Origin: Gemmatimonadales bacterium
GTDB lineage: Bacteria > Gemmatimonadota > Gemmatimonadetes > Gemmatimonadales > GWC2-71-9
Direction of reading: 5' to 3'
Assembly: GCA_038320055.1 (NCBI GenBank)
Contig: JBBQDU010000001.1
Span: 1-46,689, forward strand
Length of the DNA stretch: 46,689 nucleotides
The notes beneath the pieces are model-generated. The model did not search any database, was not told where the DNA came from, and saw only the letters and a program-made list of their open reading frames with translations. The translations under genes were made by a program, and so were the position numbers. Positions 1 through 46,689 of the stretch are shown one piece after another. The first letter of the stretch is position 1, and every line of letters begins with the position of its first letter.

Positions 1-1
1 G

Positions 2-1227
2 GAGCCGCGCTATTACGTCGATTACACCGGCTGCGGCAACACGCTGAACATGCGGCATCCGCGGGTGCTCCAGCTCATCATGGACAGCCTCCGCTACTGG
101 GTGCTGGAGATGCGCGTGGACGGGTTCCGCTTCGACCTGGCCAGCACCCTCGCCCGGGAGCTCCACGCGGTGGACCGGCTGAGCGCATTCTTCGACATCA
201 TCCACCAGGACCCGGTCCTCTCGCAGGTCAAGCTGATCGCCGAGCCCTGGGATCTGGGCGAGGGTGGCTACCAGGTGGGCAATTTCCCGGTCGGGTGGGC
301 CGAGTGGAACGGCCGCTACCGGGACGGGGTGCGGAAGTTCTGGAAGGGCGAGGGGGGGATGGCCTCCGAGCTGGCCACCCGGCTGGCCGGCAGCAGCGAC
401 CTCTACGGCTGGAACGGCCGGCGGCCGTACGCGAGCGTCAACTTCGTCACCGCGCACGACGGGTTCACGCTGCTGGACCTGTGGAGCTACAATGAGAAGC
501 ACAACGAGGCCAACGGCGAGAACAACGCCGACGGCGAGAGTCACAACCTGAGCTGGAACTGCGGCGTGGAGGGACCCACCGAAGATCCGGCGGTGCTGGC
601 CCTCCGGGAGCGGCAGCGGCGGAACATCATCGCCACCATGGCGCTCTCCCAGGGCGTTCCGATGCTCTGCGGCGGGGACGAGATGGGCCGCACCCAGCTC
701 GGGAACAACAACGCCTACTGCCAGGACAACGAGCTGAGCTGGCTGGCCTGGGATCTCGAGCCGGCCGATCAGGATCTCCTCGCGTTCACCAGATATGTCT
801 TGGGTCTCCGCCGGCTGCAACCCGTGCTCCGGCGGCGGCGTTTCTTCCAGGGGCGGGCCATCCGGGGCCAGGGTGTCGAGGACATCGTCTGGTACCGCCC
901 GTCCGGCCGAGAGATGGACGACGGCGCCTGGGGTTCCCACTTCATCCGGTCGTTCGGCGTGTGGCTGAGCGGGACCGCGCTCGGGGAGCTGGACGAGGAT
1001 GGCGAGCCGGTCGTCGGGGACACCCTCTACGTGGCGCTCAACGCGCATCACGAGCGGGTCCGGTTCCACCTGCCCAAACACCTGCCGACGGAACGCTGGG
1101 AGCTGATCCTCGACACGGCCCAGCGTGATTGGGGTCGGCGCTACCTGATGCGTGACGTCACGTATCGGATCGCGGCTCGATCGCTGGCCGTCTTCCGCCT
1201 GGCGGCCATGCCGCAAGGAGCGACGCC

Positions 1228-1231
<4 letters not shown>
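2..1231 (+). CDS. glgX: Glycogen debranching enzyme GlgX/TreX type (GH13), 5'-truncated by the window edge
   Basis: The frame is open from nt 2 ([16 protein letters not shown] precedes the listed Met). GH13 conserved regions are present: [64 protein letters not shown]. The TGA stop overlaps the glgB ATG (ATGA). Confidence 0.85.
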
Positions 1232-3128
<1,897 letters not shown>

Positions 3129-3147
<19 letters not shown>

Positions 3148-4988
3148 GTCGATACGATCCATTGCTGGGAGCGACGTGGACCGGCGGGGACACCCGCTTC
3201 GTGGTGTGGGCGCCCGAGGCAACGAAAGTAGATCTGGTGGTGGAGGCTCCCGGGCCCCAAGGCGAATACCCGATGCAGCCTGGGCGCGACGGCCACTTCA
3301 CCCTGTCGCACGCCGCGGTCGGCCCCGGCCACCGCTATCGCTACCGGGTGGACGGCGCCGGACCGTTCCCCGATCCGGCATCCCGGTTCCAGCCCGAAGG
3401 GGTCCACGGTCCATCCGAGGTGATCGACTCCGGCGCCTACACCTGGGGCGATGCCGCCTGGTCCGGCGTCCCGCTCGAGCGGCTGGTGCTCTACGAGCTC
3501 CACGTCGGCACGTTCACCGACGGCGGCACGTACGCCGGCGTCGCCGGTCGGTTGTCCGCCCTGGCCGATCTGGGCGTGACGGCCGTGCTCCTGATGCCGC
3601 TGGCCGATTTTGCCGGCCGCTGGAACTGGGGCTACGACGGCGTGGCGCCGTTCGCATCCGCGCGCTGCTACGGCCGCCCCGACGACCTTCGCGCGCTGGT
3701 CGATCAGGCCCATCGGCTCGGCCTGGCCGTGCATCTCGATGTGGTCTACAACCATTTCGGGCCGGACGGCGCCTATCAGGGGAGTTTCAGCCCGGGCTAC
3801 GGTTCCCGCACCCACAAGAGTCCGTGGGGAAGCGCCCTCAATTTCGACGGACCGGACAGCGGCCCGGTGCGGCGCTACGTGATCGAGAACGCGCTCCGCT
3901 GGATTCACGAATTCCACATCGACGGGCTTCGGCTCGACGCCACCCACGCGATCGTCGATCGGGGACCGGTCCACATTCTCGCGGAGCTGGCGGCGGCGGT
4001 CCACGCATCGCTGGCCGGGACGGGACGCCAGGCGCATGTGATCGCGGAGGACGCGCAGAACCTGGCCCACCTCGTCGAGCGTGGCGAGCGCGGCGGGTAC
4101 GGGCTCGACGCGGTCTGGTCGGACGATTTCCATCACCAGGTGCGGGCGTCGGTGGCGGGGGACCGCGACGGTTACTTCGCCGATTTCGACGGGCGCACGG
4201 AGTCGATCGCCGCGACGACCCGGCAGGGCTGGTACTACACCGGCCAGCAGGCCCCCTACTTTGGCGGGCCGCGAGGCAGCGACCCGGCCGGCATCCCCCT
4301 CAGCAGGTTCGTGGTCTTTCTCCAGAATCACGACCAGGTGGGCAATCGTGCGTTCGGCGAGCGGCTGCATCATCAGGTCGACCTCGCGGTGTGGCGCGCC
4401 CTGTCGGTGCTGCTCCTCCTCCTTCCCGAGACCCCGCTGCTCTTCATGGGACAGGAGTGGGCCGCGGGCAGCCCGTTCCGATACTTCACCGACCACACCC
4501 CGGAACTCGGCCGCGCGGTGACCGAGGGGCGGCGCCGGGAGTTCAGCCGGTTCGAGGCCTTCGCCGACCCAACCGTCCGCGAGACGATTCCCGACCCGCA
4601 GGCGCAGGAGACCGTCGTCGCTTCCCACCTCGATTGGAGTGAGCGGGAGCGGGAGCCGCATGCGGGGGTGCTGCGTCTCTACCGCCGGCTGCTGGCGCTT
4701 CGACGGGGTCTTCCGCCGCTCGAGGACCCGGCCGGATCCTCCGGGTTCACCATCGCTGCTGAGGGCGATGTGCTGCGTCTGGAGCGTCCCGGCCCCGACT
4801 CGGCGCTCCTCGCACTGGTGCGGCTCCGCGGCGCGGGCGCGACGAAACTGGGCAAGGGTTGGCGTGCGCTCCTGACGACCGAGGATCCCGAGTACACCGC
4901 CGATCCGCTCCCGGTGGAGCTCGGCGCCGAGGCTCGCTTCGCGCGGCCGGGCGCGGTGGTCCTGTCCGCTGCTGCCCGCAGGGGTTGA
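3129..4988 (+). CDS. treZ: Malto-oligosyltrehalose trehalohydrolase
   Basis: Motifs [70 protein letters not shown] and [10 protein letters not shown]. The listed ORF (2391..) is a spurious 5' extension through glgB. The start is either ATG 3129 or GTG 3144, the latter overlapping the glgB stop as GTGA. Confidence 0.88.
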
Positions 4989-4989
4989 G

Positions 4990-7853
4990 ATGGCGGCCCC
5001 GCTTCCGGCCCGGCTTCCCGTCTCGACGTACCGCCTTCAACTGAGCCCGAGTCAGAACTTCGCGGCCGCGGCCGAGCTGGCGTCGTACCTGTCCGAGCTG
5101 GGCATCAGCGAGTGCTACTGCTCCCCGGTCTTCGCCGCGCGGCCCGGCAGCGCCCATGGCTACGACATCTGCGATCACAGTCGGGCCGACCCCCAGCTGG
5201 GCGGCGACGACGGTTTCCACGCGATGAGCGACGCGTTCCGGAGCCGGGACCTGGGGCTGCTGCTCGATTTCGTTCCCAACCACATGAGCACCCATCCGCT
5301 GGCCAACCCTTGGTGGCGAAGCGTGCTCGAGAGCGGTCCGTCCTCGCCGTACGCCCGCTATTTCGACATCGACTGGAATCCGGTCAAGCACGAGCTGCGG
5401 GATCGGATCCTGCTCCCGATCCTGGGCGACCAGTACGGCGTGACCCTCGAGCAGGGTCAGTTGCGGCTGGCGTACGAGGATGGAGCGATCCGGCTCCGGC
5501 TCTACGAGCTCGATCTCCCCCTCAATCCGCGCCGGCTCGGGCTGGTGGTCGGCCACCGGCTGGACGACCTCCGCGCCCGGCTCCCGGCGGACGATCCCGA
5601 CCTGACCGAGCTGTTGAGCGTCCTGTTCCATCTCGACCACCTGCCGCCGTACACCGAGACCGACCCGACGCAGATGGCCGAGCGGCAGCGCGAGAAGGAC
5701 GTCGCGCTCGGCCGCCTGGCAGCGCTGCTCGAGCGATCCGAAGTGCTCCGCGCCCATCTCGAGGAGAATCTCCGCCGGTTCAACGGCCGGCCCGGCGAGC
5801 CGTCCTCATTCGAGCTGATGCACGAGCTGCTCGAGGGCCAGCCGTACCGGCTGGCCTCCTGGCGCACCGCGATGCACGAGATCAACTATCGGCGCTTCTT
5901 CGACGTGAACGAGCTGGCCGGAATCCGGATGGAGGAGCCGGAGGTCTTCGCGGCGGCCCACGCGCTTACCGCCCGATGGGTTCGCGAGGGCCGCGTGACC
6001 GGGCTCCGCCTCGATCACGTGGACGGGCTGTTCGATCCGGCCGGCTATCTCGACGACCTCGCAGGCCTGCTCGGACCCGCACCGGTCTGGACGGTGGTCG
6101 AGAAGATTCTCTCCGAAGGCGAGCGGCTCGACCCGTCCTGGCGCACCCACGGCACCACCGGCTACGAGTACCTCAACCAGCTCAACGGCATCTTCGTCGA
6201 CCCGGTCGACGGGGTGCGGCTCAAGACCGTGTACCAGGCCTTTACCGGCCGCGACGACGAGTTCGCCGAGGTCTGTTACCAATCGAAGAAGCTCATCGTC
6301 ACCACCTCGATGGCCAGCGAGCTCAACGTGCTGGCCGCCGAGCTGAACCGGATCTCGGAGGGGCGCTGGCAGTGGCGGGATTTCACGCTCGACAGCCTCC
6401 AGGAAGCGCTCCGCCAGGTGGTGGCCTGCTTCCCCGTCTACCGGACCTACGTCCGGGGCGAAGGCTGGACCGCCGAGGATGAGGCGGCGGTGGACCGGGC
6501 GATCGCGTCGGCGCTGCGGCGGAATCCGGCGCTCGAGCCGACGATCTTTCATTTCCTGCGCCGGATGCTGCTGCCACAGCCCGATCCGGCGATTCCGGAG
6601 CCCGAGCTGCGCCGCCGGCTGCGCTTCGCGATGAAATTCCAGCAGTACACCGGCCCGGTGCAGGCGAAGGGCGTGGAGGACACGGCGTTCTACCGGTTCG
6701 GCCCGCTGCTGTCGCTCAACGAGGTGGGCGGCGAGCCGGAGCGGTTCGGGCCCGGCGTCGAGCGGTTTCATCGGACCAACGCGGAGCGGCTCGCCCGGTG
6801 GCCGCTGACCCTCCTGGCCACCGCCACCCACGACACCAAGCGTGGCGAGGACGCGCGGGCCCGGCTCAACGCCCTGAGCGAGATGCCGGTCCGCTGGCGC
6901 GCGCTCCTCAACCGCTGGTCCCGGATCAACGCCCCGGCCCGGGAAACGGCGGAAACCGTGATCGCTCCGGATCGGGGCGACGAGTATCTCTTCTATCAGT
7001 CGCTCCTCGGCATGTGGCCGCCATTGGCGCAGGCGGCGGACGAGTCGCTGGTCGAGCGGATCCACCAGTATCTGCTCAAGGCGATGCGCGAGGCCAAGAT
7101 TCATACGAGCTGGATCAACCCGTCGGCGGCCTACGAGGAGGCGGTCGGCCGATTCGTCCGGTCGGTGCTCCTGGGGGAGCAAGCCGCCGCGTTCCACCGC
7201 TCGTTCGCGCCGTTCGCCCGCGAGCTGGCGCGGACCGGCGCCGTCAATTCGCTGGCCCAAATGGCCCTCAAGCTCGCCTCACCGGGCGTCGCCGACGTCT
7301 ACCAGGGAACCGAACTGTGGGATCTGAGCCTGGTGGATCCGGACAACCGCCGGCCGGTGGACTTCGCGGCCCGCCGCCGGCATCTGGCCGAGCTGGTCCC
7401 GCTGTCGGAGTCGGCGGGACGGGGCGACCCCGTGGCCGGCGACGTCGGCGCGCTCCTCGAGCACTGGCCGGATGGGCGGGTGAAGATGTATCTCACGCTG
7501 GTGGGGCTTCGGTATCGGCGCCGCTGTCCGGACCTGTTCCTTCGCGGCGAATACCTGCCGCTCACGGCGTCCGGCGCGCGTGCCGATCACCTGGTCGGCT
7601 TCGCCCGGCGGAACGGGGATCAGGCCGCGGTGGCGCTCGCGCCCAGACTCGTGGCCGACCTCGCGTCCGACCGCTGGCCCACCGGCTCCGAGGCCTGGGG
7701 CGACACGGTGGTGCCGTTGCCGGCGTCGCTCCACGGCTTCTCGTGGCGGAACTCGCTCACGGGTGAGCGGCAGGGGCCGGGGGCGTCGCTGGCCGTGTCC
7801 GCGGCCCTCGCCACTCTGCCGATCGCGCTCCTGGAAGGCTCACTCTCGTCCTG

Positions 7854-7854
<1 letters not shown>
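4990..7854 (+). CDS. treY: Malto-oligosyltrehalose synthase
   Basis: 954 aa. The N-terminus [39 protein letters not shown], together with [31 protein letters not shown] and [14 protein letters not shown], is characteristic of TreY. It starts 1 nt after the treZ stop. Confidence 0.92.
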
Positions 7855-11195
<3,341 letters not shown>

Positions 11196-11215
11196 CTGGA
11201 GCCGACCTCGGGGGA

Positions 11216-12484
11216 ATGGTATTATGCGGGCCACTTCAGGGAGGTTCGGGCGCAGTGAACTCTCTTCCTCCAACCGGGCGGGAATTCCCCGGACGGCCAC
11301 AGCCGAAATACGTCGCGCTCCTGGCAGGGGCGGCCGTCCTCGTGCTCGCCATCGGCGCGCTCGTCAAGCCCAAGAAGCTGGCGGAGGCCACCTCCCTTCC
11401 GCTGAGCGAGACCGCGCCGCTTCAGGCGCTCGCCCGCCGAGGCGAGCTCCGTGATTTGACCGACTTTCTCGCCGGGCGCGTCACCGTCGTGGCGCACCAT
11501 CTGGTGTACCTGGACGACCTAGGCGCCGGCGGAGTGGCGTGGGCCGGACCCGATAGCGTCGTGATCGGGGGAAGCGCCGACTCGCCGCTCATCGCGGTGC
11601 CGCGCGCCGGCGACACCAGCGCGATCCCGGTCGTCCAGGCGACGGCGGAGCGGCTCGCGCGGCGCGGCTGGGTGCTGGTGGCGGCCCGTCAGGCGGATGG
11701 AACGATCGCTTCGGCGGTGGGGATGTCGGGCGGACAGACGACGGTCCGGTGCGGGAATCAAGTCTATCGCGAGCAGGTGGTGGCCACGCCGCTCGGCGCC
11801 GAGTTCGAGGGCGGTGGCCTGTTCGACCTTGAGGGGAACCTGATGGGAATCGTCGGCCGCTGCGGAGCGCGCTACGCGGCCGTGTCCGTGGCCGACGTCG
11901 AGTCCGTGCTTGCCGCCGGCGCGTCGTCCGAGGCCCGACTCAGGCGGGCCTACGGACTCCGGACGGAGGCGCTCGACGCGACGAGCCGGCGCTACTTCAA
12001 GGCGGAAACCGGAGCGCTGGTCGGGGAGGTCGTCCTGGGCACCGCCGCGGGACGGGCCGGGCTCCGCCCGGGAGACGTCATCGCGGCGGTGGACAGCCTG
12101 CCGGTCCGATCGCCGGACGAGCTCGCGGAGCTTCTCCTGTCCGGCCCCGCCATGGGGCGGACGCTCGCGCTGATCAGGAACGGGCGGCCGGCCGGCGCCA
12201 AGCTCACGGATGCGCCCATCGCGAGGGACACGTCGCTCGGACTCACACTCATGTCCGAGCCGACGGGACTGGTCCTCGCCGAGGTCGAGCCCGACAGCCG
12301 CGCCGGCCGAGCGGGGCTTCGTCCCCGGGACCGCCTGCTCCGGATCGGCCGGCTGCAGCCCGTGACCTCCACCCAGGCCCAACAGGCCTTGGCCGGGGCG
12401 GAAGGGCCGGTATACCTGGTGTATCGGCGGGAGAGCGACGAGCCTCGAGAGCGTAGCGAGCGTGGAGTTTTTCTCGGCAGATGA
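11216..12484 (+). CDS. HtrA/DegP-like membrane-anchored protein with two PDZ domains; the protease triad appears absent
   Basis: N-terminal TM helix (YVALLAGAAVLVLAIGALV), then a region with HtrA-like layout, then two PDZ signatures (GALVGEVVLGTAAGRAGLRPGDVIAAVD and GLVLAEVEPDSRAGRAGLRPRDRLLRIG). The start is uncertain: ATG 11216, or GTG 11255 preceded by GGGAGG. The 10553.. extension overlaps treS and is rejected. Confidence 0.6.
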   Translation: MVLCGPLQGGSGAVNSLPPTGREFPGRPQPKYVALLAGAAVLVLAIGALVKPKKLAEATSLPLSETAPLQALARRGELRDLTDFLAGRVTVVAHHLVYLDDLGAGGVAWAGPDSVVIGGSADSPLIAVPRAGDTSAIPVVQATAERLARRGWVLVAARQADGTIASAVGMSGGQTTVRCGNQVYREQVVATPLGAEFEGGGLFDLEGNLMGIVGRCGARYAAVSVADVESVLAAGASSEARLRRAYGLRTEALDATSRRYFKAETGALVGEVVLGTAAGRAGLRPGDVIAAVDSLPVRSPDELAELLLSGPAMGRTLALIRNGRPAGAKLTDAPIARDTSLGLTLMSEPTGLVLAEVEPDSRAGRAGLRPRDRLLRIGRLQPVTSTQAQQALAGAEGPVYLVYRRESDEPRERSERGVFLGR

Positions 12485-13698
12485 CCGAGCTCACCTCGCT
12501 GGGCATCATCCTGCTCCTGGCGTTACTCGCCGGGCACTTGGTGAAGTTCGTCCGGATTCCCGAAGTGACGGGATACATTCTCGTCGGGGTGGCGCTGGGG
12601 CCCTCGGGATTCGATGCCATCTCGCATCAGAGCCTGGAACGGCTCGAGGTCTTCAGCGAGGTCGCACTCGGTCTCATCCTCTTTTCCATCGGGTCGGCGC
12701 TCGACCTCACCCGCTTCCGCAAGTCGGGCCGCCAGGTGCTGCTGGTCACCCTGGTCGAAACGTTGCTCACCGCCGCGCTCGTCGGCGGGGGGGCGCTCAT
12801 CGTGGGGCAGCCCTGGCCGGTGGCGCTCCTCCTGGGCGCGATCGCGATGGAGACCGCGGCAGCCTCGACGCTCATGGTCATGCGCGAGTCCGACGCCGCG
12901 GGGCCGCTCACCGAGACCCTCACGGGGGTCATCGCGATCAACAACATCTTCACCCTCGTCGCCTTCGCCATCGTCGCCGCGGTGCTCGATTTCCGCCAGG
13001 CCGGCCTCACGACCGGCGTGACGCTCGATGTGGTCTACCGCTCGCTGTTTCCGCTGCTCTGGCAACTGATCGGGTCGGTGGCGCTCGGCTACCTCATGGG
13101 ACTCCTGCTCGCCACCTGGGCCACCCAGGCCGAGGAGCATGGGGAGATCCTGATCCTGCTGGCGGGCTGCGTGCTGCTCACGGTGGGTGTGGCCGGCGGG
13201 CTCGAGCTCTCGCCCCTGGTGGCGAGCCTCGCGGTCGGCGCGACGATGGCCAATCTCTCGGCGCGGAGCCGGAGTCTGTTCGAGGCCCTCTCGCGCACCG
13301 ACCCGCCGCTCTATGCGATCTTCTTCGTCATCGCAGGGGCCGACCTCAATCTCTCGCTGCTTCCCTCGCTCGGCGTTCTGGGGCTGGTGTACGTCCTGGG
13401 GCGGGGCACGGGCAAGATCTTCGGCGCGGGGTACGCGGCGCGGCGGCTCAAGGCCGAGCCGCCCGTCCGCCGCTATCTCGGTGCCGCCATGCTGGCGCAG
13501 GCGGGACTCGCCATCGGCCTGCTGCTGTCGGTCAACCAGCGGTTTCCCGATCTGGCCCCGATCGTCACCACGGTGGTGCTCGCCGCCGTGGCGATCTTCG
13601 AGCTCGTGGGCCCGGTGACCGCCCGGGTGGCGCTGGTGCGGAGCGGGGAGGCGGGGCGCCAGGAGGCGGGCGGCCCGACTCTGTCGGCGCTGGACTGA
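12481..13698 (+). CDS. Cation:proton antiporter (CPA2 / sodium-hydrogen exchanger family), membrane domain only
   Basis: 405 aa and highly hydrophobic with many predicted helices. The N-terminus LLLALLAGHLVKFVRIPEVTGYILVGVALGPSG matches the Kef/CPA2 signature region. No C-terminal KTN/TrkA domain is visible. Its ATG overlaps the preceding TGA (ATGA). Confidence 0.82.
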   Translation: MTELTSLGIILLLALLAGHLVKFVRIPEVTGYILVGVALGPSGFDAISHQSLERLEVFSEVALGLILFSIGSALDLTRFRKSGRQVLLVTLVETLLTAALVGGGALIVGQPWPVALLLGAIAMETAAASTLMVMRESDAAGPLTETLTGVIAINNIFTLVAFAIVAAVLDFRQAGLTTGVTLDVVYRSLFPLLWQLIGSVALGYLMGLLLATWATQAEEHGEILILLAGCVLLTVGVAGGLELSPLVASLAVGATMANLSARSRSLFEALSRTDPPLYAIFFVIAGADLNLSLLPSLGVLGLVYVLGRGTGKIFGAGYAARRLKAEPPVRRYLGAAMLAQAGLAIGLLLSVNQRFPDLAPIVTTVVLAAVAIFELVGPVTARVALVRSGEAGRQEAGGPTLSALD

Positions 13699-13704
13699 CC
13701 GCCG

Positions 13705-13724
13705 CCGCGCCGCGAGCGGCGCGG
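13705..13724. terminator. GC-rich hairpin between convergent genes (possible bidirectional terminator)
   Basis: CCGCGCCG-cgag-CGGCGCGG is an 8-bp perfect stem with a 4-nt loop. It sits in the 28-nt gap between the antiporter stop (13698) and the gyrA stop (13727). There is no U-tract, so terminator function is uncertain. Confidence 0.3.
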
Positions 13725-13726
13725 GG

Positions 13727-16228
13727 CTAGCTCTCGTCGCCCGCGGCGACCGGCGTCCCCTCCTCGCCGGCGATCACGTCCTCGGGCCCGCCTTCATCCT
13801 CCTTCACCACCCGGGCCACATCCACCACGGCGTCGCCCGCGTCGAGGTTCATCACCTTCACGCCCTGCGTGTTCCGGCCGATGACGCGGATCCCGTCCAC
13901 CGGCACCCGGATGATCACGCCGTGCCGGGTGATCATCATCAGCTCGTCCTCGGGGATCACTTCCTTGAGCGCCACGATCGGTCCGGTCTTCTCGGTCTTC
14001 TTGAGGGTGATGATGCCCTTGCCGCCGCGCTTCTGCACGCGGTAATCGGTCAGCTCCGAGCGCTTGCCGAAGCCTTTCTCGCTCACGACCAGCAGGGTGG
14101 CGTCCCGCCGGACCACGACCATGCCGATAACCGCGTCGCCCTTGGCCAGCTCGACGCCCTTGACGCCCGTGGTGGCGCGCCCCATCTCGCGCACGTCGCC
14201 CTGGTGGAAGCGGATGCTCATGCCGTCCTTGGTGGCCAGGACGATGTCGCTGTTGGCGTCGCACACCTGGACGTCGATGAGCTCGTCGTCCTTGTCGATG
14301 TTGATGGCGCAGATGCCGTTCGTCCGGACGTTGCCGTACGCCGACAGGAGCGTCTTCTTCACCGTGCCCTGCCGGGTGGCGAAGACCAGGCACTTGTCGT
14401 CGGCGAACTCCCGCACCGGCACCAGCGCCGAGACCTGCTCGGTCGGCTTGATGGCGATGCAGTTGACGACCGGCTTGCCGCGCGCCGCCCGGCCGGCCTG
14501 CGGGATCTCGTGGACCTTGAGCCAGTAGAGCTGGCCGGTGTTCGTGAAGAACAGCAGGTAGTCGTGGGTGCTGGCGATGAAGAGGTGCTCCACCCAGTCG
14601 TCGGCCTTGAGATCCTGGCCGTTGAGCCCCCGCCCGCCGCGCCGTTGCCGCTTGTAGGTCGTGATGGCGATTCGCTTGATGTACCCCGTGTGCGAGATGG
14701 TGATGACCATATCCTCTTCGGCGATCAGGTCCTCGACCGTGAACTCGCCCTGATCGCTGAGGATCTCGGTCCGGCGCTCATCGCCGAACTGGGTCACCAC
14801 CTCGCCCAACTCCTCCTTGAGAATCCCCATCCGCTTGGGCTTCGAGGCGAGGATGCCCTTCAGCTCCTTGATCGTGCCGCGCACCTCCTTGAGCTCCGCC
14901 TCCAGCTTGTCGATCTCGAGGCCGGTGAGCTTGGCCAGGCGCATGTTCAGGATCGCGTCGCTCTGCTTCTCGCTCAGCCCGAACCGCTTGCGGAGCCGGG
15001 CGTCCGCCTCCCCGGTGTCCTTCGAGCCGCGGATGATCTTGATGACCTCGTCGATGTGGTCGACGGCGATCTTGAGTCCCTCGAGGATGTGCTCCCGCGC
15101 CTCGGCGGCGCCGAGATCGAACTGGGTCCGGCGGACGATGATCTCGTGCCGGTGCTCGATGTAGTGCTCGAGCAGCTCCTTCAGGTTCATGATCTTGGGG
15201 GCGCCCTTGACGAGCGCCAGCATGATCACGCCGAAGGTGGACTGCATGGCGGTGTGCTTGTACAGCTGGTTCAGCACGACGTTGGGAATGGCATCGCGCT
15301 TCAACTCGACGACGACCCGCATCCCCTCCTTGTCGGATTCGTCGTTGACGCCGCTGATGCCCTCGATCTTCTTCTCCATCGCCAGCTCGGCGATGGCCTT
15401 GACCAGGTTTTCCTTGTTGACCTGGTAGGGAATCTCCGTGATGACGATCTGCGAGCGGCCCGACGACTCCTTCTCCTCGATCTGCGCCCGGGCGCGCATG
15501 ATGACCCGCCCGCGGCCGGTCTCGTAGGCCTCCTTGATCCCCTCCCGCCCGTAGATGTACGCCCCGGTCGGGAAGTCGGGGCCCTTGATGACTTTCCGGA
15601 GATCGGTGACGCTGGCGTCGGGCGTGTCGATGAGGAGCTCGATCGCCTTGGCGACCTCGCGCAGATTGTGCGGCGGGATGTTGGTGGCCATCCCCACGGC
15701 GATCCCCGACGAACCGTTCACGAGCAGGTTGGGAATCCTGGACGGGAGGACCGTCGGCTCCTGTAGCCGGTCGTCGAAGTTGGGCTGGAAGTTGACGGTG
15801 TTCTTGTCGATGTCCTCCAGCATCGCCACCGCGGCGCGCGTGAGCCGGGCCTCGGTGTAGCGGTAGGCCGCCGCCGGATCGCCGTCCACCGAGCCGAAGT
15901 TCCCCTGCCCGTCGACCAGCGGATAGCGCAGCGAGAAGAGCTGAACCATGCGCACCAGCGCGTCGTACACCGATTGGTCGCCGTGCGGATGGTACTTGCC
16001 GAGTACGTCGCCCACCACCGTCGCCGACTTCTTGTACGGCCGTCCCGGCACCAGCCCCAGCTCGTTCATCGCGTAGAGAATGCGCCGGTGGACGGGCTTG
16101 AGTCCGTCGCGGACGTCCGGCAGCGCCCGGGAGACGATGACGCTCATCGAGTAGTTGATGAACGACTGCTGCATCTCTTCTTCAATGAGCCGGGGCAGGA
16201 TCCGTTCGCGCGAGTTCGGTGCGGTCAT
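13727..16228 (-). CDS. gyrA: DNA gyrase subunit A
   Basis: 833 aa. Contains [47 protein letters not shown], the active-site region [11 protein letters not shown], and C-terminal beta-pinwheel repeats. Confidence 0.97.
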
Positions 16229-16282
16229 GGCCGTCGCTGGCTAGGGGAAATCGTGCGGTCCCGGAGGGTGGGCCGGGCCCCA

Positions 16283-16312
16283 AATATACCGGGGATCGAG
16301 GCCCGAATGCAA
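16283..16312 (-). promoter_or_regulatory. Candidate sigma70-type promoter for gyrA
   Basis: On the minus strand the sequence reads TTGCAT (16312-16307), an 18-nt spacer, then TATATT (16288-16283). This lies about 55 nt upstream of the gyrA ATG, in the only AT-containing patch of the intergenic region. It is a pattern match only. Confidence 0.3.
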
Positions 16313-16357
16313 CTCTGGATAGCGGGTGGAAGTCGGCGGAGGGCAAGAGGTTAGGGA

Positions 16358-18070
16358 TCACTGCTGGCACGGCGCCCGCGGATCCGGTTTGGGCTGGTCC
16401 ACCACCACCCGGTGGTCGAGGTCGGCCACGCGCCCCGCCAGCGCCGCCACGTAGCGGACCACCGACGCAAACTTGTCGAGGTCGAGGTACTGCACTTCGT
16501 CGGTCGGCTGGTGGTAATCCCGGTGGCTGCCCGAGCTGAAGAAGGCGATCGGGATGCCGTAGCGCGCGTACATGGCGTGGTCGCTCCGGCAGTAGTACTG
16601 GTCGGGGTGGCCGTTGGCGTCGTAGGCGTAGTTGAACGTGAAGCCGTACTTGCCGTCGGTGTTGACCTGCTCGACCAGATCGCCGAGTTCGGTCGAGAGC
16701 CGCCGGGACCCGAGCACCTCCAGGTACCCGGGACCGCCGCCGGCCACATCCTCCGGGCCGCCGCGCCCGATCATGTCGATGTTGATCTGGGCCACGATCG
16801 AGTCGCGCGGGACGGTCGGGTGATCGGTGAACCAGCGGCTGCCCTGCAGGCCCGACTCCTCTCCGCTGTGCCAGACGAAGAGCAGCGACCGCCTGGGACG
16901 CGCTCCCCCGCGCGCCGCCGCCTCGGCGATCTCCAGCAGTCCCATGGATCCGGACCCGTCGTCGTCGGCGCCGTTCACGATCGAATCCAGGCGGGCAGGT
17001 CTGAGCCGGCGCAGGCTGTCGAGCATCGCACGGATCCGGGCCGCCTCCGCCGTTGACGGGTCACGCGGCGCGTCGTTCGCGCCGCGAGGCCGGAGCACGG
17101 TGTTGTAGGCCCGGAGACTGTCGTGGTCCACCGGGGCCACGATGCCGATGGCGTCGTTGTGCGCGCCCAGCGCCACGTACTGCCCGCGCAGCGTGGGGTC
17201 GGAGCCGTCGACAATGCCGATGACGTTCGTGGCGGACAGCTCGGTGCGGTTGAACTGGACGTCGCCCTGCACGGCGGCGCCGGTGTCGCCGGGACGAAGG
17301 GCGTCGAGCGGCCGGCCGAACAGCTTCTCGATCGCCGCGGTGGGGAGGAACAACATCCGCGGCTGCGTGACCCCAGGGGGCACCCGGACCTCCTCCGCCA
17401 CCTCCTGGCGCGGCTCCTCGAAATACTCGGCGAACTGCGCCAGCAGCGGATCGATCTGCGTGATCGCGATGCCGGCGACCTGCCCCAACCGCCCCTCGGG
17501 CCCCAGGTCCGGCGCGCCGAGGGAATTGCCCGTGGCTTCGCTCCGGAACACCACCAGCTTGCCGCGCAGTGCTTCACGGTCGGGCAGCGCCGACGAATCT
17601 CCCGCGGTGCCGATATAGATCACCGGGGCCCCATCGAGCGGTCGCACGGGCACGGCGAAGGTCGGTTGGTAGGGGAAATAGTCGCGAAACAGCGTCAGCG
17701 TGGACGAGCCGGCGCGGAGGGTGGCCTTGACCGTGTCGATCGCGTAGCTCGCCAGCGGCACGTGCTGGAGATAGCCGCCGTCGTCCCCGCCCGGGCGTAG
17801 GCCCAGCCTGGCCAACTCGCCCGCGATGTAGGCGTTGCCCCGCGCGTTGCCCGGCGTGCCCGAGCGCCGGCCCCGCATCGAGTCGTCGGCGAAGATCGAG
17901 CTGCGGATCTTCAGATCGGCCGGGGTGATCGCGGGCGTGGTGCCCCCGGCGGGCGCCGGTGTCACGGGGGTGCCGGCGCCGCCGCAGGCAGAGGCCGCGG
18001 GCAGCAGGGTGACGAGCAGGAAGCAGAAGCCGCGCATGGAGGGCCGCCGTAGAAGAGGAAACGTGAACAC
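16358..18070 (-). CDS. M28-family metallo-aminopeptidase with PA-like insert; secreted or lipoprotein
   Basis: Signal/lipobox LLVTLLPAASAC. M28 zinc-ligand regions are present: VALGAHNDAIG, NGADDDGSG, LLFVWHSGEESGLQGSRWF and DMIGR. The start is GTG 18070 (preceded by AAGGGGAGG) or ATG 18037. Confidence 0.82.
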   Translation of the reverse strand: MFTFPLLRRPSMRGFCFLLVTLLPAASACGGAGTPVTPAPAGGTTPAITPADLKIRSSIFADDSMRGRRSGTPGNARGNAYIAGELARLGLRPGGDDGGYLQHVPLASYAIDTVKATLRAGSSTLTLFRDYFPYQPTFAVPVRPLDGAPVIYIGTAGDSSALPDREALRGKLVVFRSEATGNSLGAPDLGPEGRLGQVAGIAITQIDPLLAQFAEYFEEPRQEVAEEVRVPPGVTQPRMLFLPTAAIEKLFGRPLDALRPGDTGAAVQGDVQFNRTELSATNVIGIVDGSDPTLRGQYVALGAHNDAIGIVAPVDHDSLRAYNTVLRPRGANDAPRDPSTAEAARIRAMLDSLRRLRPARLDSIVNGADDDGSGSMGLLEIAEAAARGGARPRRSLLFVWHSGEESGLQGSRWFTDHPTVPRDSIVAQINIDMIGRGGPEDVAGGGPGYLEVLGSRRLSTELGDLVEQVNTDGKYGFTFNYAYDANGHPDQYYCRSDHAMYARYGIPIAFFSSGSHRDYHQPTDEVQYLDLDKFASVVRYVAALAGRVADLDHRVVVDQPKPDPRAPCQQ

Positions 18071-18234
18071 CGCCTCCCCTTACCGCGGGCGGCCCCGAAT
18101 CGTTTCACCGGGCGCCGCCCGCCGCCAGTCCGACATCCCGCCTGAGCGGGCCGTCCCGGTCAACCCTTCGAGCGCTCCGGCTGTCCAACACTCCGTCCTA
18201 CCGCCGCCGCTCACCTTCGCTCGCGAGGATCCCG

Positions 18235-20880
18235 ATGCTCGCTGCCTCCCTCGGCCTGGCGCTCGTTGCACTGGCCGGCCCCGGCCAGCACGACACCCTC
18301 CCGCGCATCCCGACCCTAGGCGTGATGGCGGCGCGGGTCACCGGCGCGGTCTCGGTGGACGGCGTGCTGGACGAAGCGGCGTGGGCGGCGGCGAGCCCGG
18401 TGACCGCCTTCGTCCAGCGCGAGCCGCACGAGGGCACTGCCGCCAGCGAGCGCACCGAGGTGCGTATCCTGTACGACGACGGGGCGCTCTATGTCGGTGC
18501 GCGGCTGTACGATCGGGCCCCCGACTCGGTGCTGGCGCTGCTCGCGCGGCGCGACCGGTTCTCCGGCTCCGACCGCTTCACGGTCTTCCTCGACAGCTAC
18601 CACGATCGTCGCACCGGCTTCTTCTTCGGCATCAACGCGGCGGGGACCCTCTACGACGGCACGCTCTCCAACGACGAGTGGGACGACGACACCTGGGACG
18701 GCGTCTGGCAGGGCAAGGCCGCGCGCGATTCGCTCGGCTGGACGGCCGAGCTCCGGATCCCGTACTCGCAGCTCCGGTTCGAGAAGCAGGGCGGCTATCG
18801 CTGGGGCATCAACTTCTTCCGGCTCATCGCCCGGCGGAACGAGCGCGACTTCGTGGCGTACCGGCCGAGCGAGGGAAGCGGGTTCGTCTCCCGCTTCCCC
18901 ACGCTCGAGGGAATCGAAAGCGTCTCCCCGCCCGCCCGGCTGGAAGTGCTGCCGTACGCCACGAGCCGCGCGGAGTACACCGCCCACGAAGCGGGCGATC
19001 CGTTCCGCGACGGCTCGCGCTTTGGCGCCGGGGCAGGCACCGACTTCAAGCTGGGGCTCGGCGGCAACCTGACGCTGGCGGGCACGGTGAACCCGGATTT
19101 CGGCCAGGTCGAAGTCGATCCGGCCGTGGTCAATCTGAGCGACGTCGAGACCTTCTTCGACGAACGCCGCCCGTTCTTCGTCGAAGGCTCCAGCATCTTC
19201 GAGTTCGGCTCGGGCGGCGCCAACGACTTCTGGGGGTTCAATTGGGCCGACCCGACGTTTCTCTACACCCGCCGCATCGGGCGCGCGCCGGAGGGCGAAC
19301 AGCCCGACAACGATTTCGCCGTGGTCCCGGACGGAACCACGATTCTCGGCGCACTCAAGCTCAGCGGCAAGGTCGGGAACTGGAGCCTGGGCACCCTGAG
19401 CGCGCTCACGGACCGCGAAGTCGGCCGGTTCACACTCGGGAACCGGCGGTGGCGCTCGGAGCTCGAGCCGCGGACCTACTACGGCCTCTACCGCGCGCAG
19501 AAGGAGTTCGCCGAAGGCCGGCGGGGGCTCGGCATACTCGGCACCGCCACCCACCGCTTCTTCGGCACCTCCGGCCTCCGGGACGAGCTCAACGCCGACG
19601 GTCTGGGCCTGGGCGTGGACGGCTGGACGACGCTCGACCCGAACGGAAGGTGGGTTCTCACGGGGTGGGCCGGCATGAGCCGCGTGAGCGGGACCGCGGG
19701 ACGGCTCCGCTCCCTGCAGGAGAACTCGGTCCACTACTTCCAGCGGCCGGACGCCAGCTATCTGGGCGTGGACACGGGAGCGACGTCACTCACCGGCCTG
19801 GCCGGCCGGCTCTCGCTCAACAAGCAGCAGGGCAACTGGATGGTGAACTCCGCGGTCGGCGTCGTGGACCCCGATTACGAGGTCAACGACCTGGGCTTCC
19901 AATCCCGCGGCGACCAGATCAACACGCATCTGATGGTCGGACACAAATGGACCCGGCCGGGCCGCCTCATGCGAAGCTGGCGCGTCAACCTGGCCGCCTT
20001 CCGCGGCTGGAACTTCGGCGGCGACCGGACGTCGTCCGGGTACTTCCTCACGGGCCTGTACCAGCTGAGAAACTTCTCGGAGGGCCGGTGGTTCGTCGCC
20101 TACAACCCGCGCACCTTCAGCGACCGGCAGAGCCGCGGCGGTCCCCTCATGGCCAGTCCGGCGGGGGTGGAATGGGACGCTCAATTCGGGAGCGATCCCA
20201 ACCGGCGCTGGCTGTTCGGCCTCCGGCTCCACGGTGCGCACTACGGCGAGGGGGCGGACGACCGGTTCAGCGTCGGCACGAATGTGGAATGGAAGCTCGG
20301 CGGGCGGCTCTCGCTCCGTCTCGAGCCACTGCTGGAGCGGACCCGCACCACGTCGCAGTACGTGGACACCTTCGACGATGCCCTCGCCACGGGCACGTTC
20401 GGCCACCGCTACGTCTTCGCCGACCTCGACCAGACGACGCTCTCGGCCAGCCTCCGCTTGAACTGGATCTTCACGCCGCGCGTAAGCCTGGAGGTATATG
20501 CGCAGCCGCTGCTCTCGTCCGGGCGCTACCGCGGCTACAAGGAGCTCGCGCGGCCACGGAGCTACGCCTTCACGCCCTACCCGGCGGCCCTCGAGACGGC
20601 GGACCCCGACCGGATCGTGATCGATCCCGACGGCCCGGACGGCCCGGCCGACCCACGGGAGATCGACGATCCCGATTTCTCCCTCGCGTCGCTCCGCGGC
20701 AACGCGGTGCTCCGGTGGGAATACCTGCCGGGATCGACCTTCTTCCTCGTCTGGTCCCAGAACCGGGCCGACACCGAGACGATCGGCGGGTTTCGCGCCG
20801 GTCACTCGCTGAGCCGCCTGTTCGGCGCGAAGGCGGACAACATCTTCCTGGTCAAGATCTCGTACTGGTGGAATCCGTAG
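18235..20880 (+). CDS. CBM9-like carbohydrate-binding domain plus DUF5916 beta-rich domain protein (secreted or outer membrane)
   Basis: 881 aa with a signal peptide. The N-terminal region IDGVLDEAAW..A.P...F.Q.EP.EG..ASE.TEVRILYDD.ALYVGARLYD is recalled as typical of the DUF5916 family. The C-terminal end (NIFLVKISYWWNP) looks like a terminal beta-strand. GAGGA lies 6 nt before the ATG. Confidence 0.65.
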   Translation: MLAASLGLALVALAGPGQHDTLPRIPTLGVMAARVTGAVSVDGVLDEAAWAAASPVTAFVQREPHEGTAASERTEVRILYDDGALYVGARLYDRAPDSVLALLARRDRFSGSDRFTVFLDSYHDRRTGFFFGINAAGTLYDGTLSNDEWDDDTWDGVWQGKAARDSLGWTAELRIPYSQLRFEKQGGYRWGINFFRLIARRNERDFVAYRPSEGSGFVSRFPTLEGIESVSPPARLEVLPYATSRAEYTAHEAGDPFRDGSRFGAGAGTDFKLGLGGNLTLAGTVNPDFGQVEVDPAVVNLSDVETFFDERRPFFVEGSSIFEFGSGGANDFWGFNWADPTFLYTRRIGRAPEGEQPDNDFAVVPDGTTILGALKLSGKVGNWSLGTLSALTDREVGRFTLGNRRWRSELEPRTYYGLYRAQKEFAEGRRGLGILGTATHRFFGTSGLRDELNADGLGLGVDGWTTLDPNGRWVLTGWAGMSRVSGTAGRLRSLQENSVHYFQRPDASYLGVDTGATSLTGLAGRLSLNKQQGNWMVNSAVGVVDPDYEVNDLGFQSRGDQINTHLMVGHKWTRPGRLMRSWRVNLAAFRGWNFGGDRTSSGYFLTGLYQLRNFSEGRWFVAYNPRTFSDRQSRGGPLMASPAGVEWDAQFGSDPNRRWLFGLRLHGAHYGEGADDRFSVGTNVEWKLGGRLSLRLEPLLERTRTTSQYVDTFDDALATGTFGHRYVFADLDQTTLSASLRLNWIFTPRVSLEVYAQPLLSSGRYRGYKELARPRSYAFTPYPAALETADPDRIVIDPDGPDGPADPREIDDPDFSLASLRGNAVLRWEYLPGSTFFLVWSQNRADTETIGGFRAGHSLSRLFGAKADNIFLVKISYWWNP

Positions 20881-20932
20881 CGGTGGCGCCATCCCGGGCC
20901 GCCCCCCGGACGCCCCCATTACATTCCCCCGT

Positions 20933-22000
20933 ATGCGGGCCCTCACCCATGCGCGCCTCGCCGCCGTCGTGTTCGCAGCCGCATGCGGTGAGCAGACGCC
21001 GCCGGCGCCCGTCCTGACGCTCGGCGCACCCGCCGACACGATTCCCACCACCTTGTCCGAGGTGACCACCGGAATCTGGCTCGGCGGCGACCGGTGGGTG
21101 CTCCTGGCCGCGCCGGACGAGCAGGTGGCCATCGTGGACGGCGCGGCGCGCACGGTGACACCCTTCGGCGAAGGCGGGGAGCTGCGGAACCCGTCCACCC
21201 TCTTCCGTGCAGGCGACACCCTGTACGTCGGGGACTGGGGCCTGCGCCGGGTCTCGCGCTGGACGCTGGATGGACGCTTTGCCGGGGCGGTGCCGACGTG
21301 GGATGCGGCGCGGGGCGCGCTGCCCAGCGGGCGCGACGCGGCCGGCCGGTTCTACGTGGAGCTGACGCCGCGGCCCGGCCCCGACGGCCGCGGGAACCGC
21401 GACTCCGCCGTCGTGGTGCGCGGGGTGCCGGCGGCGGCCACCCCGGATACCGTCGCGCGGCTGGCGCCGCTCGATGTGGCGGAGGTGATGGGCGACGCGG
21501 GCCGCCGCTTCGAGCAGCGCGTGTTCAGCGGCGCGGATCAGTGGGGCGTGCTTCCCGACGGATCGCTCTGGGTGGGACGGGTGTACGAGAACCGGGTCGA
21601 CTGGCGGGATGGCACGGGCGCGTGGACGCGCGGCCAGCCGCTCCCCGACCGGATCCTCGAGGTCACGCGCTACGACCGCGAGTTGTTTCTGCGCCGGTTT
21701 CCCGCCGAGCTTCGCGGCACCGCCGAGCAGCTCCCGTTCGCGGCGGTGAAGCCTCCGTTCGAGGCCGGCCTCACCGGCCCGGCCGGGGAGGTCTGGCTGG
21801 AGAAGAGCCGGGCGCCGGTCGATTCCAGCCGCCGGTATCACCTCGTGGACCGGCGCGGGCGTCTGCGCTCGGAGATCCGCGTGCCGGGTACCGGGCGTAT
21901 CATCGCCGTGGCACCGGGCATCCTGCTGGTGGCGGAGCCGTCCCGCGAAGGCGTTCGGCTTCTGCGGTTCACGCTGCCGACGGCCGGGGCCGCCGAATAA
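20933..22000 (+). CDS. Hypothetical lipoprotein, paralogue 1 of a tandem pair
   Basis: Signal plus Cys (AAVVFAAAC). It shares blocks with the next gene: WGVLPDGSLWVGRVYENRVDWRDGTGAWTRG against FGVLPDGTAWLARGRENRIDWRTPAGEWTRG, and PFEAGLTGPAGEVWLEKSRA against PFEFALARQNGEVWLQQPRA. Confidence 0.6.
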   Translation: MRALTHARLAAVVFAAACGEQTPPAPVLTLGAPADTIPTTLSEVTTGIWLGGDRWVLLAAPDEQVAIVDGAARTVTPFGEGGELRNPSTLFRAGDTLYVGDWGLRRVSRWTLDGRFAGAVPTWDAARGALPSGRDAAGRFYVELTPRPGPDGRGNRDSAVVVRGVPAAATPDTVARLAPLDVAEVMGDAGRRFEQRVFSGADQWGVLPDGSLWVGRVYENRVDWRDGTGAWTRGQPLPDRILEVTRYDRELFLRRFPAELRGTAEQLPFAAVKPPFEAGLTGPAGEVWLEKSRAPVDSSRRYHLVDRRGRLRSEIRVPGTGRIIAVAPGILLVAEPSREGVRLLRFTLPTAGAAE

Positions 22001-22034
22001 CGTGGACGATCCTGTCTCTCGGAGGAATGACTGC

Positions 22035-23138
22035 ATGAAGTTGGCACCATCGTACTGCGCGCTGGCGCTGCTGGCCCTGGGCTGCACCCCGGCCCAAAGC
22101 CAGGTGGGCCTCACGCTCGAGAAAAAGCTGCCGGTCACCTTCGCCCAGGTCAGCAACGTCGTCGAGCTGCGCGACGGCCGCGTCGTCTTCGCCGATACCC
22201 GGGCGAAGCATTTCCTGGCCGCCGACCTGCAGACCGGCCGGGTGGATACCCTCGGGACCCGGGTGGACTCTCTGGTTCGGAACGCGCCCGCGGAGCAGTA
22301 TCGTTTTCCGGGGTGGGTGGCGCATCTGGGCGGCGATACCATCGCCCTGGTGGATTTCGGCGCGATCCGCACTACGCTGTGGAGCGAGTCGGGAAAGTCG
22401 CTCGGCGTGCTGCCGATCGCCCAAGTGGCGGGCAGCACGCCCGTGCTGGTCTATGACACGGTGGGTCATGTCTACAAGGTGGACTACCAGGCGGTAATCG
22501 GCGGCGCGGAGCCGGGCGCCATCGTGCGGCCGGACAGCATCCCGGTCGTCCGCATCGCGCTCAAGACGGGCCAGGTGGACACGGTGGCCAATCTCGCCTC
22601 GCCCGAGTATGGCGACGCGGTGTTCGGCGAGCAGACCCAGCAGGCCGCGAAGGTGTTCGCTCCGAACGATTTCTTCGGGGTGCTGCCCGACGGCACGGCG
22701 TGGCTGGCGCGCGGCCGCGAGAATCGGATCGATTGGCGTACGCCGGCCGGCGAGTGGACGCGCGGAGCCCCGCACAAGTTCACCAAGATGCCGGTGACCC
22801 AGGCCGATAGAGATCGCGTCCTCAAGCAGGTGCGCGAGCAGGGGAAGCAATTCGGCATGCCGCAGGAGCTGTCGATCACCTATCCGTTCGCCACCACCAA
22901 GGCGCCGTTCGAGTTCGCGCTGGCCCGGCAGAACGGGGAGGTCTGGTTGCAGCAGCCGCGGGCCCAGGAGGACGCGCCGCTGGTCTACGACGTCTACACC
23001 CGGAAGGGGGGCTGGCAGCGCGCGGTGGCGTTCCCCAAGGGGGCGTCATTGGCCGGGTTCGGACCGAAGGGCGCCGTCTACGGGTCGATCAAGGATGCCG
23101 AGGGACAGCGGACGGTTGGGCGGTTCAAGCTGAAGTAG
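22035..23138 (+). CDS. Hypothetical lipoprotein, paralogue 2 of a tandem pair
   Basis: ATG 22035 is preceded by GGAGG (22021-22025). Lipobox ALLALGC. Paralogous to 20933..22000 (see the shared blocks there). The listed ORF start 22002 is upstream of the RBS. Confidence 0.65.
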   Translation: MKLAPSYCALALLALGCTPAQSQVGLTLEKKLPVTFAQVSNVVELRDGRVVFADTRAKHFLAADLQTGRVDTLGTRVDSLVRNAPAEQYRFPGWVAHLGGDTIALVDFGAIRTTLWSESGKSLGVLPIAQVAGSTPVLVYDTVGHVYKVDYQAVIGGAEPGAIVRPDSIPVVRIALKTGQVDTVANLASPEYGDAVFGEQTQQAAKVFAPNDFFGVLPDGTAWLARGRENRIDWRTPAGEWTRGAPHKFTKMPVTQADRDRVLKQVREQGKQFGMPQELSITYPFATTKAPFEFALARQNGEVWLQQPRAQEDAPLVYDVYTRKGGWQRAVAFPKGASLAGFGPKGAVYGSIKDAEGQRTVGRFKLK

Positions 23139-23159
23139 GCGCGGCTCCCGTCACCGGGC

Positions 23160-23885
23160 TCAATCCGGCATGGGCGGCTCGTCGCCCGGAGGGGTGTTCG
23201 GGCCCTGGCGATCGGCGCGGCGACGGTCCCGCCGCCGCCCTTCCTCGTACCACCGCCGCGTGATCTCTCCGGCCAGATCGCGGTTGCCGAGCCCGAAGGC
23301 CAGCCCGACGGCCAGCGCCACCGCGCCCAGCGTGAGGGTGAAGGCGGCGGTCACGATCTCGTCGGCGACGCCCACCTGCTGCAGCGCCATGAAGACGGCG
23401 ATGACCACGACCGCGCCCTTGGCGATCTTGGCCACGGTGGGCACGCCCGACACCGTTCCCGCCGAGGCGAGGATCAGCCCTCGGACGAACTCGCCGACGA
23501 TGATTCCCAGAATCACGATCGCGATGCCCGCGATCAGCGTCGGAATGAACGCGAGCATCGTCCCGAACATCTGGTTGATGCTCTCCAGGCCGAGCGCCGT
23601 GCTCGCCAGCAGGATCACCACGAGCATGACGAGCCAGAAGATCAGCTTCGCGAGGGCCCGCACCGGGTCCAGCCTGGAGCCGGTGCGGCCCACGGCCTCG
23701 TCCAGCCCGCCCGCGGCGGCCATGCGGTTGAAGTCGAGCCGCTTGAGCGTGTCGTCGGCCCAGCGCTGGACCTGGCGGGCAAGGAAGTAGCCGGTCAGAA
23801 GGATCACCGCCGCGCCGACCAGCGCGGGGACCACGGTGCCGATCTGCTCGGCGCCGATGCGGAATCGTTCCCACAGGTCGCTCAC
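23160..23885 (-). CDS. Conserved TM-helix-repeat membrane protein (CmpX / MscS-N-terminal-like)
   Basis: 242 aa starting at GTG 23885, which overlaps the upstream gene's TGA (GTGA). It has four to five hydrophobic helices with repeated G/A/V/I-rich segments and a basic C-terminal tail. The rest of the listed 445-aa ORF overlaps the oxidoreductase gene out of frame and is Arg/Gly-rich junk. Confidence 0.6.
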   Translation of the reverse strand: MSDLWERFRIGAEQIGTVVPALVGAAVILLTGYFLARQVQRWADDTLKRLDFNRMAAAGGLDEAVGRTGSRLDPVRALAKLIFWLVMLVVILLASTALGLESINQMFGTMLAFIPTLIAGIAIVILGIIVGEFVRGLILASAGTVSGVPTVAKIAKGAVVVIAVFMALQQVGVADEIVTAAFTLTLGAVALAVGLAFGLGNRDLAGEITRRWYEEGRRRDRRRADRQGPNTPPGDEPPMPD

Positions 23886-24919
23886 ATCGCCACCTCGATC
23901 ACGAGTTTGCCGGTCTGCTCGCCCCGCTCGAGGCGCGCGAGTGCGGCCGGACCTTCCGCCAGCGGCACCGGCGGTTCCACCCCGGGCCACAACCGGCCGG
24001 CGTGGGCCAGCGCCACGATCTCCTCGTACTCGCGCCGGCTCCCGAGCGTCGAACCGAGGATGCTCCACTGGTGCCAGAACAAACGTCGCAGGTCCAGCGA
24101 GACCATGGGCCCGGTGGTGGCCCCGCAGATCACCAGGCGACCGCCGCGGCAGAGCGCCCGGAGCGACTCCGCCCACCGGGCCTCGCCCACGCTGTCCACG
24201 ACGACGTCGGCCCCGCGCCCCTCGGTGAGCCGGCGCACCTCGGCGACGACGTCCGCCGACGCGTGGTTCACCGCCGCATCGGCGCCCAGACGCCGGGCGG
24301 CCTCGAGCTTCGTCTCGGAGCCGCTGGTGACGATCGCGCGAGCGCCGAGGTGCCGGGCAATGCCCAGCGCGGCCTGGGCCACCCCGCCGCCGATGCCCCA
24401 GATGAGCACGGTCTCGCCGGCGCGGAGCCGCGCCCGCGTCGTGAGCATGCGCCATGCGGTGAGCGTCGCCAGCGTGAACGCCGCGGCCTCGGCCCACGGC
24501 ATCCGCTCAGGCACCGCGGCGAGATTGGCGGCCGGTACGACCACGTAGTCCGCCGCCGTCCCGGCCCGGTGCTCGCCGACGACGCGGAACGCAGCGCAGA
24601 GCGACTCCTCTCCCGCCAGGCACGCCGCGCATTTCCCGCACGACAGGCCGGGATTGAGCATGACCCGGTCGCCCACCCGCACCCGCGAGACGGCGGGGCC
24701 GACCGCCTCGACCACTCCCGCGCCGTCGGATCCCACAATGTGCGGGAAGGCGTATTGCACGCCCGGGAGTCCGTCGGCGACGAAGAGATCGAGGCGGTTG
24801 AGCGCGGCGGCGTGGACCCGCACCCGGACGTCATCCGGCTGTTCGATCTCGGGACGCGGCAGGTCCAGGAGGGCCAGGTGCTTCAGCCCACCGACGGCGT
24901 CGAGCGCCAGGGCCCTCAC
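23882..24919 (-). CDS. Zn-dependent / NADPH:quinone oxidoreductase (MDR superfamily)
   Basis: 345 aa. Contains RVRVHAAALNRLD, PHIVGSDGAGVVEAVG and GETVLIWGIGGGVAQAALGIAR (Rossmann GxGxxG); the C-terminus has GKLVIEV. Confidence 0.88.
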   Translation of the reverse strand: MRALALDAVGGLKHLALLDLPRPEIEQPDDVRVRVHAAALNRLDLFVADGLPGVQYAFPHIVGSDGAGVVEAVGPAVSRVRVGDRVMLNPGLSCGKCAACLAGEESLCAAFRVVGEHRAGTAADYVVVPAANLAAVPERMPWAEAAAFTLATLTAWRMLTTRARLRAGETVLIWGIGGGVAQAALGIARHLGARAIVTSGSETKLEAARRLGADAAVNHASADVVAEVRRLTEGRGADVVVDSVGEARWAESLRALCRGGRLVICGATTGPMVSLDLRRLFWHQWSILGSTLGSRREYEEIVALAHAGRLWPGVEPPVPLAEGPAALARLERGEQTGKLVIEVAM

Positions 24920-24932
24920 CGGGTGGCGCCGG

Positions 24933-27227
24933 TCAGAACGACGGGCTCAGCACCTGCTCACCCGGACGGAGCGGAACGAGCATCGGCTTGCTGCCGGGCG
25001 CGAGCGGTTGAATGCGCAGCGACAGCTCGGACTTGCCCTTGCCCGTCTCGGCGAGGTTTCCGGCCACGTAGGCCAGCCGCTCACCGTCGCGGGAGACGGC
25101 GAGCGCGATGACCGGCTGATCGATCTCGAGCACCTGCGCGGCCGTCGTGCCCCCAGCGGACAGGCGCATCACGCGCGTCTTCCCGCCTTTCTCGACGAGG
25201 TAGACCAGGTCGCCGGATGGCAAGTATCGGGGATTGGACTCCTTGTCCGATGTCTTGGTGATCCGGCGCGCCGCGCCGCCTCCGATATCGGTCTCGTAGA
25301 TCTCCGGGTTGCCGTCCCGCAGGGACACGAAGGCGACGCGGCGCCCATCGGGCGAGACGTCGGCACCGCGGTTGCCGCCCTCGGAGGAGGTGATGGCCCG
25401 CGCGTCGTTCCCGTCGGCCCGTACGCTCACCAGTTGGGGCGCCCCACCGCGCGGTGTGGCGGTGTAGATAATGCGCGCGCCGTCGGGCGTCCAGGCCGGC
25501 TCGCCTTCGGCGCCGGGATCGGACGTGAGGCGATGGACGTTGGTTCCGTCGGCGTCCATGACGTAGAGGTCGTAGCTGCCGCCCCGCTCGGAGCTGAACG
25601 CAACCCGGGTCCGGTCGGGTGAGCGGACCCCCTGCACGTTGCCTCCGTCGTCGACCAGCAACGGCACCATCGTGTCGGGAGTCTCCGGCTGAAGCTGGTA
25701 GAGTCCGAAGGTGCCGCCCCGGTTCGCGGCGACCAGCAACTCGGCGGTCACGTAGACGTCCGCGGTCACGGTCGCGCCCCACACGCTCTTCGCCGAGATG
25801 ACCGCGTGTCCCGGCGCCACCGCACGCACTTCCCCGGCGGTCACGGCTGCCACCTCGGGGTGATCGCTGCTCCACTCGACGCTGGCCGGCCCGGTCACCT
25901 TGCCCTCATCGTCGAGGAGCGAGGCGGCGAGCGTGACTCGCTCCCCGGGGCGCAGGCCGGCGCGCGGCCGGTCGAGGCCAAGCACCCCCGGGAGGATCTG
26001 CACGAGCCAGACAACCGGCTCGAAGCCCTGCAGCCTCGCGGTCAGGCTGGTGGCTCCCGTATCCCGCGCGACCAACGTCCCCGTGGCGCGGTCGAAGCTG
26101 GCGCGGGTCGAATCCCCGACGGCCCAGGTGATTCGGGCCTCGGGCACCGGGGTCGAGTCGGCCGCCTCGGCCACCGCCGTGAACATGCGCGAGGCGCGGA
26201 GCGGAATCTGGATCGGCTCGGCGACCGGCTTCGGCGAGACGACCAGCGTCTGGGCCAGCCGGTGGACGGTGATCGTCGCGCGCCGCTCCTGGCCGAACGC
26301 TTTCACCGAAATCTCGGTCCGGCCGGGCCCTCTGGTCTCCACGATGCCGGTCGGTCCGACGGCAGCCACGCTCGTGTCGGCAGAGCGCCACGGCAGCGCG
26401 CCGGAGAGCCGCCGGCTGGCTTGGGCCGGCACTTCGACGCGGAGGGTTTCAGCCTCCTGGGGTCCGAGGACCTGCGAGCCTCCGACGAGGGCAATCTGCG
26501 CGGACTCCACTTCCACCGGCACGGTGGCCATCAGACCGGTCGAGGTGGTGGCCTGGACGATGCTTTTCCCCACCGAGACCCCCAGCACCAGGCCCCCGGT
26601 GTCCACCCTTGCCACCTCCGGCTTGAGCGATTTCCAGCTCACGCGCCCCATGGCGACGGGCAAGCCGTCCTCGTGCATCGCCGCCGCAGTGATCGTGACA
26701 GTTTCGCCAGGGAGCAGGAGCGCCGTCGGGGGATTGAGCGTGAGCACGGCCCCCTCCGCGCTGGTATCGCTCTGGCCCCCGGCGGAGCCGGTAATGAGCA
26801 CAGCCAGCGAGGCCACCTTGCCCTGCACCCGTGCCTCCACCTTGGCGAGCCCCGGCGCCACCCCCGTCACGGTGCCCTCCCGCGAGACGCGGGCAATGGC
26901 GGTGTCCGAGCTCGAGAAGGTGAACTTGGCGGACGCCATCAGGTTACCTTGGCGGTCGTAGGCGGTGGCGAAGATTGACTGGCGTTGACCGACGCCGAGG
27001 GTCATGGTTTCGGGCGTCACCTGAACTTCGGTGGCGGTCTGCGCAACGCCGGTGGTGACCACGCCGAGCATCGCGAGCGCCAGCACGGTGGCGACACGGC
27101 GTGCGAGGCGGGCCGGATACGAGCGCAACGAGCCACCGGCTTCGGGTCGGAAAGGTGTCACCGGCAATTGTGTCCAGGGATGAGGGGAGTGTCGCGTAAT
27201 AATAGTGGACGCAGTGCTCGGTCGCAT
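24933..27227 (-). CDS. Secreted protein with several bacterial Ig-like (Big_2) domains and a C-terminal TolB-like WD40/PD40 beta-propeller
   Basis: Repeated blocks resemble Big_2 domains (e.g. ..SSDTAIARVSREGTVTGVAPG.A.V..; WSSDHPEVAAVTAGEVRAVAPGHAVISA). The C-terminal PD40 repeats include SPDRTRVAFSSERGGSYDLYVMDADGTNVHRLT, PAWTPDGARIIY, SPDGRRVAFVS.RDGNPEIY and SRDGERLAY. The start is taken as ATG 27227; the 5' 50 codons of the listed ORF run into the AT-rich intergenic region. Confidence 0.75.
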   Translation of the reverse strand: MRPSTASTIITRHSPHPWTQLPVTPFRPEAGGSLRSYPARLARRVATVLALAMLGVVTTGVAQTATEVQVTPETMTLGVGQRQSIFATAYDRQGNLMASAKFTFSSSDTAIARVSREGTVTGVAPGLAKVEARVQGKVASLAVLITGSAGGQSDTSAEGAVLTLNPPTALLLPGETVTITAAAMHEDGLPVAMGRVSWKSLKPEVARVDTGGLVLGVSVGKSIVQATTSTGLMATVPVEVESAQIALVGGSQVLGPQEAETLRVEVPAQASRRLSGALPWRSADTSVAAVGPTGIVETRGPGRTEISVKAFGQERRATITVHRLAQTLVVSPKPVAEPIQIPLRASRMFTAVAEAADSTPVPEARITWAVGDSTRASFDRATGTLVARDTGATSLTARLQGFEPVVWLVQILPGVLGLDRPRAGLRPGERVTLAASLLDDEGKVTGPASVEWSSDHPEVAAVTAGEVRAVAPGHAVISAKSVWGATVTADVYVTAELLVAANRGGTFGLYQLQPETPDTMVPLLVDDGGNVQGVRSPDRTRVAFSSERGGSYDLYVMDADGTNVHRLTSDPGAEGEPAWTPDGARIIYTATPRGGAPQLVSVRADGNDARAITSSEGGNRGADVSPDGRRVAFVSLRDGNPEIYETDIGGGAARRITKTSDKESNPRYLPSGDLVYLVEKGGKTRVMRLSAGGTTAAQVLEIDQPVIALAVSRDGERLAYVAGNLAETGKGKSELSLRIQPLAPGSKPMLVPLRPGEQVLSPSF

Positions 27228-27255
27228 CGTCCCTGGATAGCGGCTTTCTAAGTAA

Positions 27256-27269
27256 TTGAAATATTTCAA
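27256..27269. promoter_or_regulatory. 14-bp perfect palindrome TTGAAATATTTCAA in an AT-rich divergent intergenic region (candidate operator)
   Basis: Read directly from the sequence. It lies 29 nt upstream of the minus-strand ATG at 27227, inside the most AT-rich patch of the window (roughly 27245-27285). Confidence 0.3.
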
Positions 27270-27368
27270 CTTATGACTTGCCTCACGGGTGGAGCGGCGC
27301 GGGAGATCACCCCCGTCGGGCGATTCGACCCAACTCTCCGGACGCGCTCCCGCCCGCCTTTTCCGAGC

Positions 27369-27395
27369 CTTGCACAAGCATCGAAGATGTGCAAG
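27369..27395. promoter_or_regulatory. 8-bp inverted repeat CTTGCACA-N11-TGTGCAAG followed by TTATATCTAT (candidate operator or promoter element for the H1-like gene)
   Basis: Read directly from the sequence. It lies about 85 nt upstream of ATG 27480 and is immediately followed by a -10-like TATATC (27397-27402). Confidence 0.3.
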
Positions 27396-27479
27396 TTATA
27401 TCTATCACCCTGAACTTCAGGCGCGCGCGCCTCACGCCGGCGGCGGGTTACGCCGCATCTGCGATCGGAGGAAGCGAAG

Positions 27480-27983
27480 ATGGCCGAGCTTCATTATATG
27501 GAGATGGGCTGGTCCGGGTCCGGCTGGATGGATCCCCTTCCGATCGAATACCCTCCACCCGCTCCCGCTTCCCCGGCCGCTCCCACACCTCCTGCTCCGG
27601 CGCTGGCCAGGCCCCGGGAGACCACGTCGCCCGCCGCCGCGCCGCGGAAGGCGGCCCGGAAGCCCGCTCGCGCCGTTGCCAAGAAGGCCGCCAAGAAGAG
27701 TCCCAAGAAATCCGCCAGGAAGGCCGTCCGGAAGACCACCAAGAAAACGGCCAAGAAGGTCGCCCGGAAACGTCCCAAGAAGGCCGCCAGAAAGCCCGCC
27801 AAGCGCGCGACGAAGAAGGCTGCCAAGAAATCGGCCAAGAAGAGCGCCGGAAAGAAGACCGCCAGGAAGCCGGCCAGGAGGGCGGCAAAGAAAACCGCCC
27901 GCCGCCCCGCCAAGAGGAGCGCGCGGAAGTCCGCGCGGAAAACGGCCAAGCGCCCCCGGCGGCGCGGAGGCCGGCGGCGCTGA
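27480..27983 (+). CDS. Lysine/alanine/arginine-rich histone-H1-like (AlgP/Hc-like) nucleoid-associated protein
   Basis: 167 aa. GGAGGAAG lies 8-9 nt upstream of the ATG. A short Trp/Pro-rich N-terminus is followed from about residue 55 by reiterated AAKKxAKK/ARKxAKR units (..AKKAAKKSPKKSARKAVRKTTKKTAKKVARKRPKKAARKPAKRATKKAAKKSAKKSAGKK..). The other open frames across this region give Arg/Pro or Gly/Arg strings. Confidence 0.7.
   Translation: MAELHYMEMGWSGSGWMDPLPIEYPPPAPASPAAPTPPAPALARPRETTSPAAAPRKAARKPARAVAKKAAKKSPKKSARKAVRKTTKKTAKKVARKRPKKAARKPAKRATKKAAKKSAKKSAGKKTARKPARRAAKKTARRPAKRSARKSARKTAKRPRRRGGRRR
27642..27980 (+). repeat. Low-complexity coding repeat (AAG/GCC/CGG-rich) encoding the basic tail
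   Basis: Degenerate tandem reiteration of units such as aagaaggccgccaag, aagaaaacggccaagaag and aagaaatcggccaagaag. Five of six reading frames are stop-free here. Confidence 0.6.
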
Positions 27984-28004
27984 GTCTCCCGGGCGCCTGA
28001 CTCT

Positions 28005-28043
28005 GTCGCGGATCGCGCCGAAGTAGGCCGGCGCCTCCGCGAC
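28005..28043 (+). terminator. Stem-loop downstream of the H1-like gene (possible terminator, no U-tract)
   Basis: GTCGCGGA (28005-28012) pairs with TCCGCGAC (28036-28043), and an inner GCGCC (28015-28019) pairs with GGCGC (28030-28034). It lies 22 nt after the stop codon. Confidence 0.25.
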
Positions 28044-28105
28044 GCACTACCTCGCTCAGAGGGCATCGCCTTCCCCCACCACCTCGGATTTTACTTCCGG
28101 CTCTC

Positions 28106-29476
28106 ATGCGACTGAACGCCACGTTCGCGACCACCGCCGCGTCCCTGCTGCTGGCGGTGAGCTTGGCCGCGGCCTGTCGCCGCGCGCCACCCGACGGGCT
28201 TGCGCTGGTCGGCGGGACGCTCATCGACGGCTCCGGTGGGCCGCCGCTGCGGGACGCCGTCATCGTGGTGCGGCGAGGCCGGTTCGAATCGGTCGGCACG
28301 CGAGCGGGCTTCAGCCTGCCGCCCCGCACGGTCGAGGTGGACGTGAAGGGGCGGTGGCTCATTCCCGGCCTCATCGACGCCCACGCGCACGTCGAGCCGT
28401 GGGCACTGCCCCGCTACCTCGCCTGGGGCGTGACGACGGTGCGCGATGTCCACGGAGATCTCGACAGCATTCTCCAGCTCCGGCACCGAGTCAACCTCGG
28501 CTCGGTCGCCGGACCGCGCATCTACGCCGTGGGGGCGATGATCGACGGCCTTCCGACCACCTATCCCGACGCGCTCGGCGCGGGCACCCCCCGCGACGCG
28601 CGGAGGGCCGTGGACCGGCTGGTGGGAGCGGAAGTGGACGCGGTGAAGGTGTACACGCGGGTGGATCCGACCTTGCTCAAAGCAGTGATCGACGAGGCGC
28701 GCACTTTCAACCTCCGGGTGACCGGCCATCTCGGGCTCACCGATGCCGTGACGGCCGCCCGCGAGGGGATCACGTCCATCGAGCACCTGAGCGGCGTTCC
28801 CGAGGCGGCGATGCCGGATGCCTCATCGCTGCTCGCCGCCCACCGCCGGGGCTTCTTCTCGGGGTGGACCGCCTTCGAGCGGAGTTGGGCGGCGCTCGAT
28901 TCGGCCGCCCTGGGACGGGTGGCCACGACGCTCGCCGAGCGGAAGGTCATCCTGGTCCCGACGCTCGTCCTGCACGAGACCTTCAGCCGGCTCGACAATC
29001 CCGCGGTGCTGGAGGACACGATGCTCCGCGCCGTGCCCCGAGTGGCGCAACAGCGATGGAACGTGCCGGACATGGTGAAGCGCGCCGGCTGGACCGCGCA
29101 GGACTACGCCGCCTTCCGCGCGGCGCGGCCCCAGCAGGATCGCTTTCTTCGCCGATTCGCGGCCGCGGGCGGCACGGTCGCGACCGGTACCGACGCCTCG
29201 AACCAGCTGCTCATTCCCGGCTACAGTGAGCATCTGGAGCTCGCGCTGCTGCAGGCTGCCGGCTGGTCGCCGCGAGATGCCCTGCAAGCCGCCACCCGGA
29301 ACGGCGCGCTGCTGCTGGGTGTGGATTCGCTCGGGCTCATCGCGCCAGGCAAGGCGGCAGACCTCGTCGTCCTCCGGCGCGACCCGCTCGAGGACATCCG
29401 CAACGCGCTGACCATCGACCGCGTGATGGCACGCGGCGTTCTCCTGTCCGCCGACTCGATCCGGAAGGCCTGGTAG
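28106..29476 (+). CDS. Amidohydrolase-family metallohydrolase (secreted or lipoprotein)
   Basis: 456 aa with signal/lipobox LAVSLAAAC. Contains the metal-binding motif LIPGLIDAHAHV, plus VTGHLG, SIEHL, TGTDA and GKAADLVVL..DPLEDI, typical of the amidohydrolase superfamily. Confidence 0.85.
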   Translation: MRLNATFATTAASLLLAVSLAAACRRAPPDGLALVGGTLIDGSGGPPLRDAVIVVRRGRFESVGTRAGFSLPPRTVEVDVKGRWLIPGLIDAHAHVEPWALPRYLAWGVTTVRDVHGDLDSILQLRHRVNLGSVAGPRIYAVGAMIDGLPTTYPDALGAGTPRDARRAVDRLVGAEVDAVKVYTRVDPTLLKAVIDEARTFNLRVTGHLGLTDAVTAAREGITSIEHLSGVPEAAMPDASSLLAAHRRGFFSGWTAFERSWAALDSAALGRVATTLAERKVILVPTLVLHETFSRLDNPAVLEDTMLRAVPRVAQQRWNVPDMVKRAGWTAQDYAAFRAARPQQDRFLRRFAAAGGTVATGTDASNQLLIPGYSEHLELALLQAAGWSPRDALQAATRNGALLLGVDSLGLIAPGKAADLVVLRRDPLEDIRNALTIDRVMARGVLLSADSIRKAW

Positions 29477-29480
29477 GTCC

Positions 29481-29795
29481 GTGGCGTTCGGGCGCATCGC
29501 GATGGGATGGGCCGCGGTTGCGGCGTGGTTCGTCGTTTGGGACGTAGTGGAGCGCCGTTTCGCCGGCTCCGCCGGCCGGAAGGGAGGCCGTCTCCGGTGG
29601 CTCGCCGGGGAGGCCCTGTTGCTCGCGCTGCTCGCCGCGCTCTGGTTCGGCAGTCTCGGCGCGGGCTCGGCCTGGCTGGTGTTCGTGCTGCTCGGCGCAC
29701 TGATGGAGTGGCCGGTGCAGACGCCCGCGGCGGCTGTCCGAATCGTGCGGGTGGTGATCGCGGGTCTTCTCCTGACCCGGACGCTCGCGCCGTGA
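29481..29795 (+). CDS. Small hypothetical membrane protein (about 3 TM helices)
   Basis: 104 aa with a GTG start 4 nt after the amidohydrolase stop. It has hydrophobic helices and strong GC3 bias in this frame. The competing frame (29507..) gives Arg-rich junk until 29792. The TGA overlaps the next GTG (GTGA). Confidence 0.5.
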   Translation: MAFGRIAMGWAAVAAWFVVWDVVERRFAGSAGRKGGRLRWLAGEALLLALLAALWFGSLGAGSAWLVFVLLGALMEWPVQTPAAAVRIVRVVIAGLLLTRTLAP

Positions 29796-30685
29796 GCCCC
29801 ACCGCCTTCGAGCGACTCGCCCTGTATTTCGCCGGGTTGCGCACGCGCCAGGGCATTCTGGCGCGCGCGGCCCTCGGCGCGCCGGACCCGATGGATGCGG
29901 CCACGGTGCGTGACGTCGCGGCGACCCTGACGGCGAGCCTCCGTCCCGACGGCAGCGTCGCCGGAGGCGCCGTGCCGACGATCTGGCGCGCGCACGAGCT
30001 GCTCGATCTCGGCGCTCCTCCCGACGAGCCCGCGGTGGCGCGCATCGTGGCGTGGCTGCTGGAGCGCCAGGGGCAGCCGGGAGCCTACGGGGAAGGATGC
30101 GACAAACCCCGCCATGCCCAGCGCGTGTGCCGGCACTACGTGCAGGGATTCTTCGCGCCGGCACCGCCCGAGATTCGCGTGGCACCCATCACCCTGCCCA
30201 ACGGCAAGTCGTTCCGCTCGGAGCCCGCGGCGCGGTTCGCCGTCAGCTGCCTGGGTCTCCGGCTCGTGCTCAGGGCGGGCCTCGGAAACCGGCCGGCGGT
30301 AGTGCACCACCTCGAGAGCCTGGGTCAGTTGGCCGCGCAGTGGTCCACGTGGACCGGCTTCTTCGCGCCGGACGTGATCGTGGCGGGGCTGCACGCTCTG
30401 GCGCTCGGCGGCCCGGACCATCGGAAGCCGGTCACGACGTTGGTCGACATGGTCTCGGCACACCAGGGACTGGACGGATTCTGGCGCAACGCCGACACGT
30501 TTGCCACGCTCGAGGCGCTCCTGGCGACGGGTCTGCCCGAGGCCCAGCGGGTGATGCGACGGGTGACTCCCGCCCTGGAGGAGCTGCAGCGGGGCGACGG
30601 CAGTTTCGGCGCCGCGGCCGAGCAGGAACGAGCGCTCATCGCCCTCCGCGCGCTGCTGGCGGGGCGGCCGGGGGCGGGCGCGTGA
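29792..30685 (+). CDS. Prenyltransferase / squalene-oxidase-repeat (alpha/alpha toroid) family protein
   Basis: 297 aa. It carries four spaced repeats of the L..Q..DG.(W/F/Y)G kind: LRPDGSVAGG, LLERQGQPGAYGEG, HQGLDGFWRN, LQRGDGSFG. The start is GTG 29792. Confidence 0.5.
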   Translation: MSPTAFERLALYFAGLRTRQGILARAALGAPDPMDAATVRDVAATLTASLRPDGSVAGGAVPTIWRAHELLDLGAPPDEPAVARIVAWLLERQGQPGAYGEGCDKPRHAQRVCRHYVQGFFAPAPPEIRVAPITLPNGKSFRSEPAARFAVSCLGLRLVLRAGLGNRPAVVHHLESLGQLAAQWSTWTGFFAPDVIVAGLHALALGGPDHRKPVTTLVDMVSAHQGLDGFWRNADTFATLEALLATGLPEAQRVMRRVTPALEELQRGDGSFGAAAEQERALIALRALLAGRPGAGA

Positions 30686-30764
30686 CCCCGTGTCCCTGGC
30701 CTGAGCGCCGGTGTAGCTTTGCGGTCGGAGGCGACCAGACAAGCACCTCGAACCGCAGGGTGAG

Positions 30765-31850
30765 ATGAGCATGGCGGATACCGTCGGCACCAGCGCCACC
30801 AAGCCCAAAGTGCGGCTCACCGCGCTCTCGCACGGAGCGGGCTGTGCCTGCAAGCTGGGCTCGGTGGACCTCACCGAAGTGTTGCGCCATCTGCCGACCG
30901 TGGTCGATCCCCGCGTGCTGGTGGACGCGGCCACGCGGGACGACGCGGCCGTGTTCAGGCTGAGTGACGACCGCGCGCTGGTGGCGACGACCGACTTCTT
31001 CACCCCCATCGTGGATGACCCTCGCGCGTGGGGTGCCATCGCGGCCGCCAACGCGTTGAGCGACGTCTACGCGATGGGGGGCACGCCGCTGTTCGCGCTC
31101 AACCTCGTCGGCTGGCCGCGCGAGAAGCTCCCCTTCGAAACCCTCGGCGAGGTGCTCGCCGGCGCCGTGGAAATCACCGAGCGCGCGCGTTGCCTCATGC
31201 TGGGCGGCCATTCGATCGACGTGCTGGAGCCGCTGTTCGGGCTGGTCGTCATCGGGGAAGTACATCCGGACCGCGCGCTCACCAACGCCGGCGCCCGCGC
31301 GGGCGACGTCCTGGTCCTGACCAAGCCGCTGGGCACCGGGATTCTCGCCACCGCGCTCAAGCGCGATGCGCTGATCGAGGCCGGCATGGCCGACGCGGTT
31401 CGCTCGATGACCACCCTGAACGAGGGTGCCGCGCGGGCCGCCCTCGCCGTCGGTGTGACGGCGGCGACCGACGTGACCGGATTCGGCCTCCTGGGACATC
31501 TGGGCAACATCCTGGCCGCGAGCGGGGTGGGCGCGGAGATCGCCTACGAGGCGCTCCCGATCCTGCCACACGCGCTCAACCTGGCGACGCGCGGGGTGGT
31601 GCCGGGTGGTACCCAGCGAAACCTCGCCGCCGCCGAGATGGTGCAGTGGGCGGATGACGTATCGCCGGTCGAGCGCCTGCTGTGCGTGGATGCGCAGACT
31701 TCCGGCGGCCTCCTGCTCGCCGTGGCGCCGGAGAAAGAGGCGGCGCTGGTCGCCGCCCTCCGCGAGGCGGAGACCCCGGCGGCGGCGGTCATCGGGCGAC
31801 TGACCGCGGGCCCCGCCGGGCAGGTGCGGGTATCGCGGCGCCTGTCGTGA
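30765..31850 (+). CDS. selD: Selenide, water dikinase (selenophosphate synthetase), Cys-type
   Basis: 361 aa. The N-terminal active-site loop is LTALSHGAGCACKLG. Also present are DDAAVF, TTDFFTPIVDDP, GAIAAANALSDVYAMGG, LGGHSI, LTKPLGTG and DVTGFGLLGH (PurM-like fold). Confidence 0.92.
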   Translation: MSMADTVGTSATKPKVRLTALSHGAGCACKLGSVDLTEVLRHLPTVVDPRVLVDAATRDDAAVFRLSDDRALVATTDFFTPIVDDPRAWGAIAAANALSDVYAMGGTPLFALNLVGWPREKLPFETLGEVLAGAVEITERARCLMLGGHSIDVLEPLFGLVVIGEVHPDRALTNAGARAGDVLVLTKPLGTGILATALKRDALIEAGMADAVRSMTTLNEGAARAALAVGVTAATDVTGFGLLGHLGNILAASGVGAEIAYEALPILPHALNLATRGVVPGGTQRNLAAAEMVQWADDVSPVERLLCVDAQTSGGLLLAVAPEKEAALVAALREAETPAAAVIGRLTAGPAGQVRVSRRLS

Positions 31851-31871
31851 TCGGCGGCTGACCTCTCTCCC

Positions 31872-32096
31872 ATGGCGCCCGTCCGCTGGACCGCCGACCG
31901 CATGGATCAGCTCGAAAGCGCCGCCCGACGGGGCCAGCGCGTCGCGCTCTCGCGGCGCGGCACCGAGTATGTCGTCGTGGCGATCAAGGTCACCAGCGCG
32001 GGCCGTTACGATGTGCTGGTCGGCCGCCTGCCCATGACCGGCGAGGAGCTGGACTTCCGCCTCGACCAGATCGACAGCTTTCAGGTCGTCGGGTGA
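31872..32096 (+). CDS. Small hypothetical protein (74 aa)
   Basis: ORF with good GC3 bias. Its TGA overlaps the GTG start of rnhA (GTGA), which suggests co-translation. I recognise no motif. Confidence 0.45.
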   Translation: MAPVRWTADRMDQLESAARRGQRVALSRRGTEYVVVAIKVTSAGRYDVLVGRLPMTGEELDFRLDQIDSFQVVG

Positions 32097-32710
32097 GTGG
32101 TCCGGCCATCCTCCATCTGGACGAGAGCTGTCTCGGCAACGGCCGTGAGGGCCGGAATCCGGGCGGCGGCGGTGGCCTGATCGAGGCGCGGAGCGGCAAC
32201 GGTCGCATCCAGCGGCGGGACTGCTTCATCAGCTCCCCAGACACGACCAACAACCGGATGGCGCTCGGCAGCGCCATCGCGGCGCTCCAATTGCTCGCCC
32301 GAAAGGGCGCGTGCCTCCGGGCGCTGATCGTGTCCGACTCCCAGTACCTCGTCAAAGGCATGCGCGAGTGGGTCCCGGTCTGGGCGGGCCGCGGATGGAG
32401 GCGGAAGGAGGGCGTCATCGAGAATCTGGAGCTCTGGAAGACGCTCCTCGCGTCGTCGCGGCTGCACGACGTGCAGTGGATCTGGGTGCGCGGACACAAG
32501 GGTCACGCCAAGAACGAGTACGCCAACGACCTCGCCGTCCTCGCGGCCCGCGAGCAGCGCACCTCGGACGGCATCGTGGAGTCGGGATTCGACGCGTGGC
32601 TCCAGACCAAACGCGACAAGGGAACGTTCCTGGACTACGATCCGGACGTCGCGTTCGATGCGCTGGAGCGGCGGCTGATCGAGGGAGAGGCGTTTCCGCT
32701 CGCCGACTGA
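32093..32710 (+). CDS. rnhA: Ribonuclease HI-like protein with a C-terminal extension (atypical active site)
   Basis: 205 aa. It is collinear with E. coli RNase HI: LDESCLGN (DGSCLGN), TTNNRMAL (TTNNRMEL), VSDSQYLVKGM (STDSQYVRQGI), WIWVRGHKGHAKNEYANDLA ([20 protein letters not shown]). Confidence 0.82.
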   Translation: MSGPAILHLDESCLGNGREGRNPGGGGGLIEARSGNGRIQRRDCFISSPDTTNNRMALGSAIAALQLLARKGACLRALIVSDSQYLVKGMREWVPVWAGRGWRRKEGVIENLELWKTLLASSRLHDVQWIWVRGHKGHAKNEYANDLAVLAAREQRTSDGIVESGFDAWLQTKRDKGTFLDYDPDVAFDALERRLIEGEAFPLAD

Positions 32711-32719
32711 CCCGGTTCC

Positions 32720-33508
32720 TTGACACCGCCCCGGGCGGCTTCTAACCTGACTCACCGACCGTCATTCTCCGAGGCCCGCCTGACCGAGCTCGAGCGCTTC
32801 TTCCGCCGTCTCGTCGCCAACGTGGTGGACACCGATCCGGCGCTCCTCCATCGCCCGATCCCGCTTGAGGACATTCACCGGTCGCTCGTCCCCTATCGCA
32901 CCAACCGGCGGGCGCTCCAGCTCGAGAGCAGCGAGGACTACGAGATGGTCCTGCTCCGGCTGTGCGCCGGGGAGGGATCGCTGGTCCGGACTGAGCCGGA
33001 GGAGGCGCGCGCCCGGTTCGAGCGCGAGCTCGGGACCCCGAACCCCGACCTCGGCATCCTGCACCGGGTAGAGAACGTCGAGGTGTCGATCCGGCCCGAG
33101 CCGCTCGCCCGGGCGCTGGCCCCCGAGCGCGACCCCGACGGGCCCTATACGCCTCCGGCGCAGTTCGCCCCGATGCCGCCTCCGATCGCCGGGCTCGACT
33201 TGCCGGAACCCGAGCCGCTCCTCGACGACGAGCTCGAGCTGCCCACGCCCGAGCCGCCGACCGACGACGGGCTCGATCTCGACGGCTTCGGCGCCGTCGA
33301 GCCGGAGCCGGAGTCCCAGGCGCTCGCCGCGCCGCTCGCGCCCGAGTGCCACCATTGCGGCGAGAGCCTGCCCGCCGGCCGGCCCGTCCGCTTCTGCCCG
33401 CACTGCGGCCAGCGCCAGGCGCCTCCCGAGTGCCCGCAGTGCCATGGCGAGGTGGAGCCCGGGTGGCGACACTGCGTCGGCTGCGGGGCGCCGCTGGCCG
33501 GCGGGTAG
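32720..33508 (+). CDS. Hypothetical protein with an acidic Pro/Glu-rich linker and a C-terminal double zinc ribbon
   Basis: The C-terminus CHHCGESL....RFCPHCGQ....CPQCHGEV..GWRHCVGCGAPL provides four CxxC pairs. The listed start is a TTG, so the true start is uncertain. Confidence 0.5.
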   Translation: MTPPRAASNLTHRPSFSEARLTELERFFRRLVANVVDTDPALLHRPIPLEDIHRSLVPYRTNRRALQLESSEDYEMVLLRLCAGEGSLVRTEPEEARARFERELGTPNPDLGILHRVENVEVSIRPEPLARALAPERDPDGPYTPPAQFAPMPPPIAGLDLPEPEPLLDDELELPTPEPPTDDGLDLDGFGAVEPEPESQALAAPLAPECHHCGESLPAGRPVRFCPHCGQRQAPPECPQCHGEVEPGWRHCVGCGAPLAGG

Positions 33509-33552
33509 CTCGCGTCGCCGCGTTCGGGATTCCGCTTTTGTGAGGTAGCCCC

Positions 33553-34809
33553 GTGTCCTGGTATTCCAGCCTTCGCCCGAACGAGGTGGTCGCGGTCATC
33601 ATGGGCGGCGGCGCCGGTACCCGCCTCTTCCCCCTGACCAAGGACCGCGCGAAGCCCGCGGTTCCGCTGGCCGGGAAATACCGCCTGGTCGACATCCCCA
33701 TCAGCAACTGCCTCAACTCCGACCTGCGCCGGATCTTCCTGCTGACGCAGTTCAACAGTGGCTCCCTGCACCGGCACGTCCAGGAGAGCTACCGCTTCGA
33801 CACCTTTTCCCCCGGTTTCGTGGAGATCCTTGCGGCCGAGCAGCGGATCGATCGCACCGACTGGTATCAGGGCACTGCCGACGCCGTGCGGCAGAACCTG
33901 CTGCACATCGATTCGTACGGGCACAAGCTCGTCCTCATTCTCTCGGGCGACCAGCTCTACCGGATGAACTATCACACCATCCTCGAGCAGCACGTGGCCA
34001 GCGGCGCCGAGGTGACGGTGGCGACCACGCCCGTGCGGGCGGACGTCGCAGGTGGCTTCGGCATCATGGAGGTGGGAGAGGGCGGGCGGATCACCCGCTT
34101 CGTCGAGAAACCGACCGATCCCGCCGTCCAGGCCACGCTCCGCGGCTACCCGGATGAGCTGCCCGCCTCGATGGGGATCTACGTCTTCAACCGCGATTCG
34201 CTGGCCGACGCGCTGGCCGGAAGCGAGGTGGATTTCGGCAAGCACATCATCCCGAAGCTGATCGAGACCCGCCGCGTGCATGCCTATCGCCACGGAGGAT
34301 ACTGGGAGGACATCGGCACCATCCGTGCATTCTACGACGCCAATCTCGACCTCTGCGAGCCGCTGCCGCAGTTCAATTTCTACGACGCGAGCGCTCCCAT
34401 CTACACCCACGCGCGCTACCTGCCGGCCACGAAGATCATCAAGAGTCAGATCGAGCGCTCGGTCATCGCCGACGGCTGCATCATCAACGATGCCCTGATC
34501 GAGCATTCGCTGGTCGGGGTCCGGAGCCGGATCCAAGCCGGCGCCACCATCCGCGATTCGCTCCTGATGGGACAGGACTATTACGATACCCCCGAGCGGG
34601 CGCCCGCCCCGGGTGCCCCCACGATAGGGATCGGCCACGGCACCTGGATCGAGCGAACCATCGTGGACAAGAACGCCCGCATCGGCGATCAGGTCCGGAT
34701 CACACCGGACGGCAAGCCACCCTTTCTGGACGGTCCGAACTTCTATGTCCGGGACGGGATCGTGATCATCCCCAAGAACGCGGTGATCCCGAGCGGGACC
34801 GTGATCTGA
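33553..34809 (+). CDS. glgC: Glucose-1-phosphate adenylyltransferase
   Basis: 418 aa. Contains VIMGGGAGTRLFPLTKDRAKPAVPLAGKYRLVDIPISNCLNS, WYQGTADAV, ILSGDQLYRM.Y, EKP, MGIYVF and WEDIGTI.AFY.AN. The start is a GTG preceded by GAGG. Confidence 0.93.
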   Translation: MSWYSSLRPNEVVAVIMGGGAGTRLFPLTKDRAKPAVPLAGKYRLVDIPISNCLNSDLRRIFLLTQFNSGSLHRHVQESYRFDTFSPGFVEILAAEQRIDRTDWYQGTADAVRQNLLHIDSYGHKLVLILSGDQLYRMNYHTILEQHVASGAEVTVATTPVRADVAGGFGIMEVGEGGRITRFVEKPTDPAVQATLRGYPDELPASMGIYVFNRDSLADALAGSEVDFGKHIIPKLIETRRVHAYRHGGYWEDIGTIRAFYDANLDLCEPLPQFNFYDASAPIYTHARYLPATKIIKSQIERSVIADGCIINDALIEHSLVGVRSRIQAGATIRDSLLMGQDYYDTPERAPAPGAPTIGIGHGTWIERTIVDKNARIGDQVRITPDGKPPFLDGPNFYVRDGIVIIPKNAVIPSGTVI

Positions 34810-34826
34810 CTTATATTTCCCGCAGC

Positions 34827-36035
34827 ATGCCTACCCCACGCGAGACCGGAGTCGTCTTCCTCTCCGGCGTACGTACCGGCTTCGGCGCCTTCGGCGGCGC
34901 CCTGAAAGACCTCTCGGCCACCGATCTGGGCGCCGTGGCCGCCAGGGCCGCGCTGGACCGTTCGGGCGTGGAGCGTTCCGAGGTCGATCACGTCGTTTTC
35001 GGGAACGTCCTCCAGACCTCGGCTGACGCCGCTTACCTCGCCCGCCACATTGGCCTGCGGGCGGAGCTCCCGGTCGAGACCCCGGCCCTGACCGTCAACC
35101 GGCTGTGCGGATCGGGATTCGAGGCGGTCATCCAGGGCGCGCAGCAGATCTGGCTGGGGGAGGCGCGAGTGGTGCTCGCCGGAGGCACCGAGTCGATGAG
35201 CCAGGCGCCGCACGTCGTGCGCGGCGCGCGCTGGGGACTTCGGCTGGGACCGGCCGCCCCGCTGGAGGACACGCTCTGGGAGGCACTTCGGGACGCCGGC
35301 TGCGGCCTCTCGATGGCGGAGACCGCGGAGAAGCTGGCGGAGCGCTACAAGATCTCGCGCGAGGCCGTGGACTGTTACGCCGCGCGCAGCCAGGCCTGCG
35401 CCAAGGCAGCCTGGGACGCAGGCACCTTCGCCGACGAGGTCGTGCCGGTGCCGGTGCGTGACCGGAAGACGCGAAAGGACGTCTCCTGGGCCGCCGACGA
35501 GCACATGCGCCCGGACACGACGCCGGAGGCCCTCTCGAAGCTGCCGCCCTACTTCCGGAAGGATGGCGTCGTGACGGCGGGCAACGCATCCGGCATCTGT
35601 GATGGCGCCGCTGCCCTCGTCGTCGCCGACGAGGCGTTCGCCCGCGAGCGCGGGCTCCGTCCCATCGGGCGCCTGCTGGGATGGGGCGTGGCCGGTGTCG
35701 ACCCGACCATCATGGGTATCGGTCCGGTGCCCGCGTCGCGCCGGGCACTGGCGCACGCCAGCCTGGCGCTCGAGGACATGGATCTCGTGGAGATCAACGA
35801 GGCGTTCGCCGCGCAATACCTCGCGGTGGAACAGGAGCTGGGGCTCGACCGCGAGCGCACCAACGTGGACGGTGGCGCCGTGGCCATCGGTCATCCGCTG
35901 GGGGCCAGCGGCGCGCGGATCACCCTGCATCTGCTCCACGCTCTCCGGCGCCGCGGCGGCCGGTACGGCCTCGGCGCCGCCTGCATCGGCGGCGGTCAGG
36001 GCGCCGCAGTGGTCGTGGAAGCCTTGCCGGCCTGA
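34827..36035 (+). CDS. Acetyl-CoA C-acetyltransferase (thiolase II)
   Basis: 402 aa. Contains [11 protein letters not shown] (active-site Cys), [38 protein letters not shown] and [12 protein letters not shown]. Confidence 0.93.
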
Positions 36036-36045
36036 GGATCGACCC

Positions 36046-36918
36046 ATGGATGTGGTGCTGCCGCTGCTGTTGGCGTCCGTCGTCTATTCGTTCGTGAGCC
36101 TGCGCGTCGTGCGCCAGTACGAGCGCGGCGTGGCGTTCTTCCTGGGGCGCTACTGGGGCACGAAGGGTCCGGGCCTGATCTTCCTGCCCGCCGGCCTCGC
36201 CGTCCAGAAGCGCGTGTCGCTCCGGATCATGGCGCTCGACATCCCGCCCCAGGACGTGATCACCCGCGACAACGTCTCGGTCAAGGTCAACGCGGTGCTG
36301 TACATGCGAGTGACCGATCCCGCCAAGGCCATCATCGAGATCGAGGACTACCTCTACGCCACGAGCCAGCTCGCGCAGACCACGCTCCGCTCGGTCCTGG
36401 GCGAGGTCGAGCTCGACGAGCTGCTTTCCGACCGCGAGAAGATCAACGCGGTGCTCAAGAAGATCATCGACGAGCGCACCGATCCCTGGGGCATCGAGGT
36501 CTCCGCGGTCGAGGTCAAGGACGTCGACCTCCCCGATCAGATGAAGCGCGCCATGGCCCGGCAGGCCGAGGCGGAGCGCGAGCGGCGGGCCAAGGTGATC
36601 GCCGCGCAGGGCGAGTTGCAGGCATCCGAAACGCTGGCGCAGGCGGCCAAGACGCTCGCCAAGGAGCCGATCTCCATCCAGCTCCGGTATCTGCAGACGG
36701 TCACCGAGATCGCCGCTGAAAACAACTCGACCACGATCTTTCCCATTCCGATCGAGCTCTTCAAGCCCTTCCTCCAGGCCCAGACCCGGGCGGAGCGCCC
36801 GGCGCTGCCCCGCGTGGACGACGCCGAGGCGCCCGGCCCCGCGCTCCCCGCCGGCGATATCTCCACCCTGATGTCCCAGCTCCGCCTCGGCGAGCCCCGG
36901 ACGCCGCCGAAGGAGTAG
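36046..36918 (+). CDS. SPFH/Band-7 (stomatin-like) membrane protein
   Basis: 290 aa from ATG 36046 with an N-terminal TM helix. Contains [68 protein letters not shown] and [14 protein letters not shown]. The upstream part of the listed ORF (35599..) overlaps the thiolase gene out of frame. Confidence 0.88.
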
Positions 36919-36919
36919 C

Positions 36920-37750
36920 ATGGGCGACGGGACGCCGGCCCGGATCGATCGCGCCGCCCTGGAGCGGATCATCCAGCGGGCCGCCGAGCTGCAGACCGCC
37001 AACCGCGACATCGCTGACGAGCTCACGCCCGACCAGGTGCTGGCGCTCGGTCGCGAGGTCGGGATCCCCGGCCGCTATCTCCAGCAGGCCCTGCTCGAGG
37101 AGCGGACGCGAATCGTGGCGGTCGAGCCGTCGGGTACGTGGGAGCGCCTGGCCGGACCCGGCCGTGCGGCGGCGCAGCGCGCCGTGCCCGGCACGGTGGC
37201 CGCCATCGAGGCGGATCTGGTGGAGTGGATGGAAGAGAAGGAGCTGTTCTGCGTCCAGCGGCGGCAGCCGGGGCGGATCACCTGGGAGCCCCTCGGCGGG
37301 ATGGCCGCGGCCGTGCGGCGGTCCACGGCGGCGTTCCGCCGGGGTCACACCGCGCTGATGCTCGCCCGGGCCGACACCGTGTCCGGCACGATCCTCCCGC
37401 TCGAGGACGGCTGGTGCCAGGTGACCCTCACCGCCGAGACGCGGCGCGCGCGGACGGAATTCGTCGGCGGAGGAGCCGCGCTGGCCGGGGCGGGGATGGC
37501 CAGCGCCGGCATCATGGTGGCCCTCGGCGCCCTGCTGCCGGTGGCGCTGCTTCCGGTCCCCGTGGCCCTCGGCCTCGGCTACGGCGTGGCGCGGCAGTAT
37601 CGCTCCGCGCTGTCGCGGATCCAGCTCGGCCTCGAGCGCGCCCTGGATCAGTTGGAGCACCGCGGCTCACCGCCCGAGCGCGCGCTTCCCCGGCGTCCGG
37701 CGGGCCTGCTGGGCGTGCTGGCGGAGGAGATCCGGCGGTCGCTACGCTAG
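36920..37750 (+). CDS. Hypothetical protein with a C-terminal TM hairpin; translationally coupled to the SPFH gene
   Basis: 276 aa. The ATG lies 1 nt after the SPFH TAG. A soluble N-terminal region is followed by GGGAALAGAGMASAGIMVALGALLPVALLPVPVALGLGYGV (two helices). It is not NfeD-like by eye. Confidence 0.5.
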   Translation: MGDGTPARIDRAALERIIQRAAELQTANRDIADELTPDQVLALGREVGIPGRYLQQALLEERTRIVAVEPSGTWERLAGPGRAAAQRAVPGTVAAIEADLVEWMEEKELFCVQRRQPGRITWEPLGGMAAAVRRSTAAFRRGHTALMLARADTVSGTILPLEDGWCQVTLTAETRRARTEFVGGGAALAGAGMASAGIMVALGALLPVALLPVPVALGLGYGVARQYRSALSRIQLGLERALDQLEHRGSPPERALPRRPAGLLGVLAEEIRRSLR

Positions 37751-37787
37751 CGCGACGCCCCTTCAAGCATCGATGACAGGAGCGCCC

Positions 37788-38675
37788 ATGCCCGACATCT
37801 CCCGCGTCGGCGTCCTCGGTTGCGGACTCATGGGCGCCGGCATTGCCCAGGCCGCGGCGTCGGCCGGTTTTCCGACCGTCGTGCGCGACGTCGAGGCCGG
37901 CTTCCTGGCCCGGGGCGAGCGCGCCATCGTCCAGTCCCTCGCCAAGCTCGTCGAAAAGGCCAAGCTCGACGCTGCCGCGCGCGACGCCGCGCTGGAACGC
38001 CTGGCCTTCACGACCGATCTCGACCCGCTGGCCGAGTGCGACCTGATCGTCGAAGCGGTCACCGAGGACCTCGCGCTCAAGTCCGAGCTCTGGCGCATGC
38101 TCGATCCGCGCTGCCCGGCCGCCACGATCTTCGCCTCCAATACCTCCAGCCTCTCGATTGGCGACATGGCCGCCGCGACGGCCCGTCCCGACCGGTTCAT
38201 CGGCCTGCACTTCTTCAACCCGGTGCCGCTCATGCCGCTGGTGGAGGTCGTGCGGGCCGTGAGCACTTCGAGCGAGGTGTTCGAGCGGACGATGGCGTTC
38301 GCGCGGGCGCTGGGGAAGGAGCCCGTCGCGGCGCGCGACCGCTCGGGCTTCGTGGTGAACCGCCTGCTGGTCCCCTACCTGCTCGACGCCGTGCGCGCGC
38401 TCGAGCAAGGCGTCGCCTCGACGGCCGACATCGATCGCGGCATGCGGCTCGGCTGCGGTCATCCCATGGGCCCGCTCACGCTCGCCGACTTCGTCGGCCT
38501 CGACACGATCGTGCGGATCGCGGAGATCATGTTCGACGAATACCGGGAGCCGCGATTCGCTCCGCCGCCCCTGCTGCGCCGGATGGTGGCGGCCGGGTGG
38601 CATGGCCGGAAATCGGGCCGGGGGTTTTATGATTATGCGACCGACCCAGCGCACCCTGTCGACCTGGGACTCTGA
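37788..38675 (+). CDS. 3-hydroxyacyl/3-hydroxybutyryl-CoA dehydrogenase
   Basis: Contains VGVLGCGLMGAGIAQ (Rossmann), EAV.EDLALK, ASNTSSLSI, IGLHFFNPVP.M.LVE, V.RD..GF..NRLL.PY and GMRLGCGHPMGPL.LADFVGLD. ATG 37788 is preceded by AGGAG, so it is preferred over ATG 37773. Confidence 0.9.
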   Translation: MPDISRVGVLGCGLMGAGIAQAAASAGFPTVVRDVEAGFLARGERAIVQSLAKLVEKAKLDAAARDAALERLAFTTDLDPLAECDLIVEAVTEDLALKSELWRMLDPRCPAATIFASNTSSLSIGDMAAATARPDRFIGLHFFNPVPLMPLVEVVRAVSTSSEVFERTMAFARALGKEPVAARDRSGFVVNRLLVPYLLDAVRALEQGVASTADIDRGMRLGCGHPMGPLTLADFVGLDTIVRIAEIMFDEYREPRFAPPPLLRRMVAAGWHGRKSGRGFYDYATDPAHPVDLGL

Positions 38676-38684
38676 GGAGATTCG

Positions 38685-39320
38685 ATGCTCGGCTTCGACT
38701 GGCCCCGGCTCCACGCCGCCCTCAACGATCTGCCTGCCGCCCTCCTGCTGGCGGCGGTGCTCTTCGAGCTGGCCGGGACCGTCACCCGGCGGGCGACGCT
38801 TCGCACCGCCGGGTTCTGGACGCTGATGCTCGGCGTGGTCGGCGGGGCGCTGGCCGTGGTCTCGGGACTTCAGGCCGAGGACCACATCGCCCACGGCGAG
38901 GCGGTGCATCAGGTGATGGAAACGCACGAGGAGCTCGCCCTCATCACGGTGGGCATCTTCGCGGTGCTCGCGCTCTGGCGGATCGTGCGGGAGAAGCGGA
39001 TGGGAGGCACCGAGCGGGCGCTCGCGCTGGCGCTCTCGCTGGGCGGCGTGGGGATGCTCGTCGCGACCGGAACGTACGGCGGTCGGCTGGTCTTCGAGCA
39101 TGCGGCCGGAATCCCGACCGACGTGCTCCAGGCCGAGATGCGCGAGCGGTCGGAGGGTCACCACCACCACGGAGGCGAGGCGGCTGAGGCCGGCGAGGAC
39201 GATCACGCGGAGGCCTCGCCCGCCGTGACGGCCGACTCCGCCGCCGGGCCCTCGACGCCTCAGCCGACCGCGCCGGCCGGGCACACGCACGCGCCCGGCA
39301 CCCCCCCGCACAAGGACTGA
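38685..39320 (+). CDS. DUF2231-like membrane protein with a His-rich C-terminal tail
   Basis: 211 aa with four hydrophobic helices. The N-terminus HAALNDLPAALLLAAV is recalled as DUF2231-like. The tail reads SEGHHHHGGEAAEAGEDDHAE...GHTHAPGTPPHKD. Confidence 0.6.
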   Translation: MLGFDWPRLHAALNDLPAALLLAAVLFELAGTVTRRATLRTAGFWTLMLGVVGGALAVVSGLQAEDHIAHGEAVHQVMETHEELALITVGIFAVLALWRIVREKRMGGTERALALALSLGGVGMLVATGTYGGRLVFEHAAGIPTDVLQAEMRERSEGHHHHGGEAAEAGEDDHAEASPAVTADSAAGPSTPQPTAPAGHTHAPGTPPHKD

Positions 39321-39325
39321 CGGCG

Positions 39326-39895
39326 GTGCGTATCGTGGTGGCGGGGTGGACGCTGGCCGCGTTGGTCGCCTGTCAGCCGGCGACGACTCGGCCGCCCTTC
39401 CCGCCGGTTCCGCAGGCCGCGGTCACCGAGATGCGCCTGTCGCCGGGCGAGGCCACCCGCCTGCTGGCAGCGGCCCTTCAGGCGGACTCGATCCCCGCGA
39501 CCCGAGTGTACCTGCGTGACAGCTGGCTGGAAACGGGGTGGTTCGATCCGGCCAGCGGCCGGCCGACCGCCGCCCGACCGATCGGCGACGACGTGGTGCG
39601 CGTGCGCGCGTGGGCGGAACCCACGCACCCCGGGAACAGCAAGGTCACGGTCGAGACGACCTACCATCCGGCCGCGGATGCCTCGGTGCCCGAGCGCGAG
39701 CTCGACCGCCAGGTTCCGCGCGACCACGCGGTGGCGATCAAGGTTCGTGCGGTATTGCAGGAGTTGGTCAAGCGATACGGCGGCCCGCCGGCGCCCCCGC
39801 CGGCGGCACGACCTGATGTGGCCCCGAGGGCCGGCGAAGAGCCCGACGACGAGGCGCCCGCGGACGAGGAGGACGCCCCGGCGCCCGACGAGTGA
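39326..39895 (+). CDS. Hypothetical lipoprotein
   Basis: GTG start with lipobox LAALVAC. The C-terminus is acidic and Pro-rich. No recognisable domain. Confidence 0.45.
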   Translation: MRIVVAGWTLAALVACQPATTRPPFPPVPQAAVTEMRLSPGEATRLLAAALQADSIPATRVYLRDSWLETGWFDPASGRPTAARPIGDDVVRVRAWAEPTHPGNSKVTVETTYHPAADASVPERELDRQVPRDHAVAIKVRAVLQELVKRYGGPPAPPPAARPDVAPRAGEEPDDEAPADEEDAPAPDE

Positions 39896-39909
39896 GCGAG
39901 GCCGGCCCG

Positions 39910-40704
39910 CTACACTACGTAGGCCCGAACCCAGTCCTCGAGTTGTCCCAGATTCACTACGGCGTCCTTGCACGGTCCCGAGGGCAGCGTCATGGTCAGC
40001 CCCAGCACCGGGATCTTCCCCGCCACGTCGTGCAGTCCACTCACCATGTCCCGCTCGCACGCTACCGCCACCACCGCGCTCGGCCGGCGCTCCCGGATGA
40101 CTCGCCGCGCGAGCTGCCCGCGCGTGGCCACGAAGACGGGCACGCCGTACTTGCCCGCGACGCCCAGGACCCCGTCCAGCGTGTCCTTCGAGAGGCAGCG
40201 CGGTATGAGGAGGAGCAGCTCACCCTTCCCGACCTTCCGGCGGCGCAGCAGCGCGAGCGCGTTGTAGACCTTCACCGAGGCGTTCTCCACCCGGTCGCGA
40301 CGGCCGAAGCGCTCGGCGACGCGGGAGGTCAGGCGCATCAGCCGCAGGAACGGCCCTCGCTCGGCAAGGCGCTCGGGCAGGAGCGCGCGGCCCGTGGCAT
40401 AGGCGAGGAGGAGAACGCCCCACCAGAGCCAGAGTACGGTGCTCGCGATCGCGAACGTGGTCCAGAGGATGTGGGGAAGTGAGGGATGCAGGTCGGCAAA
40501 GCGGGGAGCGAAGAGATAGAGGCCGACGGCCACGAGGCCGAGGCCGACCAGCAGCGCCAGGGCCGACCACCCGAAGAAGAGTGTCGGCGGGGAGTCGTAG
40601 TTCCCCCGGTTCGGCAGCGGCTTTCCATCCCACTCGTCCCACTCGTGGCCGAGCCGGCGGTCCACATCGATGTGGATCAGCTGCGCGCGCGGGGTGTCCG
40701 ACAT
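39910..40704 (-). CDS. DUF116-family membrane protein
   Basis: 264 aa with two N-terminal TM helices followed by LLLLIPRCLSKD....A.KYG..V.VATRG..AR..I....P.AVVAVACERD...G......IPV.G......PC.D..V. I recall this layout as DUF116. Confidence 0.65.
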   Translation of the reverse strand: MSDTPRAQLIHIDVDRRLGHEWDEWDGKPLPNRGNYDSPPTLFFGWSALALLVGLGLVAVGLYLFAPRFADLHPSLPHILWTTFAIASTVLWLWWGVLLLAYATGRALLPERLAERGPFLRLMRLTSRVAERFGRRDRVENASVKVYNALALLRRRKVGKGELLLLIPRCLSKDTLDGVLGVAGKYGVPVFVATRGQLARRVIRERRPSAVVAVACERDMVSGLHDVAGKIPVLGLTMTLPSGPCKDAVVNLGQLEDWVRAYVV

Positions 40705-40731
40705 GGTGGAGAAGATAGTTACCTTTTGCCC

Positions 40732-42348
40732 ATGCTGCCTCCCCCGCCGATCCGGGGCCTCTATCGAACCGACCAGCGCGCTCGCGCCGCCTACGCCGAA
40801 GGCGCCGGGATCTTCCGGATCGTGCCCGCCGCGGTCTGCCTACCGCTCGACCCCGAGGATCTGGCGACGTTGATCGGCTGGGCGTCCGCCGAGCGCGTGC
40901 CGCTCGTGCCCCGGGGCGCGGGCAGCGCCATGGGTGGAGGTAACGTGGGCGACGGAGTCGTCGTCGACCTGACCGCCCTTCCGCGAAGACTCCAGGTGGA
41001 CGGCCCCCGGCGCCGGGCCCGGGCCAGCGCGAGCGTGACGCTCGCCGAGCTCAATGCCGAGGCCGACCTGGCGGGCCTTCGCCTGCCACCCGATCCCTCG
41101 AGCGGACGCTGGGCCACGCTCGGCGGCATGCTGTCGACCAACGCCGCCGGCGCGCGCACCGTGCGCTACGGCAGCGTGCGCCGGTGGGTGGAAGCGGTCG
41201 AGCTCATCACCGCCGACGGCCAGACCGTCGAGTTCCGCCGCGGCAGGCCGGCCCAGCCGGCTTCGTGGTCGGTCGAGCGGTTCGAGACCCATGCGGCGCC
41301 CGCGATCCGCGCCGCCGCGGACATGGTGCGCGCGCGGTTCCCGCGCACCCGGAAGAATGCGTCGGGGTACGCGCTCGACGCCTGGCTCGAGTCGGGCGAC
41401 CTGGTCGATCTGCTGGTCGGTGCCGAGGGCACGCTCGGCTTCGTGACCGCCGCGGAGTGGCGGCTCGATCCGGTGCCGGCGGCACGGGCCGGGCTTCGCG
41501 TCTCCCTCCGGAGCCTCGATGCGCTCGGCGACGCGGTCGCCGTCCTCCTCCAGCACGATCCCTCCGCCGTCGAGCTGCTCGACCGCACCTTTCTGGAGCT
41601 GGTCGGCGAGGCGGGCCCCGAGGCGGTGCTGCTGGTGGAGATCGAGCGCGAGGACGCCGAGGCGGCGCGGCGGGCCGTCGCGCGCGCCGCCGCCGCGGTC
41701 GCGCCCTGGGCCGAGAGCGTGGACACGGCGCCGACGCCGGCGGCGATCGAGCGGCTCTGGTCGCTCCGGCACGCCGCGAGCCCGATCCTCGCGGGGCTAC
41801 CCGAGACACGCCGCTCGCTCCAGGTCATCGAGGACGGCTGCGTGCCGGTCGAGCGCATGGGCGACTACGTGCGGGCCGTCCGGGAGGCGGCCGCCGAGCG
41901 CGGCCTTGCCGTGGTGATCTTCGGCCACGCCGGCGATGGCCACGTCCACGTGAATCTGCTGCCCGAGGTCGCGCGCGACGGCTGGGAGCAGGCGGTCGCC
42001 TCGCTGCTGGAGACGGTCACCGCGGCGCTCATCCGGCTGGGCGGTACGCCCTCGGGCGAGCACGGCGACGGCCGGCTTCGGGCGGGTCTCCTAGCCGGCG
42101 TCTACGGCGCCGAGGTCCTCGGTCTGTTCACGCGCGTCAAGGCGGCCTTCGATCCGCTCGGCATTCTCAATCCAGGCGTTATTCTTCCCTCGCTCGACGC
42201 ACCGCCTCCGATCAGCCGCCTCAAGCTCGGCAAGCTGGCGGCGGCGCTCCCGGACGACATCGCCCGCGCCCTCCGCGACATCGAGCGGCACGGCGGCTAC
42301 GCGCAAAGCCGCCTGGCGCTGGCCGACACCCCTTCGCCTCAACCCTGA
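40732..42348 (+). CDS. FAD-linked oxidase (GlcD / D-lactate dehydrogenase-like)
   Basis: 538 aa from ATG 40732. The FAD-binding PCMH region is P.AV..P.D.EDLATLI.WA..E.VPLVPRGAGS.M.GG, plus GGM.STNA.G.R...YG and GAEGTLG. The C-terminal region is GHAGDGH.H.N....SGEHGDG and DP.GILNPG. The upstream part of the listed ORF overlaps DUF116 antisense. Confidence 0.85.
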   Translation: MLPPPPIRGLYRTDQRARAAYAEGAGIFRIVPAAVCLPLDPEDLATLIGWASAERVPLVPRGAGSAMGGGNVGDGVVVDLTALPRRLQVDGPRRRARASASVTLAELNAEADLAGLRLPPDPSSGRWATLGGMLSTNAAGARTVRYGSVRRWVEAVELITADGQTVEFRRGRPAQPASWSVERFETHAAPAIRAAADMVRARFPRTRKNASGYALDAWLESGDLVDLLVGAEGTLGFVTAAEWRLDPVPAARAGLRVSLRSLDALGDAVAVLLQHDPSAVELLDRTFLELVGEAGPEAVLLVEIEREDAEAARRAVARAAAAVAPWAESVDTAPTPAAIERLWSLRHAASPILAGLPETRRSLQVIEDGCVPVERMGDYVRAVREAAAERGLAVVIFGHAGDGHVHVNLLPEVARDGWEQAVASLLETVTAALIRLGGTPSGEHGDGRLRAGLLAGVYGAEVLGLFTRVKAAFDPLGILNPGVILPSLDAPPPISRLKLGKLAAALPDDIARALRDIERHGGYAQSRLALADTPSPQP

Positions 42349-42359
42349 CCCCACACCCC

Positions 42360-43112
42360 ATGGACATCCTGCGTACGCCCCGCGTCACCCTCATCGCCCG
42401 CCCGCAGTTCCTCGAGCCCGGCCACCTGCCCGTGCAGTGGCATGGGGAGTCGAGCGACGGGGAACGCATCGCCGAGTTCGCCGGCCGGCTCTGCTACATG
42501 AGCCAGCACAATCCGGCGGGGCGGACCACCGCCGAGTACCTGCGGAACATCCTCAAGCAGGGACACGGCTCGGTCTTCGAGCATTCGACCTACGTGATGC
42601 TGATCGAGGGGATCTCCCGGAGCTGCAGCCACGAGCTGGTGCGGCACCGGGCCGGCTGGGGGTACTCGCAGCTCTCGCAGCGGTACGTGGACGAGAGCCA
42701 TGCGGCGTTCGTGATGCCGCCCGCCATCCTGGGCGACGCGACGCTCGAGGCCGAATGGACGGCGCAGGTGGAGGCCGCGCAGTCGGCCTACGTCACCGCC
42801 GTCGAGCGCCTGATGACCCGCTACGAATGGGTGGACGACAAGGTCCACCGCCGGAAGCTGGCGCGCGAGGCGGCGCGGAGCGTCCTGCCCAACGCGACCG
42901 AGGTGAAGATCGTCGCCAGCGCGAACGTCCGCGCCTGGCGAACGATGCTCGAGCTCCGCCTCGGCGAGGGCGCGGAGCTGGAGATTCGACGGATGGCGGT
43001 GGCATGCCTGCGCGTGCTGCTGCGCGAGGCGCCGGCGCTCTTCGACGACTTCGAGATCGTCCGTGCGAGCGACGGCAGCGAGGCGGGGCGTGTGGGGTTT
43101 CACAAGGTCTGA
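42360..43112 (+). CDS. thyX: Flavin-dependent thymidylate synthase
   Basis: 250 aa from ATG 42360. Contains AGRLCY.S, GHGSVFEH, ISRSCSHELVRHR....YSQLSQRY (the ThyX motif) and ARSVLPNATE. It is collinear with actinobacterial-type ThyX as I recall it. Confidence 0.92.
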   Translation: MDILRTPRVTLIARPQFLEPGHLPVQWHGESSDGERIAEFAGRLCYMSQHNPAGRTTAEYLRNILKQGHGSVFEHSTYVMLIEGISRSCSHELVRHRAGWGYSQLSQRYVDESHAAFVMPPAILGDATLEAEWTAQVEAAQSAYVTAVERLMTRYEWVDDKVHRRKLAREAARSVLPNATEVKIVASANVRAWRTMLELRLGEGAELEIRRMAVACLRVLLREAPALFDDFEIVRASDGSEAGRVGFHKV

Positions 43113-43190
43113 GGCAATTTGCGCGAGAGCCGAGACGCTCGGTGGCCTGCAGGGCGACGAAACTCGTGGCACGAAATCTGGTAAAAACTA

Positions 43191-43219
43191 TTGTGCGCAC
43201 GAACGCTTTTTCTTACTTT
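43191..43219 (+). promoter_or_regulatory. Candidate sigma70-type promoter for the ATP-grasp/GNAT/KamA cluster
   Basis: TTGTGC (43191-43196), a 17-nt spacer, then TACTTT (43214-43219), in a 177-nt lower-GC intergenic region. This is a weak pattern match only. Confidence 0.2.
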
Positions 43220-43289
43220 AGCTTCGTCGAAGCAGTCAACTCGTCGCGGCTCGTCTCTCGTGGACGGCCTTTTTTGTAGAGGGGCACCT

Positions 43290-44396
43290 TTGGCAGTTCG
43301 GATCGGACTCGCCTTCAATCTGAAGCCCAGCGCGCCGGCGGACACCACAGCCGGGGCCACGCCCGACTCCCTCTCCCCGGACGAACCCGATAGTCGGGCG
43401 CTCCGCGACGATCTTCCCCAACCCGATCTCTACGCCGAGTGGGACGAGCCCGCCACCATCGATGCGGTGGAGCGCGCACTGAGCACCGTGGGTCGGGTGT
43501 ATCGCCTCGAGGCCAACGCCAGCTTCCCATCGCGCCTCTCGCTCGTCCGCCCGGACTTCGTCTTCAACATCGCGGAAGGCCTCTACGGCCCGAACCGCGA
43601 GGGACACGTCCCCGCCATCTGCGAGTTCCTCGGCGTCCCGTGCCATGCCTCCGACCCGCTCACCCTCGGCCTGGCCCTCGACAAGCGGCGCGCCAAGGAA
43701 GTGATGTCGTATCACGGCGTGCCCACGGCGCCCTTCGTCCTCGCCAAGAGCCCGGCCGACGCGCGGAACGTCCAGCTCCCCTTTCCGCTCTTCGTGAAGC
43801 CGGCGTTCGAGGGCTCGGGCAAGGGCGTGAGCGTCCGAAGTCTCTGCAAGACCCGGAGCCAGCTCGTCAAGCAGGTCTCGAAGCTGCTCGCGACCTACGC
43901 GGAGCCGGTCCTGATCGAGACGTACCTGCCCGGGCCCGAGTTCACCGTCGCGGTGCTCGGCAACGGCGACGAGGCGCGCTGTCTGCCGATCGTCGGCATG
44001 GACTTTGAAACGTTGCCCAAGGGGGCGCCGCCGATCTACGGCTACGAAGCGAAGTGGCTGTGGGACTCGCCGACGCACCCGCTGGAGATCTTCGACTGCC
44101 CGGCCCGCATTTCCGAAGCCCTGGCCGAGGACGTCCGCGGCGCCGCACTGGCGGCCTACCATGCCCTGGACTGCCGCGACTGGTGCCGCATCGACATTCG
44201 CTGCGACGCCGCCAATCGCCCGATGGTCGTGGAATTGAACCCGCTGCCGGGCATTTTGCCCGACCCGCGGGACAATTCCTGCTTCCCGAAGGCCGCACGG
44301 GCCGCCGGGATAGGCTACGACGAGCTGGTCCGTACGGTTGCCGACATCGCATGGCGCCGGATCAGCGGCCGTTCACTCCTGGCGGAGGTGGCGTGA
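43290..44396 (+). CDS. D-alanine--D-alanine ligase-family ATP-grasp enzyme (paralogue 1)
   Basis: Contains FNIAEG..G..REG..PA..E.LG.P...SD.L......DK...K......GVPT, LFVKP..EGSGKGV, L.E.YL.G.EFTV.VLG, R.D.R.D and VVELNPLPG. The start is uncertain: TTG 43290 (preceded by GAGGGG; it would give LAVRIGLAFNLK, decoded as an initiator Met), or ATG 43191, which would add 33 poorly coding residues. Confidence 0.78.
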   Translation: MAVRIGLAFNLKPSAPADTTAGATPDSLSPDEPDSRALRDDLPQPDLYAEWDEPATIDAVERALSTVGRVYRLEANASFPSRLSLVRPDFVFNIAEGLYGPNREGHVPAICEFLGVPCHASDPLTLGLALDKRRAKEVMSYHGVPTAPFVLAKSPADARNVQLPFPLFVKPAFEGSGKGVSVRSLCKTRSQLVKQVSKLLATYAEPVLIETYLPGPEFTVAVLGNGDEARCLPIVGMDFETLPKGAPPIYGYEAKWLWDSPTHPLEIFDCPARISEALAEDVRGAALAAYHALDCRDWCRIDIRCDAANRPMVVELNPLPGILPDPRDNSCFPKAARAAGIGYDELVRTVADIAWRRISGRSLLAEVA

Positions 44397-45406
44397 TGAA
44401 GGTGGCGATCCTGTACGATGCCGGCAGCGACGAGTGGAGCCCGCAGGACGTGGCGGCAGTCGTGGGCAATGTCCACGAGGTGCGCGACGTCCTCCGGCGG
44501 CGGGGGCACGAGGTGGAGCTCCTTCCGGTCCGCCTCGGTGATTTCCGCTGGCTGGGCCGGGTCCGCCGGGCCGACCTCGTCTTCAATCTCTGCGAGGGGA
44601 TCAACGGCCACGCCAAGTACGAGGACCTGGTCGTGGGCACCCTCGAGCTGGCGGGCGTCCCGTTCACCGGCTGCCGCACCTGGCCCACCACGATCTGCCA
44701 TCGGAAGCACGTCGCCAACACGCTGCTCTCCGCGGCCGGCCTCCCGGTCCCCGCGTTCGTGCTGGCCCAGGCCAACAAGACGCCCGCCGAATTCCCGCTG
44801 CCGGCCATCGTCAAGCCTTCCGCTGAGGACGCCAGCGTCGGCATCGACAACGGGGCCGTGTGCACCTCCAAGCGGGCGCTCAAGAAGCGGGTCGCCCAGA
44901 TGCTCGAGCAGTTCGACGAGGTCCTGGTGCAGGAGTACGTGGCCGGACGCGAGTTCAATGTGGGGTTCGTCGGCCGACGGATGCTCCCGATCGCCGAGAT
45001 CCGGTTCGACGGGATGCCCGACGGATCGTGGCCCATCGTGAGCTATGCCGCCAAGTGGATACCCGGGAGCCCCGAGGACGTGGGGACCCAGCCGGTCTGT
45101 CCGGCCGAGGTACCCGTCGAGCTGGCCAAGCGGATCGGGGAGATCGCGCGGGAGGCCTGGGTGCAGATGTCGGGCGCCGAGGGATATGGCCGGGTGGACC
45201 TCCGGGTCAACGAGGAAGACCGGCCCTACGTCCTCGAAGTGAATCCGTGTCCGGATCTCTCGAGCAACGCCGGCCTCGCTCGCATGGGCCGCGCTTTCGG
45301 CTGGAGCTACGACGACCTCGTCATGCAGATCGTGGACGAGGCCCTCATGCGTGCCCAGCGCCACAGCGCCGCCGCCGCCCTGGTCAGTGGGGTGTCGGCC
45401 GCGTGA
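44396..45406 (+). CDS. D-alanine--D-alanine ligase-family ATP-grasp enzyme (paralogue 2)
   Basis: 336 aa beginning MKVAILYDAG. Contains FNLCEGINGHAKYEDLVVGTLELAGVPFTG, HRK, AIVKPSAEDASVGI, LVQEYV.GREFNVG, GYGRVDLR and YVLEVNPCPDLS. The ATG overlaps the upstream TGA (TGATG). Confidence 0.85.
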   Translation: MKVAILYDAGSDEWSPQDVAAVVGNVHEVRDVLRRRGHEVELLPVRLGDFRWLGRVRRADLVFNLCEGINGHAKYEDLVVGTLELAGVPFTGCRTWPTTICHRKHVANTLLSAAGLPVPAFVLAQANKTPAEFPLPAIVKPSAEDASVGIDNGAVCTSKRALKKRVAQMLEQFDEVLVQEYVAGREFNVGFVGRRMLPIAEIRFDGMPDGSWPIVSYAAKWIPGSPEDVGTQPVCPAEVPVELAKRIGEIAREAWVQMSGAEGYGRVDLRVNEEDRPYVLEVNPCPDLSSNAGLARMGRAFGWSYDDLVMQIVDEALMRAQRHSAAAALVSGVSAA

Positions 45407-45894
45407 GCGGCACGCTCACCCTGCCGTCGATCCGGAACCTCACGGCGGCCGATCGGGGCCGCGTCGAGGCCATCAGCCGTGCGGTCGGCCTCTTCCGCCC
45501 CGACGAGATTGCCGTCGCCCTGGAGGTGTTCGAGGGCGCGGTGGCCGGCTCGCCCGACTATCTCGCGCTCGGCGCCGACCACGACGGGCGCCTCGCCGGC
45601 TGGATCTGCTGGGGCCCCACCCCCTGCACCCTCGGCACCTTCGATCTCTACTGGATGGCGGTGGACCCGGGGCTGCACGGCGCCGGCGTCGGCACCGCCC
45701 TCCTGCACGCCATGGAATCCCGCCTCGCCGGCCTCGCCCGACTGGTCGTCGTAGAGACCGCCGGACGGCCGGACTACGGGCGCACCCGCGACTTCTACGA
45801 GGCGCGCGGCTACCGGCCGGTGTCCCGCATTCCCGATTTCTATGCTCCGGGCGACGATCAGGTCGTCTACGTGAAGTCCCTTTCGGACGGGTAG
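45403..45894 (+). CDS. GNAT-family N-acetyltransferase
   Basis: 163 aa. The acetyl-CoA-binding motif A region is LYWMAVDPGLHGAGVGTALLHAME, followed by FYEARGY. The GTG start overlaps the upstream TGA (GTGA). Confidence 0.85.
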   Translation: MSGTLTLPSIRNLTAADRGRVEAISRAVGLFRPDEIAVALEVFEGAVAGSPDYLALGADHDGRLAGWICWGPTPCTLGTFDLYWMAVDPGLHGAGVGTALLHAMESRLAGLARLVVVETAGRPDYGRTRDFYEARGYRPVSRIPDFYAPGDDQVVYVKSLSDG

Positions 45895-45898
45895 CGTC

Positions 45899-46689
45899 AT
45901 GGAGACCTGGCAGGAAGTCCTCAAGAGCAACTCGATCAAGTCGCTGGAAGCGCTCGCCGCCAAGTTCGGGGCCGAGCACTTTCCCGATCTCGACCGCCTG
46001 CGTCAGGCGGCCGAGAACTTCGAGTTCCGGATCTCGCCGGCGATGGTCGACCTCATCAAGTCGCCCGACGATCCCATCTGGCGGCAGTACGTGCCCACCG
46101 TCGAGGAGCTGGACATCCGGGACGGCATCGTCGACTCGCTCAACGAGGACGCCGACAGCCCCGTGCCCAACATCACGCACCGCTACCCCGACCGGGCGCT
46201 GTTTCTGGTCTCGCCGGTGTGCGCGAGCTACTGCCGCTTCTGCACCCGGCGCCGCAAGGTGGGCGACCCGGAGAAGATCCCCATGTCGCAGTTCGAGAGC
46301 GCCTTCCAGTATCTCGAGCAGCACACCGAGATCCGGGACGTCATCATGTCCGGCGGCGACCCGTTGCTGCTCAACGACCGACGGCTCGAGGCGATCCTCA
46401 CCCGGCTCCGCGCCATCCCGCACCTCCAGATCATCCGGATCGGAAGCCGTGTCCCGTGCCACCTGCCCGAGCGGATCACGCCCGAGCTGACCACCATGCT
46501 CAAGCGCTTCCACCCGCTCTTCATCAACACGCATTTCAACCACCCCGACGAGCTGACCCCGGCCGCGGTGGCCGGCCTGGGCCGGCTGGCCGACGCGGGC
46601 ATCCCGCTCGGGTGCCAGACCGTGCTGCTCAAGGGCGTCAACGACGACCCGGCGGTCATGAAGGAGTTGATGCAACGGCTGCTGATGGC
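45899..46689 (+). CDS. kamA: Lysine 2,3-aminomutase family radical-SAM/PLP enzyme (KamA/AblA-like), 3'-truncated by the window edge
   Basis: This ORF is missing from the supplied track because it has no stop in the window; I translated it by hand. It reads METWQEVLKSN...ITHRYPDRALFLVSPVCASYCRFCTRRRKVG (CxxxCxxC at 46220-46243), DVIMSGGDPLLL, IPHLQIIRIGSRVPCHLPERITPEL, HPLFINTHFNHP.E.T, ADAGIPLGCQTVLLKGVNDD..VMKEL. By memory it is closely collinear with Clostridium/Bacillus KamA. It starts 4 nt after the GNAT stop. Confidence 0.9.
   Translation, partial: METWQEVLKSNSIKSLEALAAKFGAEHFPDLDRLRQAAENFEFRISPAMVDLIKSPDDPIWRQYVPTVEELDIRDGIVDSLNEDADSPVPNITHRYPDRALFLVSPVCASYCRFCTRRRKVGDPEKIPMSQFESAFQYLEQHTEIRDVIMSGGDPLLLNDRRLEAILTRLRAIPHLQIIRIGSRVPCHLPERITPELTTMLKRFHPLFINTHFNHPDELTPAAVAGLGRLADAGIPLGCQTVLLKGVNDDPAVMKELMQRLLM

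Follow-up and report, generated by a model that had tools for sequence, protein, structure and literature searches.

Gene organization and upstream region

The window, a 46,689-nucleotide stretch of DNA from a Gemmatimonadales bacterium, carries a cluster of four genes on its forward strand at positions 43290–46689. By Pfam and NCBIfam domain calls, two of them encode Ddl-type ATP-grasp proteins, one a GNAT, and one a radical SAM protein of the KamA family, in agreement with the families named in the first-pass annotation. The first gene, AG1 (43290..44396, +), encodes a Ddl-fold ATP-grasp ligase paralogue of 368 amino acids with a TTG start, and the second, AG2 (44396..45406, +), encodes another such paralogue of 336 amino acids. 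They are followed by a small N-acetyltransferase of 163 amino acids with a GTG start (GNAT; 45403..45894, +) and by a 2,3-aminomutase (KamA; 45899..46689, +), whose reading frame is open at the window end, so that the window covers its first 263 codons out of about 374. The AG1 TGA (44394–44396) and the AG2 ATG (44396–44398) have one base in common in a TGATG junction, the AG2 TGA (45404–45406) overlaps the GNAT GTG (45403–45405) as GTGA, and a gap of 4 nt separates the GNAT TAG (45892–45894) from the KamA ATG at 45899. These junctions, and the run of the cluster off the window edge, were borne out as first described, and AG1-AG2-GNAT-KamA constitute one operon. In a 96% identical relative (L001), KamA is complete (374 amino acids) and is the last gene of the operon, with a convergent EF-G-like gene downstream.

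The TTG at 43290 is predicted to be the AG1 start codon, because a GTAGAGGGG/GTAGGAGG box is conserved 6–13 nt upstream and because distant relatives have an ATG at the equivalent place. Conserved promoter-like AT-rich boxes are located further upstream (43183..43221, +), where AAAAACTATTGTGC, with its TTG at 43191, is followed about 17–20 nt further on by TTTCTTACTTTAG. Comparison of 18 close and 33 more diverse Gemmatimonadales loci showed much stronger conservation in these boxes than elsewhere in the thyX–AG1 spacer. A strict sigma-70 scan detected no promoter; the boxes may resemble a promoter of the Bacteroidota type (TTG / TAnnTTTG). A GC-rich hairpin followed by a T-run (43248..43275, +; GGCTCGTC / GACGGCC, then TTTTTT) lies in the approximately 64-nt 5' leader, 14 nt upstream of the AG1 start, and is the sole terminator-like site within 42800–46689. 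Distant relatives keep both hairpin and T-run although the sequence differs; pair counting gave 82% of cells paired, with four of the seven pairs changed on both sides, and 0 of 500 shuffles did as well. This hairpin, which matched no Rfam family, is possibly an attenuator.

Characteristics of the encoded proteins

AG1 and AG2 are 33% identical to each other, and both matched the Pfam domain Dala_Dala_lig_C (E = 2e-32 and 5e-27, respectively), whereas their top NCBIfam Ddl models gave 166 and 140 bits, short of the 243-bit cutoff. The top PDB relatives of AG1, whose N-terminal domain contains a low-complexity insert and whose identity across phyla is 44–54%, were Ddl enzymes (E about 1e-28). 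The AlphaFold model of AG2 (pLDDT 92.8) was compared with known structures using Foldseek, and the best 50 matches listed were all D-Ala-D-Ala or D-Ala-D-lactate ligases (TM 0.71–0.88, 17–26% identity); the AG2 family comprised 832 clusters (50% identity) at E < 1e-30. AG1 retains the equivalents of DdlB K97, K144, E187, K215, R255, D257, E270, and N272, and the catalytic residues are also retained in AG2. Meanwhile, Glu15, His63, and Tyr216 are substituted in both proteins, and Ser150, Ser281, and Leu282 in AG2 (E15->A, H63->E, Y216->W, and L282->C in AG1; H63->E, S150->A, Y216->W, G276->D, S281->A, and L282->G in AG2). AG1 and AG2 thus differ at substrate positions both from Ddl and from each other, with the ATP, Mg, and catalytic residues intact in both, and are predicted to be catalytically competent ligases with altered substrate pockets. 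The carboxylate partner was not identifiable for either.

The KamA protein contains the motifs VCASYCRFCTRRR, IGSRVP, NTHFNHP, and GVNDD, and the fragment in the window scored 223 bits against the KamA-family model TIGR00238 (cutoff 199). Among the specific models, AblA scored highest (299 bits), followed by glutamate 2,3-aminomutase (261 bits), and EpmB lowest (183 bits); for the full-length orthologue in L001 (9628-10752), AblA gave 433 bits (cutoff 525) and EpmB 225 bits. The earlier assignment of the aminomutase as AblA-like rather than EpmB therefore held for both, and KamA is closest in sequence to AblA and the clostridial lysine 2,3-aminomutase. The L001 orthologue matched PDB 2a5h, a lysine 2,3-aminomutase, with E = 4e-110, and retains CxxxCxxC and the equivalents of Asp293, Asp330, and the PLP-binding Lys337. 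In this orthologue Asp takes the place of the zinc ligand Cys268, and the protein stops short of the C-terminal region that in lysine 2,3-aminomutase contains the remaining three zinc cysteines. Because in five of the six lineages scored the KamA orthologues do not reach the equivalog cutoff for AblA, we infer lysine specificity from the residues.

The GNAT matched Acetyltransf_7/_1/_10 in Pfam, and in NCBIfam only rimI, weakly (30 bits, cutoff 86). Its sole PDB relative was 2r7h (E = 7e-25), an uncharacterised protein entitled by its depositors 'Putative D-alanine N-acetyltransferase of GNAT family'. No match to the AblB models of NCBIfam was found, and AblB homology was rejected on that ground. 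The AblA-like half of the AblA/AblB-like pair proposed in the first-pass annotation is thus retained, whereas the AblB half is an analogy, not a homology.

Conservation of the four-gene cassette

The order AG1-AG2-GNAT-KamA on one strand was found in 166 of 257 related loci, and the four families were adjacent in more than 190, which speaks against chance adjacency. Other arrangements included KamA-AG-AG-GNAT (8 loci), KamA-AG2 variants (9 loci), and an archaeal form with AG2 then AG1 and KamA on the other strand (6 loci). The cassette ranges over more than 10 bacterial phyla and some archaea, its carriers including Gemmatimonadota, Ignavibacteria, Bacteroidota, Aminicenantes, Acidobacteriota, Planctomycetota, Kryptonia, Desulfuromonadales, Geobacteraceae, Desulfuromonadaceae, gammaproteobacterial MAGs, and, with permuted gene order, Desulfovibrionaceae, Myxococcota, and Bathyarchaeia. 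The cultured Desulfuromonas versatilis also carries it, with overlapping genes. Natural AG1+AG2 and AG2+GNAT fusions match the gene order, the latter joining the GNAT to AG2-type ligases in P0127, P0129, P0134, and others. Since the association is conserved across phyla, survives permutation of the order, and is backed by fusions, the four genes act as a single unit.

The only families common to the neighbourhoods were the ligases, the GNAT, and KamA, with the ligases as the invariant core and KamA as the variable part. No conserved transporter was found in the cassette neighbourhoods, and efp occurred near the cassette at 1 of the 257 loci. Throughout Gemmatimonadota the cassette adjoins thyX and is vertically inherited. 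Neither a study of the four-gene cassette nor a characterised cluster of the same composition was found in the searchable literature; an earlier bioinformatic mention is possible in Iyer et al. (2009, Mol Biosyst), whose subject is reportedly ATP-grasp and GNAT amidoligases. Our verdict is that the cassette represents a real, uncharacterised pathway.

Loci without this KamA and the link to polyamine genes

About a fifth of the related loci lacked this KamA. Nine Gemmatimonadales loci had another KamA-family gene in the same position, which suggests that a 2,3-aminomutase is needed in this slot. At another nine loci, KamA was replaced by a homospermidine gene set, composed of a speY-like deoxyhypusine synthase (DHS) homologue, agmatinase, and pyruvoyl arginine decarboxylase (ADC), which never co-occurred with KamA. 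Approximately 24 loci, some on cut-off contigs, contained AG1-AG2-GNAT with neither aminomutase nor polyamine genes nearby. In the relatives with the homospermidine set, AG1-AG2(-GNAT) lie in one operon with these genes and are translationally coupled to them, as in L176, where 4-nt overlaps extend from agmatinase through AG2; the operon in the window has KamA, not polyamine genes. ATP-grasp enzymes such as glutathionylspermidine/trypanothione synthetase and MfnD use amines, polyamines among them, as nucleophiles in ligation to a carboxylate. The coupling suggests that the AG1-AG2 pair conjugates an amine, and the common nucleophile is probably a long-chain cationic amine. Given the homospermidine genes in some lineages, AG1-AG2 fit the description of an amine-conjugating module better than that of a module specific for beta-lysine. 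The published work on SpeY-SpeB-pyruvoyl ADC homospermidine clusters does not mention the ligases (PMC13625781).

Proposed pathway and alternative explanations

From the way the genes are organized, conserved, and fused, and from their residue patterns and family assignments, we infer substrates, a product, and a role for the cassette: with a probability of roughly 0.55, it makes a small, cytoplasmic, N-acetylated pseudopeptide or conjugate containing beta-lysine. KamA, a short AblA-like enzyme that would use radical SAM chemistry and PLP, would convert L-lysine to beta-lysine, since its cofactor- and substrate-binding residues are conserved, and beta-lysine would be the amine nucleophile here and in most lineages. 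Judging from the family mechanism, AG1 and AG2 would each form one amide bond via an acyl-phosphate intermediate, and the GNAT would use acetyl-CoA to acetylate the leftover free amino group. The lack of a conserved transporter, together with the vertical inheritance beside thyX, points to a core cytoplasmic metabolite, for example a compatible solute or polyamine-like cation, and not an exported secondary metabolite. The acetylated beta-lysine product first proposed is plausible, and the earlier interpretation as a whole is partly supported; an aminomutase of the EpmB clade beside epmA/efp, a non-conserved arrangement, and a match in the searchable literature to a characterised cluster were all absent.

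Two known osmolyte systems resemble the proposed pathway. As in the Abl pathway, an AblA-like lysine 2,3-aminomutase adjoins an acetyl-CoA-dependent GNAT; however, the cassette GNAT does not match AblB, KamA is short (about 360–385 amino acids), lacks the clostridial zinc motif, and falls below the AblA cutoff, and the two obligatory ATP-grasp ligases have no Abl counterpart. Ngg, a GNAT fused to an ATP-grasp ligase, makes N-acetylglutaminylglutamine amide, and its bifunctional design is mirrored by the AG2+GNAT fusions; the cassette would likewise yield an N-acetylated peptide. In contrast to Ngg, these fusions have the reversed domain order, the cassette has two ligases of the Ddl type instead of one, an AsnO-like amidotransferase partner is not conserved nearby, and an aminomutase would supply a beta-amino acid.

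The cassette might instead modify a protein, with AG1 and AG2 joining beta-lysine, or in the KamA-less loci a polyamine, to a carboxylate or lysine of that protein in the manner of RimK or tubulin-tyrosine ligase (TTL) and the GNAT capping the added amine; this would be a novel counterpart to the beta-lysylation of EF-P or to hypusination. Both amine-supply sets beside the ligases have translation-factor precedents, in that KamA/EpmB provides the beta-lysine attached to EF-P and hypusination involves deoxyhypusine synthase homologues; moreover, some ligase-family members have weak TTL-family Pfam matches, RimI, the only named resemblance of the GNAT, is a protein acetyltransferase, and bacteria and archaea alike carry the cassette. 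We nevertheless consider this unlikely: the cassette has no conserved neighbour that would be a candidate target, efp is near it at a single locus, the nearest relatives in sequence and structure among the matches listed are all small-molecule ligases, and free homospermidine has been shown to be the product where DHS homologues are accompanied by agmatinase and pyruvoyl ADC (PMC13625781). The known EF-P route itself, EpmB/EpmA, also pairs a KamA-family aminomutase making beta-lysine with an ATP-dependent ligation, as proposed here, but its ligase is a LysRS paralogue, not an ATP-grasp enzyme. That the operon serves EpmB-type EF-P beta-lysylation or lysine fermentation (the clostridial kamA pathway) is very improbable, the one point in favour being KamA-family membership: the EpmB scores are far below the cutoff of 369, efp and epmA are not adjacent, and kamDE, kdd, kce, and kal are not conserved nearby, as judged from the tally of shared families.

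VanA/VanB/VanG-type enzymes are D-Ala-D-lactate and D-Ala-D-serine ligases, and AG1 and AG2 have in common with them and with Ddl a fold of three domains, PF07478, and the residues for ATP, Mg, and phosphoryl transfer, but not the N-terminal GGxSxExEVS motif, which is absent. A beta-lysine- or polyamine-containing peptide built for peptidoglycan or another envelope polymer would fit this fold, the Ddl-type annotations, and the title of 2r7h, and covalent polyamine–peptidoglycan links are known in some bacteria. Such a role is improbable because both ligases (140–166 bits) are far below Ddl cutoffs of at least 243, their D-alanine-binding residues are replaced, and mur, fts, and other envelope-synthesis families are absent from the shared neighbourhood families; furthermore, the cassette is present in Bathyarchaeia, which are not known to have peptidoglycan. 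Slightly less probable still are two unrelated functions side by side, with the ligases as ordinary or unrelated Ddl paralogues adjacent by chance. KamA is indeed closest to AblA, and in the Pelobacter carbinolicus genome the adjacent aminomutase-acetyltransferase genes Pcar_1401/1402, which may be part of an AG1-AG2-GNAT-KamA cassette, are annotated as ablA/ablB osmolyte genes (PMC3543383). Against this, it is the ligases that are invariant and KamA that varies, AG2+GNAT and AG1+AG2 fusions exist, the gene association outlasts order permutation in distant phyla, and the GNAT is not AblB-like.

Within the preferred reading, in which the cassette yields an acetylated amine conjugate, three loci provide a further supporting point, a link to deacetylases: L244, L246, and L258 each have, within or next to the cassette, a GNAT fused to a domain of PF00850, a family that includes acetylpolyamine amidohydrolases.

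Operon structure and leader

The cassette consists of four forward-strand genes: two Ddl-fold ATP-grasp ligase paralogues, AG1 (read as an ORF from TTG at 43290 to TGA at 44396) and AG2 (ATG at 44396 to TGA at 45406); a small acetyltransferase, GNAT (GTG at 45403 to TAG at 45894); and a radical SAM 2,3-aminomutase, KamA (ATG at 45899), which continues beyond the window end. The first-pass annotation had described four same-strand genes joined by TGATG (AG1–AG2) and GTGA (AG2–GNAT) overlaps and a 4-nt gap before KamA, and all of these were confirmed at these coordinates. Its assignment of two Ddl-like (D-alanine–D-alanine ligase-like) ATP-grasp proteins, a GNAT, and a KamA-type enzyme also held, with Pfam and NCBIfam giving two Dala_Dala_lig_C proteins, a GNAT, and a KamA-family radical SAM protein, and every KamA motif that it had listed (CASYCRFCTRRR, GSRVP, NTHFNHP, and VNDD) was present in the translation. 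AG1 and AG2 are 33% identical to each other. The genes upstream have unrelated housekeeping roles and encode 3-hydroxyacyl-CoA dehydrogenase, DUF2231, DUF116, an FAD-linked oxidase, and ThyX. In the closest relative (L001, 96% identical), KamA is complete at 374 amino acids and is followed by a convergent EF-G-like gene, indicating that the operon comprises four genes and ends with KamA. The GNAT–KamA spacer of 4 nt in the window (45895–45898) compares with approximately 10–170 nt in most Gemmatimonadales relatives (e.g., L001:9509–9627), and the tight coupling of KamA is therefore not universal.

The 105 nt located 5′ of AG1 were AT-rich and highly conserved. The leader (43183–43289) contains the promoter-like boxes CTATTGTGC ... 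TTTCTTACTTTAG, followed by a GC-rich hairpin and TTTTTT, and the T-run lies directly 5′ of the ribosome-binding site, 14 nt from the AG1 start codon. An Rfam search of the leader gave no family match and only chance-level hits. In distant Gemmatimonadales, compensatory changes preserve the pairing of the hairpin, which may act as a transcription attenuator or belong to a new cis-regulatory leader.

Conservation, rearrangement, and fusion of the cassette

The four-gene arrangement, which the first-pass annotation had put forward as a candidate pathway, was kept in relatives: of the 257 fetched loci compared by tblastn with the window proteins, 166 had AG1–AG2–GNAT–KamA in this order with all four genes on the same strand. 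The 80 loci at 72–96% identity were all from Gemmatimonadales or Gemmatimonadota MAGs, and within the Gemmatimonadota the order was maintained down to 45% AG2 identity, always downstream of thyX. Among the matches listed in the AG2 protein search, all had at least 76% identity, and the breadth of the distribution was taken from a representative library and from alignment-seeded locus searches. When the alignment was seeded with distant members, the same order was recovered in Aminicenantes, Ignavibacteria, Bacteroidota, Planctomycetota, Acidobacteriota, Kryptonia, Geobacteraceae, and Desulfuromonadaceae. A permuted order, KamA–AG–AG–GNAT, was found in Humidesulfovibrio, Desulfovibrionaceae, gammaproteobacterial MAGs, Myxococcota, and Pirellulales. 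In Bathyarchaeia (L167, L172, L174, L175, L181, and L203), AG2 was on one strand and AG1–KamA on the opposite strand; at least at L167:4758-5267, a different GNAT family adjoins KamA instead of the bacterial cassette GNAT. In a deltaproteobacterial group, KamA and AG2 were adjacent, and at four loci of the group AG1 lay approximately 4–5 kb upstream.

Natural fusions also preserved the gene order, joining either AG1 and AG2 (approximately 660–790 amino acids; P0147, P0156, P0158, and P0171) or AG2 and GNAT (approximately 500–540 amino acids; P0127, P0129, P0134, P0173, and P0196). Chance adjacency was rejected on the basis of the conserved order, the permuted forms, and these fusions. In a further protein, P0174, the fusion is of an AG2-type ligase with an N-terminal DUF3109 domain.

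When all ORFs of at least 70 amino acids in the 80 most diverse loci were clustered, the only families common to the neighborhoods were the ligases (71 loci), KamA (55), and GNAT (45); the next family was RecG, which reflects lineage synteny. No transporter, precursor peptide (at least 70 amino acids), regulator, or amidotransferase was found to be conserved beside the cassette in this clustering. In some Gemmatimonadota, thyX–AG1–AG2–GNAT occurred with no aminomutase after GNAT (L074–L077, L079, L080, L082–L084, L086, L088, L090, L093, L094, L097, and L141); in L077, L082, L090, and L094, unrelated outer-membrane-type, substrate-binding, or other genes followed, and the GNAT of L082-type loci was longer, at approximately 170–210 amino acids. 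The cassette was also present, with overlapping genes, in the cultured Desulfuromonas versatilis (L258), where it occupies positions 3147668-3151300 of AP024355.1. Beyond it, on the minus strand (L258:8934-14468), lies a convergent DUF2126/Alpha-E/circularly permuted ATP-grasp set, another predicted amidoligase system that probably has no relation to the cassette.

Active-site composition of the two ligases

The AG2 family comprised 832 clusters (50% identity) at E<1e-30, whose members are named only 'ATP-grasp domain-containing protein' or 'D-alanine--D-alanine ligase' in the databases. Against NF002378 and TIGR01205 (cutoffs 243 and 245.65 bits), AG1 scored 165.9 and 139.5 bits and AG2 scored 140.3 and 120.1 bits, all below the cutoffs, and the cutoff of every Ddl/Van model was far above the scores of both proteins. 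The solved relatives detected by sequence were Ddl enzymes only, and the AlphaFold model of AG2 (pLDDT 92.8) superposed on Ddl structures with TM scores of 0.71–0.88 at 17–26% identity.

Residues of Escherichia coli DdlB were mapped onto 83–84 orthologues of each ligase. Both ligases retain Lys97, Lys144, Glu187, Lys215, Arg255, Asp257, Glu270, and Asn272 (DdlB numbering), that is, the ATP-grasp catalytic set, and the AG2 model has the three-domain fold. The retention of these residues suggests that both are probably active ligases using an acyl-phosphate mechanism. The D-alanine-binding set (Glu15, His63, Ser150, Tyr216, Ser281, and Leu282) was not preserved in either. In both proteins, Tyr216 is replaced by Trp and His63 by an invariant Glu, and Glu15 is lost (Ala in AG1, Asp or Ser in AG2), where the mapping of Glu15 depends on the assumed DdlB N-terminal sequence. 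AG1 keeps Ser150, Gly276, and Ser281, and has Cys in place of Leu282; in AG2, the corresponding residues are Ala, Asp, Ala, and Gly. These patterns were consistent among the orthologues of each ligase. The AG1 and AG2 pockets thus appear to be two different ones, a pattern compatible with two different ligation steps. The possibility that the two proteins are true Ddl ligases was rejected on the basis of the subcutoff HMM scores and the replaced D-alanine-binding residues.

Affiliation of the aminomutase and the acetyltransferase

The KamA fragment in the window contains the CxxxCxxC cluster as CASYCRFC and scored 298.8 bits against the lysine-type AblA model (cutoff 525.4; the score of a truncated fragment is not decisive), 261 against glutamate 2,3-aminomutase, and 182.7 against EpmB. 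The full-length KamA of L001, which is 98% identical, scored 433.4, 380, and 225 bits, respectively; it did not reach the AblA equivalog cutoff (TIGR03820, 525.4) and passed only the general KamA-family model (TIGR00238, cutoff 199.2), with 274.3 bits; the fragment scored 223.1 bits on that model. Cassette KamAs from four other phyla scored 472–482 against AblA, and one deltaproteobacterial type reached 527.8; in KamAs from five other lineages, the ranking was always AblA > Glu > Arg > EpmB. The earlier view that the aminomutase resembles AblA or lysine 2,3-aminomutase (LAM), and not EpmB, was thus upheld, with AblA the best model and EpmB much lower. Neither the fragment nor the L001 protein reached the EpmB cutoff (TIGR03821, 369.3). 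An EF-P gene lay near the cassette in only 1 of the 257 loci, at a distance of 7.5 kb, and a link to EF-P was rejected for this reason.

The L001 KamA matched the Clostridium subterminale LAM structure 2a5h at E 4e-110, with the CxxxCxxC cluster and the following Arg-rich stretch kept. Equivalents of Asp293 and Asp330, which bind the epsilon-ammonium group, and of the PLP-binding Lys337 are retained in L001, at positions that lie past the window end. Asp replaces the zinc ligand Cys268, and the protein stops before the C-terminal region of LAM, where the other three zinc cysteines lie. The replaced ligand and the early end of the protein indicate that the cassette KamA forms, by sequence, a separate clade of short 2,3-aminomutases of the lysine type.

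In nine close Gemmatimonadales relatives (L019, at 9620-11038, L026, L029, L044, L047, L048, L051, L063, and L067), the KamA slot holds another KamA-family protein of 472 amino acids with the motif CPQYCGHCTR and approximately 30% identity, for which no specific NCBIfam model passed. Another aminomutase that is not an orthologue thus seems to have taken the place of KamA, and a different KamA-family gene in the same slot suggests that the pathway needs an aminomutase product.

GNAT (163 amino acids) scored above the Pfam gathering cutoffs for PF00583/PF13508 (36.8, 35.3, and 26.8 bits vs 27, 20.7, and 23.6). The first-pass annotation had likened it to AblB, which was not borne out: among NCBIfam hits at E<=1e-3, from a library presumed to include the AblB model, there was no AblB match, and the only hits were rimI (30.2 bits), PRK03624, and AAC(6')-Ia, each scoring well under its cutoff. 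AblB identity was rejected on these profile results. The names given to cassette homologues are generic, including 'GNAT family' and 'RimI-like'. The sole solved relative is the uncharacterized structural-genomics entry 2r7h (approximately 45% identity), whose homologues (best match 53%) sit in the KamA–AG–AG–GNAT variant of the cassette.

Exchange of the aminomutase for polyamine genes

In nine KamA-less loci from Deltaproteobacteria, Thermodesulfobacteriota, and Nitrospinota (L164, L176, L198, L204, L205, L209, L238, L249, and L251; e.g., L176:2837-7449 and L209:3899-9510), AG1–AG2(–GNAT) came directly after polyamine genes of the same operon, namely a deoxyhypusine-synthase homologue (PF01916), an agmatinase (PF00491), and a pyruvoyl arginine decarboxylase (PF01862). 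This set corresponds to the homospermidine route of SpeY, SpeB, and pyruvoyl ADC (PMC13625781). In L176, neighboring genes share 4 nt all the way from agmatinase to AG2, and L204, L209, and L251 also contain a third ATP-grasp gene. KamA and the polyamine genes never occurred together in one fetched locus. Overall, the two ligases form the constant core and the gene that supplies the amine can be exchanged, suggesting that the substrate class shared by the ligases would most simply be a long-chain cationic amine.

A 581-amino-acid fusion of a GNAT-like domain and PF00850 (Hist_deacetyl) was observed inside the cassette in two loci (L244:6153-7898 and L246:6187-7908) and just upstream of it in D. 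versatilis (L258:2831-4576). PF00850 includes acetylpolyamine amidohydrolases, and the fusion hints that the acetylation step is reversible.

Proposed pathway and alternative explanations

In the pathway that we propose, KamA would convert L-lysine to beta-lysine, AG1 and AG2 would each form one amide bond, and GNAT would acetylate a free amine, yielding a small N-acetylated beta-lysine pseudopeptide or conjugate. We assign this reading of the sequences a probability of roughly 55%. The lack of a conserved transporter and the vertical inheritance beside thyX across the whole phylum make a natural product for export less likely than a core metabolite of the cytoplasm, for example a compatible solute or a cation resembling a polyamine. 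More speculatively, AG1–AG2(–GNAT) could be a new amine-conjugation module across bacteria and some archaea, turning beta-lysine (from KamA) or homospermidine/agmatine (from SpeY-type genes) into a new class of N-acetylated pseudopeptides that act as cytoplasmic cations or compatible solutes, or alternatively coupling these amines to proteins, a new kind of post-translational modification, with a dedicated leader attenuator in Gemmatimonadales; this wider proposal is tentative.

The known fates of beta-lysine are osmolyte acetylation, EF-P modification, antibiotics, and fermentation. Modification of a protein by the cassette has a precedent in the second of these, and we regard it as unlikely, with EF-P genes so rarely nearby. 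The Ddl-like fold of the ligases would suit an envelope or cell-wall peptide, which seems improbable given the replaced D-alanine-binding residues. Hardly more credible, and if anything a little less so, is an AblA/AblB-like pair standing beside unrelated ligases: the aminomutase and acetyltransferase recall such a pair, the GNAT has no AblB match, and the ligases share the conserved order and fusions. Least probable of all is an EpmB-type function or lysine fermentation; the enzyme belongs to the KamA family, and EpmB ranks lowest of its models.

If the beta-lysine conjugate reading is true, a four-gene cassette in a large proportion of the phyla from soil, sediment, and groundwater, with carriers including Gemmatimonadota, Ignavibacteria, Bacteroidota, Aminicenantes, Acidobacteriota, Desulfuromonadales, and Bathyarchaeia, makes an undescribed metabolite and adds a new fate of beta-lysine to those already known. 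The Ddl-fold enzymes, which pipelines now mislabel 'D-alanine--D-alanine ligase', would gain a new substrate class, and the chemistry of beta-lysine would be connected with that of polyamines through one ligase pair. As a small and self-contained unit with a cultured carrier, Desulfuromonas, the cassette is open to direct experiment.

Relation to known systems

By analogy, the cassette would work like a hybrid of the AblA/AblB route and Ngg-type synthesis. It shares the aminomutase and acetyltransferase with the former, although its GNAT is not AblB, and with the latter the use of a GNAT together with an ATP-grasp ligase to produce an N-acetylated peptide, although the cassette has two ligases, which belong to a separate Ddl-fold family. 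Ngg is a single bifunctional enzyme with an adjacent AsnO-like amidotransferase, whereas the cassette genes are separate, apart from the AG2–GNAT fusions elsewhere. The cassette is uncharacterized and widespread; no published description of it was found in the searched literature, and an earlier bioinformatic mention is possible. In the Pelobacter carbinolicus genome paper, an adjacent aminomutase–acetyltransferase pair was named ablA/ablB (PMC3543383), and this pair may be the same cassette with its ligases overlooked.
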